NCBI GenBank assembly: GCA_965195345.1
Contig: OZ239628.1
Coordinates: 1,056,001-1,120,000 of the forward strand
Length of the DNA stretch: 64,000 nucleotides
Direction: 5' to 3'
Source of the DNA: an uncultured Thiomicrospira sp.
Lineage (GTDB): Bacteria > Pseudomonadota > Gammaproteobacteria > CAKMZV01
A program made the translations under genes and the position numbers. Below the pieces are notes generated by a model that did not search any database, was not told the DNA's origin, and was given only the letters and a program-made list of their open reading frames with translations. Positions 1-64,000 of the stretch are shown here, one piece after another (the stretch's first letter is position 1; each line of letters starts with the position of its first letter).

Positions 1-438
1 AGGGTGCCAAATAATTTGTTCCGCCTCTAACGCAGCATTAATATGACCGATTTCAATATTTCTACACACGCCTCTTGATAATTGATTCACACCTTTGATT
101 ATGCCTTGGGGGCGTGCGGAACAGAATTGTCCACCTATTATTGGCAATAATAGCTTGGCTGATTGGCTGTTAAAAACATACCGCATTTGCTCAAATTTAT
201 ATCGTATCTCCTGCAAATAGGCATCATCTACTACTTTCATTTCAGGTTCAATAGATTCAGTCGTAGGAATTAATATTAGTTTAATGCCAAGATTGTGAAG
301 TAAAGCAAGATCTTCAACTAAACTCGACGGAGTTGAAGTTGTTACAATAGAGTCTGGGATGACTACTACCATTGTTTTATCGCGATGTTCGTGAATATAG
401 GGTAGGGCTTGCCTTAAATAACTAACAATTTTTTCCAT
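1..438 (-). CDS. argA: Amino-acid N-acetyltransferase (N-acetylglutamate synthase), 5' part; runs off the window edge
   Basis: Not in the ORF track. Manual translation from the ATG at 438 gives MEKIVSYLRQALPYIHEHRDKTMVVVIP...LVEDLALLHNLGIKLILI, matching the ArgA N-terminus (PYI-x-HR-x-KTFV ... DIALLHSLGIRL). Open to position 1. Confidence 0.8.
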   Translation of the reverse strand, partial: MEKIVSYLRQALPYIHEHRDKTMVVVIPDSIVTTSTPSSLVEDLALLHNLGIKLILIPTTESIEPEMKVVDDAYLQEIRYKFEQMRYVFNSQSAKLLLPIIGGQFCSARPQGIIKGVNQLSRGVCRNIEIGHINAALEAEQIIWHP

Positions 439-448
439 ATACTGAATT

Positions 449-1345
449 ATGCCAGAACAAGAACCTGAAAAAGTCCAAGAATTGCCACAACAAAATATAA
501 TTGCGCTTGTTTATGATTTTGATGGCACATTGTCTCCTCAGCCAATGCAAGAATATACGGTTTTGCCTGAAATTGATATGGATGCCAATAAATTTTGGGA
601 TGCTGTACAAAAAGAGACCGATAGAACTAAAAGTGAGAAGATGTTAGTTTATATGCGCATGTTAGTTGAGGCGATAGAGGCGAAAAAAATTCATATTTCA
701 CGTGACAAATTCACTGCAATGGGAGGCGATGTAGAGTATTTTCAGGGTGTTAATGAATGGTTCGATAATATTAATGCATACGTGGAAGAAATTTCTAATG
801 GTCGTGTTGAATTGCGCCACTACATTATTTCTGCTGGGTTGAAAGAAATTCTTGATGGCGTGACAATTGAAAATAAATTTCACAAAATATATGCTTCTGA
901 ATACCATTATGATCATCACGGTTGTGCGGTTTATCCTAAATTATTGATCACTGATACGAGTAAGACACAATTTTTGTTTCGCATCAACAAAGGAAAGGAG
1001 GGTGTGATAGATCCTATAAATGATCACATGTCTGAAGATCAACGTCCCATTCCTTTCTCAAATATTATCTATATAGGCGATGGCGATACCGATGTTCCTA
1101 GTATGGCTGTAGTGAAAAAAAACGGTGGTCACGCTTTGGCAGTATACGACTCAACCGAAGCAGAGAAAGGGAAAAAAGGGTATGAATTATGTTGCAGCTT
1201 GCTTAAATCAAATCGAATCGATTTTTTTGCTGAAGCAGACTATAGAGAGAATGAAAATTTAGATAGGGTAATCAAATTGATTTTAGAGTATGTGGTAAAA
1301 AAAATCGAATTTAATTTAATTGTAAATCAAGGAGAGAATCAGTAA
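449..1345 (+). CDS. HAD-superfamily hydrolase
   Basis: Motif I YDFDGTL, motif II IISAG, motif IV YIGDGDTD. Confidence 0.8.
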   Translation: MPEQEPEKVQELPQQNIIALVYDFDGTLSPQPMQEYTVLPEIDMDANKFWDAVQKETDRTKSEKMLVYMRMLVEAIEAKKIHISRDKFTAMGGDVEYFQGVNEWFDNINAYVEEISNGRVELRHYIISAGLKEILDGVTIENKFHKIYASEYHYDHHGCAVYPKLLITDTSKTQFLFRINKGKEGVIDPINDHMSEDQRPIPFSNIIYIGDGDTDVPSMAVVKKNGGHALAVYDSTEAEKGKKGYELCCSLLKSNRIDFFAEADYRENENLDRVIKLILEYVVKKIEFNLIVNQGENQ

Positions 1346-1347
1346 TT

Positions 1348-2367
1348 ATGCCCAATAAATTTCCTAAACCACCGTTTCCTGAAGATATACCTGAGAAAAT
1401 TGGCGTATTGCTGATCAATCTTGGTACCCCAGATGCGCCAACAGCGAAAGCGATAAGACCATATCTTGCTCAGTTTCTGCATGATTGGAGAGTTATAGAG
1501 GTGAGCCGTTGGATCTGGTGCTTAATTCTGCACGGATTTATTTTGCGGATAAGACCTGGAAAAATTGCATCAGCGTATGCAACTATTTGGACAGATGAGG
1601 GGTCGCCGTTACTCGCGATCACTAAACGACAAGCAAACAAATTGTCTAAGAAACTCAGTAATTATGAAGTGGCGTATGCAATGCGTTACGGAAATCCTTC
1701 GGTTTCATTAGCTATGAATTCTTTGCATCGTGCTAACTGTCGTAAATTGCTTGTTCTTCCGATGTATCCTCAGTACTCCAGTGCAACGACTGCTTCTAGT
1801 CTAGATGCAGTATTCGATGAATTAAAGACATGGAGATGGATGCCTGAAGTCAGAACAATAAATTCTTATGCAACCGACCCAAGATACATAAGTGCACTTG
1901 CAAATAGTTTACAACGTGTTTGGAAGAAAGATAAGCCTTTTGAAAAACTGGTTATTTCTTTTCACGGAACACCGGAAAAATTCCGCGATCTTGGAGATCC
2001 TTATTATTATCAATGCAAAGCAACGAGCGAAGCTTTAGCAAAGGCATTGAAATTGCAAGATGATCAGTGGATACTGTGTTTTCAATCTCAGTTTGGCAAT
2101 GATCCATGGATCAAACCATCTACTTCAGGCACCTTGAAATCACTTGGTGAGCAAGGAGTAAAGTCAGTCGATGTTATTTGTCCGGGATTTTCGGCAGATT
2201 GCCTTGAAACCTTAGAAGAAATAGAAGAAGAGAATCGTGAAGTATTTGAAGAAGCAGGTGGTACTCACTTTCGTTATATTCCAGCCCTTAATGACAATGA
2301 TGATCATATTGAAGCATTAGAAAAAATTATTAATAGCCACGTCTTTGGTTGGAATGATGCGTCATAG
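1348..2367 (+). CDS. hemH: Ferrochelatase
   Basis: GVLLINLGTPDAP, AMRYGNPS, LPMYPQYS, SFHG, FSADCLETLEEI. Confidence 0.96.
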   Translation: MPNKFPKPPFPEDIPEKIGVLLINLGTPDAPTAKAIRPYLAQFLHDWRVIEVSRWIWCLILHGFILRIRPGKIASAYATIWTDEGSPLLAITKRQANKLSKKLSNYEVAYAMRYGNPSVSLAMNSLHRANCRKLLVLPMYPQYSSATTASSLDAVFDELKTWRWMPEVRTINSYATDPRYISALANSLQRVWKKDKPFEKLVISFHGTPEKFRDLGDPYYYQCKATSEALAKALKLQDDQWILCFQSQFGNDPWIKPSTSGTLKSLGEQGVKSVDVICPGFSADCLETLEEIEEENREVFEEAGGTHFRYIPALNDNDDHIEALEKIINSHVFGWNDAS

Positions 2368-2372
2368 CTCTA

Positions 2373-2903
2373 ATGATTAAAATAGGTCTAGTTACAGTGT
2401 CAGATCGTGCCAGTAAAGGCGAATACCAAGATATGGGTGGTCCAGCAATGCAAGCATGGTTGAATAAGGTGCTTACGGTACCTTGGCAAGCGGTAAATTG
2501 TGTAGTTAGTGACGATAAGCCCATTGTTGAGGCATGTTTAATTGAGTTGTGTGATCAAGAACATTGCTCGCTTATATTAACCACTGGAGGAACTGGACCT
2601 GCTCCGCGCGATATTACTCCAGAAGTTACGCAATCTGTGTGTGAAAAAATCTTACCTGGTTTTGGTGAGTTGATGCGACAAAAATCGCTTCAACATGTAC
2701 CCACTGCCATCTTATCAAGACAATGTGCGGGTATTCGCAAAAACTGCTTGATTATAAATTTACCTGGAAAGCCAAGTTCGATTTCTGAATGTCTTGAAGC
2801 CGTTTTTCCAGCTGTTCCGTATTGTCTTGACTTGATTGGTGGAGGATACTTAGAAACAGATGCTTCAGTTATTACCAGCTTTAGACCAAATTCAAAAAAA
2901 TGA
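2373..2903 (+). CDS. mog: Molybdopterin adenylyltransferase
   Basis: VTVSDRAS, TTGGTGPAPRDITPE, LIINLPGKP. Confidence 0.95.
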   Translation: MIKIGLVTVSDRASKGEYQDMGGPAMQAWLNKVLTVPWQAVNCVVSDDKPIVEACLIELCDQEHCSLILTTGGTGPAPRDITPEVTQSVCEKILPGFGELMRQKSLQHVPTAILSRQCAGIRKNCLIINLPGKPSSISECLEAVFPAVPYCLDLIGGGYLETDASVITSFRPNSKK

Positions 2904-3715
2904 GAGAAAATATGACAACTAACAAAAATATTGTACTGAGTGAATTGAATGATAACGGTATTCTACGTCTAACCTTAAATGATAGTCAGCGGAGAAATGT
3001 TTTATCCGAATCGATGATAAATGAGCTTACTGAAGCCTTTAATGATGCTAAGAAAAATAATGAAGTACGCGTTATAGTTCTTGCTGCAAACGGTCCCGCC
3101 TTTTGTGCTGGTCATGACCTCAAAGAAATAACTAATGCACGCGCTCAAGAGGACGCTGGACAATCTTATTTCAAAAAAATTCTTAATCTTTGTTCACAGC
3201 TTATGCAAGTGATAGTAAATAATCCTAAGCCAGTTATAGCTGAAGTTGCAGGTATTGCGACTGCTGCGGGGTGTCAATTGGTCGCCAGTTGTGATCTTGC
3301 AATAGCGACACGTGAAGCACGATTTGCCACGCCCGGTGTTCACATCGGACTTTTTTGTTCTACACCAATGGTAGCGCTTTCTCGAAATGTATCCAATAAA
3401 CAGGCCATGGAGATGTTATTACTTGGTGATTTTATTACTGCAGATAGAGCTTGCAGCATTGGATTAATTAACAAAGCAGTAGACCAAAAAGAATTAACTG
3501 TCGAAGTAATGCAAATGGCTGAAAAAATGGCTGCTAAATCTTCTACGACTTTAGCTATGGGTAAGGAAGCTTTCTATGTGCAAAAAGAGATGCCGCTTGA
3601 TGAAGCTTATGTATACGCTTCAAAGGTGATGGTCGCAAATATGCTTAAGGCAGATGCAAAAGAAGGCATTAGTGCATTTATCGAGAAAAGGAAACCTCAA
3701 TGGCAAATTCTTTAA
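2900..3715 (+). CDS. Enoyl-CoA hydratase/isomerase (crotonase family)
   Basis: FCAGHDLKE, ATAAGCQLVASCD, TPGVHIGLFCSTP. The start may be the ATG at 2912. Confidence 0.9.
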   Translation: MRENMTTNKNIVLSELNDNGILRLTLNDSQRRNVLSESMINELTEAFNDAKKNNEVRVIVLAANGPAFCAGHDLKEITNARAQEDAGQSYFKKILNLCSQLMQVIVNNPKPVIAEVAGIATAAGCQLVASCDLAIATREARFATPGVHIGLFCSTPMVALSRNVSNKQAMEMLLLGDFITADRACSIGLINKAVDQKELTVEVMQMAEKMAAKSSTTLAMGKEAFYVQKEMPLDEAYVYASKVMVANMLKADAKEGISAFIEKRKPQWQIL

Positions 3716-5328
3716 GCATTTATGACAGCGGGTTGGATAAAAATCCAGCGAATTATCAACCGCTTACTCCTCTGGTTTTTTTGCAAAGATCGGCTTCTGT
3801 TTATCCTGAACATTTAGCAATAATTCACGGTAGGCAGCGAATTTCGTACCAACAATTTTATAATAGATCACGTCAATTAGCGAGTGCTTTAAGTAAGCGT
3901 GGAATAGGGCGCAACGATACTGTTTCAGTAGTGCATTCGAATACTCCTGCAATGCTTGAGGCGCATTATGGTATCCCAATGAGCGGTGCTGTTCTGCATT
4001 CAATCAACACGCGTCTTGATTCTAAAGTAATGGCTTTCCAATTGGATCATGCTGAGTCGAAAGTAGTTATTGTTGACCGAGAATTCTCTAAGGTTGTAAA
4101 GGATGCTTTGTGCTTGTCTAAAATTGATCCGTTGGTTATAGACTATGATGATTTGGAGTTTCCTCAAGAAAATCAGGCAATAGGAAGTATTGATTATGAA
4201 GACTTTATAGCACAGGGGGAAGAGGATTTCTATTGGAAAATGCCAGAAGATGAATGGGATGCTATATCCGTGAATTATACTTCAGGTACCACTGGTAATC
4301 CCAAAGGGGTCGTATATCATCATCGAGGTGCTTGTTTGCTATCACAAGGAAATGCATTAACAACTTCGATGGTTAAGCATGCGGTTTATCTTTGGACTTT
4401 ACCGATGTTTCATTGCAATGGTTGGTGTTTTACTTGGACTATTAGTGCGATAAATGGCACACACGTTTGTTTGAGACAGGTGAACGCCAAAGCCATTTGG
4501 GACGCGTTGATAGATTTTAAAGTGACGCATTTATGTGGAGCGCCTATCGTGATGCACACCATCCTAAATGCATTAAAAGAAAATGAAAGTCCACTTAATC
4601 ACACTGTTGATTTCTTTACTGCTGCTGCGCCACCGCCTGAACGCGTATTATTTGATATGAACAAAATTGGCTTCAATGTGACTCATTTATACGGACTAAC
4701 TGAAACATACGGTCCTGCTGTCGTCAATGACTGGCATCAAGGTTGGAGTGATTTAGATAGTTCTGAACAAGCACGATTAAAGGCACGCCAAGGAGTACGT
4801 TATCACGCACTGGAATCGCTTGACGTTATTGATCCTAAAACAATGAAGCCAGTACCACGTGACGGTGTCACCTTAGGTGAAGTAATGTTTAGTGGTAATA
4901 TAGTTATGAAAGGCTATTTAAAGAACACTGAAGCAACTAAAGCCGCTTTTTCTGGTGGTTGGTTTCATTCGGGTGATCTTGGCGTTATTCACCCAGATGG
5001 CTATATTCAGCTCAAAGACCGCTCTAAAGACATAATTATTTCTGGTGGGGAAAATATTTCATCAATTGAAATTGAAGATGTTCTATATAAGCATCCAGCG
5101 GTTTCCGTTGCTGCGGTAGTAGCTAAGCAGCATGAGAAGTGGGGTGAGACGCCATGTGCATTTATTGAATGTAGACAAGGAAAGAGTACGAATGCAGAAG
5201 ACATGGAAAAATGGTGCAGACAGCATCTTGCATCCTATAAAGTTCCTCGCACATTTATTTTTATGGAAATCCCTAAGACATCTACAGGCAAGATTCAAAA
5301 ATATTTATTGAGAACTAGTCTCACATAA
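3700..5328 (+). CDS. Acyl-CoA synthetase (AMP-forming), DmdB-like subfamily
   Basis: YTSGTTGNPKG AMP-binding signature, YGLTETYGP, GWFHSGD, DRSKDIIISGGENISS, PKTSTGKIQK; N-terminal ANYQPLTPL. Confidence 0.9.
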   Translation: MANSLSIYDSGLDKNPANYQPLTPLVFLQRSASVYPEHLAIIHGRQRISYQQFYNRSRQLASALSKRGIGRNDTVSVVHSNTPAMLEAHYGIPMSGAVLHSINTRLDSKVMAFQLDHAESKVVIVDREFSKVVKDALCLSKIDPLVIDYDDLEFPQENQAIGSIDYEDFIAQGEEDFYWKMPEDEWDAISVNYTSGTTGNPKGVVYHHRGACLLSQGNALTTSMVKHAVYLWTLPMFHCNGWCFTWTISAINGTHVCLRQVNAKAIWDALIDFKVTHLCGAPIVMHTILNALKENESPLNHTVDFFTAAAPPPERVLFDMNKIGFNVTHLYGLTETYGPAVVNDWHQGWSDLDSSEQARLKARQGVRYHALESLDVIDPKTMKPVPRDGVTLGEVMFSGNIVMKGYLKNTEATKAAFSGGWFHSGDLGVIHPDGYIQLKDRSKDIIISGGENISSIEIEDVLYKHPAVSVAAVVAKQHEKWGETPCAFIECRQGKSTNAEDMEKWCRQHLASYKVPRTFIFMEIPKTSTGKIQKYLLRTSLT

Positions 5329-5381
5329 TTTCCTTAAAAGACAGCAGTGTTAGTGACTTTTCTTAAAGTAGGGCAATAATT

Positions 5382-5416
5382 TTCATACTTTGAGGGTCGC
5401 TTAAGTATAATGCGCC
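5382..5416 (+). promoter_or_regulatory. Sigma70-type promoter with GC-rich discriminator, upstream of tRNA-Leu
   Basis: TTCATA (5382-5387), 18 nt, TATAAT (5406-5411), then GCGCC; this layout is typical of stable-RNA promoters. Confidence 0.6.
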
Positions 5417-5528
5417 TTGTTCGTAAAAAGTTATTCTTAATTGCTCGTTATTGAATAATAACGATAAAGAATGACGTACAAAATATATACGAACAGCACA
5501 CGGCGGTGCTACAAAAAATCTTTACGTA

Positions 5529-5613
5529 GCGGGAGTGGTGAAATTGGTATACACGCTGGATTTAGGTTCCAGTGCCTCACGGCGTGAGAGTTCGAGTCTC
5601 TCCTCCCGCACCA
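5529..5613 (+). tRNA. tRNA-Leu (anticodon TAG)
   Basis: GCGGGAG/CTCCCGC acceptor stem, D-loop TGGTA, anticodon arm CTGGA-TTTAGGT-TCCAG, long variable arm, GTTCGAGTC T-loop, encoded CCA. Confidence 0.97.
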
Positions 5614-5658
5614 TTAATCAAAAGCACAAAGCTTAAGCGATTAAAATCTATAAAAAAA

Positions 5659-6861
5659 TTAGAACCTTTTAGGGATGTCAATTTCCTTTCCGCGAACAAT
5701 CTTACCTGTCTTGTCATACATAGGCAAGGTGCAAAGTGTGCCGTTATTTAGCATGCCATCACTGCATTGAACTTGCACACTATCACCGATTTGAAAATGT
5801 ATGTTATCCATGCGTACAATTGCCACTCCGCATTGTAGATATGGAGAATAAGAACTAGAGCATACTTTCGCAACAGTTTGTTTGTCTATGAGAACACTGC
5901 GACCTAATTCAGCAATGCCATTTTCTGTTTTTAGACCTACAGTGCGTGGATCCTTTGCCGCTTTCAATAATGCTTCTTTGCCAAAGAATTTTGTTTTGTT
6001 AAAGTCGACCAAATGTCCAAGACCTGCATCAAATGGGGTAGTAGTTTCATCAAAATCCGATCCAGCATTGAGCAATCCTGCTTCAATTCGTCTTGTGCGG
6101 AATGCTTCAGCGGAAGTTGGCATTAAATTAAAAGGCGCGCCTGCTTGCAATATTTTTTCTCCAATGGCATCACTGTTATGATGAGGTTCTAAATAGAACT
6201 CCCAACCCAATTCGTTAGTAAAGCCAGTGCGAGTAATAACAACTTCTTCTCCTGCTATTGCTACACGAGCCATGTCAAAATAGTTGAATTTTTCTGGTAA
6301 ACATTTTCTATCTATAGCATTTTCCAGAACCTTGAGAGCATTCGGTCCTTGTACTTGAGAGACCCAAATACCCGTGTCACTTGCCTCAACGTTTAAATTT
6401 TCAGAGTGTGCTTTTATCCACGAAATAACATCGCCATCTCCTTGTGCAAACCAAAATCGATCTTCCTCTACTTGCACGAGTACTCCATCGGTAATCATGC
6501 CTCCATTGTGGTCACAAACAAATTGATAAGAGCATCGTCCTATTTTGTGTTTTCTTATGTCACGAGCAAAAATTAAGTCGCATAATTTCCGAGCATCTTT
6601 TCCACGAATATCAACCGGTAATTCACCGGTATGGCGCATGATGACATTAGTGCGTACTTGCCAATACACTTCATCAGCACTGTAGTTCTCCATTTTATTT
6701 GCAGCAAGCCTTCGGTTATATACCATATATTTTGGTTTATAGGGTAATTCCTGATGGATAAGTGGATGCGGTGCCATTGCACGAGAAAATTCATTGGGAA
6801 CACCGTTTTTTACAGGCATTGCCGATGCATAAATATCTAGATTCTGGAGGAGTTTTGTCAT
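5659..6861 (-). CDS. Aminomethyltransferase (GcvT/DmdA-family) THF-dependent demethylase
   Basis: GGMITDG, QVQGP, TRTGFTNELGWEFY, RRIEAGLLNAGSDFD, TPFDAGLG, YSPYL; no gcvH or gcvP nearby. Confidence 0.85.
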   Translation of the reverse strand: MTKLLQNLDIYASAMPVKNGVPNEFSRAMAPHPLIHQELPYKPKYMVYNRRLAANKMENYSADEVYWQVRTNVIMRHTGELPVDIRGKDARKLCDLIFARDIRKHKIGRCSYQFVCDHNGGMITDGVLVQVEEDRFWFAQGDGDVISWIKAHSENLNVEASDTGIWVSQVQGPNALKVLENAIDRKCLPEKFNYFDMARVAIAGEEVVITRTGFTNELGWEFYLEPHHNSDAIGEKILQAGAPFNLMPTSAEAFRTRRIEAGLLNAGSDFDETTTPFDAGLGHLVDFNKTKFFGKEALLKAAKDPRTVGLKTENGIAELGRSVLIDKQTVAKVCSSSYSPYLQCGVAIVRMDNIHFQIGDSVQVQCSDGMLNNGTLCTLPMYDKTGKIVRGKEIDIPKRF

Positions 6862-6904
6862 ATATCAGTGAGTGCTTAAATATATTTGCTAAGCGACTGA
6901 ATGA

Positions 6905-7705
6905 TTATTTTGCTTCTGCAACAACTCGAAAGCCATCGACAACAAAACCTTGCTGAGGTTTATTCCCTCCGCGGTGTGCAAAGCGCATCATGTGCATCGG
7001 GCAATGATACGAACCACCACGTTTGACTTTAGAAAATCCCTTTTCCGGTCCTTTTGGGTCAACTGCTTGCTTAGCATTGCGTTCATAAGTTTTTGAAGAA
7101 TACCAATCGTCAACCCATTCCCAAACATTTCCAAACATATCGTGCAGTCCAAAGGCATTTGCTTTACGTGTGGCAACTGGATGAGCATGGTCATTTGAAC
7201 TTTCGATAAACCACGCATACTTTTGCATGTCATCGCCTTCGGCTGGGCGAACATCATCATTGCCTCCACGTGCAGCGTATTCCCATTCGGCTTCTGTAGG
7301 CAACCGATAATTGTAGTTCTTATCAAGTTTGCTCAGTTCTTGCGTAAATCGTTTCGCCATAAACCATGAAATATCGCCTACGGGATAGTTTTGCCAGTCC
7401 TTTTTCTTCCAAGTATCACCTGGGCGATTTTCCATAACAGTTAGCCATTGCTGTTGGGTTACTTCGGTTTTACCCATCAAATAAGGTTTGCTAATGACTA
7501 CTCGATGGGCTGGCGTCTCATCGCGCGCCGTGTTTTCATCCGCTTCGGGGAATTCCAATTGGGCATCAACTAAGTCTTTGGTGCCCATATTAAAGTTGCC
7601 AGCTGGAATCTTCACAAATTCCATGCCGATTGTATTTTTTATGGTTTCTATCGCTTGGGAATTGAAACTGATGAGGGCAAATAAAGTAAAGATAATGTAT
7701 TTCAT
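6905..7705 (-). CDS. Exported formylglycine-generating-enzyme (SUMF1/FGE-sulfatase) family protein
   Basis: ETPAHRV, RLPTEAEWEYAARG, NAFGLHDMFGNVWEW, RGGS, GFRV. Start moved to the ATG at 7705 (AGGAGA Shine-Dalgarno, followed by signal peptide MKYIIFTLFALISFNSQA). Confidence 0.88.
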   Translation of the reverse strand: MKYIIFTLFALISFNSQAIETIKNTIGMEFVKIPAGNFNMGTKDLVDAQLEFPEADENTARDETPAHRVVISKPYLMGKTEVTQQQWLTVMENRPGDTWKKKDWQNYPVGDISWFMAKRFTQELSKLDKNYNYRLPTEAEWEYAARGGNDDVRPAEGDDMQKYAWFIESSNDHAHPVATRKANAFGLHDMFGNVWEWVDDWYSSKTYERNAKQAVDPKGPEKGFSKVKRGGSYHCPMHMMRFAHRGGNKPQQGFVVDGFRVVAEAK

Positions 7706-7727
7706 AAGATGTCTCCTTGGTTTTAAA

Positions 7728-8399
7728 TTAAAGTTGCCAATTGATCGGTTTAATGTTTTTAAGTTGCAGGTAGTTATTTGTTTTTGAAAAAGGGGAAGAA
7801 CCGAAAAAACCTCGCGATGCAGATAGAGGAGAGGGGTGCACATCTTTAATAACATAATGTTTTTGATCATCAATGATCGCCCCTTTTTTTTGAGCATATT
7901 TACCCCATAAAATAAAAACGATTTTGTCTCTAAGAACGTTTAATTTTCTAATGACATGATCAGTAAAATCTTCCCAGCCTCTATTTGCGTGGCAGCCTGC
8001 GTTGCTTTCCTCAACAGTTAGGATTGCGTTGAGTAGTAGCACTCCTTGTTTTGCCCAAGGTGTCAAATCGGTCTTTTGATTGTTTATATTTAAATCACTC
8101 TTTAATTCGGCAAAAATATTACGCAACGAAGGAGGCGTAGCATTACCCGATAAAACAGAGAAAGATAATCCATGTGCTTGATTTGGCTGATGATAAGGAT
8201 CTTGTCCAAGAATCACCACCTTTACTTGATTAAAGGGAGTTGTATTGAACGCATTGAACCATAGCTTTGGAGGGGGGTAGATATGAGCTCCTTGTTTGTG
8301 GCGTGCAAGCAAGTATTTTTTAAGATTTTGCATATTTTCGCCTTGCAAATATTCATCAATATGCGGGATCCAAGTTGGATCTAAATCAGTAGTGTTCAC
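7728..8399 (-). CDS. ung: Uracil-DNA glycosylase
   Basis: ILGQDPYH, QAHGLSFSV, QGVLLLNA, HPSPLSA. Start is likely the GTG overlapping the pdxH stop (the ORF track gives TTG at 8423). Confidence 0.96.
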   Translation of the reverse strand: MNTTDLDPTWIPHIDEYLQGENMQNLKKYLLARHKQGAHIYPPPKLWFNAFNTTPFNQVKVVILGQDPYHQPNQAHGLSFSVLSGNATPPSLRNIFAELKSDLNINNQKTDLTPWAKQGVLLLNAILTVEESNAGCHANRGWEDFTDHVIRKLNVLRDKIVFILWGKYAQKKGAIIDDQKHYVIKDVHPSPLSASRGFFGSSPFSKTNNYLQLKNIKPINWQL

Positions 8400-9031
8400 G
8401 GAGATAGTCGGGTAATTTTCCAATCATGATCATTTTGAATGTAGCAAAAACGATCGTGTAAACGATTTTCACCTCCTTGCCAAAATTCCCAATAATACGG
8501 TTTTAATAGATAGCCTTGCCAGTGATCAGGGGTATCTATGGTTTTCCCCTCCCATTTGGAAAGAAGCTCGTGGGAACGAGTTTCAAGCATTTTACGTGAA
8601 GATATAGGCTGACTTTGATGAGACGTAAGCGAACTTATCTGTGCCTCGCGTGGGCGTGATTGAAAGTATTCATGACATTGTTTTCTATCAATTTCACGGA
8701 TATTTCCCTCAATTCGAATTTGACGTTCTAAAGGTTCCCAATAAAAGAGTACAGCCACTTGAGGGTTTTGTCTAAGCTGATTGGCTTTTCTACTACGGGC
8801 ATCCGTAAAGAAAATCAAATTTTCATTTTCAATTTTTTTTAGCAGTACAGTGCGCGAAGAAATGCGTGCGTTTTCATCACAGGTTGCAAGACTCATTGCA
8901 TTGAAATTATTAACTTCTTTTTGTGCCTCACTCAGCCATTCATGCAATTGAGCAAATGGATTACTGGATAAATTTTCCCTATGTAAATGTTCTCGTGTAA
9001 ATTCATGCCTAGTTCGATAATCAAAAGACAT
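8396..9031 (-). CDS. pdxH: Pyridoxine/pyridoxamine 5'-phosphate oxidase
   Basis: AMSLAT, RTVLLK, ERQIRIEG, YFQSRPR, EFWQGGENRLHDR. Confidence 0.95.
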   Translation of the reverse strand: MSFDYRTRHEFTREHLHRENLSSNPFAQLHEWLSEAQKEVNNFNAMSLATCDENARISSRTVLLKKIENENLIFFTDARSRKANQLRQNPQVAVLFYWEPLERQIRIEGNIREIDRKQCHEYFQSRPREAQISSLTSHQSQPISSRKMLETRSHELLSKWEGKTIDTPDHWQGYLLKPYYWEFWQGGENRLHDRFCYIQNDHDWKITRLSP

Positions 9032-9039
9032 GTTACTAT

Positions 9040-10863
9040 TTATGTTTGTTGCCAGACTTTAATACGATCGAGTAGACCTTGCGCAGAAATGACACCAATA
9101 ACGCGCAGATTTTTTATTTCATTGCCGTGACTATCTAGGAAAATTAACGCTGGAGGACCAACGATTTTAAACTTTTTGAAAAATATTTTATCGGCAGATG
9201 AGTTATCTGTCACATCTACTTTATACGTTTTTTGTTTAGCAAGTTGTTGAATGACTTCGGTATTTTTAAAAGTAGTGACCTCAAGTTCCTTACATGAAAT
9301 ACACCACTTAGCGGATGCGAACAAAAGGGTTGGTCTACTGTTTTCAATATTGGTTGCAAGTGTAGATTTCAATGAATCACCAGTATATACGCTTGGAAAT
9401 AATTCCGGTTGTTGTTGAAAGGATGCGTTACCGTTATTATTTAAGCTCAACTTCTCTAAAGGCTGAAGAATTGAGCGACCACCGCTAGCAACTCCAATAA
9501 TTAAAATAATACCCATCAACAATAATATCCATGCTATTCCTTTCCAAAGAGCATACCATTTACGGTTATTGAGTTGCTCAAAGGCGCCCATATAAACAGC
9601 GCTAACGATAAATAACGATGCCCAAAGGAGCATGGTTATCCACACGGGTAATATGCGTTCTAATAAGAATAGAGAGAGCCCAAGCATCATGACACCAAAT
9701 ATCGCCTTAACGACATCCATCCATGCTCCAGCTTTAGGGAGGTATTTCCCAGCTGTTGTGCCGAATACTATGATTGGAACACCCATTCCCATACTTAATG
9801 AAAATAAAGCAAGCCCTCCAAGTACAGCGTCTCCCGTTTGCCCAATATAAAGCAATGCCCCAGCTAAAGGAGGTGCAACGCAAGGGCCGACAATCAAAGC
9901 CGAAATAATACCCATGATAATAACGCCAAGAAATGATCCTGTCTTTTGTTTGTTACTAATCGCATTTAATTTTGATTGGAGAGATGAGGGCAGTTGAATC
10001 TCATAGAAGCCAAACATTGACAATGCCAATAAAACGAAAAGTATTGCCATCAAGCCGAGTACGTAAGGATTCTGCAATGCAGCTTGTAAATTTTCACCGA
10101 ATAATCCTGCAAAAACACCTGCAATAGTATAAGTAAGGGCCATCGCTAATACGTAAACTAATGAAATAATGAATGCTCTTTTTGTGCTTATTGATGCCCC
10201 TTGTCCAATAACAATGCTTGACAGTATTGGAATCATAGGGAATACACACGGTGTAAGGGCTAACAAAAGCCCAGATATGAAGAATAGAATGAGTGTAGCC
10301 CAGATGCCTCCTTTTTCCAAAATGTTAAGAACATCATCTTGCTCGGAGACTATATTTGAGGTATTAGCAGTTATGGATGGGGCGGTTGGATCTACTGATT
10401 TTGAAACAGTATTTGCTGTTTTAGTCAGTTCGTATTCTTGCTTTTGAGGAGGATAGCATACTCCAATACTTGCGCACCCTTGGTATTGAATTGTTAATTT
10501 ACTCCCTTTTCTAAGCTCGGAAGCACTGATTAGGATGCTTATAGGCTTTAGGTAAACCTCAACGCTACCAAATAAAGGATCTTCTTTGATTTTCCCTTCA
10601 GGCAATACAACTTGTAATTGTTGTTCATCCGCCTTAAAGTTAAACTTATCTTTATATAGATAGTAACCATCTTGCACATCAAAGCTTACAACGCCGCTGC
10701 CATCAGCGATTCTTTTAAAATCGATTACAAATGCCTGTTCAGGGGCTAGGATATCTGTTTCGTCTGAAAATAGACCTTTGGTGAAATCCGCTTGTGTTAC
10801 AGAAACAACAGACAGCAACGCAAGTAGAAAAATTTTATTTAGGATGGACTTATTAAAAATCAT
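9040..10863 (-). CDS. dsbD: Thiol:disulfide interchange protein DsbD
   Basis: N-domain QGCASIGVCYPP, TM domain TPCVFPMIPI and PCVAPPL, C-terminal thioredoxin WCISC. Confidence 0.95.
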   Translation of the reverse strand: MIFNKSILNKIFLLALLSVVSVTQADFTKGLFSDETDILAPEQAFVIDFKRIADGSGVVSFDVQDGYYLYKDKFNFKADEQQLQVVLPEGKIKEDPLFGSVEVYLKPISILISASELRKGSKLTIQYQGCASIGVCYPPQKQEYELTKTANTVSKSVDPTAPSITANTSNIVSEQDDVLNILEKGGIWATLILFFISGLLLALTPCVFPMIPILSSIVIGQGASISTKRAFIISLVYVLAMALTYTIAGVFAGLFGENLQAALQNPYVLGLMAILFVLLALSMFGFYEIQLPSSLQSKLNAISNKQKTGSFLGVIIMGIISALIVGPCVAPPLAGALLYIGQTGDAVLGGLALFSLSMGMGVPIIVFGTTAGKYLPKAGAWMDVVKAIFGVMMLGLSLFLLERILPVWITMLLWASLFIVSAVYMGAFEQLNNRKWYALWKGIAWILLLMGIILIIGVASGGRSILQPLEKLSLNNNGNASFQQQPELFPSVYTGDSLKSTLATNIENSRPTLLFASAKWCISCKELEVTTFKNTEVIQQLAKQKTYKVDVTDNSSADKIFFKKFKIVGPPALIFLDSHGNEIKNLRVIGVISAQGLLDRIKVWQQT

Positions 10864-10940
10864 TGTTTTATTGTAGTTGATTTTTGAACTAAAAGCATGT
10901 TTAAAATATTTTTACTATATTCTGTTCAATTTAATCCTGT

Positions 10941-12119
10941 TCAATTTAGCCAAATAATTGGCACTTTATCACCTTTTTGTACGATGGTTTTCTCACCAAC
11001 CTCTGCTAAGGCATTAGCCCATGCTAATGCAGTTACGGCATTTGACTCTTGTTTTTCATGCATGGATGCGTGTAGTTTCCCATTTACATTGGACACTCTA
11101 ACACGCAAATATTCTAATCGTTCACCGGATTCAAAATTGAAATTGATATAAGCGTATTCTTTGTTCAAATTTTTAACTTCACCTTGCGCACTGTGCAGGA
11201 AAGGCTTTGCAAAGACGTTTAATGTTACCAATGCTGAAGCAGGGTTTCCAGGCAATCCAAAGTAAAAGCAATTTCCTAAATGTGCAAATATAAAAGGTCT
11301 CCCTGGTTTCATTTTTACTTTCCATGAAAATATTTCTGCCATATTTTCAATGGCAGGTCGCAAATAATCATGTTCTCCTACTGATACTCCCCCTGTAGAA
11401 ATGATAACATCAGAGCGTTTTGCCATTTTTTTAAGTACATCGGTTGTTTTATCGATATTGTCAGGGACTTTTTCGTAAGAAACTTCATAGCCCCAACTTT
11501 TCAATACTGAAGTGATAAGTGGAATATTTGAATTGTATATTTTCCCATTTGGTAAAGAGTTTCCTGGCTCTATAAGCTCATCTCCAGATGCCAAGAATGC
11601 GATGCTTAATCGTTTATAAACGCTAACTTTATCAATTCCTACAGAAGCAATAAGCCCAATGTGGCGAGGTGTTAATCGTGTACCTTTTTTAACAATACAA
11701 GCCCCTTGAAGCACATCGTATCCGCAATGGCGGATAAATTGTTGAGGTGCTGGTTTTTCATTGATATGAATTTTCTCATCCATTTTAGTGACGTATTCTT
11801 GCATCACTACGCAATCAGCACCTGCAGGAATTACTGCACCAGTAAAGATTCGAGCAACAGTATTAGTGGGCAGTTGTTTTTGAGCTTCCCCTGCGGCACA
11901 TGATATGGATACATCGAAATATTTTTCTTTCAACCAATCGGCACTGTTTAATGCGTAGCCGTCCATTTGTGCATTTTCAAAAGGAGGAGAGTGTGTGGGG
12001 CTGAGGATGTCTTCAGCAACGATGCGAGAGCAACATTGTAAGAGTGTAATTTGTTCTTGCTTGGGCACAGAAGGAACGCAAGCCATTAACTTCTCAAGTG
12101 TTTTTGTTACGCTTAGCAT
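10941..12119 (-). CDS. moeA: Molybdopterin molybdotransferase
   Basis: MDGYA, RIFTGA, SGDEL, IYNSN, STGGVSVGEHD, MKPGRP, GLPGNP. Confidence 0.95.
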   Translation of the reverse strand: MLSVTKTLEKLMACVPSVPKQEQITLLQCCSRIVAEDILSPTHSPPFENAQMDGYALNSADWLKEKYFDVSISCAAGEAQKQLPTNTVARIFTGAVIPAGADCVVMQEYVTKMDEKIHINEKPAPQQFIRHCGYDVLQGACIVKKGTRLTPRHIGLIASVGIDKVSVYKRLSIAFLASGDELIEPGNSLPNGKIYNSNIPLITSVLKSWGYEVSYEKVPDNIDKTTDVLKKMAKRSDVIISTGGVSVGEHDYLRPAIENMAEIFSWKVKMKPGRPFIFAHLGNCFYFGLPGNPASALVTLNVFAKPFLHSAQGEVKNLNKEYAYINFNFESGERLEYLRVRVSNVNGKLHASMHEKQESNAVTALAWANALAEVGEKTIVQKGDKVPIIWLN

Positions 12120-12131
12120 AACTTTCAGTGT

Positions 12132-12374
12132 TTATCCGCCAGTAACGGGTGGGAATAAAGCAATTTCGCTATTGGTGCGAACTTTTGAATGGATATTGGC
12201 GATGTTGTGATCGACTGCAAAACAAATTTTTTCATTGGCAATTTTAGAAAAACCTGGTTGGTTTTCTAATAGCCAATCAACGATTTGAGAAACATTCTCA
12301 TACGGCTCTTCTATAGAAACCTCTGAGCAATCCAATCGTTCACGAAAACTAGCAAAAAACTTGACGTGTGGCAT
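12132..12374 (-). CDS. moaD: Molybdopterin synthase sulfur-carrier subunit
   Basis: 80 aa, VKFFASFRE ... FPPVTGG C-terminal diglycine, between moaA and moeA. Confidence 0.92.
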   Translation of the reverse strand: MPHVKFFASFRERLDCSEVSIEEPYENVSQIVDWLLENQPGFSKIANEKICFAVDHNIANIHSKVRTNSEIALFPPVTGG

Positions 12375-12377
12375 TAA

Positions 12378-13394
12378 TCATCCTCCTAAAGAAACCATCT
12401 GGCGAAACTCAATGTTGTGTACGTTTTCATTGAAAAAGTGACGTTCTGGTTTTTTCTTAATTGCATTGATAATAACTTTTTTCATCTCATCTTTTGAAAC
12501 GTTAGAACGGACAATCTCACGCAAATCAACACTGTCTTTTTGTCCAAGACATAGCGCAAGAACTCCTCGCGAAGTTAAACGCACTCGATTACAAGATGCA
12601 CAAAAGTGTTGAGAAACAGCAGAAATAACACCTACCTGATTATTTGAAGTGCCAACTTGATATTGCCGAGCTGGTCCACCACCTGTATTTTTTGATGTTG
12701 GAATAAGTTTGGAATTTGTATGCTTTTCTAATCGTTTGATGATATTTTCTGTTGGGTAGTGTTTTTCCATCAAGGCAATACCCGAAGAACCAATAGGCAT
12801 AATTTCAATGAAGCGAAGAATCAGGTTCTCTGCAATCGCCCAATCAAACATGGACTCAATTTCATCATCATTGACTCCTTTCATTACGACGCAATTGATT
12901 TTCACTGGAGAAAGTCCTGCATCTTTAGCTGCTTTTATTCCTCTAAGAACTTTAGTAAGATCGCCACCTTGAGTGATATTATTGAATTTTTCATTTTGCA
13001 AAGAGTCTAAGGAGACGTTTACTCTTTTTAGTCCTGCCGCAGCTAATGCATTGGCTTGTTGAGGAAGACGATGTGCATTGGTCGAGAGAGAAATATCCTC
13101 CAATCCGTCGATATTTGCTAATTGAGCAATGAGTTCATTGCAGTTTTTGCGCACTAATGGTTCGCCACCTGTGATGCGCACTCTTTTTAATCCAAGTTGT
13201 GCGAAGCAATCTACTATGAATGTCATTTCTTCAAAGCTAAGGTATTCGCTATGATGACCTTCTGGGTGATATCCGCGCGGAGGCATGCAATAGTTACAAC
13301 GATAGTTGCAACGATCGGTTACAGAAAGTCGTAAGTAATTGATTACCCTATTAAAAGGATCGACCAGCTGTGGTTGTTCAATGCGGTTGTGCAT
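12378..13394 (-). CDS. moaA: GTP 3',8-cyclase
   Basis: YLRLSVTDRCNYRCNYCMP radical-SAM motif, FCASCNRVRLT second cluster, C-terminal GG. Confidence 0.96.
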   Translation of the reverse strand: MHNRIEQPQLVDPFNRVINYLRLSVTDRCNYRCNYCMPPRGYHPEGHHSEYLSFEEMTFIVDCFAQLGLKRVRITGGEPLVRKNCNELIAQLANIDGLEDISLSTNAHRLPQQANALAAAGLKRVNVSLDSLQNEKFNNITQGGDLTKVLRGIKAAKDAGLSPVKINCVVMKGVNDDEIESMFDWAIAENLILRFIEIMPIGSSGIALMEKHYPTENIIKRLEKHTNSKLIPTSKNTGGGPARQYQVGTSNNQVGVISAVSQHFCASCNRVRLTSRGVLALCLGQKDSVDLREIVRSNVSKDEMKKVIINAIKKKPERHFFNENVHNIEFRQMVSLGG

Positions 13395-13483
13395 TTTCTA
13401 AATTATATACTAAAATGCAAGTCTCTAAACGTTTACCGCGAGGAACTTTGAGTACCAATAAATTTTCTTTTCTGTTAATAAAA

Positions 13484-15547
13484 TTATGACTGCTTTTTGG
13501 GGATGGGCTGTTTGATCAATGCGTCAACAGCAACGACTCCATTTCCTTCTGATAGTACTAATAGAGGGTTAATGTCTAACTCAAATATAGGATGACAATC
13601 AACGTGTTCAGTGATTTTTGTGATTGCACACACCAGTGCTTCAATGTCGCCTTTAGGTCGATTTCTATAACCAGAAAGCATAGGAAAACACTGCAATGAC
13701 TCTATGGCTTTCTTAATATCCTCTTTATTAGTAGGAAGAAGAAGAGTGCGTGTATCTTGCAATAGCTCGACAAAAACCCCACCAAAACCAATGACCAGCA
13801 CCTGACCAAACAGTTGATCATGTTTAATGCCAACAATCATTTCTGCCACAGCCGATGTAATCATTTTTTCAAGCAAGAAAACATCACTTAATGCGGTCAT
13901 TTCTTCAACAGCTGTATTAAGTTGATTGGCGTTTAATATGTTTAGGCGAACTCCTCCATAATCACTTTTGTGCCCAATTTTATCAGAGTGTATTTTCAGT
14001 ACTACGGGATAGCCACTTTTCTCAGCAAAAAACACAGCATTTTTTGAGGTACATACGTATGAATTAGGCGTCGTTAAGCCAGCATCCTTAAGCCATTTTT
14101 TACTGTCAAATTCATTAAGTTGTACACTTCTAAGATCGTCTAAATAATGCTGTTTAATAAGAAAAGGCTTGTTGGAAACATGAGAGATTTTAGTGGCTAT
14201 ATTGACTGAGTGAGCAATGGCTTTAAGTCCGTCATTTAAGCCTTGTAAAGGGGTGATTCTTGCATGAATCAAACGATCACGAACTGTTTCTGGTAGTGAC
14301 TCAGGCAGCGTTGAAATAACAACGACTGAGGTATGACTTGACTCCTTTGCGGAAATTAAAGCGCGTTCGGTTACCTCCCAAGAAATGATTGAACGATCGT
14401 CAATGTTTGGGTAGTCAATAACTAAAGCTACGCAGTCATAGCCATCGTCAAGGACAGCCTTAAAACACTGTTTCTGTTTCTCAAAGTCCCCCCAAATATA
14501 AGTATGATAATCCAAAGGATTGCTTATGTGGACATTTTCACCAAGTATTTCAGAGAGTTTTCGCTGACTTTCATTTGAAGGAAAGGGCATAGATAAGCTT
14601 GACTCAGATACCGCGTCAGCAACTAAAGCAGCTTCGCCACCCGAGCAACTGAGTGACATAAACTTATTGCCTCGAATAGGGTGACTTAAAGCCAATAATT
14701 TAAGCGTCTCCATGAATTCGGTCAGTGAATCAATGCAGATAATTCCTATGCGTTCAAACATTGCCGTGTAAAGGCGGTGTTCACCAGCAAAAGAGCTGGT
14801 GTGACTAAGCGTGAGATTGCTACCTGATTCGGATTTTCCTGATTTAATAACAATTATTGGTATGTTTTTCTCAAAAGCGATATGGCAAGTCTGTATAAAG
14901 GCATTAACGTTAGTAATGGCTTCAATATATAACCCTATAGCAGTAACTCGTGCATCGTCTAACAATGTGATGATTAGATGGTGTGCGTCGATAACAGCAC
15001 GGTTTCCTATAGTAATTAGATGGCTAATAGGCGTGCTTCGATCGTTGAAGGACAATGATAGCGCAATATTTCCGCTTTGCATTATGACAGCAGCTCCTCT
15101 ATCAACGCGTTTCAAACCATGAAGATCTGGCCAAAGCGCTACGCCATCAAGATAGTTTAAAAAGCCATAACAATTGGGACCAATGGTCGCAAAATTAGAA
15201 GAGGCTGAGACGAGTCTATTTTGCATTGCTTGCCCGTGTGGGCTATGCTCAGCAAAGCCTGATGTATAGCACACTGCGCCGCCTGCTCCCATATCACTCA
15301 GTGCTTGAATATCATTTATTGCAGATTCGGGTGGAATGGCGATAAACGCAGCATCTGGGATGCTGGGTAGTTGAGTGACGCTTGAAAAGCATTTGATTCC
15401 TGCAAGAGAGTCTCTTTGAGGATTTACGGCCCATATTTTTCCAGAAAAACCTAATTTAAGGCACTGTTCTATAACCTTCTCTCCCTCCGTTCCTCCAATA
15501 ACTACAATGCTTCGAGGATTAAGAAGGCGCTTTAAATTTTCGATCAT
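13484..15547 (-). CDS. Acetate--CoA ligase family (NDP-forming acyl-CoA synthetase, fused CoA-binding and ATP-grasp domains)
   Basis: NPRSIVVIG, GPNCYG, QSGNIA, SHT phospho-His, SCSGGEA, NPLDYHT, HKSDYGGV, ELDINPL. Confidence 0.9.
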   Translation of the reverse strand: MIENLKRLLNPRSIVVIGGTEGEKVIEQCLKLGFSGKIWAVNPQRDSLAGIKCFSSVTQLPSIPDAAFIAIPPESAINDIQALSDMGAGGAVCYTSGFAEHSPHGQAMQNRLVSASSNFATIGPNCYGFLNYLDGVALWPDLHGLKRVDRGAAVIMQSGNIALSLSFNDRSTPISHLITIGNRAVIDAHHLIITLLDDARVTAIGLYIEAITNVNAFIQTCHIAFEKNIPIIVIKSGKSESGSNLTLSHTSSFAGEHRLYTAMFERIGIICIDSLTEFMETLKLLALSHPIRGNKFMSLSCSGGEAALVADAVSESSLSMPFPSNESQRKLSEILGENVHISNPLDYHTYIWGDFEKQKQCFKAVLDDGYDCVALVIDYPNIDDRSIISWEVTERALISAKESSHTSVVVISTLPESLPETVRDRLIHARITPLQGLNDGLKAIAHSVNIATKISHVSNKPFLIKQHYLDDLRSVQLNEFDSKKWLKDAGLTTPNSYVCTSKNAVFFAEKSGYPVVLKIHSDKIGHKSDYGGVRLNILNANQLNTAVEEMTALSDVFLLEKMITSAVAEMIVGIKHDQLFGQVLVIGFGGVFVELLQDTRTLLLPTNKEDIKKAIESLQCFPMLSGYRNRPKGDIEALVCAITKITEHVDCHPIFELDINPLLVLSEGNGVVAVDALIKQPIPKKQS

Positions 15548-15571
15548 TAAAGGGACAATTTTAAAGGAACG

Positions 15572-16366
15572 TTATCGTCCTTTCCAAACGGGAGGGCGCT
15601 TTTCTGCAAATGCACGTGATCCTTCTATCTGATCTTCACTGCTGTAGAGCTTTTTGACCGTTGCGTATTCTTCTTTTGCAATGCGGGTGATAACTTCGTC
15701 AAAATTTTTGTTCTCACTATCGCGTACCACTTCTTTAATAGCAGCATAAACTAATGGCGGACCTTCAGCCAATAAACGTGCCATTTTCCAGCTTTCTTGC
15801 ATTAAATTCTCAAATTTAACAATATGATTAACTAAGCCCCAGCGATGCGCTTCTTCTGCGTCTATCCATCGACCTGTTAGCAGCATTTCTATTGCTATGT
15901 GCCAAGGGATGCGTTTAGGTAATTTGATTGAAGCAGCATCGGCCAAAGTTCCTGAATTGATCTCGGGAAGGGCAAAGGTTGCAGTGTTTGAGGCAATTAT
16001 GATGTCAGCGCTGATAGCTATTTCTAATCCACCACCACAACATATGCCATTCACTGCTGCAATAATAGGCTTGTTTAAATTTGGCAATTCTTGCATCCCA
16101 CCAAAACCACCAATGCCATAATCGCCTTGCACTGGGTCTCCTGCTGCCGCTGCTTTTAAGTCCCATCCTGCGCAGAAAAATTTCTCACCAGAGCCCGTTA
16201 AAATTGCAACACGCAATTTAGGATCATCACGGAATGAGGCAAAAACCTCTCCCATTTTTCGACTAACAGCGTTGCTAATAGCATTTGCTTTCGGATTGTC
16301 TATAGTGACTTCAAGTATAGAGCCATCTACTCTGGTTTTAATAATATTATGCATAGCGTTTCTCAA
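15572..16366 (-). CDS. caiD: Carnitinyl-CoA dehydratase / crotonobetainyl-CoA hydratase-like crotonase
   Basis: PKANAI, FFCAGWDLKAAA, DYGIGGFGG, LNKPIIAAVNG, FAEKRPPVWKGR are characteristic of the CaiD subfamily. Confidence 0.8.
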   Translation of the reverse strand: MRNAMHNIIKTRVDGSILEVTIDNPKANAISNAVSRKMGEVFASFRDDPKLRVAILTGSGEKFFCAGWDLKAAAAGDPVQGDYGIGGFGGMQELPNLNKPIIAAVNGICCGGGLEIAISADIIIASNTATFALPEINSGTLADAASIKLPKRIPWHIAIEMLLTGRWIDAEEAHRWGLVNHIVKFENLMQESWKMARLLAEGPPLVYAAIKEVVRDSENKNFDEVITRIAKEEYATVKKLYSSEDQIEGSRAFAEKRPPVWKGR

Positions 16367-17544
16367 TTATTGGAATTTTTCTGACGTTCTTCAAAAGGTC
16401 TTAATAATTCGCGACTTATTATATGGCGTTGAATTTCAGAGGTGCCATCCCAAATACGTTCCACTCGTGCATCTCTCCAAAACCGTTCAAATGGCAAATC
16501 AGACATTAATCCCATGCCGCCATGAATTTGAATTGCTTCATCGGTTACTTTAGCTAACATTTCAGTAGCAAACAGTTTTGCACTTGAGATTTCACGGTTC
16601 GCATACTTTCCTTGATCTAATAGGGAAGCGGCACTGAGTGTTAGTAAGTCGGCAGCATCAATTTGAGTTATCATATCAGCCAACTTGAAAGAAACTCCTT
16701 GAAATTTTCCTATCGATTGCCCAAACTGTTTTCTCTCAATGCAATATGGTAGAGTTTCTTCTAAACAGCGTCTTGCTCGACCTACACAACTTGCAGCTAC
16801 AGATAGCCTTGTTGATTCAAGCCACTTATTTGCAATATCAAATCCCTTATGCACTTCCCCCAAAACTTGCGATTTGGGTAAGCGGCATTGTTCAAAGCGC
16901 AAAATGCTATTGTTGTAGCCTCTGTGTGATATTGATTGGTAACCGGGCAATATTTCGAAACCTTTGGTATTACGGTCAACTAAAAAGCAAGTAATGCGTT
17001 TTTTTAAGCCACGTGTACTCTCTTCTTCACCACTGGCGACAAATACAATCACAAAGTCTGCAATATCGGCATGGCTTATGAAATGTTTACTGCCATTGAT
17101 AATCCAGTCATCTCCACAAGCTTTCGCCGTACAACGCATACCACGCACATCGGACCCTGCATCTGGTTCAGTCATTGCGAGGGCATCAAATTTTTTTCCA
17201 GTAATCGCAGGATATAGGTATTTTTCGCGCTGCTCTTCATTACAAGCCATAAGGATGCCGGATGGGCGACCAAAAAAAATGCTTAACGCCATTGAAGTTC
17301 GACCTAATTCACGCTCAACCAAAGTAGATTCAAGGTGATTTAGTCCACCGCCTCCAATTTCTTCAGGCATGTTCGATGCAAAAAAGCCTAAATCACGGAC
17401 TTTTTTAACAAGAGTGGCTCCTAACTCTTTAGGGACAACCCCTGTACGCTCAATTTCCTTCTCGTGTGGAATCATTTCTTGTTCGCAGAATTTTCGTACA
17501 GTATCTACGATTAAAAATTGCTCTTCATTGAGGGTAAATTGCAT
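16363..17544 (-). CDS. Acyl-CoA dehydrogenase (candidate gamma-butyrobetainyl-CoA dehydrogenase)
   Basis: AMTEPDAGSD, INGSKHFIS, RKQFGQSI, QIHGGMG, RVERIWDGTSEIQR; overlaps the caiD start. Confidence 0.9.
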   Translation of the reverse strand: MQFTLNEEQFLIVDTVRKFCEQEMIPHEKEIERTGVVPKELGATLVKKVRDLGFFASNMPEEIGGGGLNHLESTLVERELGRTSMALSIFFGRPSGILMACNEEQREKYLYPAITGKKFDALAMTEPDAGSDVRGMRCTAKACGDDWIINGSKHFISHADIADFVIVFVASGEEESTRGLKKRITCFLVDRNTKGFEILPGYQSISHRGYNNSILRFEQCRLPKSQVLGEVHKGFDIANKWLESTRLSVAASCVGRARRCLEETLPYCIERKQFGQSIGKFQGVSFKLADMITQIDAADLLTLSAASLLDQGKYANREISSAKLFATEMLAKVTDEAIQIHGGMGLMSDLPFERFWRDARVERIWDGTSEIQRHIISRELLRPFEERQKNSNN

Positions 17545-17570
17545 GGTATTAAACAGTTAACGATCGATAA

Positions 17571-17894
17571 TTAATTTGAAGTGATGAGGTATAGAGTAAG
17601 TGAAGCAGTGAGAAAAATAGCAGCAATTAACCATACCGGTTGTTTTTGTTTTTTTGGATTTGAAATAGAGGCGTCTGTATCAGCACTGTTGTTGTCATAT
17701 TCGAGTAGCAACGGCAGAGCTTTTTGGTAGTTTTCCTCATCGACATAAACACGAGCAAAGTCCATGCTCGCTAATTCTCCAATTCCTCCTTGAAGGTATT
17801 GCCCGCTGACATGACAATTTATGCCGTCGGCTTCAAGCATACCCGAGACAATGTATGCTTCGGTTATATTATTTGCACGGTACACTTCTTTCAA
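17571..17894 (-). CDS. DUF2007-like putative signal-transducing protein with C-terminal membrane anchor
   Basis: VYRANNITEAYIVSGMLEADGI ... GQYLQGGIGEL, hydrophobic C-terminus; TTG start. Confidence 0.7.
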   Translation of the reverse strand: MKEVYRANNITEAYIVSGMLEADGINCHVSGQYLQGGIGELASMDFARVYVDEENYQKALPLLLEYDNNSADTDASISNPKKQKQPVWLIAAIFLTASLTLYLITSN

Positions 17895-17902
17895 AAGAAC
17901 TC

Positions 17903-19366
17903 CTAATAAATACGGTCTTTAATACCCATAAGTACGTATTGGCACTCTAAATACTCATCTAATCCGTATTTTGAACCTTCACGACCTAAACCTGACTGCT
18001 TCACTCCACCGAAAGGCGCGACTTCAGTCGATATGATTCCTTCATTTACTCCAACTATGCCACAATCAAGCGCTTCAGATACGAGGAATGCTCTAGTAAG
18101 GTTTTGAGTGCAGAAATAGGCAGCTAAGCCAAATTCAGTATTATTTGCTTTAGCGATGACTTCATCATCTGTTTTAAAAGTAATGATTGGCGCAACTGGT
18201 CCAAAGGTTTCTTCATTGTTAATTAATGCGTCAGCAGAAACATTTTTCAAAATAGTTGGTTCGAAGAATAACTTTCCATTGTGGTGTCGCTTACCACCAA
18301 CGATTATTTCAGCACCTTTAGCAACAGCATCGCTGATGTGCTCTTCTACTTTTTCTAAAGCGTTTTGGCTAATAAGTGGACCTTGAGTAGCGCCTTCCTC
18401 AAAACCATTTGAAGTATGGAGTTTTTTAACTTTCTGACTCAATTTTTGTGCGAAAACTTCTGCAACATCTTCATGAACGTAAAATCGGTTCGCACAAACG
18501 CATGTCTGCCCCGTATTACGAAACTTACAAATCATTGCAGCATCTACTGCTGTGTCTAAATTAGCGTCTGAAAAAACAATAAAAGGAGCATTTCCACCCA
18601 ACTCGAGGGATAGCTTTTTAAGTGTAGGGGCTGACTTCTCCATTAGGAGCTGTCCTACTTTAGTAGAGCCAGTAAAGGATATTTTTCGCACAATATCACT
18701 TTTTGTCATTACATTAGAGATAACCGAAGAGTCTCCACAAACAATATTTATTACTCCTTTAGGTATGCCTGCATCTTCAGCAAGTTTAACAATTGCTATC
18801 GCACTTAAAGGTGTTAAGCTTGAAGGTTTAATGACACAAGTACAGCCAGCAGCAAGTGCTGGAGCGATCTTGCGAGTGATCATTGCTACTGGGAAGTTCC
18901 AAGGCGTAATAATCCCAACAACGCCTATAGGTTTTTTATTGACTAAAATACGTGCATTTACATTATGCGTTGGAATTAAATCTCCATATGCACGAACACC
19001 TTCTTCTGCAAACCATCGTAAGAAGTTAGCAGCATAAGTAATTTCTCCTTTTGCTTCCGTTAAAGGCTTACCTTGTTCAGTGGTCATTATGGTTGCAAGA
19101 TCGTCTGCATTATCAAGTATTAATTGATACCAGCGCATTAAGAAATCTGACCTTGTGCGTGCCGTGTGTGAACGCCAAGTAGCAAAGGCAACGTTAGCGT
19201 CATTAATTGCTTTTTCGGTATCCGAAGCAGAGCAACTAGGTATGCTTGCAATGATGTCAAGCGTAGCAGGATTTGTAACTGTAAAAGTTTTTTCAGAACT
19301 AAGCCACTCACCGTTAATGTAACATTTGTTTGGTAAAAGTGAAGTATTTTGGATATTTGAGAGCAT
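17903..19366 (-). CDS. gabD: NAD(P)-dependent succinate-semialdehyde dehydrogenase family aldehyde dehydrogenase
   Basis: ITPWNFP, SFTGST, LELGGNAP, FRNTGQTCVCAN, EETFGP, APFGGVKQSGLGREGS. Confidence 0.88.
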   Translation of the reverse strand: MLSNIQNTSLLPNKCYINGEWLSSEKTFTVTNPATLDIIASIPSCSASDTEKAINDANVAFATWRSHTARTRSDFLMRWYQLILDNADDLATIMTTEQGKPLTEAKGEITYAANFLRWFAEEGVRAYGDLIPTHNVNARILVNKKPIGVVGIITPWNFPVAMITRKIAPALAAGCTCVIKPSSLTPLSAIAIVKLAEDAGIPKGVINIVCGDSSVISNVMTKSDIVRKISFTGSTKVGQLLMEKSAPTLKKLSLELGGNAPFIVFSDANLDTAVDAAMICKFRNTGQTCVCANRFYVHEDVAEVFAQKLSQKVKKLHTSNGFEEGATQGPLISQNALEKVEEHISDAVAKGAEIIVGGKRHHNGKLFFEPTILKNVSADALINNEETFGPVAPIITFKTDDEVIAKANNTEFGLAAYFCTQNLTRAFLVSEALDCGIVGVNEGIISTEVAPFGGVKQSGLGREGSKYGLDEYLECQYVLMGIKDRIY

Positions 19367-19375
19367 AATTTTCTT

Positions 19376-19879
19376 TTATTTATTGAGGGTTGGCGTATAG
19401 AAAGGGTTGCTGGGGTTTTTCATGGCCTCTTGTATTTCTTCTTCGGTTGGATCGCCTTTTAGGGCGCGTTGAATAGCTGTTTTCATGGCAATGTGATTGT
19501 TATGGTAGATTTCATCAGCATTGTTTGCTTCTGGGTTGACCCAAACTGCTGCAATAATACACCAGTCATTCGCAGCACACTCTGGTAGTGTTTTTTCATC
19601 GATGCACTCTTGCACTCCACGTGCCACTCCTGCTTGAGCGGGGCCCCAAGTCAAATTAGCGTGTTCATCGCTACGCATGTCAACTTTTGCAGCAAATAAG
19701 GTGGCTGGTTTGACGGGAACGTTCGGTTTATGGATAGCCATAAAAGGGATGTATCCCATGCGTGGAGCCGCTGCTGATGCAGTAAGTCCCGTTCCAACAG
19801 GTCCATTCTTATCACCAATAAATGCATTGATGTGTGCTGCATTAGCACCACTTCCGATGAAAGCCTCTCCTATATACAT
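19376..19879 (-). CDS. Formaldehyde-activating enzyme (Fae)-like protein
   Basis: GEAFIG..AAHI, PNVPVKPATLF, GPAQAGVARGV, AIQRAL fit the Fae fold; it diverges from canonical Fae (AHIN vs AHID, VWVNP vs VFIHW). Confidence 0.85.
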   Translation of the reverse strand: MYIGEAFIGSGANAAHINAFIGDKNGPVGTGLTASAAAPRMGYIPFMAIHKPNVPVKPATLFAAKVDMRSDEHANLTWGPAQAGVARGVQECIDEKTLPECAANDWCIIAAVWVNPEANNADEIYHNNHIAMKTAIQRALKGDPTEEEIQEAMKNPSNPFYTPTLNK

Positions 19880-19892
19880 ATTTTCCTCTTAG

Positions 19893-21008
19893 TTATATTG
19901 TATTATGCGGTTCAACAACCATACGTAATGCTTTATTTGTTCGAACCTTAGTAATTGCCTCATTTATTTTATTTAACGGAACGACGTCAGTGACTAGTTC
20001 GTCAAGTAATAACTTTCCTTGTTGATAAAGATTGGCAATCATTGCAAAGTCTCTTTGAGGGTTTGCGCTGCCATAAAAACTGCCAGTGATGATTTTTTCC
20101 TCACGTGGTATTTTTAAAGCAGGTAATTTTACTTCAGCACCATCTGGAGCTATTCCAATGTAAACGATAGTCCCTGCACGTGCGGTTATATCGTAAGCCT
20201 GTCGCTGAAGATCAGTATTTCCTATGGCTTCAAATACGTAATCAGCACCATGATTATTGGTAAGTTCTTTAATGGCATCAACAACATCCTCTTTTTTGGG
20301 GTTGATGAAATGTGTTGCACCAAATAGCATAGCATGATCTTTTTTCTCTTCAACCGCATCGATACCAATAATCATTTCAGCTCCAGATAATCGAGCACCT
20401 TGAGCTATGTTTAGACCCACGCCTCCCATACCATAAATAACAACGCTACTACCCGGTCGTACCTTAGCAGTGTTTACGACTGCTCCTATACCAGTCATAA
20501 CAGCACAACCAATAAGAGAAGCGGGCACAAAAGGTATGTCTTCATTTAACTTTACACAGCTTGCGCCAGGTACAACGGTGTATTCAGCCCAAGTTGATGT
20601 GAAAGAATAGTGATAGATCGTTTGATTATCTTTTGACAAGCGAGAGGTGCCATCAAGCAAAGTGCCATCAAGCACGATAGGTGCTGACGCATCGCATAAA
20701 TGGGGTTTTCCAGTGTAACAAAAACGGCATTTTCCACATTCTGGTGCCCACGAAAGGGCAACATGATCTCCTGGTTTTACGTGTTTAATATTTTTGCCTG
20801 TTTCAATGACTATGCCAGCCCCTTCATGACCCAATACAGCGGGTAGAGGAACGGACATGGAACCAGTAATGACGTGAATGTCACTATAACAAACTCCCGT
20901 GGCTTCAATTTTGACTAATACCTCATCATCTTTGTGTTGCGCTAATTGAATTTTTTCAATAACTTGAGGTTTTTCAATCTCATAACAAACAGCTGCTCGT
21001 ATTTCCAT
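19893..21008 (-). CDS. Zn-dependent alcohol dehydrogenase (class III-like MDR)
   Basis: GVCYSD, LGHEGAG, CGKCRFC...C structural Zn site, IGCAVMTG, GMGGVG. Confidence 0.92.
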   Translation of the reverse strand: MEIRAAVCYEIEKPQVIEKIQLAQHKDDEVLVKIEATGVCYSDIHVITGSMSVPLPAVLGHEGAGIVIETGKNIKHVKPGDHVALSWAPECGKCRFCYTGKPHLCDASAPIVLDGTLLDGTSRLSKDNQTIYHYSFTSTWAEYTVVPGASCVKLNEDIPFVPASLIGCAVMTGIGAVVNTAKVRPGSSVVIYGMGGVGLNIAQGARLSGAEMIIGIDAVEEKKDHAMLFGATHFINPKKEDVVDAIKELTNNHGADYVFEAIGNTDLQRQAYDITARAGTIVYIGIAPDGAEVKLPALKIPREEKIITGSFYGSANPQRDFAMIANLYQQGKLLLDELVTDVVPLNKINEAITKVRTNKALRMVVEPHNTI

Positions 21009-21043
21009 GGTGTTTTATGATTATATTTTTATACGAATAAATT

Positions 21044-22429
21044 TTATGAGTAGGGTAAAACGCATTTTAAACGCTTTATAGTTTCTTCTTGACCCAGTAT
21101 TTCAGCAATCTCACCGATAGAGGGAGTATTGGTCATGCCTGTTAAAGCAAAGCGTAATGGCATTCCAATGCTTCCAACTTTCATCCCATGATTTTTTGCA
21201 GTGGTTTTGATACTTTCAAAAATGACATTGTGTTTCCAATTCGATATTTTTTCCAATTCGACTAATAAATCCTTTAAAACGATTGCGATTTCTTCTTGGC
21301 AATGAGATTGCCAAGCTTGTGAATCAATAGTAGGGGCATGGATAAAGTAATTGCAATCATTTGCCATCGATAATAAAGTATTATGTCTGGGTTGTTGCAA
21401 GGCAATCATTGGAAGCATAGACTCGTCTATAGGATGGCGCATTAAATGGCTTAATGCAGGCAATAAGGATGCAGGGTCTGCGGATTGAATGTAATGTTGG
21501 TTTAACCATTGTAATTTTCCCAAATCAAATTGCCCAGATGCTTTATTTAGGCCTTCAATAGAAAAGGTTGCTATCATTTCTTCTAAACTGAAAATTTCTT
21601 GATCGCCGTGTGACCAGCCTAAGCGCACTAAGTAGTTCAGTAAAGCTTGAGGCAGATATCCTTGGTCGCAATATTCGGTTACGCTTGTTGCGCCGTGCCT
21701 TTTAGACAAACGGGATCCGTCTTCACCCAAAACCATTGGCACATGAATCATTGTTGGGTGCATGGCGTCTAAGGCTTTGTATATATGCAACTGGCGGGGC
21801 GTGTTGTTTATATGGTCATCCCCGCGAATAATGTGGGTTATTTGCATATCGATATCATCGACCACAACGCAGAGATTATAAGTTGGTGAACCATCACTGC
21901 GTGCTATGACAAGGTCATCAAGTTCGTTGTTTTCTGTACGTATAGTACCGTACACTCCGTCTTCATAAGTAATGAATCCTTCTTTAGGTGTTTTAAAACG
22001 AACTACTGGTTTTATATCTTCTGGATGTGGCATGTCACTGTCTCGCCAGCGACCGTCGTAGCGCATTTTCTCACCCCGTTTCTTTTGCTCCTCGCGCATT
22101 ACCTCGAGCTCTTCAGGAGTGGTATAGCAGTAGTAAGCATTGCCACTGGCAAGAAGTTCAGAAATAACTTCTTTATAGCGTTGAGTACGTTCGCTCTGAT
22201 AAAAAGGACCCTCATCATAGTTTAGACCTAACCATGCAAGTCCTTCAAGAATTACTTTTGTGGCTTCGTCGGTTGAGCGCTGTGTATCTGAGTCCTCAAT
22301 ACGCAGTACAAACTCACCTCCATGATGTCTGGCAAAAAGCCAGTTAAAAAGAGCAGTGCGTGCGCCACCAATGTGTAAAGAACCCGTGGGGCTTGGAGGA
22401 AAACGAGTACGAATTTTATTAGTACTCAT
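21044..22429 (-). CDS. gltX: Glutamate--tRNA ligase
   Basis: RFPPSPTGSLHIGG, LRIEDSD, IIRGDDH, LSKRHGA; ATG at 22429. Confidence 0.96.
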   Translation of the reverse strand: MSTNKIRTRFPPSPTGSLHIGGARTALFNWLFARHHGGEFVLRIEDSDTQRSTDEATKVILEGLAWLGLNYDEGPFYQSERTQRYKEVISELLASGNAYYCYTTPEELEVMREEQKKRGEKMRYDGRWRDSDMPHPEDIKPVVRFKTPKEGFITYEDGVYGTIRTENNELDDLVIARSDGSPTYNLCVVVDDIDMQITHIIRGDDHINNTPRQLHIYKALDAMHPTMIHVPMVLGEDGSRLSKRHGATSVTEYCDQGYLPQALLNYLVRLGWSHGDQEIFSLEEMIATFSIEGLNKASGQFDLGKLQWLNQHYIQSADPASLLPALSHLMRHPIDESMLPMIALQQPRHNTLLSMANDCNYFIHAPTIDSQAWQSHCQEEIAIVLKDLLVELEKISNWKHNVIFESIKTTAKNHGMKVGSIGMPLRFALTGMTNTPSIGEIAEILGQEETIKRLKCVLPYS

Positions 22430-22438
22430 TTTCAATTA

Positions 22439-22912
22439 TTAATATTTAGCGGAAATGATTTCATACTCTACTTCACCGTCGGGCGTGTGCACAGTAACCA
22501 CTTCACCAATTGATTTCCCTACCAGTGAACGAGCCAAAGGAGAGGTGATTGAAATTTTATTGAACTCTAAATTTGCTTCGTATTCACCAACAATTTGATA
22601 ATGAATGACTTGTTCGTCGCTTAATCGAAATAATTCAATTTTAGCGCCAAAGACCACTTTGTCACCTGGGTTGAGGGAAGCAATATCTATAACCTGCACA
22701 GAAGCAGCAGTGCCTTCAAGCTCTTTGATACGTCCCTCTATGAATCCTTGTTGTTCACGTGCTGCATGGTATTCTGCGTTTTCTTTTAGGTCTCCATGTG
22801 CACGGGCTTCTACAATTGCCTCTATAATAGCGGGGCGTTGGTTTTTTTTTAAATCTTCGATCTCATCGCGCAGGGCGTTCATTCCTTCTTGCGTAATTGG
22901 GATGGTATTCAT
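22439..22912 (-). CDS. greA: Transcription elongation factor GreA
   Basis: [38 protein letters not shown]; ATG at 22912. Confidence 0.96.
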
Positions 22913-22969
22913 TGCGTTATTCTTACTGGCTTTGTTAATCAAAGGGCATTATATCGCTTTGCGTTACTG

Positions 22970-22999
22970 TTGAAGCAGTCATTCTTAACGTTTTATAAT
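22970..22999 (+). promoter_or_regulatory. Sigma70-type promoter of the ABC transporter genes (likely leaderless transcript)
   Basis: TTGAAG (22970-22975), 18 nt, TATAAT (22994-22999), then 6 nt to the ATG at 23006. Confidence 0.55.
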
Positions 23000-23005
23000 A
23001 GAGTT

Positions 23006-23917
23006 ATGTCATCAATAATATCAATAAAGAATCTCACTAAGAGATATGAAGGTAACACCGTTCTTAAAGATTTTTCTTTGGAAATAGAGCAGGGTGAAAT
23101 ATTAGCTCTTCTTGGTCCTAATGGAGCAGGTAAAACAACATTAATATCCATTATTTGCGGTTTAGTAAATGCAAGCTCAGGAACAGTTTTAGTGGGTGGG
23201 TATGATAATGTAATTGACTTTCGACTTACAAGAGAAAAAATTGGTCTTGTTCCACAAGAACTAATGCTTGGTGTTTTTGATAGAGTAATTGAAACAGTAA
23301 AACATTCAAGAGGCTTGTTTGGGCGAGCACCAGACCATGAATACATTACTCAACTTTTAGATGATTTATCATTAGGTGATAAGAAAAATAGTTTAATACA
23401 GCAATTGTCAGGCGGTATGAAACGCCGTGTTTTAATCGCCAAAGCGTTGTCTCATCAGCCTCCTATCTTATTTCTTGATGAACCAACTGCTGGCGTTGAT
23501 GTGGAATTACGCAAGGACATGTGGCGTTTGGTTGAGGATTTGCGCAAAAAAGGAGTCACTATTATTTTAACGACACATTATATTGAAGAAGCCGAAGCAA
23601 TAGCTGACAGGGTGGGCGTTATCAGTAAAGGCGAATTGATAGTAGTTGATGAAAAAAAATCATTGATGCGCAAGCTTGGTAAAAATCAACTAAGAGTTGA
23701 ATTGAATGCCCCTCTACAGAAGTTGCCTGATGGATTGGATCATATGTGGGAACTATCAACAGATGGAGTTTTCTTAACGTACACTTATAGCACTTTCGAG
23801 AATGAACACACCATGAATAATGTTTTAGAGCATTTGCATAAGTTGAACTTGCCTATCAAGGATCTAACTTCAGTTAAGTCTTCTTTGGAAGATATTTTTG
23901 TTAATTTAGTAAAGTAA
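23006..23917 (+). CDS. ABC transporter ATP-binding protein (YadG-like)
   Basis: [35 protein letters not shown]; start moved to the ATG at 23006. Confidence 0.92.
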
Positions 23918-23972
23918 CACATTGAAAGTACAAAATAGACATTAAATTGGTTTAAATATAATTAAAAAGAAT

Positions 23973-24740
23973 ATGAAAATAAACACTTATGCAATAAGAG
24001 TACTTTATAAGAATGAAATGAGAAGGTTTTTCAGGACCATTGGGCAAAGTATTGCATCGCCGGTTATTTCTACCTCTCTTTATTTTGTGATATTTGGTTC
24101 TGCTATCGGGTCGCGAATAAGCGAGGTTGGCGGCGTTTCTTATGGCACATTTATTGTTCCAGGCTTGGTTATGCTTGCATTGCTTACTCAAAGTATGGCA
24201 AATGCTTCATTTGGTATATTTTTTCAAAAATTCACGGGAACTATTTATGAAGTGCTATCCGCTCCTGTATCAGCCTTCGAAATTATTATTGGTTTTGTTG
24301 GCGCCGCAGCTACGAAAGCGATGATTGTTGGGACGATCATATTGATTACAGCTACTTTTTTTGTCGATTTGCATATAGCCCATCCGTATATTGCACTTAT
24401 GTTTTTCATAATGACTTGTGTAACATTTAGCCTATTTGGTTTCATTATTGGATTGTGGGCAAAAGATTTTGAACAATTACAAATTATTCCGCTATTGGTA
24501 ATTACTCCTTTGGTTTTCCTAGGGGGAAGTTTTTATTCGATTGATATGTTGCCGGAATTTTGGCAGAATGTGTCATTATTTAATCCTGTTCTTTATTTGG
24601 TCAGTGGATTTAGATGGAGTTTTTTTGAAGTCGCAGATGTTAACGTGACAACCAGCTTGATAGCTATCTTTACAATCTTGGTGATATGCATTAGCATTGT
24701 ATGGTGGATGTTTAAAACAGGTTACAAGACCAGAGGCTAA
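23973..24740 (+). CDS. ABC-2 transporter permease (YadH-like)
   Basis: [33 protein letters not shown]; about 6 TM segments. Confidence 0.92.
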
Positions 24741-24908
24741 TGCTTTTGACTATTTTTGTGGAGAACAATAAGCTTATTTCTGAATTTTCAACCAAAGAAC
24801 ATGAAGCCCACTCAGAATGAATGAGAGGTACTTACAAAGCTGTATTGGGTTAACTCAGAACTTTAATTGATAACTAATTACTAAATTTAATCTAAAAAAT
24901 TATTAAAA

Positions 24909-25550
24909 ATGGAAAAATTAACAACTATTCATGGTGTCGTTGCTCCTTTAGATCGTGCAAATGTTGATACGGATGCCATTATTCCCAAACAATTTCTTAA
25001 ATCCATTCGTCGTAGTGGTTTTGGTCCTAATTTGTTTGATGATTGGCGCTATTTAGATACAGGAGAGCCTGATAGTGATAATTCACAACGCAAATTAAAT
25101 CCAGATTTTGTGCTAAATAAAACACGTTATGCAAATGCAAAGATTTTACTCACACGTGAAAATTTTGGTTGTGGCTCTTCACGTGAGCATGCTCCGTGGG
25201 CTTTGAAAGGTTACGGTTTTGATGTGATCATTGCACCAACCTTTGCCGATATTTTCTTTGCCAACTGCTTTAAAAATGCATTGTTGCCGATTACCCTTGA
25301 TAGCAGTGTTGTTGAATCTCTTATGCAGGATGTGGTTGATAATGAAGGGTATCATTTATTGATTGATTTGCCAGCACAAACAATTACTAAGCCAAATGAT
25401 GAGTTAATACCCTTTGAGGTTGATGCATTTCAAAAGCATTGTCTAATAAATGGGTTGGATGATATAGGTGTCACGTTACAACATACTGATAAGATAAAGG
25501 CTTACGAAGAAAAGCAGCGCAAAGTTACTCCTTGGCTGTTTAGGGAATGA
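24909..25550 (+). CDS. leuD: 3-isopropylmalate dehydratase small subunit
   Basis: [40 protein letters not shown]. Confidence 0.97.
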
Positions 25551-25631
25551 AATTTCTAAAAGGTTTTTGACTCCTACAGATCACACAAACTGATTTTTAA
25601 AAATTAGTTTAATCTTCAGCTATACAAATAT

Positions 25632-26453
25632 ATGTCCATATTCCATAAAGACAAACAACCTCTGGTGATGGGAATTCTAAATGTGACGAATGACTCTTTT
25701 TCAGATGGAGGGGATTTTATAGATCCAGAATATGCTTTAGAACATGCTTTAAGTATGATTGAAGATGGGGCGGATATGCTGGATATTGGTGGCGAATCAA
25801 CTAGGCCTTTTGCACAAAAGGTCTCATTAGATCAAGAGCTACAACGCACAATTCCAGTAATTAAAGCGTTAAGGAATAATGGAGTAGGTATACCAATATC
25901 GATAGATACGAGTAAGTTTGATGTTATGTTTCAAGCTGTTGAGGCTGGCGCAAATATCATAAATGATATAAGGTCTTTAGGAGAGGTTCACTCATTAAAA
26001 GATGTAGCAGCACTGGGTGTACCCGTATGCTTAATGCACATGCAGGGGACTCCTGAAACTATGCAAAGAAAACCATACTATCGAGACGTTGTTGCTGAAG
26101 TAAAGACGTTTTTAATGCTCCGTTGTCAACAAGCCTTAGATGCTGGGATTTCTGATTTGTGTATTGATGTCGGTTTTGGCTTTGGTAAAACGTTAGAACA
26201 CAATCGTACTTTATTTCAGAATTTACACCATTTTTCTGAATTAGGCTACCCTGTTTTGGTTGGTGTATCGCGCAAACGAATGTTTCAAGAAATTACGGGA
26301 CGTGAGATACCTAAAGAACGAATGAGCGGGGGAATTGCTGCATCTGTGTTAGCAGCTCAGAAAGGGTGCTCTGTACTTAGAGTACACGATGTTGCAGCAA
26401 CGGTTGATGCTTTGAAAGTTTTAAGATTTTTTGATGAAGGACATCCAGCTTAA
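25632..26453 (+). CDS. folP: Dihydropteroate synthase
   Basis: MGILNVTNDSFSDGG, DIGGESTRP, SIDTSK, MHMQG, SRKR, RVHDV. Confidence 0.96.
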   Translation: MSIFHKDKQPLVMGILNVTNDSFSDGGDFIDPEYALEHALSMIEDGADMLDIGGESTRPFAQKVSLDQELQRTIPVIKALRNNGVGIPISIDTSKFDVMFQAVEAGANIINDIRSLGEVHSLKDVAALGVPVCLMHMQGTPETMQRKPYYRDVVAEVKTFLMLRCQQALDAGISDLCIDVGFGFGKTLEHNRTLFQNLHHFSELGYPVLVGVSRKRMFQEITGREIPKERMSGGIAASVLAAQKGCSVLRVHDVAATVDALKVLRFFDEGHPA

Positions 26454-26489
26454 AAAGAGTTTGAAGGAAGTCTTTGTTGATGGTGTTGA

Positions 26490-27038
26490 CTAAAGTTTTT
26501 TGCTTATAAAAGGGGCATACATGCTATCCCATTTCCCTTGTACTTGCAAAATCAAATCGCACAGTTCTCGAACAGCTCCATAACCTCCAGACTTGCTCAA
26601 TTGGATGTCTGCTGCTTTTTTAACGAGTGGTTGGGCATTATTAACAGCACAAGAAACCCCCACTTGATTCATTACAGGTAGATCAATGATATCGTCTCCA
26701 ACATAAGCAGCTTCATCATTGGTGATCCCGAAATCTTTTTTAAGTTTATCGTAAACTTCAGCTTTGTTTAGAGAGCCTGGGTAATATTGTTCAATGCCTA
26801 GATTCTCCATACGATGACGCACTGAGTCCGAATTTCTTGCAGTTATCACGGCGATAGTGATGCCTGATTTCATCAACATCTTCATACCTAACCCGTCAGT
26901 CACATCAAAAGCTTTCAGTTCATTTCCACTATCACTAAAATAAATTTGCCCGTTAGTAAGAACGCCGTCAACGTCTAGTATAAGCATTTTAAGGCGTTCC
27001 ATGCGTTTCTTTACAGTGTCATTGATAATATGTTCCAT
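26490..27038 (-). CDS. kdsC: 3-deoxy-D-manno-octulosonate 8-phosphate phosphatase
   Basis: LDVDGVLT, YVGDDIIDLP, GGYGAVRE. Confidence 0.92.
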   Translation of the reverse strand: MEHIINDTVKKRMERLKMLILDVDGVLTNGQIYFSDSGNELKAFDVTDGLGMKMLMKSGITIAVITARNSDSVRHRMENLGIEQYYPGSLNKAEVYDKLKKDFGITNDEAAYVGDDIIDLPVMNQVGVSCAVNNAQPLVKKAADIQLSKSGGYGAVRELCDLILQVQGKWDSMYAPFISKKL

Positions 27039-27075
27039 TAGTTCTAAGTAGTTTTTTTAGCAGTTGCTGCGTTAA

Positions 27076-28029
27076 TTAAATGCTTTGGAAAGTTAACAGT
27101 CCCATATATGAGCAAAATAAAGTTAATAACACTCCACCTTGCCACCGACTTATGCGTAATTTCGGCCAGTTCATTCCAATAAATATGATCAGTAATACAG
27201 TGAACCCCAACATTATCAAACCATCTCTATCGAGTAGCTCTTTTTCTATTGCTGGGGCTGCTAATAATGCGGGGATAGGCAATACGGCTAAGAGATTAAA
27301 TAAGTTAGAGCCTAGTATATTGCCAATGCTTAAATCATAATGCTTTTTCCTAACAGCAGCTATGGAGGTGGCAAGTTCGGGGAGGCTGGTTCCAATTGCA
27401 ACAATGGTAAGTCCAATAATGGCTTCTGAAATACCAAAGAAAAGGGCTACTTCAACGGCACCCCAAACGAGCAGACGAGCGCTTAAAAGCAACACAATCA
27501 AACCCGATAATAATTGAAAGCTGGCTGTTTTTAGAGAAACTTCTTCGCTGTTTTCATGTTGTTCAGCAGCCATGTCTTCATTACCGCTGGTAAAGTACAC
27601 TATTGAAAGTACAAAAGTAAATAACAAAATAAGTATGATGCCATCAGTAAATTGCAATTGATAATCTGAAAAAAGATACAAGGCGACAATAGTGATGAGT
27701 AAAACCAACATGGTTTCTCTTTTAAAGGTTTTAGAACTGAGCGTCAGTGGGGCGATCATTGCTGTTATACCAAGTACTAAACCAATATTTGCGATATTTG
27801 AACCAACCACATTGCCTATAGCAATGCCTGGAGCACCATCTAATGTTGCGATAGCAGCAACGACCATTTCTGGAGCCGAAGTGCCAAAACCCAGCATAAA
27901 TACACCAACAATGATGGGAGGCACGTTAAATAACGAGGATATATTTTGAGCACCAATGATAAAACGATCGGCACTCCACATGAGAACAATCAACCCAACT
28001 ACTATGGCAACTAGTGCAAGAATGGTCAT
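27076..28029 (-). CDS. Calcium/sodium antiporter (YrbG family)
   Basis: Two alpha repeats, GTSAPE...GNVVGSNIAN and GTSLPE...GNILGSNLFN. Confidence 0.92.
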   Translation of the reverse strand: MTILALVAIVVGLIVLMWSADRFIIGAQNISSLFNVPPIIVGVFMLGFGTSAPEMVVAAIATLDGAPGIAIGNVVGSNIANIGLVLGITAMIAPLTLSSKTFKRETMLVLLITIVALYLFSDYQLQFTDGIILILLFTFVLSIVYFTSGNEDMAAEQHENSEEVSLKTASFQLLSGLIVLLLSARLLVWGAVEVALFFGISEAIIGLTIVAIGTSLPELATSIAAVRKKHYDLSIGNILGSNLFNLLAVLPIPALLAAPAIEKELLDRDGLIMLGFTVLLIIFIGMNWPKLRISRWQGGVLLTLFCSYMGLLTFQSI

Positions 28030-28054
28030 AAAATGGATGAAGCGGTAGAGGTGT

Positions 28055-28369
28055 TTAGTTTTTTCTAGTGATTTTCGACACTAGATTATTTTTATCGAAA
28101 TCAATGATGATGTTTCTTTTGACTTCACTGTCATCTTGCTTCCATAAGTAGTAAGTATATATCCACTGGTTTTTTCCAAACGGATGTGTCAAAAGAGGTT
28201 CACCTATTAGTAGAGCAACGTCACGTTGACTCATGCCTACTTTGACTTGTAAAAGTTGCTCTTGTTCTACAATTTGTCCTTGTTGGCGTTCAGGACGATA
28301 TGCGCAACCATTGAGTGATACTAATAAATGTAGGCAGAAAAAAGCAATTGATGCTATCTTTAACAGCAT
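28055..28369 (-). CDS. bamE: Outer membrane protein assembly factor BamE (SmpA/OmlA) lipoprotein
   Basis: Lipobox LNGC, QGQ, GMSQRDV..LIGEP, WIY; the ATG at 28369 overlaps the lon stop (TGATG). Confidence 0.85.
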   Translation of the reverse strand: MLLKIASIAFFCLHLLVSLNGCAYRPERQQGQIVEQEQLLQVKVGMSQRDVALLIGEPLLTHPFGKNQWIYTYYLWKQDDSEVKRNIIIDFDKNNLVSKITRKN

Positions 28370-30762
28370 CAGTGAGGCAACGATTTTAAATTGTCGGTTT
28401 TGTGCGATGCTTGCATGGCAAGCGGCAAAGTAACTAAAGAATGAACAAACGCCTCTCTTATCCAACGAATAGGAACAATCTCAAGTTGGTCTTTTATGTC
28501 AGAAGGGACTTCAATAAGATGACGTTCATTTTCTATAGGAATAAGTACTTTCTTGATACCAGAACGCGTTGCTGCCAATAGTTTTTGTTTTAATCCACCA
28601 ATAGAAAGCGTCTCGCCTCTTAGTGTTATTTCGCCAGTCATCGCAATATCGGATCTAACAGGTATGCCCGTTAATGAAGAGGCTAATGATACTGCCACGG
28701 CTACGCCTGCGCTTGGTCCATCTTTAGGTATTGCTCCCTCAGGAACGTGTATATGAAAATCTGAATTTGCAAAAGTTTCAACATCAATTCCGAGCATAAC
28801 CTGCTGTTTTTTGATGACACTTAGAGCAGCTTCAATCGACTCTTTCATAACATCACCGAGTTTTCCTGTATACGAGAGTTTCCCTTTTCCAGGGTAATGG
28901 ACGGCTTCAATAGTCAATATATCTCCACCCGATTGTGTCCAAGCAAGACCTGTAACATGACCTATACGATTATTCTTTTTAGCCGAAGAATATTTATATT
29001 TTTCTATCCCAAGGAAATTTTTCAGCTTAGCTGGTGTCACTTGAATCTTTTTTGTATCATCATCAAGCAACAAATTTGTAACCCCTTTACGACAAATTTT
29101 AGCAATTTCACGCTCAAGGTTACGTACACCCGCTTCTCTTGTGTAGTTGTGTATTATTTTACGTATAGTGGCTGAGTTGATAGAAATTTCCTGCTTAGTG
29201 CTTCCGTGTTGTTGAAGTTGTTTTGGAATAATATGTCGTTTGGCAATTTCTACTTTCTCATTGTCGGTGTATCCTGATAACTCAATTACTTCCATGCGGT
29301 CCAGCAAAGGTGGAGGGATATTCATGCTGTTTGACGTTGCCAAAAACATGACATCGGATAAATCGTATTCAATTTCTAAATAATGATCTGTGAAATATTT
29401 ATTTTGTTCAGGATCCAACACCTCAAGCAAGGCAGAACTAGGGTCGCCGCGAAAATCAGAGCTTAACTTGTCTATTTCATCCAATAAAAAAAGTGGGTTT
29501 TTTACTTCAGCCCGAGTCATTTTTTGCAAAATTCTCCCCGGCATCGATCCGATATAGGTTCTTCTGTGCCCGCGAATTTCTGCTTCATCTCTGACACCAC
29601 CAAGTGCAAATCGGACATACTTCCTTCCAATAGCCTTAGCTATTGATTCAGCAAGAGAAGTTTTACCGACACCTGGAGGGCCGACAAGACATATTATTGG
29701 ACCTGACAGGCGATTTGTGCGTTGCTGAACGGCTAAATATTCAATGATTCTAGACTTAATATCTTCTAAACCATAATATGCCTCGCTCAATTCTTTTTGT
29801 GCCTTCTTTAAATCATTGCTGAGTTCGTCTTTTTTATCCCACGGTAAAGATAGAAGCGTATCAAGATAATTTCGTATAACGGAGGTTTCGGGTGATTGAG
29901 GAGAAACAGCTTTTAATTTATTGATTTCTTTGAGTGCTTTCTCTCTTGCGTAATCTGGCATTTTTGTGTTTTTCAATCGTTTTTCAAATTCCTCAACTTC
30001 ATCGACATCATCAGAGTTTCCTATTTCTTGACGTATTGCTTTGACTTTTTCATTCAAGTAATATTCTTTTTGACTTTGTTCAAGGCGAGAACGAACGCGA
30101 TCGTTGATTTTTTTATCAATGTGTTTTTTCTCTTCAAATTCTGCAAGTAACTTGGATACAATTTCAACACGCTTGTTGACATTTATTTCCGAAAGAATGC
30201 GCTGTTTTTCATCGAGATCAAAAGGGATATTTAATCCAATAACATCAGCATTTTGTCCGTACATGCTTGAACTGATTGATTTCAATGCATCCAAATTGAT
30301 TTTTGAGTTTTTACTGCCAACTTTTTGAGCAGATTCTATTAAATTAGCAGAAGTTTTCTTTAATACCTCTGTATTGCGTACTTTGTCTTCAAGGATGCAA
30401 ATGTCAGCACTAATAAACTCTTTATCGAAGTAAGGTGTTATTTTGACTCTATAAAAGGCTTCAAATAATATTTTTAATGAACCATCTGGCATCTTCATAC
30501 GCTGGGCTATCTGACCAATAACACCAATTGTATAAATGTCATCCGACCCAGGCGTTTCAACTTCTGATTTATTTTGAGAGACGGCTACAATTAATTTATT
30601 AAAGGACTCTGCACTTTGCTCAAGTGCTTTGATTGAGCTTTTCCGTCCAACATAAAGAGGTACGATTGTTTTCGGAAAAATAACCATATCGCGCAAAGGA
30701 ATCAAAGGAATTTTTTCTTTTTTTCCTTCTAAAAAGGTGGTTATATTTTTTTCGTCAATCAT
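28369..30762 (-). CDS. lon: ATP-dependent protease La
   Basis: [23 protein letters not shown] catalytic Ser, [10 protein letters not shown]. Confidence 0.97.
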
Positions 30763-32009
30763 GATGCCTTTACAATACCTTGAGTGGAATTTATCATTTT
30801 GGGAAGCACTTTTCCTTTAATAGTGTTGCGGTCAACTATAATTTTAGCCAATTTTTTATTTGATGGTGCTTCGTACATTGTATCTAATAAAGCATTCTCT
30901 AGAACTGTTCGAAGTCCACGTGCGCCTGTGTCACGTTTCAATGCTTCCTTCACTACTTCTTTGAGGGCAGAATCGGTAAATTCAAGGGCAACGTTATTTA
31001 TAGAAAACAATTTTTGATATTGTTTGATCAGTGCATTTTTAGGGCGTGTTAATATTTGCAAAAGCGCTTTTTCGTCCATTGGTTGTAGAACAGCATGTAT
31101 TGGCAGGCGACCAACGAATTCAGGAATTAACCCAAAACGCATCAAATCACCATCTCTAACATCTTGCGAACGCATTTTGAATACATTCTTCTCATTGCTG
31201 TCAAATTTCGCATTGAATCCAATTCGGTGATTGTTTTCTAATCGTTCTGCTACAATTTTATCAAGCCCATCAAATGCTCCACCGCATATAAACAATATGT
31301 TAGCAGTGTCTATTTGAATGACTTCTTGATTAGGATGCTTGCGTCCCCCCTTAGGTGGCACGCTGGCAACAGTCCCTTCAATCAATTTAAGCAGTGCTTG
31401 TTGAACACCCTCACCAGAAACATCACGGGTAATGGAAGGATTTTCTGATTTTCTGCCAATCTTATCAATTTCATCAATGAAAATGATTCCTTTTTCTGCT
31501 TTTCCAGCATCGTAGTCACAAGATTGAAGTAATCGAAACAAGATACTTTCGACATCATCACCGACATAACCTGATTCGGTCAAAGTGGTTGCATCTGCAA
31601 TTGCAAAAGGAACTTCAAGGAAGCGTGCAAGCGTTTGTGCAAGAAGTGTTTTCCCACATCCCGTTGGACCAATTAAGAGAATGTTACTTTTGTTTAACTC
31701 AATCTCATCACTAAAGTTTTTGTTGCTATTCAAACGTTGATAGTGGTTATATACAGCAACTGACAATAACTTTTGAGCTTCCTCTTGTCCAATGACATAT
31801 TGCCCAAGCATAGTTTTTATTTCTTGAGGAGTGGGTAATACGCTCGGTTCTTCAGAGACTTCTTCGTTTTTTCCGATGATAATCTCGGTGCAATAATCAA
31901 CGCATTTGTCACATATAAAAGCGGATGAGCCCGCAATGATTTTTTGTGTCTCTTTTTGAGATCTTCCACAAAAAGAACAATTAATGGGTTTATTTTTTGA
32001 TTCGGACAT
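30759..32009 (-). CDS. clpX: ATP-dependent Clp protease ATP-binding subunit
   Basis: CSFCG...CDKC Zn finger, [26 protein letters not shown] loop. Confidence 0.97.
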
Positions 32010-32056
32010 AAATATTCTTATTAATATTGTTTGTTTTCAATGGTTTTATTATTAGG

Positions 32057-32086
32057 ATTATAAGTGATTTAACTTCATTTATACAA
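32057..32086 (-). promoter_or_regulatory. Sigma70-type promoter upstream of clpX
   Basis: Minus strand TTGTAT (32086-32081), 18 nt, TATAAT (32062-32057). Confidence 0.55.
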
Positions 32087-32232
32087 GTAAATTAGAGCTA
32101 AAACAATGGCTATTTTACTCTTCATGCATTTATTGCTCTAAAGGTAATTTGATGACTGCATCTAATAGAATAGTAAATACTCATAGTCTCTAATGGATTA
32201 ACGAAGTTATATGGTTTTCCACGCTTCAATTT

Positions 32233-33162
32233 TTATTTGAAAGATTTGGCAATACAGAGCAGCCTTTGATGAAGAATCTTGTCTATTTCCAAAACAATTA
32301 TCCCTGCTGTGAAAACGCATGCGATCCCTAACAAACTTATAAGATCTAAATGATTATTAAAAAAAGTTGCCCCAAAAATTGCAGAAAATATAATATATGA
32401 ATAATCAAATGTTCCAACAACGGAAGGATTTCCTTTTTGATAGGCTGTAGAAGAGAAAACGCTGTACCCGACTACTAATATACTCATCAAGGTTAACCAA
32501 AAATAGTCGATTGCATGAAGCATTTTCCAAGGAGCCAGAAGGAATGGGAATTCTTGAGCTGCTGTTTCTTCAAATGGAAAAAAGAAAACATAAATGCTTA
32601 TGATTATGCAAAACACGAGCATTATAAAATTGAAGCCAAAAGCCAGGTGCAAAGGCTCTTCCTTTTCCAATTTAAATTTAGTAATCAACATAACGATCGC
32701 ATAAATTATAGCGCTGATAAAAGGGAGCAGAAGATACCATGAAAATGTTGCGCTTCCGGGCTTAAGAATGGCAACAACGCCCAACAGTCCAAAAGACACA
32801 CCAATCCATAATCGCAACTTCACCTTTTTTTTGAAAATAATAGTTGAGAAAAAAGTAATAAATAATGGCGCAGTATAAAGTCCTACAGCGGCTATAGCCA
32901 GTTGTAATTTAGGCAATGCCGTAAAGTATAAAATTAAGAGAGAAACCAGTAAAAAGGAACGAAGAAAAATTATTTTTAGGTTCAGTGCGCGCATGCTTAT
33001 TTTTTGAATGCGTATTAATAAGTATATCCATGTAACTGCTAAAACGGATCGAATGGTTCCTAATTGCCACATTGACATGTGATCCGCAAGGAATTTAACG
33101 ATAACATCAGAACTGGCTATAAGGAATGTTGCCGTTATAATAGCAAGCACGCTTTTATTCAT
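32233..33162 (-). CDS. DMT/EamA family transporter
   Basis: About 10 TM segments, TAPLFIT, GLLGVVAILKPG, FDYS. Confidence 0.85.
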   Translation of the reverse strand: MNKSVLAIITATFLIASSDVIVKFLADHMSMWQLGTIRSVLAVTWIYLLIRIQKISMRALNLKIIFLRSFLLVSLLILYFTALPKLQLAIAAVGLYTAPLFITFFSTIIFKKKVKLRLWIGVSFGLLGVVAILKPGSATFSWYLLLPFISAIIYAIVMLITKFKLEKEEPLHLAFGFNFIMLVFCIIISIYVFFFPFEETAAQEFPFLLAPWKMLHAIDYFWLTLMSILVVGYSVFSSTAYQKGNPSVVGTFDYSYIIFSAIFGATFFNNHLDLISLLGIACVFTAGIIVLEIDKILHQRLLCIAKSFK

Positions 33163-33361
33163 TATTATTTAAATGCTTTAGTATGGTCTTGAAGAGAATA
33201 TTTCTGGTGTTATACTTTTGATGTTGATGTATTCTACTCCTCCTTTTCGATTGAAGCGTTTAAAGATTTGAATTTAAGGTGTCTACATGGTAATTGCCTG
33301 AACGTTTAATTAATTGGTGATTTAATATTTTAGTAGCTCTAACTCTAAGAAAGATCAGATA

Positions 33362-34633
33362 ATGATAAGAAAGACAATCAAACTAATTGTTCCTTTGCTG
33401 ATAGTAGCCGGTGTTTTTTCAGGATATAAGTATCTACAAACTTTTAAAAAAGCACCGAAAGAAAATGTCAGCAAGGAAATTGTATACAACGTTGATTCAC
33501 TTTTAGTCGCACCATCAGACCATATACCTGTTCAACAACTTTATGGGCAAGTTAACAATCAAAAAATAGTGACTTTAGCCGCTCCAAGCGCAGGTGAAGT
33601 ACAAAAAGTTTCGGTATCTTCAGGCGAATGGGTGTCACAGGGGAAAGAGTTAATTGCCCTACATGATTCAGACTTTGATTTACGCATTAATCGAGCGAAG
33701 GTGGGGATTTCTGAAACGAACGCTACCATAGAAAAAATTGATCTTGATAGTGAAAGTTTAAAAAAGCAATTGAGCCGTCAACTTAAACTATTAGACTTGT
33801 TTGAAAGGAAATTCACTAGGGAACAAAGCATGAATTTGAAAAAATTCAGCACTCAAGAGCGGCTTGAAACAGCTGAGCAAAATTATTTACAGCAGTCTTT
33901 AGTTGTAGATCAAGTAGAAGATAATATTGAAGCATTGCAAGTTCAGAGAAGCAGGGCGCAGGCGGATGAAGAACGCAAGAAAATTGAATTGGAAGATGCG
34001 TATACGCTTAAAGATAGAAGTGTGCGTATATCCAATGAAGATTCTTTGATATTAGAAGTTTTAGTACAATCTGGTGCGACAGTTAATGCGGGAACCCCAT
34101 TAATTAGAATGATGGCATTGAATGATTTTGAGGTGGTAGCATCATTAATTGGCGCTCAAGCAATCAAAATTATTGAAGCTTTGGAGAAGGGTGAAGAGGT
34201 ATTGGCAAATGTTACATATCTAGGGAAGCTGCTCAGATTTAAGTTGGCTAGAATTCAAGGCAGTGCCGATAACGGCAGTCTGGTCGGCGTTTTTATACCC
34301 CTCAGTAGAGAAAAAGAGGATTTGAAGCTTCTGCGTCTCGGCATTTCTTTGCCAATCGATTTGTATCGTCCGGTTGAACCAAATTCAATTGGGGTGCCAT
34401 TTTCAGCTTTGTACGGAAGAGATAAAGTATATGCCATACAAGAGAACAGATTAAAAGAAGTGAAAGTTTCTTTTTTAGGAGTGATTGAAGTTCCAATACA
34501 GAATGAAAAAATGCAACTTTGGGCTTTAGTTAGGTCATCAGAAATAATCGATAGAACAGAAATTCTCACAACCTACTTGCCCAATGCGGCGAACGGCATA
34601 GCTGTTAAAAAAGTATATTCGCAAGATCAATAG
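33362..34633 (+). CDS. RND efflux periplasmic adaptor (membrane fusion protein)
   Basis: N-terminal anchor, lipoyl-like halves (GEWVSQGKEL / GATVNAGTPL) around a long coiled coil; abuts the RND permease. Confidence 0.8.
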   Translation: MIRKTIKLIVPLLIVAGVFSGYKYLQTFKKAPKENVSKEIVYNVDSLLVAPSDHIPVQQLYGQVNNQKIVTLAAPSAGEVQKVSVSSGEWVSQGKELIALHDSDFDLRINRAKVGISETNATIEKIDLDSESLKKQLSRQLKLLDLFERKFTREQSMNLKKFSTQERLETAEQNYLQQSLVVDQVEDNIEALQVQRSRAQADEERKKIELEDAYTLKDRSVRISNEDSLILEVLVQSGATVNAGTPLIRMMALNDFEVVASLIGAQAIKIIEALEKGEEVLANVTYLGKLLRFKLARIQGSADNGSLVGVFIPLSREKEDLKLLRLGISLPIDLYRPVEPNSIGVPFSALYGRDKVYAIQENRLKEVKVSFLGVIEVPIQNEKMQLWALVRSSEIIDRTEILTTYLPNAANGIAVKKVYSQDQ

Positions 34634-37600
34634 ATGAACCAAAAAGGATTTTTAGCCACACTTGCACAACACAAAGTAGCAGCTAATGTACTTATGCTAC
34701 TTATGTTTTTATCTGGTTTTTTTGCTTTAAAGCAGTTGAATCGCCAATTTTTCCCTACCTTCAACCTTGACGTGATTTCAGTGCGTATTAATTGGCAGTC
34801 GGCAAATTCTGAAGATATCGAACGTTCTATAACCATTCCAGTAGAAAAAGCACTTCGTAATGTAAACAGCCTCAATAAAATGACATCATCATCGGTTTTA
34901 GGTGGTTCGTTTATTACTTTAGAGTTTACCGAAGGTACGGATATGCCTCAGGCATTGGAGCAAGTTAAACAACTTGTTTCTGAAGTTCGCAATTTACCGT
35001 CTGATTCAGAAACAGCAGTCATCAATCGCGTAACACGTTATGAAAATGTTGGACGTATCCTTCTTTCTTCAAAATCGTTGGGTCTAGACGAATTAAGGGT
35101 ATATGCCTACAGAATTGAAGATTATTTGCTCAAAGAAGGCGTTGACAGAGTTAATTTTGTTGGATTGCCAAACCTACAAATGATTATCCGATTAGATAAT
35201 CAACAATTAGAAAATTATGATTTGACCATATCAGACATTGCCAGATCTGTGGCAGCCTCCAGTCGTGATATACCTTTAGGGTCTTTAGGTGGTAATGACT
35301 CTGAACGCGATTTACGTGTTCTCGCTCAAGGAAGAAGTATTGATGATTTCTCCTCCATTGTTATCCGCTCACGATTGGATAAGTTAATCACATTGGGTGA
35401 CATAGCTACTATTCATAGAGAACCCATAAAAAACCAACCTTTGCTCTATGTTGACAATAATAACGCCATCGAAATGATTGTTCAACGTCAAGAAGGTGGA
35501 GACACATTAGAAACAAGCAAAATTATTCAGGAATGGGAAGCGCAGGAAACAGCTGCTTTGGCATCGCAGGTGCAGATCAAAGTTTTTGACAAACGGTGGA
35601 AGTCTTTAGAGGATCGAATTGGTGTTTTGCTTGAAAACGGCATCAGTGGTATGGTCTTAGTGGTTTTGCTACTGTATCTATTCATGCATGGAAGAGTTGC
35701 TATTTGGGTAGCCATTGGTATACCAGCCTCTTATTCTTTGGCTTTGTTGGTTTTATATCTCATTGGTGGATCTATCAACATGCTGACATCTTTTGCATTG
35801 ATTATGTGTCTGGGAATTATTGTTGATGATGCTATTGTAGTGAGTGAAGAGGCGTTGCAAAATTTTGAGAAGGGAATGGATGCGAGAAAATCAGTTTTAC
35901 TGAGCATCGAAAAAATGTTCCCTCCCATCTTAGCCTCATCATTAACAACCGTAGCTGCTTTTTTACCACTGACTTTTATAGGTGGGACGTTTGGACAAAT
36001 TTTGATCGCGTTGCCAATCGTTACTATCTGTGTCATTGCCGCTTCGCTTATTGAAAGCTTTCTTGTTTTACCAGGACACTTAAATCATTCTTTTTCAAAG
36101 ATTAAATCAATCAATAACAAGGTTTTTTTTCGAGAACGTTTTGAGAATGGGTTTTATGCCGTACGTGACAATATGTTTATTCCATTGCTAAAAATTTGCC
36201 TTTCTAATCGTCTTAGCGTGTTGGTGATTAGTTTTGGAGCATTAATCTTGAGTCTTGGTATGTTGACTTCAGGTCTTCTGAAGTTTGAGTTTTTCCCTTC
36301 ACCTGAAGGAAGAAAGGTTTATATGCAAGCGAAATTTGCCGCTGGAACATCATCTGGCAAAGTGCAAGACTACCTTGTTGTTGCAAATGAAGCATTAAAT
36401 AAAACGCTTGATGAATTAGGAGAAGATATTGTTTCAGTTAGGGTGCAACGCGTTGGTCTTGGGGCGGGAAGTAATGCTATTCAAGCAAGCAATTATGGTT
36501 CTATCTTTGTTGAATTGATAGAGTCGGATTTGCGGAAAACGCGTAATGAGACATTTCTACAAACATGGAGGCGGCATTTACCCGAATGGTCTGGTCTGAT
36601 AGACGTTACCATGTCGCAAAGAAGAGTTGGTCCCCCAGGGAAAGATTTGTCTATTCGTCTTATCGGCGATGATGTTATTCAAGTGAAAAAAGCCGCTGAA
36701 GAGTTGATTATTGTTTTGCAGAATATAGCTGGGATAGAGAATGTTTTCGATGATTTACCTTACGGAAAAGATCAGTTGCTGTTTGAGTTAACACCCCAAG
36801 CTGTTTCTCTAGGTGTTACTGTTGGTGATTTGAGTGCACAAATTCGTAGTGCATTCTCTTCTCAATTAGTGCAAATTTATAATGAAGGAAATGACGACAT
36901 TGAGGTCCGAATATCTCTGCTTGAAGATCAAACTGATAATTTGGCTACGTTAGAAAATATTAATGTTGCACTGCCTAACGGAGGCTCAGCTCCACTGGCA
37001 AATCTTGTAAATTGGAAGAGCAATAATGGTTTTCAATCAATTCGACATTTTGATGCGAGAGCCGCCGTCGAAGTACAAGCAGATATTGATAAAAAGATAA
37101 CCAGCTTCGATGATGTGCGGACACTTTTGGTCAATGAAAAGCTAAGCGCTATTGTAAGTAAAAACAATGTACAGTGGGCGTTCTCTGGCAAAGCATTGGA
37201 GCAAGGGGAAACGTTTGCTGATATGAAGGTAGGAGGGTTATTAGGTTTAGCTTTGATTTACATTATTCTAGCGTGGATTTTTTCTTCGTGGGGTTGGCCC
37301 GTACTGGTTATGGCTATTATCCCTATGGGGTTGATAGGTGCCGTTTTAGGGCATTGGGCAATGGACATAAATTTAACTATTTTGTCCATATTTGGTTTAT
37401 TTGGTTTATCTGGGATAGTGATCAATGACTCAATCATTTTGGTAAGCGCATATCGAAAAATCCGAGATGCTGGAGCACACTATAAAGATGCGTTAGTTGA
37501 AGCAGTAAGAATTCGATTCAGAGCGGTATTGCTAACATCTTTGACAACGATAGGTGGTTTAATCTTTGGCAATCTTTGCTCCTTGACGTCCTATTTGTCC

Positions 37601-37877
37601 CCAAAAATACACGCCGATGTAAAAGAGTGGAATGCCAGTTAAATAGAAAATAAAGATATTCAATGGTAACGATTCTGTATAGTTTGCCGCCAAAAAACCA
37701 GGAGGTACATTATTGTTTGAGACTTCACGTCAGGCACAATTTTTAATTCCAATGGCCGCTACAATAGCTTTTGGGCTGGCAGTTTCTCCTGTTCAACTAT
37801 CCATTTACGAACAAGTAGTATTTTGGTTTAAGGATAAAAAATCAGTCATTGCTGAATCTGAGAAATTACCTGACTAA
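34634..37877 (+). pseudogene. AcrB/AcrD/AcrF-family RND permease disrupted near its 3' end
   Basis: GIIVDDAIVV and RFRAVLLTSLTTIGGL. The frame then enters a 147-bp insert and stops at 37642; the native tail LLFETSRQAQFLIPMAATIAFGL resumes out of frame at 37710 and stops at 37877. Could be an assembly artefact. Confidence 0.75.
37562..37708 (+). repeat. 147-bp exact direct repeat, copy 1 (inserted in the RND permease)
   Basis: ATCTTTGGCAATC...CCAGGAGGTAC, identical to 37942-38088. Confidence 0.95.
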
Positions 37878-38451
37878 CACCTGAATACAATAGATACAAG
37901 GCAAAAATTCCTAGAAGGGAGGCATTAAAATAACTTAGTTTATCTTTGGCAATCTTTGCTCCTTGACGTCCTATTTGTCCCCAAAAATACACGCCGATGT
38001 AAAAGAGTGGAATGCCAGTTAAATAGAAAATAAAGATATTCAATGGTAACGATTCTGTATAGTTTGCCGCCAAAAAACCAGGAGGTACTCCGATCCAAAC
38101 TTTTGGATTTGTCCAAGAAACTAAGGACATGGCTTTCCAGTTAAAGTTAAATTTTGCTTTATTGGCACCTTTAGCAACGACTATTTTCCAAGCAAGATAA
38201 AAAATAATGACCGATCCTATAAAGTAAAGAGCAGTGAAAATATTTTCATTCAATTCGCCTACCAAACCGATAACAAGTCCGATGATGGTAATAATTGGAA
38301 GCCAACATACTAGTATGTAAATGCTGTAGTTCTTATAGATATGGGAAAATGAAGTGTGGCTTGATGTTTCCATTATAGCTGTCCAAAATGCACCTGCTGT
38401 AAATACAAAAGTGAGCCAGAATATGAAAGTAGCTGCCAAGGATTCGATCAT
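37846..38451 (-). CDS. LysE-family translocator
   Basis: About 200 aa and hydrophobic, IGSVIIFYLAWKI, WTNPKVW; start likely the ATG at 38451 (MIESLAATF). Confidence 0.7.
   Translation of the reverse strand: MIESLAATFIFWLTFVFTAGAFWTAIMETSSHTSFSHIYKNYSIYILVCWLPIITIIGLVIGLVGELNENIFTALYFIGSVIIFYLAWKIVVAKGANKAKFNFNWKAMSLVSWTNPKVWIGVPPGFLAANYTESLPLNIFIFYLTGIPLFYIGVYFWGQIGRQGAKIAKDKLSYFNASLLGIFALYLLYSGVSQVISQIQQ
37942..38088 (+). repeat. 147-bp exact direct repeat, copy 2 (native copy inside the LysE gene)
   Basis: Identical to 37562-37708 at an offset of 380 bp; in frame within the LysE CDS. Confidence 0.95.
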
Positions 38452-38787
38452 GTTTTTATTAATTAGGTAATAGAGGAATATCTTTTTAAGGGCTGTCTTT
38501 ATCAGGAATAGCAGCAAATATTTTTCCCTATGGTGGCTTACTATTAGTGCATTCAGAAAGCTGTAAGGGTAAAAGGTATTCTAACAAATTCATTTACAAT
38601 TTAAGTAACTATCAATTGTTTTCAATAATATATCATTAAAAGTTACGCGAAAGAAAATACGCCACTAAAATAAGATATTTTGTTTCGGCTTAATCAACAG
38701 CTTGATAGTACCTTATTGCTGTAAAATACGCTTAGTATCTAATTTTTACAAATCTATAATCCTAACGGCTACAAATTTCATTTCGAG

Positions 38788-40041
38788 ATGTCTAGTTTAC
38801 AATCTTATATAAATACAGTGGGCTTAAAGGCCAATAAAGCAGGAGAGGCAATTGTTTCTGCTGATTCTGAGAAAAAAAACAGTGCCTTGTTGGCTATTGC
38901 AAATAATCTTGATTTGAATAGGTCTGCTTTGAAGGAAGCCAATGAAAAAGACTTACAAAATGCTACTGCAAATAATGTGAGCGCTGCTTTGATTGACCGA
39001 TTACAGTTTGACGATAACATAATTGATGCAACAATTACCAGTCTACACGAAATAATAGCACTTGCTGATCCTATTGGGGAAGTCAATGACGTGAAGCCCC
39101 GCCCTTCAGGTATAAGCGTTGGGACGATGCGAGTACCTTTAGGTGTGATAGCAATTATCTATGAGTCAAGGCCAAATGTAACGGTAGATGCTGCAGCTTT
39201 ATGCTTAAAGGCAGGAAACGCTTGCGTATTGAGGGGTGGATCCGAAGCGTTGAATTCAAATAAAGCCATCGCTCGTTGCATTCAATTGGGTCTTTTAGAA
39301 GCAAAATTACCTGCTGAAGTGGTTCAGGTAATCAATGTGACCGATAGAGAAGTAGTCGCCCAAATGCTGCGCTCTCCTCATATTGATCTGATGATACCTC
39401 GCGGAGGAAAAGAGTTGATTCAGCGAGTTAGCGAAGAAGCTATTATGCCCGTCATTAAGCATTTAGATGGTGTTTGCCATGTATACATCCATGCTAATGC
39501 AGACATAGAGAAATCAATTAACATCGCAATGAATTCTAAAACGCATCGTTACGGCGTGTGCAACGCTATGGAAACACTTCTTGTTGATGCAAAAATTGCC
39601 CCTGATGTCTTAGAGCAATTAGCAAAATTGTATAGAGAAAAAAGTGTCACGCTGAAAGGGTGCGAAAAAACTAAGAAAATAATCAAGAATATTGAAGATG
39701 CTACAGAAGCAGACTGGTTTACTGAATATTTAGCTCCTATCTTGTCTATACGTGTTGTGAGTGATATTGATGAAGCTATTACTCATATTAATCATTACGG
39801 GTCTCATCATACTGACTCGATAGTTAGCGAAGACTATTCGGTAATAAAAAGATTTTTGAAGGAAGTTGATTCAGCCTCGGTGATTGTTAATGCGTCAACT
39901 CGATTTGGAGATGGTTTTGAATATGGATTAGGAGCTGAAATAGGCATAAGCACCGACAAATTTCATGCCAGAGGACCAGTGGGATTACACGGATTAACTT
40001 CACAAAAATATGTGGTTTTTGGTGATGGACAAATACGATAA
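38788..40041 (+). CDS. proA: Gamma-glutamyl phosphate reductase
   Basis: [52 protein letters not shown]. Confidence 0.97.
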
Positions 40042-40615
40042 TGACGAATTGTCTTTGACGGCTTATTTTGGAGGCAGTTTCGATCCGTTGCATGAAGGAC
40101 ACATTCATTGTGCTCAAGCAGTATGTGAACGATTGAAAATTGAATATCTTTATTTGTTGCCTTGTAACGCATCAAGCAATAAAAAACCTGAAATGTCCGC
40201 TAAAAGACGATTGGAATATATGCGACAAATGCTGGAAAAACAATCGAGCATGCGCATAGATAGTCGAGAATTGAATAAAGGTGGGGTAAGTTACACCATC
40301 AACACCTTGAAAGAAATACGTGGTGAAAAAAGAGATTCAATATTAGTATACGTAATAGGAGAAGATGTATTACTAACAATTGATAAATGGAAGTCTTGGA
40401 AAGACTTATTGAAATTTTGTCATATTGTTGTAATAAAGCGTCAGGGTGTTGAAGGGATAATGCCTGTCGAAGTTAATGAATGGTATGAACGACACTTTTC
40501 AGATGATGAATGGATAATAAAAAATGAGAAGAGTGGGTACATATTTTTCTGGGATGTAGATGCACCTGACATAAGTTCAACACGTATCAGACAACTTAGA
40601 AGTTTTGGCGATTAA
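40025..40615 (+). CDS. nadD: Nicotinate-nucleotide adenylyltransferase
   Basis: [30 protein letters not shown]; sits in the proA-nadD-rsfS-rlmH context; exact start uncertain. Confidence 0.9.
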
Positions 40616-40659
40616 TGAAGCACAATTAAGCAATTAGAAAGAACAATTATTGGATTAGT

Positions 40660-40995
40660 ATGAATCAAGAACAACCGATCAAGTACCCTGAACTTATAAA
40701 TCTCATTGTCGAGACGATTGAAGCGATGAAGGGATCTGATATTACGATACTTGACGTATCAAAATTATGCAATTTCACCGACTGGATGGTTATTTCTACT
40801 GGACGCTCCTCTCGCCATGTCGTTGCCATTTCAGAAGAGATTGCTTTGCAGTATAAGAAGCATTCGTCACATATTCCATCGTCCGAAGGAGAAGAGGGCG
40901 CTGAGTGGGTCTTAGTTGATTGCGGTGACGTTATTATTCACGTAATGCAAGATGAGACGCGAGAAAGGTATGCTTTAGAGAAGTTGTGGGCTTAG
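40660..40995 (+). CDS. rsfS: Ribosome silencing factor
   Basis: WVLVDCGDVIIHVM...RERYALEKLW. Confidence 0.95.
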   Translation: MNQEQPIKYPELINLIVETIEAMKGSDITILDVSKLCNFTDWMVISTGRSSRHVVAISEEIALQYKKHSSHIPSSEGEEGAEWVLVDCGDVIIHVMQDETRERYALEKLWA

Positions 40996-41005
40996 TGTTT
41001 TCTGT

Positions 41006-41464
41006 ATGATACATATAGTTGCTATAGGAAATAAATTGCCTGACTGGATTGATAAAGGGGTGTCGAATTATCAGAAACGTTTGCACGATCCATTTACTGT
41101 AGAGGTAACTGAGATTCCCAACATTAAAAACATACGAAGCTCTGATGTGCGAAAAGTATCTGAAGGAAAAGAGATAGTGAATAAATTGCCGAAGGGCATG
41201 CACATAGTCGCACTTGATGTGGCAGGGAAAGAAATCTCTACAAAACTATTTGCTCAGCACATAGAACGTTTTTTTAATGAAAGTACGCCACCTTGTTTTA
41301 TTATTGGAGGCGCGGATGGGCTTTGTGATGAAGTGTTGCAAAGAGCCGATTCGTGTTGGTCTTTGTCAAAATTAACATTTCCTCATGCACTGGTACGTAT
41401 TATATTAATGGAGCAAATATACAGGGCAGTCAGCATCATCAAAAAACATCCTTATCATCACTGA
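41006..41464 (+). CDS. rlmH: 23S rRNA pseudouridine-1915 N3-methyltransferase
   Basis: FIIGGADG, WSLSKLTFPHALVR, EQIYRA, HPYH. Confidence 0.95.
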   Translation: MIHIVAIGNKLPDWIDKGVSNYQKRLHDPFTVEVTEIPNIKNIRSSDVRKVSEGKEIVNKLPKGMHIVALDVAGKEISTKLFAQHIERFFNESTPPCFIIGGADGLCDEVLQRADSCWSLSKLTFPHALVRIILMEQIYRAVSIIKKHPYHH

Positions 41465-44400
41465 TGGCTTTAAACATATTTTCTAAATCGCTACTAACGC
41501 TCATTATGTTAGTTTTGATTCCAACCGCAATCTTGGCTACTTCAAGTCGCATTCTTATTCACTACGTGAAGAATGACCCAATCATTATTCGCCAAGCGAT
41601 TTATGATTTTTCTGGTATTGACGTGCGCTATCAAAATGCCGAACTAAGCACTCAACTCAATCACTGGAAACTAAAGATTGATCAACTTAAAGTATTTCAA
41701 GAAAACTTTACTTTCACAGCGGATTCTATTTTTCTCGACTTGTCGTTATTCCCTAGCTTTTTTAAAACCGGAATGTCTTCTTTTTATGCTGAAAATGCAA
41801 AAGTGATTATTAGCGATGAGGAAGGTACTTCAAAAAGTATGTCTGGACAATTGGAATTGTTAAACGCACTTTCTCATTGGAAATCCATTATTTTCACTAA
41901 GTTAATCATAACGGATGAAGATGAAGCGCTTACTGTGCAACTCGACAATCTTTCTTACATCAAAAAAGACTTGGCGTCTTTAACAGGAGAAATAGATTTC
42001 AAATGGGAAAATAAAAATATTCATGGTCAAGGATTATGGATTGAAGCGCGAGAAGACGAGAATAGTAATTGGCTATTTGAAATGAATGTGCCATCGATTT
42101 TCAAGGACTCGAGTCAAATAACTAATAATTTGGGAATACAAAGTTTTTGGCACATTAAGGATAACATTTGGCACGTTGGATTGATTGGAGAAATCGGTTG
42201 GCTTGAAGGAGAAGAATTACAACGCCTTGAAGTAAATGCACGATTGAATAACGATCAAGTGGTGATTGAAGATTTGAGGCTTGGTGCGTTTTTCACTAAA
42301 GGAATTGAAATTAAGAAAAGTGGGAGTAAAGTAACTGTTGCTGATCAAAACATTCCTATTAAACAATTGCAAACAGTTGTTGCGATCTTCACGACTTCTA
42401 CTAAAGGAGTAGTACTTGACGGGGTTTTAAATGAAATTGATGTGGTGTTTGATTCAGAAAAAAACAGCATGGATTCTCTTAAACTTGATATGAGTGATTT
42501 TTCATTGGAATTAGATAATGCTGACTTTCAATCCATTGCTTCTATCGATTTGCAACTCGAGTATGCAAATGATGCAGGTGAATTTAGAATACAATCAGAA
42601 AACGTTAATTTTGTTGCTTCCGCTCTTTACTCTCAACCAAAATATGGGCAAAATCTATCAGGCTATGGCAAATTAAAAAGGGCTGCAAACTCTTCGTTTG
42701 ATATTGAACTGACTAAAGCGTCATTTGAAACGCTTAAAGGCAACAAAGCCGATATGTCATTGCAGTTATCCGGCTTTCCAGATAACCTAAATATCTTTTA
42801 CGAACTGAAACTCCCAATAGTTTCAAGCGACGAGGCCAAGGATTGGTTGCCAGACAACAATATGAATCCAGTTGCATACTCTTGGATAAATCAAAACTTG
42901 ATTAAAGGAGATGTAAAGAATTTTTTCTTTGAACTTAAAGGCACTCCTGAATCAATCGCATCGCTAAAGCATAAAGATCATCATTTGAAAATAGAAGGAG
43001 TTTTAGATCAAACAATAATGACTCCACTTGCTGGATGGGAAAAAATAGAAATAGAAAATGCAGATTTAATCTTTTTTAAAAACGTACTAAAAGTTAATGC
43101 GTCAAAAGGAAATTTGGCTGGAATAAATATTGGACAAACAAAAGTTATCCTTGATACAAATACGACAAAAAATAGAGTATTGATCGATACGAACCTAGAA
43201 GGTAACGCGCTAGTAACTGACCAATATTTTAGAAATTCAAGGCTACCAGCAATATTAGGTATTGAGGATTTTATTACGAATACACAGCTTAAGTCTGGTA
43301 AGGTTTCTGTTGAACTTAAATTAGGAGTTCGAATAAGCGATACTGATGAAAAGCCAACAACAGTTAATGGGTTTGTTCAGTTTGATGAAACATCGGTTGA
43401 AATGTATAACCAACGCTTTGTCGATGGGGAAGGTCGGATAGAGTTTAAAAATGGAAGAACAATGTTCTCTAATTTAAAAGCGTTGTGGCATGATCATCCA
43501 ATAACGGCTAACCTTATTAATAGCCCTATATATACGGATGGTTACAGAATACAACTATCAGGAATAATTGAACCAAATAACTGGACGTCACATGTGGCTG
43601 GGACTAGCAATTTTGAAGGGTTTATTGATATCCCAGTTGATCATGATAAAAATTCTACGCTTTTTCAATTTAATTCTTCGCTTGAAGGGGTAACCAGCTT
43701 TTTGCCGTTGCCTTTCAATAAAGCGAAAAAAGATAGAATGGACTTTACATTGAATGCTTCTCAGTCAACTGAGAATTTGCAAGTGGATGTTAAGATTGGA
43801 AAAGAACTATCAGGCGTGAAATTAATCCGACGTAATGGGCAGACTCAATTTAATAAAGGGGCGATGTGGATTGGAGAGAAAAGTAAATTATCTTTACGAG
43901 AAGGTTCTTTTTTAGTCGATTTGACGTTACCCATCGTTTCTACAAATAGATGGTTTAAATTTATTGAACAGTTTAAAAAGCATCGAAAATCGAATACCGA
44001 TAGTAGTGGTTTAGAGTTCCCTCCGATTGACCAAGTTAAAATTAAAACAAATATACTACGTCTTAGCGAATCCAATTATGATGATGTCAATGCATTTGCC
44101 CAATTGAGCAATGATACGTGGACTATAACACTGGACTCTCCAGCAGCCAAAGGTACTATAGACTATGATGTTGAAACGAAATATGCTGTAGTTAATCTGG
44201 AACAATTTCATCTGTCGAATTCTCAATCTAGTGGCGAAAAGAAATGTTTATCTTATAAAAAAAGTGATTGGAATAATATTCAAGTTGATGTAAAGCAGTT
44301 TAAATTTGGTAATCAAGATTTGGGTCATCTTACCCTTACTGCTTCACAAGATCATGCGCACTTGGTTGTGCCTGCATTCAAAATAAGTAATTCTAATTTT

Positions 44401-45069
44401 GAATTAACGGGCGATGCGCAGCATAATCTTTATAAGAGCAGTACGACATTAAATTTCAACTATGACGGGAATAAATTGCTTTATTTGTTGAGATTGGTTG
44501 ATTTGAGTGAGAATGAAGTAGAAGCTAAAGAGGTTCGTACTTCTGGAATGGTGTCATGGGTTGGATCTTTATTTTGTCCCACTTTTGATAAATTGCATGG
44601 GAAAATAGAAGGCAATGGAAAGGACGGTGCGATATATAGTGCTGATCCTGGATTCGGGAGACTACTTTCTTTACTGAATTTACGTACATTGTCTCGTCGT
44701 TTTTCCTTTGAATGGTCAGATGTTACCCAACCCGGTATGGCATTTGATGAAGCGGTTTTAAATTTGGATATTAATGAGGGTCGCATTACATTGAATGAAA
44801 TAGCCATTAAATCAACTGCGGCTAATTTAAATATTGAAGGGAGTAGTAATGCGAACAACAAGACGCATGATTTACGAGCGCTTGTAGTCCCTAAGTACAC
44901 TGATGCATTGGTTCCTTTATATCTATTGTTTGGTGGCGTTACAGCGGGAGTAGGCTTCGGTGCAATAGCTGCTAATGAGGTGTTTAATTTATCCGGTGGA
45001 AATGAAGTTTTAACCGAGGTTTATACTATTAAAGGTTCGTGGGATAAGCCTGATATTAAAAGAGAGTGA
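41464..45069 (+). CDS. YhdP/AsmA-like phospholipid transport protein
   Basis: About 1200 aa, beta-rich, with N-terminal anchor; C-terminal GRLLSLLNL..LSRR..D....G.AFD and YTIKGSWDKP. Start moved to the ATG at 41464, overlapping the rlmH stop. Confidence 0.8.
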   Translation: MALNIFSKSLLTLIMLVLIPTAILATSSRILIHYVKNDPIIIRQAIYDFSGIDVRYQNAELSTQLNHWKLKIDQLKVFQENFTFTADSIFLDLSLFPSFFKTGMSSFYAENAKVIISDEEGTSKSMSGQLELLNALSHWKSIIFTKLIITDEDEALTVQLDNLSYIKKDLASLTGEIDFKWENKNIHGQGLWIEAREDENSNWLFEMNVPSIFKDSSQITNNLGIQSFWHIKDNIWHVGLIGEIGWLEGEELQRLEVNARLNNDQVVIEDLRLGAFFTKGIEIKKSGSKVTVADQNIPIKQLQTVVAIFTTSTKGVVLDGVLNEIDVVFDSEKNSMDSLKLDMSDFSLELDNADFQSIASIDLQLEYANDAGEFRIQSENVNFVASALYSQPKYGQNLSGYGKLKRAANSSFDIELTKASFETLKGNKADMSLQLSGFPDNLNIFYELKLPIVSSDEAKDWLPDNNMNPVAYSWINQNLIKGDVKNFFFELKGTPESIASLKHKDHHLKIEGVLDQTIMTPLAGWEKIEIENADLIFFKNVLKVNASKGNLAGINIGQTKVILDTNTTKNRVLIDTNLEGNALVTDQYFRNSRLPAILGIEDFITNTQLKSGKVSVELKLGVRISDTDEKPTTVNGFVQFDETSVEMYNQRFVDGEGRIEFKNGRTMFSNLKALWHDHPITANLINSPIYTDGYRIQLSGIIEPNNWTSHVAGTSNFEGFIDIPVDHDKNSTLFQFNSSLEGVTSFLPLPFNKAKKDRMDFTLNASQSTENLQVDVKIGKELSGVKLIRRNGQTQFNKGAMWIGEKSKLSLREGSFLVDLTLPIVSTNRWFKFIEQFKKHRKSNTDSSGLEFPPIDQVKIKTNILRLSESNYDDVNAFAQLSNDTWTITLDSPAAKGTIDYDVETKYAVVNLEQFHLSNSQSSGEKKCLSYKKSDWNNIQVDVKQFKFGNQDLGHLTLTASQDHAHLVVPAFKISNSNFELTGDAQHNLYKSSTTLNFNYDGNKLLYLLRLVDLSENEVEAKEVRTSGMVSWVGSLFCPTFDKLHGKIEGNGKDGAIYSADPGFGRLLSLLNLRTLSRRFSFEWSDVTQPGMAFDEAVLNLDINEGRITLNEIAIKSTAANLNIEGSSNANNKTHDLRALVVPKYTDALVPLYLLFGGVTAGVGFGAIAANEVFNLSGGNEVLTEVYTIKGSWDKPDIKRE

Positions 45070-45073
45070 TTGT

Positions 45074-45736
45074 TTGAACAGCAAAAAAGTGATTGTATTG
45101 CCGGGTTGGAATATGCCCAAGACCATTTATCAATCATTGATACGCTTGCTCGAAGAATTAGGTATTGACTCCGTTTTTTGTGAACTGCCAGCTATAGAAA
45201 ACGTTTCAAAGGCACGTGCTTGGTTGCTCGATACTATCCCCAAAAATTCATACATTATTGGACATTCTCTAGGTGGTCAATGGGCATTAGAAGCGTCTGA
45301 ACGTGCGAAGTCAGTATTTTGCGTAGCAACGAACCCAAGCTTTATTAAAACGGATAATAATCCAGGTGTTGACGAAGAGTATTTTAATTTTCTTGAAAAG
45401 CAATTTGACAAAAACACGAGTGGTGCATTGAAATTATTTAAACGTCAAGTATTAAAAAGGTCAGAAATGTTAGAGGTGCATCCTCAAGTGAAACTTAATA
45501 CCACTGCTGGGTTAAAGCATTTGCGCGTCTTAAATGGTTATAAAAATTTAATGAAACGAGCCAATAAATGTACCATGTGGTTTGCAGAAAATGATCCATT
45601 AGTGCCATTTGAAGTTGCAGCATACGTGCAGAATCAATTTAATGTGAATGTTATTACAAATTCAGGAGGGCATTTTCCAATGCTTGAACATCCTGAGAGA
45701 TTTTCGAAAGAGATTATTAAATGGTTAACTCCTTAA
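45074..45736 (+). CDS. bioH: Alpha/beta hydrolase, BioH-like pimeloyl-ACP methyl ester esterase
   Basis: LPGW, GHSLGG nucleophile, DPLVP, GHFP; directly upstream of bioC. Confidence 0.65.
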   Translation: MNSKKVIVLPGWNMPKTIYQSLIRLLEELGIDSVFCELPAIENVSKARAWLLDTIPKNSYIIGHSLGGQWALEASERAKSVFCVATNPSFIKTDNNPGVDEEYFNFLEKQFDKNTSGALKLFKRQVLKRSEMLEVHPQVKLNTTAGLKHLRVLNGYKNLMKRANKCTMWFAENDPLVPFEVAAYVQNQFNVNVITNSGGHFPMLEHPERFSKEIIKWLTP

Positions 45737-46572
45737 GCATATCTCGATCATTCAGCAAGGCTGCTCAAGCTTACGAAGATTTTGCAGCCATACAAAAGCA
45801 CATGGTAGAAGAAATAGACCAGAGGCTTGATTTTTTTCTTTTAAAACCCAAGGTTTGCTTGGATCTTGGAAGTGGCACGGGTCTTCTGACTCGCAAGCTG
45901 CAAAATCGCTTTGACGAGGCATATATCTACGCTCTTGATATTGCCCAACCGATGTTAGAAACGATGTTAGAGAAAAATCAAAAGAGCAACACTTTAGCAC
46001 TATGCGCTGATGTACATAAATTGCCTTTGCAAGCAGAAAGCGTTGATTTGATCGTTTCAAGTGCAATGCTTCAATGGTCGTATGATTTGCCGTTGTTGCT
46101 TAAAGAAGTCCAGCGTGTTTTAAAACCAGAAGGATTATTTATCTTTGCAACTTTCGGTCCTTTAACGTTGTCTGAGCTTCGCTTAGCTTGGCAAACGGTG
46201 GATGCTCATCCACATGTTAATCCGTTTGTGGACATGCATGATATTGGTGATATGCTAATGCATAGCGGGCTTGTTGACCCAGTCATGGATATGCACACTA
46301 TGATATTGGAATACAAAGATTGGCGCCCTGCACTAAACGATGTGCGCGGTGTTGGTTCTAGCAATTTGTTAAAAGGAAGGCGGAAAACTTTGACAGGGAG
46401 ACAGCGGTGGCGCAAAATGATTGAAGAACTGTCTCGTCAGTCCAGCATCCCAGAAGGATACTCTATGACTTATGAAGTAGTACATGGACACTGTTTTAAA
46501 GGCACTCCTCGTCCTCCTAAACATTCGCAGCCATATATTATTGATGCGAATAGTATAACCAAATTTTCATAG
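45721..46572 (+). CDS. bioC: Malonyl-ACP O-methyltransferase
   Basis: FSKAAQAYE, LDLGSGTG, TFGPLTLSEL, HVNPFVDMHDIGD, TYEVV. Confidence 0.92.
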   Translation: MVNSLSISRSFSKAAQAYEDFAAIQKHMVEEIDQRLDFFLLKPKVCLDLGSGTGLLTRKLQNRFDEAYIYALDIAQPMLETMLEKNQKSNTLALCADVHKLPLQAESVDLIVSSAMLQWSYDLPLLLKEVQRVLKPEGLFIFATFGPLTLSELRLAWQTVDAHPHVNPFVDMHDIGDMLMHSGLVDPVMDMHTMILEYKDWRPALNDVRGVGSSNLLKGRRKTLTGRQRWRKMIEELSRQSSIPEGYSMTYEVVHGHCFKGTPRPPKHSQPYIIDANSITKFS

Positions 46573-46582
46573 AGTAATTCGA

Positions 46583-47053
46583 ATGCGTTTTAGCCAAGTA
46601 ATTGCAACTTTAAAAGTGGCCGGTTCGATTATGTCGAGAGACTACTTTTTTTGGATTGCCGTTGTTGCCGCTCCAGTATTGTGGTTGCTGATGTCTTTTT
46701 ATCTACCGAGTAATCTTAACTTTCCTAATAGGGAGACACTCTTTAGCTGGGGATTAAATATACTTTTAGTTCCTATTTTGGAAGAATATATTTTTCGAAA
46801 AGAATTACAAGGTTTTCTTATCGGTAAAAAAGGCATGAAAAAAAGTTATAGAGGCTTTTCTTGCGCAAATGTCATAGTTTCCGTAGTATTCACACTCGCA
46901 CATCTATTAGTAACGATGAACATTTATACAATAAGTGTTTTTTTCCCATCGTTGGTTTTTGGCTTTTTCCGTGATCGTTATCAAACAATTTATGCGAGCA
47001 TTATTTTGCATTCTTTCTATAATCTTGGCTATTCGATTTTTTATGTACTTTGA
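46583..47053 (+). CDS. CPBP (CAAX/Abi-like) glutamic intramembrane protease
   Basis: PILEEYIFR, FTLAH, FFPSLVFG, LHSFYN. Confidence 0.8.
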   Translation: MRFSQVIATLKVAGSIMSRDYFFWIAVVAAPVLWLLMSFYLPSNLNFPNRETLFSWGLNILLVPILEEYIFRKELQGFLIGKKGMKKSYRGFSCANVIVSVVFTLAHLLVTMNIYTISVFFPSLVFGFFRDRYQTIYASIILHSFYNLGYSIFYVL

Positions 47054-47156
47054 ATATCTTAGATGAAAGTCATTTTGAATGAAACAAAAAGTACATCAAC
47101 ATTTCCAGCACCCTAATTATAAGATTTTCATTGCCACAAAGCGTTAAAATAGCACT

Positions 47157-47975
47157 ATGCAGAACATGTCTCATGAAAAGAAAATAATTGGTTTTATCGG
47201 TGCAGGAAACATGGCATCTGCCATGTTGCATGGACTAATCGATTCTGGGTTCAACTCTACGAACATAGTCGTGTACGATTTGCGTGAAGAACTCCTAACA
47301 GAATGGAGTGCAAGAGGAGTACAAGTTGCGAGAAGTACTCCTGAATTGAATGAGATGAGTGATGTTATCGTCGTAGCTGTTAAGCCGCAACAAGCTGAAA
47401 AAGCACTCACTCGTATTTCAACGCAACAAAACAAAGTATTACTCTCTGTCATGGCGGGGATTTCTGTAGATTCTTTGCAAAATTTGACCAATATCAAATC
47501 AATCTCCAGAGCAATGCCTAATACTCCTGCTCTTATTGGTGAAGGCGCAACTGGCATATATTTTAATGACGCTGTTGCTGACAACGATAAAACACTCATA
47601 ATGCACATACTGAGTGCTCTTGGTCCTCAGATAGTACAAGTGGAACATGAAATGTTGATTGATGCTGTTACTGCTATTTCTGGTAGCGGTCCTGCATACG
47701 TCTACGCTTTTATGGAAGCTATGCATGCCTCTGCTATAAAACTTGGGCTGTCAGATGAAGACTCATTGCGATTGATTACCCAAACATTACTTGGGGCTGT
47801 AAAATTAGTAGAGTCAAGCGCACATTCTCTTTCTGAATTACGCCAACAAGTAACTTCTCCAGGTGGAACGACTGAAGCTGCATTGCACGTATTTCAAGAA
47901 TTAAATTTAAACGCCACTGTAGAAGCTGCTCTCTTAGCTGCCAACGACAGAGCGCGTGAATTAGCAAAAAATTAA
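47157..47975 (+). CDS. proC: Pyrroline-5-carboxylate reductase
   Basis: GFIGAGNMA, AVKPQ, RAMPNTP, TAISGSGPAY, VTSPGGTT. Confidence 0.96.
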   Translation: MQNMSHEKKIIGFIGAGNMASAMLHGLIDSGFNSTNIVVYDLREELLTEWSARGVQVARSTPELNEMSDVIVVAVKPQQAEKALTRISTQQNKVLLSVMAGISVDSLQNLTNIKSISRAMPNTPALIGEGATGIYFNDAVADNDKTLIMHILSALGPQIVQVEHEMLIDAVTAISGSGPAYVYAFMEAMHASAIKLGLSDEDSLRLITQTLLGAVKLVESSAHSLSELRQQVTSPGGTTEAALHVFQELNLNATVEAALLAANDRARELAKN

Positions 47976-47985
47976 TAGAAAATAT

Positions 47986-48543
47986 ATGATTGTACTTTTG
48001 AGTAGTATTTTACAGCTGTTATTACATCTACTCAGTGTGGTAGCGGCTCTTAGGATTATGATGCGCGCGTGTTTTGTTAGCCCTCATGCTCCTTTAGCAC
48101 CGTTCGTTATTCAACTAACGCGTCCATTCATAAAAGTATTATCGTTAATTATCCCGAGTTCTCGCCGCATTGATATACCAGCGGTTGTTCTTTTGTTAAT
48201 TTTGGTGTTTTTCCAATTTGTGCTTGTTTACGGTCTTCCAGATACTTCGAAAATCATACCTTTGATTTTATTTATGTGCTTGAAGTCCATTGAAACGATG
48301 CTCAATATATTTTTTTTCGCAATATTGGTTAAGGCTCTAATTAGTTGGATCTCTCCGCAATCTAACCTTATGAACGAGCAATTATTGGTGCCGTTAACAT
48401 ATTGGATAGAAATGCCTGTACGGCGTATTATTCCAGCTATAGGCGGGGTTGACTTATCGCCAATGATTTTGTTGTTTATTATTCAAATGACGCAGAATTT
48501 GGTGCTCAGACCTCTAATGACTCAAATATTATTTAATTTGTGA
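47986..48543 (+). CDS. yggT: YggT family membrane protein
   Basis: Two YggT repeats, RRIIPAIGGVDLSP; follows proC. Confidence 0.88.
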   Translation: MIVLLSSILQLLLHLLSVVAALRIMMRACFVSPHAPLAPFVIQLTRPFIKVLSLIIPSSRRIDIPAVVLLLILVFFQFVLVYGLPDTSKIIPLILFMCLKSIETMLNIFFFAILVKALISWISPQSNLMNEQLLVPLTYWIEMPVRRIIPAIGGVDLSPMILLFIIQMTQNLVLRPLMTQILFNL

Positions 48544-48755
48544 TTACAAAAAAAGTGAATATTATTCTCAACGGAAAATCACGAAGCATTCAGGACGGCG
48601 AATCTATTTCTGATTTGATTGAAAATTTAAACTTATCGGACACACGATACGCGGTTGAAATTAATGAATTGGTCATTCCTCGATCAAAACATTCGATTTA
48701 TGCGATTAATGAGAACGACAAAATTGAAATTATAAAAGCAGTAGGAGGTGGCTGA
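48540..48755 (+). CDS. thiS: Sulfur carrier protein ThiS
   Basis: [22 protein letters not shown]; precedes thiG. Confidence 0.93.
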
Positions 48756-49537
48756 TGGAGAATGATAGCTTTAAAATTGGTGAGCGCGTTTTACATTCTC
48801 GCTTGTTAGTTGGTACTGGAAAATACAAGAATAATGCAGAAACTATCGCTGCTGTCGAGGCAAGCGGTGCTGAAATAATCACTGTTTCATTGCGACGCAC
48901 CAATATCGGGCAAAATAATGAAGAAGAAAGCTTAGTTGATGTACTATCTCCTGATAAGTATATGTATTTGCCTAACACAGCTGGTTGCTACACCATCAAA
49001 GATGCACTGAGGGTTTGTTATTTGGCGCGAGAATTGTTGAACGATTATCGATTAACAAAATTAGAAGTATTGGGCGATGAGAAAACACTTTATCCAGACA
49101 TACCCGCAACATTAGAAGCTGCCAAAATACTGGTAGATGATGGATTTGAGGTTATGGTGTATACAAATGATGATCCTATAACTGCAAAGAAATTAGAACA
49201 GTTAGGTTGTGTTGCAGTGATGCCTCTTGCTGCTCCTATTGGCTCAGGAATGGGTATTCGCAATCCATACAATATCCGTACTATTGTTGAACAAGCAGAA
49301 GTACCAGTTCTTGTGGATGCAGGGGTAGGTTGTGCTTCAGATGCGGCTATTGCGATGGAACTTGGCTGTGATGGCGTGTTAATGAACACCGCTATCGCAG
49401 CAGCTAAAGATCCCGTTAAAATGGCAAATGCTATGCGTCATGGAGTGCGAGCAGGTAGATTGTCATACTTGGCAGGTAGAATGCCTCGCAAACGTTTTGC
49501 TTCTGCTTCATCTCCTGAAGAGGGACTTTTCTTTTGA
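48755..49537 (+). CDS. thiG: Thiazole synthase
   Basis: [36 protein letters not shown]. Confidence 0.97.
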
Positions 49538-50241
49538 GTTCTGCAGTGATTTCAGGTAGTGTTCGTAGTTATGTCCTTAGGCAAGGGCGGATGACAAATG
49601 CTCAAAAAAAAGCATTAGAACATGTGGATCAGTTTACTATTGGTCAAGGTTATGCGCTTTCGCCCGAAGAATCAACCATAGACCCCTCATCTTTATTTGG
49701 CAATCAAAATCCAACTATATTAGAAATTGGTTTTGGAATGGGGCACTTGATGGTGGAGATGGCTTTGCTTAGACCTGATTATAATTTCATTGGCGTAGAA
49801 GTGCATTTACCAGGCATTGCTAAAGCAACGCATGAATTAAAAAAACATGGTTTGAATAATGTACGCATAGTACGTCAAGACGCTTATTTGACTATGCATC
49901 GAATTCTTAGTGACTCAATATCAAAAGTATTATTATTTTTCCCTGATCCTTGGCCTAAAAAACGACAGCAAAAAAGAAGGATAGTGACATCAAAACTAAT
50001 ATCAGAAGTTTCAAGAATTCTAGTGGCAAAAGGCGTCTGGCATATAGCCACAGACTGCATAGACTATGCGGGATTTATTCAAGAAAAAATAGAAGAAAGT
50101 GAACATTTCACAACATTGAAAAAGTCTGATGAATCATTACACAGCAGACCAGTAACAAAGTACGAGGAACGTGGAATACGTTTAGAAAATCCAATTAGTG
50201 ACTTGTATTACGAAAGGTTAGAAAAACAAGAAAGCCAATGA
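49534..50241 (+). CDS. trmB: tRNA (guanine-N7)-methyltransferase
   Basis: [33 protein letters not shown]. Confidence 0.95.
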
Positions 50242-51041
50242 AAATCATTTCATTTAATGTCAATTCGGTACGCCTAAGGCTTCATCAATTACAAGTGATT
50301 GTTGAAAATCATCAACCTCAAATAATTGGATTGCAAGAAACCAAAGTGCAAGATCATGATTATCCTTTTGATGCTATAAAGGAATTAGGATATGAATCTA
50401 TTATCCATGGCGAAAAAACCCATAGAGGCGTTGCTTTATTGACAAATTTACCGATCATTGAGTCTGCGTGTGGCTTGGATATCGGTCCGAGTGAGACACA
50501 AACACGATTGATATACTGTAAGCTTGATTGGTTAGGTCGTGAGTTACATGTGTTCAACGGATATTTCCCGCAAGGAGACAATTTGGCGCATCCTACAAAA
50601 TTTTCTGACAAACGTTCTTTCTATGCTGATTTACTTGCGCATTTACAAAAATTTCACAATAAGGATGAAGAAATAATAGTTATGGGTGATTTAAATGTTG
50701 CACCTCAAGACATTGATATTGGGATAGATCATCCAGAGTCTTGGTTGAGAAGAGGTGCATGCAGTTTTTTGCCTGAAGAGAGGGATTGGCTTAATAAATT
50801 ATATGAATGGGGGTTGAGCGATAGCTACCGATATATAAAGCCTGAAGGTAAAGATTACTCGTGGTTCGACTACCGTACACGTGCTTTTGATCGCTCACAT
50901 AAACCAGGATTGCGCATAGACCACATATTACTTACCCCAGCATTACTTGATTTAGTCAAGGACTCTGGCGTAGATTACCCTATTCGAGCGATGGAGAAGC
51001 CTTCTGACCATGTGCCAGTTTGGACTGAAATTAGCCGGTAA
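50238..51041 (+). CDS. xthA: Exodeoxyribonuclease III
   Basis: SFNVNS, GLQETK, MGDLN, SWFDYR, GLRIDH, PSDHVP. Confidence 0.95.
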   Translation: MKIISFNVNSVRLRLHQLQVIVENHQPQIIGLQETKVQDHDYPFDAIKELGYESIIHGEKTHRGVALLTNLPIIESACGLDIGPSETQTRLIYCKLDWLGRELHVFNGYFPQGDNLAHPTKFSDKRSFYADLLAHLQKFHNKDEEIIVMGDLNVAPQDIDIGIDHPESWLRRGACSFLPEERDWLNKLYEWGLSDSYRYIKPEGKDYSWFDYRTRAFDRSHKPGLRIDHILLTPALLDLVKDSGVDYPIRAMEKPSDHVPVWTEISR

Positions 51042-51591
51042 AAGCCTGATCTGAATTCAACCATTCAACTTCTTCGGGTGTACTTGTGCGACCGAGCAGG
51101 GCGTTGCGATGGGGGAAACGACCAAACTTATAAATTATCTCTCTGTGGTGCTTAGCATAATGGATGTTTGATTCTCCAGCAATCTTGCTCATCGTAGCAA
51201 CGTTTAACTCTTGATCTTGAATATCTTCGCTGTGCATCAATGGCATTAGTAAGAAAAGCGCTTTATCAGCTGGTAATTGCTGGAGGAATCCCATATCAAG
51301 AGCATGTTTACAAATTGTCACCGCTTTCTTTTCAGAGCTCCAAGCTTTGGAATCGCCTCTAAACATGTTGAGAGGAAACTGATCAAGTACGATACATAGT
51401 GCGAGACAACCAAGCGCTGAATGTTTCCAATCATCGAGTGCGCCAGCGCAGGCACGTTCCCATAGTTCTTCATAATGCGACTTAATAGTACTATCTACTT
51501 CTGGTGTACTCATAAACCAGTGATTTGACATGGGCTTTGAATGCCAAAAATCAATAATTGAATGAATGTCTTTTTCTGTATTACTTTTCAT
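51031..51591 (-). CDS. DUF924 family protein
   Basis: IVLDQFPLNMFR, PLMHSE, FGRFPHRNALLGR.ST.EE. Confidence 0.9.
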   Translation of the reverse strand: MKSNTEKDIHSIIDFWHSKPMSNHWFMSTPEVDSTIKSHYEELWERACAGALDDWKHSALGCLALCIVLDQFPLNMFRGDSKAWSSEKKAVTICKHALDMGFLQQLPADKALFLLMPLMHSEDIQDQELNVATMSKIAGESNIHYAKHHREIIYKFGRFPHRNALLGRTSTPEEVEWLNSDQAFTG

Positions 51592-51608
51592 GGATTTATC
51601 TTTCTAAG

Positions 51609-52310
51609 TCAATTTCTAGGACCGAATATACTTGTACCTAAACGAATCATGGTACTGCCACAGTGAACAGCAGTTTGCCAGTCAGAGCTCATTCCCATTG
51701 ATAAAGTATCTAACGTTAATGTGGGAAATGTGTTTTTTGCTTCTACTAATAATTGTTGCATTTGTTGAAAAGTGCTTTCTTGCTCTAAAGCATTGCAACC
51801 AATTGCTGGTATTGACATCAAACCTCTGATGTTTATGTTATTTAGATCTTTAATTTCTTCAATAAGTGGTAGTAGTTCGCTTTTGTGCAAACCGTATTTT
51901 TGTGCTTCTTCATGCAAATTAATTTGAATGCATATGTTTAAAGGTGAAAGGTTACTGGGTCGCTGGTCATTCAGTATTTTTGCTATCTTAACACGATCAA
52001 CGCTGTGCACCCAATGAACTTGTTTGGCGATTTCAGACGCCTTGTTGCTTTGAATGCCTCCGATAAAATGCCAACAAATATTTAGATCGTCTAACCGAGA
52101 TATTTTCTCTTGCATTTCTTTCCAATAATTTTCACCAAAATGCAATTGACCTGCTGTATACGCTGCTCGAATGCTTTCTATAGGTTGACGTTTGCTTACC
52201 GCAATTACTTGAAGTGACGTTCTTTCTCGATTGGCATTGTTAAGTGCATCGACTATTGACAGTTCAAGTATTTCTAATCGTTGACCTATGCTTCGAGGCA
52301 TGCTATTCAT
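51609..52310 (-). CDS. yggS: PLP homeostasis protein (YggS family)
   Basis: AVSK, FGENY, WHFIG.IQSNK, LSMGMSSD, RLGTSIFG. Confidence 0.94.
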   Translation of the reverse strand: MNSMPRSIGQRLEILELSIVDALNNANRERTSLQVIAVSKRQPIESIRAAYTAGQLHFGENYWKEMQEKISRLDDLNICWHFIGGIQSNKASEIAKQVHWVHSVDRVKIAKILNDQRPSNLSPLNICIQINLHEEAQKYGLHKSELLPLIEEIKDLNNINIRGLMSIPAIGCNALEQESTFQQMQQLLVEAKNTFPTLTLDTLSMGMSSDWQTAVHCGSTMIRLGTSIFGPRN

Positions 52311-53248
52311 TCTGCTACAGTAATGACAATTTTTCCTCGAACATGTCCTTCTTCACAAATCTGGTGCGCTGGTGTAATCTCATGCAATGCATACGTTTTT
52401 TGGATTTCTACTTTCACTTTCTTTTCAGAAAGCAAAACAAGCATTTTTTCAAGAAGTACAACGTCTAACTGATAGATCATAGTATCGGCGTTTTTCCCAT
52501 GCGTTTCAGCCACTTCGATTATTTCTTTAGCGGTAATAGATGGAATGGTGACCATTTTCCCCCCGTCTTTAAGCGCACTTAGAGCGTTAATTCCCGTATT
52601 GCCACCTATTAGATCAATAATGCCATCGAAAGATTTTTCCTCAAGGGTTTCTGCGTTGTAGTCAATTGGGTGTACGCCTAAGCTTTGCAAAAATACTTTA
52701 TTCTTTGTGGATGTGGTTGCGCTAACATGTGCACCACGAAGTCTTGCAAATTGACAGCATAGATGTCCTACACCACCAGCGCCACCTAGTATAAGAATTT
52801 GATCATTTTGCTCAATTCCAATGAGATCAAGAGATTGCCACCCTGTCATTCCTGCAAGTGGTAATGCGGCAGCGTCTTTGAAATCAACATTTTCAGGAAT
52901 TGCGACAAGACGTGAGGCAGAAACAGCAATTAATTCAGCATAACTGCCCCCACTGTTGAGCATATCAGTCGTTGTGCACACCCGCGAACCAACCTTAAAA
53001 GAATCCACATCCTTCCCCACCGAAATTACTTCGCCAGCAACGTCGAAACCTAATACCCAGGGGAGTTTGTTTTTTATGCTCTCAGCCGCCCAACCAAGCC
53101 CTTTACGGGTTTTCCAATCTATGGGGTTAATGCTTGCACAGCGAACTTTTAATAAAACTTCATCAGCCGCTAATTGCGGTTGCGCCCAATCATCAACTAT
53201 TTGTAATTTTTTTGCATCACCAAATTCAGTAACAATAACAGCTTTCAT
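52307..53248 (-). CDS. NADP-dependent oxidoreductase (quinone reductase-like MDR)
   Basis: INPIDWK, LGFDVAG, GGAGGVG, GHVRGKIV; no Zn ligands. Confidence 0.9.
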   Translation of the reverse strand: MKAVIVTEFGDAKKLQIVDDWAQPQLAADEVLLKVRCASINPIDWKTRKGLGWAAESIKNKLPWVLGFDVAGEVISVGKDVDSFKVGSRVCTTTDMLNSGGSYAELIAVSASRLVAIPENVDFKDAAALPLAGMTGWQSLDLIGIEQNDQILILGGAGGVGHLCCQFARLRGAHVSATTSTKNKVFLQSLGVHPIDYNAETLEEKSFDGIIDLIGGNTGINALSALKDGGKMVTIPSITAKEIIEVAETHGKNADTMIYQLDVVLLEKMLVLLSEKKVKVEIQKTYALHEITPAHQICEEGHVRGKIVITVAE

Positions 53249-53250
53249 AT

Positions 53251-53523
53251 TTATTCCATCGGTTTGAAAGCATCAGGCAATTCAATATCAGAATCGCCAA
53301 ATAAAAACTTTTCACGTTCATCAGCAAGAAAAGTGCGTGCTTTAGGATCAAGAGAGGATAGGCGGTATTCATTGATTAATATAGTTTGATAGCCTATCCA
53401 CTCCTCCCATGCCTTTTGAGAAATGTTCTCAAAAATTCGTTGACCTTCATCATTAGGAAACGGCGCTTTTTCTAAGGCTGGCAATTCACGTTCATGCTTT
53501 AAGCAAAATACTACTTTACTCAT
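53251..53523 (-). CDS. yggX: Oxidative damage protection / Fe(II)-trafficking protein
   Basis: VFC, G.RIFENIS.KAW, QTILINEYRL; follows mutY. Confidence 0.93.
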   Translation of the reverse strand: MSKVVFCLKHERELPALEKAPFPNDEGQRIFENISQKAWEEWIGYQTILINEYRLSSLDPKARTFLADEREKFLFGDSDIELPDAFKPME

Positions 53524-54576
53524 ATTTCTCCAAGTTGTTTTTTTCAGCGACCATCGATAAGCTCGTTTTCGAACTAAAATCCTGCAATACAGTGCTTATT
53601 GGAGCAGCAAGTCCAATTGCAGCAGGACTACTTAGATTGTACCAAAGCCATCCATCATTAGGATGTTCAAATTGAAGCACTTGTGCAGGCGTAATAGTGA
53701 AATCTAAATGATAATGACTGAACGTTGTTCTTCTTATGGGCCACGTATCGTATTCCATCCATTGCCAAATTTGATTAGACAATTCTTTGTACTCCGGTAA
53801 AGCCCATAAATTTGCCCAAACTCCAGTAGAAGGCCTTTTTTTCAAAAGAACATGCTCACCGTCAAACAACAACATAAAGTTTGCTTTTTTAAAAGGTTTT
53901 ACCTTGTTCTTTTTCTTTACTGGAATTTCTGTTTGCCAATTATATGAAAATGCCAAACAACCTGACTTTAAAGGGCATTCAGAGCATTGGGGCTGCTTGA
54001 TAGAGCAAATACTTGCTCCAAGATCCATCAATCCTTGATTGTATATATCAACATTACTGGTTGGCAGCATGCTTTGGGCTTGTTGCCACAACTTGTTATG
54101 TGCTTTGCTTTGCGTTAAGTCTTCTTTATTGCCTAAGTATCGTGCTAATACACGTTTTAGATTGGTATCCAGCACAACGTGACGTTGTTTTCCTGCAAGA
54201 CTTAACACAGCACCAGCAGTAGAAGGTCCAATGCCGGGCAGTTTTATCAAATCGTCGTATTTTTCAGGGAACTTTCCTTGAAAATCTTTACAAATAATAC
54301 GCGCACTTTTGTGCAGATTTATCGCGCGCGAGTAGTATCCTAAACCCGACCATAAATGCATGACCTCGTCACTATGTGCAACGCTCAAACTCTGTACATT
54401 GGGAAACCGTAGAATAAACCGCTGGTAATAAGGGATAACTTTAGAAACTTGGGTCTGTTGAAGCATAATTTCAGAAACCCATACCGCATAATAGGTTTTT
54501 TCATTCTGCCATGGTAGATTCTTCCGCCCGTGCTCTACCTGCCAAGCAATGACCTTGTCAGAAAAATGGTCTGCAT
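53516..54576 (-). CDS. mutY: A/G-specific adenine glycosylase (start codon out of frame or missing)
   Basis: WVSEIMLQQTQ, WSGLGYYSRA, LPGIG, QGLMDLG, C-x6-C-x2-C-x5-C. Homology extends upstream of 54466 (FSDKVIAWQVEHGRKNLPWQ), but the nearest ATG (54576) is one base out of frame. Confidence 0.88.
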
Positions 54577-54645
54577 TCTTTTGATTGCCAGAACTAGGAT
54601 TAGAGGAATTGAGGATTTTGCCTCTAAGCTTATTGATATTACTAA

Positions 54646-56022
54646 TTAGCAGGCTGTAATATTAACCGCCAAGCCTCCAAGTGAAGTTTCTTTGAATCGG
54701 TGAGACATTTCATCGCCTATGTCTTTCATGGCACTAATGCAATTATCAAGTGGCATAAAATGCTCACCATCGCCTTTTAATGCAAGGGAAGATGCTGTGA
54801 ATGCTTTAACTGCCCCAAAAGCGTTTCTTTCTATACAAGGGACTTGAACCAAACCGGCTACTGGGTCGCATGTCATACCTAAATGGTGTTCAAGAGCCAT
54901 TTCAGCAGCGTTTTCTATTTGGGTTATGCTGCCCCCGTTTACCGCACAAAGACCGGCAGCTGTCATAGCAGAAGCTGATCCTACCTCTCCTTGACAACCA
55001 GCTTCAGCTCCAGATATTGAACTATTATGCTTAATAATCCCACCAATAGCTGTTGCAGTCAAAAGAAAATCTCGTATTTGCTCAACAGTGCCGTTGCAAT
55101 GTTTGAAGAAATAATAAACAACGGCCGGGAGAACTCCAGCAGCACCGTTTGTTGGGGCAGTTACAACCATGTGCCCATCGGCATTCTCCTCGTTAACGGC
55201 CATTGCATAGGTACTAAGCCATTCATTTATTGTGGGTTGTTCTTCATTGAGGAGTTTTTGATATATTTCCTTGGCGCGACGTTTAACCTTTAAACCACCA
55301 GGTAGAATTCCATCAGCAGAAAGACCATTTTCAACACAAGTACGCATAGCCTCCCATATCTCATCAAGCCCATTATTTAGATCTTTTTCAGATATAAATA
55401 CCAATTCGTTTTCTCGTTTAATCTGTGCGATGGTTTTGTTGCTCGATTTAGCCATTTCCAACATGGATTTTGCGTTATTAAAAGGGTAAGGGCAACGAGA
55501 AGCAGATTCTGAAAGGAGGGGAGCCTTAATATTTGCTATTTCTGCTTTGTCACAAATGAAGCCTCCTCCGATGGAGAAATAAGTTTCCTCTAATACAATA
55601 CAATTCTCAACCTCTATCAATTCAAAAATCATACCATTGGCATGCTCAGGCAACGTTTCAGACTTGTCAAATACAATATCAAACTCTGGACGAAACGAGA
55701 TGTTGTGTTCTCCTACAGTTATAGAAGACGTTTTCCATAAATCCTCTACTACGGAATTAACATTCAGTTTTGCTAAAACCTTTGGTGTGTAATCGTGCAA
55801 ACCTAATAACACTGCACGGTCTGTAGCGTGCCCCCGTCCTGTAAAAGCGAGTGAGCCTTTGAGTACGCAACGTATTGAATATTGCTTGTTAGTGTCGTCT
55901 AATGACGATAATTTTTGCAGAATGCGTGTCAAAAATTCATTCGCTGCAAACATTGGACCCATCGTATGAGAGCTTGATGGACCGATTCCTATTTTAAGTA
56001 GATCTAAAGCGCTGATAAACAT
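54646..56022 (-). CDS. sdaA: L-serine ammonia-lyase (Fe-S dependent)
   Basis: [55 protein letters not shown]. Confidence 0.95.
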
Positions 56023-56546
56023 GATAATTTCTCGTAATTAATGACAATTGTTAAATACATGGATTTCTTAGTAGAACCCGCTGAAAAATGGGATTCATTT
56101 TCACTGCATTGTGCGATTATATAGTATTAAATATTGCACTGAATATAGTATTGAAAGTACTATTAAAAAAACTCATGACAAGTAGAGGAAAACATGAACT
56201 GTACCCTTATTTCTACACTAAGTAAGAACTCTTTTTTACTTCCCATAATGAGCAATAGATCTGTGATTGTATTGAGTAACAAGACAACTTTGTAAATCAG
56301 ATTAGAGTTTTATATTCTATCTTCTGAAGTTTTTGAAAGTTAAGTGCTGAGGAATAAGTCATAATTCATTCTTTTCTTTCTAACTGCTTGATGATGTTTT
56401 TCCTGATACAATGCCTTTTCCTCAATTTCTAAGAATATTTAAGTGCGGTTTAAATGCCTTTTAAAATTCGATTCACTGATTCTTGGAAATTATATAATTA
56501 GGATAGGAAGCGTTTATTTAAACATTTAGGAGTTTAGCAGACTTAG

Positions 56547-58484
56547 ATGCCACTTATTACATTACCGGACGGTTCATCACGGCGCTTTGAAGCGCCAATT
56601 TCTTTATTTGATATAGCAAGAGACATCGGGTCAGGTCTTGCTAAGGTCGCAGTTGCTGGAAAAATAAATGGAAATCTTCATGATTTGAGTGATGTTGTTG
56701 AAAACAATAGCTCAATTAACATAGTTACTATTAAAGATGAAGAAGGGTTGCATATTATGCGCCATTCGTGTGCGCATCTACTTGGTCATGCGCTAAAACA
56801 GCTTTTCCCTCAAGCAAAAATGGCGATAGGTCCTGTTATTGAAAATGGGTTTTACTACGATATTGATATCGATCCTTCGCTCACTTTTGATGATTTGTCC
56901 GCTCTTGAAGAGCGAATGTATGTGTTGGCTAAAACAGGCTACCCAGTCAATAAAGTAATTACTTCGCGTGACGCTTCTATAGAGCTGTTCAAAAAGCGTG
57001 GCGAAGATTATAAGCTCCAATTAATCGCTGATTTACCAAATGAGTCCGCTTTTGCCTTATATCATCACGAAGAATATACGGACATGTGCATAGGACCCCA
57101 TGTGCCATCAATGCAATTTTGCAAAGCATTCAAACTGACCAGTCTTGCTGGAGCATATTGGCGTGGAGATTCCAATAATAATATGTTGCAACGGATTTAT
57201 GGAGTTGCTTTTGAGAACAAAAAAGATTTGTCTGCATATTTGGAAATGCAAATAGAGGCGGAAAAAAGAGATCATAGAAAGATTGGCAAGGCATTAAAAA
57301 TTTTCCATACCCAAGAAGATGCACCAGGCATGCCCTTTTGGCATCCAAGAGGCAAAGTTCTATACCAAACAGTAGAGAACTATATGCGAGAGAAGACTTT
57401 AGAAAGAGGATATCAAGAAGTACGTACACCGCTTCTATTAGATCGTTCATTGTGGGAGCGCTCTGGTCATTGGGAAAAGTATGCAGATGACATGTTTACT
57501 ATCAGCACAGACAATCGTGAATATGCAATCAAACCCATGAATTGCCCGTGTCATGTTCAAATATTCAATCAACACTTACACAGTTATCGTGATTTACCAA
57601 TTCGCTTGTCAGAGTTTGGTAACTGCCACCGTAATGAAGCATCTGGCACACTACATGGTTTGATGCGCGCGCGCAGCTTTACGCAAGATGATGGGCATAT
57701 TTTCTGCTCCCCAGAAATGATATCTGAAGAAGTCAAAGGGTGTCTTGATTTGGTATTTGAAGTGTACAAAGACTTTGGATTTGAAGAGGTTGAACTTAAA
57801 TTGTCAACACGACCAAAAGAGCGTGTTGGTAGCGACGAAATGTGGGATCAAGCTGAGCAGGCACTGGAAAAAGTGCTCGACGAGAGTGGTAGTAAATGGG
57901 AGTTGCAGATAGGAGAAGGCGCTTTTTATGGTCCTAAAATCGAATGTTCATTGCGCGACTGCATCAATCGAGTATGGCAATGTGGGACGGTGCAGTTGGA
58001 TTTTTCAATGCCAGAGCGTTTGGGGGCACAATTTGTTGATGAAAATGGACTGAAAAAGACTCCTGTCATGATTCATCGAGCCATCATAGGTTCATTAGAG
58101 CGGTTTATTGGTATTTTGATTGAACAATACGAAGGAAAGTTTCCCGTTTGGTTGGCGCCGGTTCAAGTAGCAGTAATGACAATAACTCAAGCGCAAACGA
58201 ATTATGCACAAACAGTTGTTGATCAACTCAAAGCTGCAGGTATACGCGTAGAGGGAGATTTTCGTAACGAAAAAATTGGGTATAAGATACGAGAAAACAC
58301 CCTACAACGCATCCCTTGGTTAATCATAGTAGGTCAACAAGAAATGGAAAGTAACATGATTGCATTGCGCCATCGTGACGGTCGTAATTTAGGGGTCGTT
58401 ACAGCAGATGATTTTATTGAAAAAATAACGACGTATATAAAACAAAAAAATGATATGGCATCAACAAACGAGGAAAACGCTTAA
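56547..58484 (+). CDS. thrS: Threonine--tRNA ligase
   Basis: [43 protein letters not shown]; AGGAG Shine-Dalgarno. Confidence 0.98.
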
Positions 58485-59036
58485 ATGAAGAGAAAAGGAG
58501 GACGTCGTCCACAAGAAAGAATTTCATTACCAAAGGTAAATATTAATGAAAAGATAAGAGCTGCCACTGTTCGGCTGCTTGATTCGGATGGGGAATTTTT
58601 AGGGATAGTTGACCTTAAAGAGGCTCAAGAAAAAGCCAGTGAAGCAGAATTAGATCTGGTTGAAATAGCGAGCCAAGCAGAGCCTCCTGTATGCAAAATA
58701 ATGAATTACAGTAAGTATCTTTTTGAGCTCAAGAAAAAGAAATTAGAAGCAAAGAAGAATCAAAAACAAATAGTACACAAATCCATAAAATTTAGACCAA
58801 ACACCGATAAAGGTGATTATGAAGTCAAAATGAAAAAGATCAATGACTTTTTGGAGAAAGGCAATCACGTTAAAGTTATTGTGTGGTTTAGGGGAAGGGA
58901 AATGGCGCATCAACAATTAGGGACGCGCTTGCTAAACCAAGTACATGAAGACTTAGGCGAGAATGTTAATGTTCAATCGGAAGCGAAAATGGAAGGGCGA
59001 CAAATGATAATGGTGATATCTCCGTCTAAAGTTTAA
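58485..59036 (+). CDS. infC: Translation initiation factor IF-3
   Basis: INEKIRA..VRL, LDLVEI, PPVCKIMNY, KFRP, FRGREMAH, EGRQMIM. Confidence 0.96.
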   Translation: MKRKGGRRPQERISLPKVNINEKIRAATVRLLDSDGEFLGIVDLKEAQEKASEAELDLVEIASQAEPPVCKIMNYSKYLFELKKKKLEAKKNQKQIVHKSIKFRPNTDKGDYEVKMKKINDFLEKGNHVKVIVWFRGREMAHQQLGTRLLNQVHEDLGENVNVQSEAKMEGRQMIMVISPSKV

Positions 59037-59104
59037 CTTTTTTGAATGGATTGTTAGTTTTTTCTAATATTATGTAGAAGCGATAAAAAATTAGGAACCT
59101 ACTT

Positions 59105-60037
59105 ATGAATTTTTCTGATCGAGATGGCACAATTTGGATGGATGGGGAGTGGGTGGATTGGCGTGATGCGAAAATTCACGTTATGACTCATACGCTCCAC
59201 TATGGAATGGGAGTTTTTGAAGGGGTGAGAGCTTATGAAACCTCTAAAGGTCCTGCTATTTTTCGTTTGAGCGATCATACGGATCGGTTGTTCAATTCGG
59301 CAAAGATCATGCAAATGGACATTCCTTTTGATAAGGAAATATTGAATCAAGTTCAACTTGAATCTGTGGCACGCAACAATCTATCTTCTGCCTATATAAG
59401 GCCCGTAGTATTCTATGGTTCTGAAGGCATGGGGTTGCGCGCAGACAATCTATGTGTACACGTTGCTATTGCCGCATGGTCTTGGGGAGCTTATCTCGGA
59501 CAAGAGAATTTAGAGCGTGGCATTCGCATTCACACTTCGTCTTTTGCACGCCATCATGTTAATGTTTCAATGTGCCGTGCAAAAGCAAATGGACAATATA
59601 TCAACTCTATGATGGCACTGTCTGAAGCACTACGTAATGGCTATGATGAAGCCCTTTTACTTGATGTCGATGGCTTTGTTGCTGAAGGAAGCGGAGAGAA
59701 TTTCTTCATAATCAATAAAGGCGTTATCTATACGCCTGATTTAACATCAGCGCTTGATGGTATTACCAGACAAACGATCATGTTTCTTGCACGTGAACAA
59801 GGAATTGAAATTGTAGAAAAGCGCATAACCCGTGATGAAGTTTATTGTGCTGATGAGGCTTTTTTCACTGGAACAGCGGCAGAAGTAACGCCTATTCGTG
59901 AACTTGACGGAAGAGCTATAGGTAACGGACAAAGAGGCGAAATAACGAAACGTCTGCAAAAGACATATTTTGATTTAGTCAGTGGAAAGTTAGAAGGCTA
60001 TGACGATTGGTTGTCATTAGTTTCTGAATTAGAATAA
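59105..60037 (+). CDS. ilvE: Branched-chain amino acid aminotransferase
   Basis: HTLHYGMGVFEGVRAY, AKANGQYINS, EGSGEN, GITR, FFTGTAAEVTP. Confidence 0.97.
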   Translation: MNFSDRDGTIWMDGEWVDWRDAKIHVMTHTLHYGMGVFEGVRAYETSKGPAIFRLSDHTDRLFNSAKIMQMDIPFDKEILNQVQLESVARNNLSSAYIRPVVFYGSEGMGLRADNLCVHVAIAAWSWGAYLGQENLERGIRIHTSSFARHHVNVSMCRAKANGQYINSMMALSEALRNGYDEALLLDVDGFVAEGSGENFFIINKGVIYTPDLTSALDGITRQTIMFLAREQGIEIVEKRITRDEVYCADEAFFTGTAAEVTPIRELDGRAIGNGQRGEITKRLQKTYFDLVSGKLEGYDDWLSLVSELE

Positions 60038-60060
60038 GAGCAGTTATAAAGAGGTAAACA

Positions 60061-60240
60061 ATGGATGATGCTAAAACTAAAACTATTGTGCTAACGCGTT
60101 CTGAGTTACCATTGCATTGCCCCCGCGATGAAGATAGTGCTTGGAACTCACACCCAAGAGTATTTATTCCCATTGAAGATAACCCAGATCTTAGCGCACA
60201 GTGTCCATATTGCGGATCTAAATATCAATTGCAAGATTAA
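60061..60240 (+). CDS. Small zinc-finger (zf-CHCC) protein, 59 aa
   Basis: Not in the ORF track. MDDAKTKTIVLTRSELPLHCPRDEDSAWNSHPRVFIPIEDNPDLSAQCPYCGSKYQLQD*; GAGGT Shine-Dalgarno; stop overlaps the gmhA start. Confidence 0.88.
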   Translation: MDDAKTKTIVLTRSELPLHCPRDEDSAWNSHPRVFIPIEDNPDLSAQCPYCGSKYQLQD

Positions 60241-60809
60241 TGTCTTTTCTTGACACATTGAAACAACACCAAGAGACCGTTGGAGCGTTATCTGATCATG
60301 TCAAGGATATAGAACAGATTGCTGAGTGCCTAATTGATACATTTGAAAATAATAAAAAATTAATGTGGGCAGGAAATGGTGGCAGTGCCGCTGATGCACA
60401 GCATATGTCTGCTGAATTAGTTGTACGATTTCGTAAAAACCGACGCGCTCTTCCATCAATAGCATTAAACACAGACACCTCTACTTTAACAGCTTGTAGT
60501 AATGACTTTGGCTATGAAGAATTATTTGCTCGTCAAGTCGAAGCGTTAGGAAACGCTGGAGATGCACTGATTTTATTAAGTACTTCAGGCAATAGTGAAA
60601 ACTGTATCAAGGCAGCGCTTCTTGCCAAAGAGAAGAAAATTTGCGTGATTGTATTAACTGGAAGTAAAGAATCCCAATTATCTCGCAATGCAGATATGGT
60701 TATACATGTGCCTTCAGCAGATACGGCGCGTATTCAAGAAGCGCACGCGCTCATTGCTCATTGGTGGTGCCAAAAAATTGAAGAAAGCATTAGAAGTACA
60801 GCGAAATGA
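60240..60809 (+). CDS. gmhA: Phosphoheptose isomerase
   Basis: GNGGSAADAQH, NDFGY, STSGNS, TARIQEAH. Confidence 0.94.
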   Translation: MSFLDTLKQHQETVGALSDHVKDIEQIAECLIDTFENNKKLMWAGNGGSAADAQHMSAELVVRFRKNRRALPSIALNTDTSTLTACSNDFGYEELFARQVEALGNAGDALILLSTSGNSENCIKAALLAKEKKICVIVLTGSKESQLSRNADMVIHVPSADTARIQEAHALIAHWWCQKIEESIRSTAK

Positions 60810-62227
60810 ACCTAAAAGAAGCAAATATATTGGTTATTGGCGATGTCATGCTGGATCGTTATTGGTACGGTGACGTTAGCCGTTTATCCCCAGAGGCACC
60901 CGTGCCTATCATCGGCGTAGAACGCGAAGAATATAGACCAGGTGGCGCTGCTAATGTTGCATTGAACTTGGCTTGTCTTGACACCAAAGTTACATTAGTC
61001 GGAATAACTGGTAATGATGAGAATGCTAAGCTGCTTGAAGAAGAGTTAGTCAGCTCAAAGGTGGAATGTCATTTTTTAAAAATGGAAAACTCTCCAACAA
61101 TCTCTAAGCTAAGAGTTCTTGGGCGACAACAACAAATATTACGCGCAGATTTTGAAGACGGTTTCCCAGAATATGATTCGAAGTTACTGTCTGCGCACAT
61201 AAAAGAGTTATGGGATCAATGTGATTTGGTTATTTTTTCAGATTATGCCAAAGGATGCTTACAAAACATAGAGTCTTTGATTGATGAAGCTAAACAGCAG
61301 AATAAAACGGTTTTAATCGATCCTAAAGGAAGTGATTTTGGTCGTTATGCAGGGGCTGACATCATCACCCCTAACAGCAATGAATTAAAAGCACTGGTGG
61401 GTGAATGGGAAGACAATGAAGACCTTATCAATAAGGCACGTTTTCTTGCGGAAGTAAATGACATTGAAGCCATTTTAGTAACGCGTGGTTCTAAAGGCAT
61501 GAGTTGGGTGCCTGTACATGGGGAAGCCTTTCATATACCAACAAAAGCACGCGAAGTATTTGATGTTTCTGGAGCAGGCGACACAGTTATTGCTACATTG
61601 GGAGCTTGTTTGGCTGCTGGTTGCTCCACTAAACAAGCTATTGAATTCGCAAACCATGCGGCAGGAATAGTCGTTAGCAAGCAAGGCACTGCGAGCATAA
61701 CAGTTAGCGAGTTATTTGGTGAATTTGTTGAATCTAAAGACAAACCTATACCATTAGAGCTTTTAAAAAACTTAGTTCTTGAATCAAAGAGTCGCGGAGA
61801 AACAGTTGTAATGACCAATGGCTGTTTTGATATTCTACATGCGGGGCACATTGAGTCACTTGAAAAAGCACGCTCTTTAGGTGATCGCTTAATAGTCGCG
61901 GTTAATAGCAACGCTTCAGTACATCGACTAAAAGGGCAGGGACGTCCTATTAACAAATTAGAACATCGCATAATGATTTTAAATGCACTAAGTTGTGTTG
62001 ATTGGGTAGTGGATTTTGGCGATGATATTTTAGATGCAGACACTCCACAGTCTTTGTATGAGATTCTGTTGCCCAACGTGTTAGTCAAAGGCGGGGATTA
62101 TGAAACGAAAGATATTGCCGGAGCTCAAGCGGTAATAGAGGCTGGCGGGAAAGTTGTTACTATTGAATTACTTGAGGAGTTATCAACGACTGCTATGGTT
62201 AGGAAATTAAAAGAGATCGACCAATGA
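60806..62227 (+). CDS. hldE: Bifunctional heptose-7-phosphate kinase / heptose-1-phosphate adenylyltransferase
   Basis: GDVMLDRY, SPEAPVP, DVSGAGDT, TNGCFDILHAGH, VKGGDY. Confidence 0.96.
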   Translation: MNLKEANILVIGDVMLDRYWYGDVSRLSPEAPVPIIGVEREEYRPGGAANVALNLACLDTKVTLVGITGNDENAKLLEEELVSSKVECHFLKMENSPTISKLRVLGRQQQILRADFEDGFPEYDSKLLSAHIKELWDQCDLVIFSDYAKGCLQNIESLIDEAKQQNKTVLIDPKGSDFGRYAGADIITPNSNELKALVGEWEDNEDLINKARFLAEVNDIEAILVTRGSKGMSWVPVHGEAFHIPTKAREVFDVSGAGDTVIATLGACLAAGCSTKQAIEFANHAAGIVVSKQGTASITVSELFGEFVESKDKPIPLELLKNLVLESKSRGETVVMTNGCFDILHAGHIESLEKARSLGDRLIVAVNSNASVHRLKGQGRPINKLEHRIMILNALSCVDWVVDFGDDILDADTPQSLYEILLPNVLVKGGDYETKDIAGAQAVIEAGGKVVTIELLEELSTTAMVRKLKEIDQ

Positions 62228-63165
62228 AAAAACGTATAGTAGTAACTGGTGCGGCGGGAATGATCGGTAGTAATATTATCTCAGGGCTTAATGAAAATGG
62301 TTACGATGATGTTGTTGCGGTTGATGACTTAACCAATGGACACAAGTTTTTGAATTTAGTTGGAATGAAAATAAGTGACTATATCGATAAGTTGGATTTT
62401 TTAGAAAGCCTCGCTAACGATCGTTTGGGAAAAATAGATTGCGTATTTCATCAAGGTGCTTGTTCAACAACTACTGAATGGGATGGCAAATACATGATGC
62501 ACAATAATTATGAATATACTAAAAAGCTATATCATATGTGTGTGGAAAAAAGAATTCGATTCCTTTATGCATCCTCTGCAGCAGTGTATGGCGATGGTGT
62601 TAGAGGTTTCTCTGTTTCTCCAGAGTGTGAAAATCCATTGAATGTCTATGGCTATTCTAAATGGCTATTTGATTATTATCTCCTCCAACAAGCTCCTTCA
62701 AGTACGCAAGTTGTGGGATTGCGCTATTTCAATGTTTATGGTCCTAATGAACAACACAAAGGTTCAATGGCTTCGGTAGCATGGCATTTATACAATCAAC
62801 ATATGCGGGGAGAAAATCTGAAATTATTTGGTTCTTGGGATGGATTTGCTGCTGGTGAGCAAATGCGTGACTTCATATACGTTAAAGATGTAGTAGCAGT
62901 GAATTTATGGCTGCTTGAGAATCCAGAAGTGACGGGTGTTGTTAACTGCGGCTCTGGACAAGCTGAAACATTCAATTCAGTAGCTCATGCAATTATAGAT
63001 TATTATCAGTGCGGAGAAATAGAGTATATAGATTTTCCTGATCACCTCAAAAAGGCATATCAAAGCTATACTCAGGCGGATATGGGGCGTCTATATGAAC
63101 TGGGCTATAAAAAAGATTTTTATAGTGTAAGTGATGGCGTCACCGATTATTTGAATTGTCTTTAG
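62224..63165 (+). CDS. hldD: ADP-L-glycero-D-manno-heptose-6-epimerase
   Basis: TGAAGMIGSN, HQGACSTT, PLNVYGYSK, RYFNVYGP, HKGSMAS, YQSYTQAD. Confidence 0.96.
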   Translation: MKKRIVVTGAAGMIGSNIISGLNENGYDDVVAVDDLTNGHKFLNLVGMKISDYIDKLDFLESLANDRLGKIDCVFHQGACSTTTEWDGKYMMHNNYEYTKKLYHMCVEKRIRFLYASSAAVYGDGVRGFSVSPECENPLNVYGYSKWLFDYYLLQQAPSSTQVVGLRYFNVYGPNEQHKGSMASVAWHLYNQHMRGENLKLFGSWDGFAAGEQMRDFIYVKDVVAVNLWLLENPEVTGVVNCGSGQAETFNSVAHAIIDYYQCGEIEYIDFPDHLKKAYQSYTQADMGRLYELGYKKDFYSVSDGVTDYLNCL

Positions 63166-63202
63166 GTTAAAGAAATTAAAACATTGAAAAACGTGAGATT
63201 AA

Positions 63203-63949
63203 ATGAAAAAGAAACTAATACTTGGAAATTGGAAGATGAATGGTTCATTGGATTCCAATACAGCATTGATTAAGCACATTCATGCTTGGGAAGGAACGGC
63301 ATTGGTTGGTGTTTGTCCTCCTAGTGTATATCTAGGACAAATTGCTGCGTTATTGCGAGGCAGTCAAGTCACTTTAGGGGCACAAGATTGCAGCGTACAC
63401 AATGCAGGGGCATACACTGGTGAGAACTCGGCACAAATGATTGCAAGTCTGGAAGCTAAATGGTGTTTGGTTGGACATTCAGAGCGTCGACAATACCATA
63501 ACGAAAGTGATGAATTAGTCGTTACTAAAGCAAATGCGGCGGCCGATGCTGGTTTACTTCCAGTTATATGTGTAGGTGAATCTTTGGAAGAGAGAGAAAG
63601 CGGACGAATGCCTGCAATTATAAAAAAACAAATAGAGCATATTTTTCAATTTGGCAACAAATCAACTCTTGAAAATATGATTATTGCCTACGAACCAGTA
63701 TGGGCTATAGGCACAGGAAAAACTGCAACTCCTGAACAAGCACAAGAAGTGCATTCCATGATTCGTGAACTATGTCGCGCGCATGACAGATCTCTTGAAG
63801 ACATCTATATCATTTATGGTGGAAGCATGAATGTTCAAAATGTCAAAGATTTATTGTCGCAAAGTGATATAGATGGCGGATTGATTGGGGGCGCTTCGCT
63901 GAAAGGAGATGAATTTTTATCAATCATGGAACATGCTTGTGTATGTTAA
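63203..63949 (+). CDS. tpiA: Triosephosphate isomerase
   Basis: GNWKMN, GHSERR, AYEPVWAIGTG, YGGS, DGGLIGGAS. Confidence 0.97.
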   Translation: MKKKLILGNWKMNGSLDSNTALIKHIHAWEGTALVGVCPPSVYLGQIAALLRGSQVTLGAQDCSVHNAGAYTGENSAQMIASLEAKWCLVGHSERRQYHNESDELVVTKANAAADAGLLPVICVGESLEERESGRMPAIIKKQIEHIFQFGNKSTLENMIIAYEPVWAIGTGKTATPEQAQEVHSMIRELCRAHDRSLEDIYIIYGGSMNVQNVKDLLSQSDIDGGLIGGASLKGDEFLSIMEHACVC

Positions 63950-64000
63950 CATCAGAATTAAAACTTTAATATGTATAAGAATATCATATTGAAAACTGTT

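Follow-up and report, generated by a model that had tools for sequence, protein, structure and literature searches.

Neighboring but independent catabolic modules in an uncultured Thiomicrospira genome, one of them a candidate route for homoserine betaine degradation

Seven genes in the window, the 64,000-nucleotide stretch of DNA analyzed here, are two independent catabolic modules placed end to end and not one pathway. The alcohol dehydrogenase (ADH), Fae-like, and succinate-semialdehyde dehydrogenase (SSADH)-type genes are a widespread, undescribed module (module A). By orthology, the ligase, acyl-CoA dehydrogenase (ACAD), and CaiD genes are the rhizobial bco set (module B), whose known chemistry would take butyrobetaine to carnitinyl-CoA. 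Judging from sequence, we put at about even the chance that module A degrades homoserine betaine (N,N,N-trimethylhomoserine) with release of trimethylamine.

Arrangement and independence of the two halves

An open reading frame check placed all seven genes on the minus strand (Table 1). Profile matches gave the families named in the original prediction: Zn-ADH, Fae (PF08714), Aldedh, DUF2007, acyl-CoA dehydrogenase, ECH_1, and an ADP-forming CoA ligase with ATP-grasp_5. From ADH to ligase, the intergenic gaps were 13, 9, 8, 26, 8, and 24 bp when the CaiD start was taken as the ATG at 16354, confirming the predicted co-directional run with gaps of at most 26 bp.

Table 1. Features of the seven-gene run, in window positions
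Feature	Position	Strand	Basis or remark
TATAAT hexamer	21020..21025	-	11 nt before ADH ATG; weak promoter candidate
Zn-dependent ADH, not class III; predicted homoserine-betaine 4-dehydrogenase	19893..21008	-	PF08240/PF00107
Divergent Fae-fold protein; predicted trimethylamine elimination from aspartate-semialdehyde betaine	19376..19879	-	PF08714 and TIGR03126
SSADH/GabD-family ALDH; predicted fumarate semialdehyde oxidation	17903..19366	-	TIGR01780, 685 against a cut-off of 646
DUF2007 small protein at module junction	17571..17894	-	PF09413
Acyl-CoA dehydrogenase, BcoC-type	16363..17544	-	74% to S. meliloti ACAD
CaiD/BcoD-type crotonobetainyl-CoA hydratase	15572..16354	-	PRK03580 best NCBIfam match, below cut-off; 71% to S. 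meliloti CaiD
ADP-forming CoA ligase, BcoAB-type	13484..15547	-	CoA-binding, Succ_CoA_lig, and ATP-grasp_5

Across the 1.92-Mb genome, co-directional gaps had a median of 13 bp, 58% of 1232 were 26 bp or shorter, and 16 runs of at least seven genes were equally tight. The TATAAT box predicted before the first gene is present, but the promoter scan found no -35 partner for it, and its frequency is that of the background: 69 of 1585 ORFs had the hexamer in the 40 nt before their start, and the scan returned 30 sites against 26.3±4.2 in shuffles. With both at background level in this genome, packing and TATAAT carry little weight, and we rejected them as proof of an operon. The gltX gene ends only 35 bp upstream of ADH on the same strand, and a scan of this interval found no terminator-like site. 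No transporter or regulator adjoins the run. A single contig of run X1, which may be the source sample, covered positions 14894-23000 with zero differences; the junction of the halves is therefore not a mis-join there. The GC3 of the seven genes deviated from the genome mean by at most 1.6 sd and thus gave no sign of recent transfer.

Linkage of the halves was sought from both sides and at the genome level, and none was found. For the metagenome sample of Fae loci, the 80 best of 538 confirmed matches were retained; a scan of genome contigs with the single Fae protein gave only 5 loci. Ligase, CaiD, ACAD, or DUF2007 genes were found in 0 of 87 Fae-subfamily loci, many of them short and the kin among them not independent, and in 0 of the 38 loci of at least 8 kb. 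Conversely, the halves adjoined in 0 of 29 bcoC loci with 1.5-kb flanks. Of 400 sampled genomes, a single one contained both halves, and there they sat on different contigs (p=0.30). Both congeners hold ADH-Fae at another place without the bco set, and orthologues of ACAD, CaiD, carnitine dehydrogenase, and BKACE were absent from all 4 family relatives. A CaiB-type CoA transferase, which is not part of the bco set, was detected in 2 of 90 Fae loci, once on the opposite strand. The original prediction had proposed a single pathway across all seven genes, with co-occurrence of the ADH-Fae-ALDH and ACAD-CaiD-ligase halves as its check. Among the loci examined they adjoin only here, the outcome that it had set in advance as counting against that pathway. 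Its fallback, two modules brought together by shuffling, matches the neighborhood data, and the host genome is a streamlined, shuffled one with the modules side by side.

The CoA half

The bco/cdh pathway of Sinorhizobium meliloti was reportedly described by Bazire et al. in 2019, and the assignment of the CoA half to the bco enzymes was borne out by matches to S. meliloti genes: those of ACAD and CaiD are given in Table 1, and the ligase was 42% to a stop-free stretch of 480 aa from its S. meliloti counterpart. Module B would convert gamma-butyrobetaine to its CoA ester, then to crotonobetainyl-CoA and carnitinyl-CoA; we take BcoC to be the name of the acyl-CoA dehydrogenase for the step from butyrobetainyl-CoA to crotonobetainyl-CoA. 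In S. meliloti, the ACAD gene adjoins carnitine 3-dehydrogenase, BKACE, and caiD. A search of the present genome for carnitine dehydrogenase and the 3-dehydrocarnitine cleavage enzyme, as the original prediction had advised, found both. The former lies at genome positions 688623-690086 (NF005716, 656 against a cut-off of 592; 46% to the S. meliloti enzyme), and BKACE lies at ~1357300 (73% to the S. meliloti enzyme). These two enzymes would complete the route to glycine betaine.

This genome thus holds orthologues of all five enzymes of the S. meliloti butyrobetaine-carnitine pathway as outlined in 10.1101/2021.01.25.428109 and PMC12482172. Unlike in S. meliloti, they are spread over three genome sites and not in one cluster, and the S. 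meliloti GlxA-type regulator had no match in this genome at E<=1e-10. A relative of the ligase directly followed ACAD in 29 of 29 bcoC loci, whereas the order in the window is ACAD-CaiD-ligase. The closest relatives of the ACAD belonged to another class of the phylum in 31 of 34 genomes.

Enzymes of module A

In the route that we propose, of which the substrate and every reaction are predictions, the ADH would oxidize the C4 alcohol of homoserine betaine to the aldehyde with NAD(P)+. The Fae-fold protein would then take the acidic C3 proton, with trimethylamine leaving C2, to give (E)-4-oxobut-2-enoate (fumarate semialdehyde), which the SSADH-type enzyme would convert to fumarate. Tmm and Tdm, both over their cut-offs in this genome, would consume the released trimethylamine. 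Carnitine monooxygenase CntA/B, a Rieske oxygenase, releases trimethylamine using O2, whereas module A would use NAD(P)+ oxidation followed by elimination. Trimethylamine would be a product of both. Both would also form a C4 semialdehyde that goes to a dicarboxylate, as outlined for CntA/B (PMC11353897).

The ADH, predicted to be a homoserine-betaine 4-dehydrogenase, fell below the class III cut-off (TIGR02818, 320 against 544) and was 39% to this genome's own class III ADH. It matched a Priestia ADH at 47% and a class III enzyme at 44%, and support for splitting its ingroup from the class III and NDMA ADHs was limited to an SH-aLRT of 87 with a long-branch warning. Among 1903 plasmid matches, the best was the Priestia ADH, from a cluster with lyase and ether-cleavage genes, and the second best was the ADH of Bacillus F19, beside Fae, SSADH, and BCCT.

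The Fae-like protein scored 154.6 bits with TIGR03126 against a cut-off of 118.05, and its predicted model (pLDDT 94.5) matched 1Y60 with a TM of 0.91 and 34% identity. A fold search with this model gave no close structure beyond Fae, and the ESM Atlas and a representative library gave only further Fae clusters. H16, aligned with Fae His22, which we take to be the catalytic residue, was present in all aligned rows of 94; K65 and Q82 were also kept. By contrast with distant Fae, which have D, Q, F, F, and H at these sites, the subfamily has fixed N18, H73, W78, W113, and N158. N18 stands in place of Asp24, presumably H4MPT-binding together with Thr73, and position 67 (canonical Thr73) is variable in the subfamily. 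Compared with the Fae of Methylorubrum extorquens (PDB 1Y5Y/1Y60; EC 4.2.1.147), the window protein has the same fold and retains His, Lys, and Gln, but carries Asn for Asp, Asn for His164, a new His73, and two new Trp, and it lies among catabolic dehydrogenases, not in an H4MPT cluster. Mch, the sole H4MPT-pathway marker searched, was absent from this genome (99.7% complete) and from its family, and was found in 1 of 12 Fae-like genomes and in 1 of 9 carriers outside the family. Judged by Mch, genomes with the module nearly always lack the H4MPT pathway. Together, the fixed Trp/Phe and the additional His point to a cation site and to catalysis, and the protein is predicted to eliminate trimethylamine from aspartate-semialdehyde betaine.

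The ALDH keeps R165, R283, and S446, as do 19 Fae-linked ALDHs; in SSADH, this Arg/Arg/Ser triad is the carboxylate-binding site. Scores were below the BADH/ABALDH family cut-offs (TIGR01804, 422 against 669; TIGR03374, 320 against 909) expected of betaine or trimethylaminobutyraldehyde dehydrogenases, in which the arginine pair should also be lacking. The retained triad argues against a trimethylammonium aldehyde as substrate, and with the SSADH cut-off passed, the predicted role of the ALDH in oxidizing the aldehyde from 4-trimethylaminobutanol is not supported. It is the only close SSADH in the genome and probably doubles as the cell's general SSADH. The congeners have their SSADH at other sites among housekeeping genes, so the place of the ALDH beside ADH-Fae here may be chance. 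The junction DUF2007 is probably a passenger; none of the 87 Fae loci or 29 bcoC loci contained DUF2007, and the relatives' DUF2007 genes match this genome's other copy at 1382461.

Gene partners, alternative readings, and occurrence of homoserine betaine

We examined the neighbors of the Fae subfamily. In 60 of 90 Fae loci there was an alcohol dehydrogenase, belonging to one of four families; ADH with AKR and AKR with beta-HAD overlapped in none, and on a quick Fae tree the dehydrogenase partners switched repeatedly. A HalD-family 2OG hydroxylase occurred in 11 of 90, never with the four dehydrogenase families. This pattern points to one oxidation step beside Fae. OsmX-type binding proteins (15/90), ProX (4/90), BCCT (2/90), and an ergothionase-like lyase (4/90) were also found. 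An MR-type enolase was present in 40 of 90. The proposed route gives no unique explanation for this enolase, for second Zn-ADHs, or for the 2OG variant; the 2OG enzyme had no PDB sequence match, and the solved relatives of the enolase are distant only.

DGTS is a glyceryl ether of homoserine betaine. An SDR, an alkyl-DHAP-synthase-like enzyme, and an FGGY kinase (the ether set) occurred in 7 of 90 Fae loci from several clades, and on a Streptomyces clavuligerus plasmid the set lies 294 kb from the Fae locus. It is also present with neither Fae nor lyase nearby, and its genome-level overlap with Fae rests on 1/2 genomes. The genome studied here has no ether-cleavage set and no close relative of the module enolase. 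Escherichia coli carries ygc-type ether genes too (60% matches).

The Priestia and Vibrio pelagius copies of the ether set adjoin an ALDH and an aspartase-like lyase, and these clusters matched Fae loci in ADH (65%), IclR (55%), AKR (50%), and BCCT (48%). The lyase family keeps the GSSxxPGKxNP loop, with T changed to I/V in 121/121, N to S/A in 107/121, and H/Q to C in 121/121, at residues that we take to be amino-binding. The Priestia ALDH is most like betaine-aldehyde dehydrogenase, and the SSADH triad was present in 0 of 3 lyase-route ALDHs against the 19 Fae-linked ALDHs. No aspartase-like lyase was found in 94 Fae-subfamily loci or in the Bacillus F19 locus, whose Fae belongs to a sister type (25%, lacking H73). 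These patterns suggest that Fae with SSADH stands in place of ALDH with the lyase, with the step order predicted above. The likeness to ergothionase (PDB 6S7J) and aspartase would lie only in the proposed reaction, in which an alpha-trimethylammonio acid loses trimethylamine by beta-elimination; the fold of the window protein is that of Fae and not the HAL or fumarase/aspartase fold, and the protein would act on the aldehyde, whereas the parallel lyase would act on trimethylaspartate.

A broader reading falls just short of an even chance: the Fae-fold subfamily would be a trimethylamine lyase central to catabolism of homoserine betaine and the DGTS head group, with the alkyl-DHAP-synthase-like enzyme cleaving the ether, the aspartase-like trimethylaspartate lyase acting in parallel, and a new trimethylamine source in sea and soil.

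It is possible, though unlikely, that the modules are two but that module A has another substrate, such as hydroxymethyl-beta-alanine betaine, the head group of DGTA, or a different C4 onium alcohol. The Fae-like protein might also have another job: with elimination spontaneous, it could open a lactol, dehydrate the aldehyde hydrate, or hydrate the enal to malic semialdehyde. In 17 of 90 loci the partner is a beta-HAD that resembles 3-hydroxyisobutyrate dehydrogenase, the enolase could itself eliminate the amine, DGTA is likewise a glyceryl ether, and canonical Fae presumably works at a carbonyl hydration/condensation step. However, the aspartase-like lyase requires a succinyl skeleton, which homoserine betaine yields and the DGTA head does not. 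The SSADH triad suits a C4 4-oxo acid, and the apparent cation site and the replacement of ALDH and lyase by Fae and SSADH also favor elimination of trimethylamine from the homoserine betaine aldehyde.

A formaldehyde role, in which the Fae-like protein condenses formaldehyde with a thiol or tetrahydrofolate to an adduct that the ADH oxidizes, like Gfa-FrmA, is improbable. It would fit the Fae fold, the TIGR03126 score, the kept H16, K65, and Q82, and the presence of TMAO demethylase and, by sequence reading, folate one-carbon genes. However, what we take to be the pterin-binding Asp is Asn in all aligned subfamily rows, and sequence reading gives the genome a separate pair of class III ADH and formylglutathione hydrolase. 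Formaldehyde also leaves AKR, beta-HAD, Fe-ADH, SSADH, betaine transporters, and ether-cleavage genes unexplained. A distant Fae3, which may lie outside the subfamily, is reported to be induced on methylamine in M. universalis, but its deletion caused no growth defect (PMC5023235). Finally, a single route from 4-trimethylaminobutanol through the aldehyde and butyrobetaine to carnitinyl-CoA is very improbable: although the genes adjoin co-directionally here and joint expression could help two halves that both handle C4 trimethylammonium compounds, the halves are joined in none of the 87 and 29 loci, the congeners have ADH-Fae but lack bco and carnitine genes, the ALDH has two arginines lining its substrate site, and the route has no need of a Fae-like step.

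Homoserine betaine is a common algal and cyanobacterial compound and the head group of DGTS, a phosphorus-free lipid of algae, fungi, and bacteria. In the available text of a 2021 preprint, trimethylated homoserine is the main Trichodesmium osmolyte and a likely trimethylamine source, and its fate "remains unknown" (10.1101/2021.03.10.434842). Homoserine betaine is reported at nanomolar levels on reefs (PMC11166142) and, in the available text of a 2026 study, with diel trends, microbial uptake being outside its tests (PMC13403184). The literature searched, with subscription journals and supplements outside it that may hold one, contained no account of the module or of homoserine-betaine catabolism, and none of Fae-fold trimethylamine elimination from an aldehyde or of an aspartase-like trimethylaspartate lyase. 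If correct, the proposed route would add a second reaction to the Fae fold and suggest a function for the ygc-type ether genes, including those of E. coli. It also warns that a "fae" gene in metagenomes is an unsafe marker of methylotrophy. Cultured carriers of the genes in the proposed routes are Streptomyces clavuligerus, Priestia megaterium, Bacillus sp. F19, Vibrio pelagius, and Caballeronia.

The seven-gene array and its two halves

Seven minus-strand ORFs were confirmed in the window, with the families named in the original prediction, which had read them as one pathway from 4-trimethylaminobutanol to carnitinyl-CoA. Here, they are treated as module A (Zn-ADH, Fae-like protein, and ALDH) and module B (ACAD, CaiD, and ADP-forming CoA ligase), with DUF2007 at the junction. 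The close packing was borne out (intergenic gaps of 8-26 bp). However, such gaps are ordinary for this genome (G000; 1.92 Mb, single contig), where co-directional genes are separated by a median of 13 bp and 16 runs of seven or more genes are equally tight. The TATAAT box is present 11 nt before the ADH start but has no paired -35 element, and the motif occurs upstream of 69 of 1585 ORFs. gltX is located 35 bp upstream of the ADH gene on the same strand. moaA follows 89 bp after the ligase gene, with a promoter-like site scoring 10/12 in between, which suggests that moaA-moaD-moeA has its own start. In sequencing run X1, a minor variant with 11 substitutions was observed inside the ligase gene, probably reflecting a second strain.

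Coordinates of the features discussed
Feature	Location	Strand
Zn-ADH	window 19893..21008	minus
Fae-like protein	window 19376..19879	minus
SSADH-family ALDH	window 17903..19366	minus
DUF2007	window 17571..17894	minus
ACAD	window 16363..17544	minus
CaiD	window 15572..16354	minus
ADP-forming CoA ligase	window 13484..15547	minus
Promoter-like site	window 13402-13429	
Minor variant, run X1	window 14441-14893	
Carnitine dehydrogenase	G000:688623-690086	
BKACE	G000:~1357290-1358216	
Tmm	G000:82361-83701	
Tdm	G000:97545-99842	
Second CaiD-like + ligase pair	L104:8214-11110 (G000:1536213-1539109); L168:8015-12441	
Bacillus Fae-type protein	L184:6335-6895	
Two Fae-like matches	L024:1391 onwards	
HalD-family 2OG/Fe(II) gene	L017:9103-9978; 10 other loci	
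HAL-like protein	L034:8489-9973; L019, L079, L083	
Ether set	L015:12290-16059; L115:2109-6003; L171; L172; L177	
Lyase beside betaine-aldehyde-type ALDH	L174:14258-15598; L182:2116-3495; L183:9307-10647; L180:9998-12556	

Module B is an already known system, the butyrobetaine/carnitine set that had been recognized in the CoA half. The window ACAD shares 74% identity with an ACAD of Sinorhizobium meliloti whose gene neighbours those of BKACE, carnitine 3-dehydrogenase, and CaiD; CaiD is 71% identical to its S. meliloti counterpart, and the ligase 42% to a 480-aa piece of the S. meliloti ligase. We take BcoC and BcoD to be the names for the ACAD and hydratase. Among 29 loci of close ACAD relatives (from 34 positive genomes, with 1.5-kb flanks), a ligase relative directly followed ACAD in all 29, carnitine dehydrogenase was present in 15, and an upstream GlxA regulator in 10. 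In earlier reports, BcoAB of S. meliloti yields butyrobetainyl-CoA from ATP and CoA (10.1101/2021.01.25.428109), and SMc01638 oxidizes carnitine and turns betainyl-CoA into glycine betaine (PMC12482172). Carnitine 3-dehydrogenase, scoring above its NCBIfam threshold, and BKACE, which were to be sought elsewhere in G000, were both detected, at two other sites. Catabolic genes are widely dispersed in this genome: the genes for carnitine dehydrogenase, BKACE, and Tmm are each surrounded by unrelated genes, and a methylamine cluster at yet another site begins with Tdm. A second CaiD-like gene paired with an ADP-forming ligase was also observed; its CaiD-like gene is common to three other genomes (G001-G003), and in G003 the SSADH gene directly follows the pair.

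The two halves are independent of each other. Of the 87 Fae-subfamily loci that we collected, 5 came from genomes, 2 came from congeners, and 80 were the highest-ranking of 538 matches in metagenomes. In these 87, with the metagenome matches limited to that best 80 of 538, relatives of the ligase, CaiD, ACAD, or DUF2007 were found in none, ADH in 25, and ALDH in 28. Both congeners keep ADH and Fae adjacent, at another site and without module B, and no orthologue of ACAD, CaiD, carnitine dehydrogenase, or BKACE was found in any of four relatives from the same family. A sample of 400 genomes contained the Fae subfamily in 4 and ACAD in 34; both occurred in 1, on different contigs (p=0.30). The window ALDH belongs to the SSADH family and retains Arg165, Arg283, and Ser446, which presumably act in the SSADH substrate site; judged from these residues, the site would accommodate a 4-oxo acid rather than the trimethylammonium aldehyde previously suggested for it. 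On the independence of the halves and the SSADH-type ALDH, the joint seven-gene pathway was rejected as very improbable, leaving the fallback of two modules that the original prediction itself had offered.

The Fae-like protein and its neighbours

The Fae-like protein of the window is not a canonical Fae. Its predicted model (pLDDT 94.5) resembles Methylorubrum extorquens Fae in fold (TM 0.91). Across 94 subfamily sequences, H16, K65, Q82, N18, H73, and N158 are fixed, and W78 and W113 are conserved at 99%. By contrast, nine distant Fae homologues, which are not established H4MPT enzymes and include one from an unpublished genome (G043), mostly carry D, Q, H, F, and F at N18, H73, N158, W78, and W113; a 1Y5Y alignment gave the same differences without the G043 sequence. 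Mch was present in 1 of 12 genomes carrying the subfamily. One Fae-type protein from Bacillus belongs to a sister clade and is 25% identical; encoded within an SSADH-ADH-BCCT cluster, it keeps N18, W113, and N158 without H73. On one metagenome contig, two Fae-like matches lie ~590 bp apart.

Neighbours were counted after three annotated plasmid loci had been added to the 87, for a total of 90; many of these are short, so that counts are lower bounds, and related loci are not independent. An alcohol dehydrogenase of one of four families was present in at least 60 (Zn-ADH in at least 25, AKR 20, beta-HAD 17, and Fe-ADH 6). Zn-ADH never co-occurred with AKR, nor AKR with beta-HAD, and along the Fae tree (a quick tree) the partners switch repeatedly. 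Given this pattern of partners, a single alcohol-to-aldehyde oxidation would precede the Fae step. In at least 11 loci, the Fae-like gene is paired with a HalD-family 2OG/Fe(II) enzyme that carries an HxD motif, and none of the four families occurs there. ALDH was found in at least 30 loci, and the SSADH triad in 19 Fae-linked ALDHs, a comparison extended to five additional Fae loci. Betaine-type transport proteins (OsmX in at least 15, ProX 4, and BCCT 2), an MR-type enolase (at least 40), and an ergothionase-like lyase (at least 4) were also detected. Near some Fae-like genes, a HAL-like protein nearest to ergothionase lacks the ASG triad.

Ether sets and lyase clusters

An SDR, an FGGY kinase, and a FAD enzyme whose nearest solved relatives are alkyl-DHAP synthases occurred together in at least 7 of the 90 loci, in several clades. 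This ether set could phosphorylate, oxidize, and cleave a glyceryl ether. E. coli has matches at 60%, presumably the ygc genes. A plasmid search with the ether enzyme gave 30 records, from which we examined five organisms without a previously seen adjacent Fae, and Streptomyces clavuligerus. Priestia megaterium and Vibrio pelagius each have the set next to an ALDH and a "lyase," together with a Zn-ADH or AKR and a carrier of the MFS or BCCT type; the set of Enterococcus gilvus is accompanied by an osmoprotectant ABC transporter and glpP. Neither Fae nor lyase was found near it in Ilyobacter and B. thuringiensis, and in S. clavuligerus it is 294 kb from the Fae module on the same plasmid. Sets at five collected loci, candidates for glyceryl-betaine ether cleavage, recur with BCCT/osmoprotectant ABC transporters and glpP.

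The Priestia/Vibrio lyase is aspartase-like, and no such lyase was found in the Fae loci. Its family (121 members) retains the catalytic loop, with three altered positions, T to I/V (121/121), N to S/A (107/121; N in 14), and H/Q to C (121/121), which we take to be those binding the amino group in aspartase. These lyases are candidate trimethylaspartate TMA-lyases. Lyases with these changes were seen beside betaine-aldehyde-type ALDHs at four loci, and in Peribacillus a lyase and a BCCT transporter share a single annotated frame. The ALDH of the Priestia route is nearest to betaine-aldehyde dehydrogenase, and of three ALDHs from lyase routes, none had the SSADH triad. Independently, the best match to the window ADH among 1903 plasmid hits was the Priestia ADH from the lyase and ether cluster, and the second was a Bacillus ADH in an IclR-Fae-SSADH-ADH-BCCT cluster. 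The two ADHs, which pair as sisters in the tree, resemble each other at 65% and their IclRs at 55%; for the Vibrio AKR and BCCT, the likeness to their counterparts in Fae loci is 50% and 48%.

A proposed substrate for module A

A glyceryl ether would release an alcohol that betaine transporters carry and that, once oxidized twice, serves an aspartase whose amino pocket would be enlarged; we therefore propose homoserine betaine, the DGTS head group, as the substrate. In the lyase clusters, the alcohol would be converted via the aldehyde to trimethylaspartate, then to fumarate and trimethylamine. In the window, oxidation would likewise give the aldehyde, from which the Fae-fold protein may eliminate trimethylamine to form fumarate semialdehyde, to be oxidized by SSADH to fumarate. 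The betaine-aldehyde-type ALDH and the SSADH match these two step orders, respectively. We give roughly even chances to module A being a hitherto undescribed pathway for this concrete, testable substrate. The MR-type enolase and the duplicated ADHs are not explained by homoserine betaine. Moreover, the window SSADH may be a general cellular enzyme, since congeners have SSADH at another site. ADH orthology is only moderately supported, the Bacillus Fae is of the sister type, and at the genome level the ether enzyme and Fae overlap in one of two genomes. No description of the ADH-Fae-SSADH module or of homoserine-betaine catabolism was found among openly accessible main articles, and a 2021 preprint calls the fate of trimethylated homoserine unknown (10.1101/2021.03.10.434842). 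The ether set was not found in G000, which would therefore use free homoserine betaine; Tmm and Tdm both score over the cut-off in this genome.
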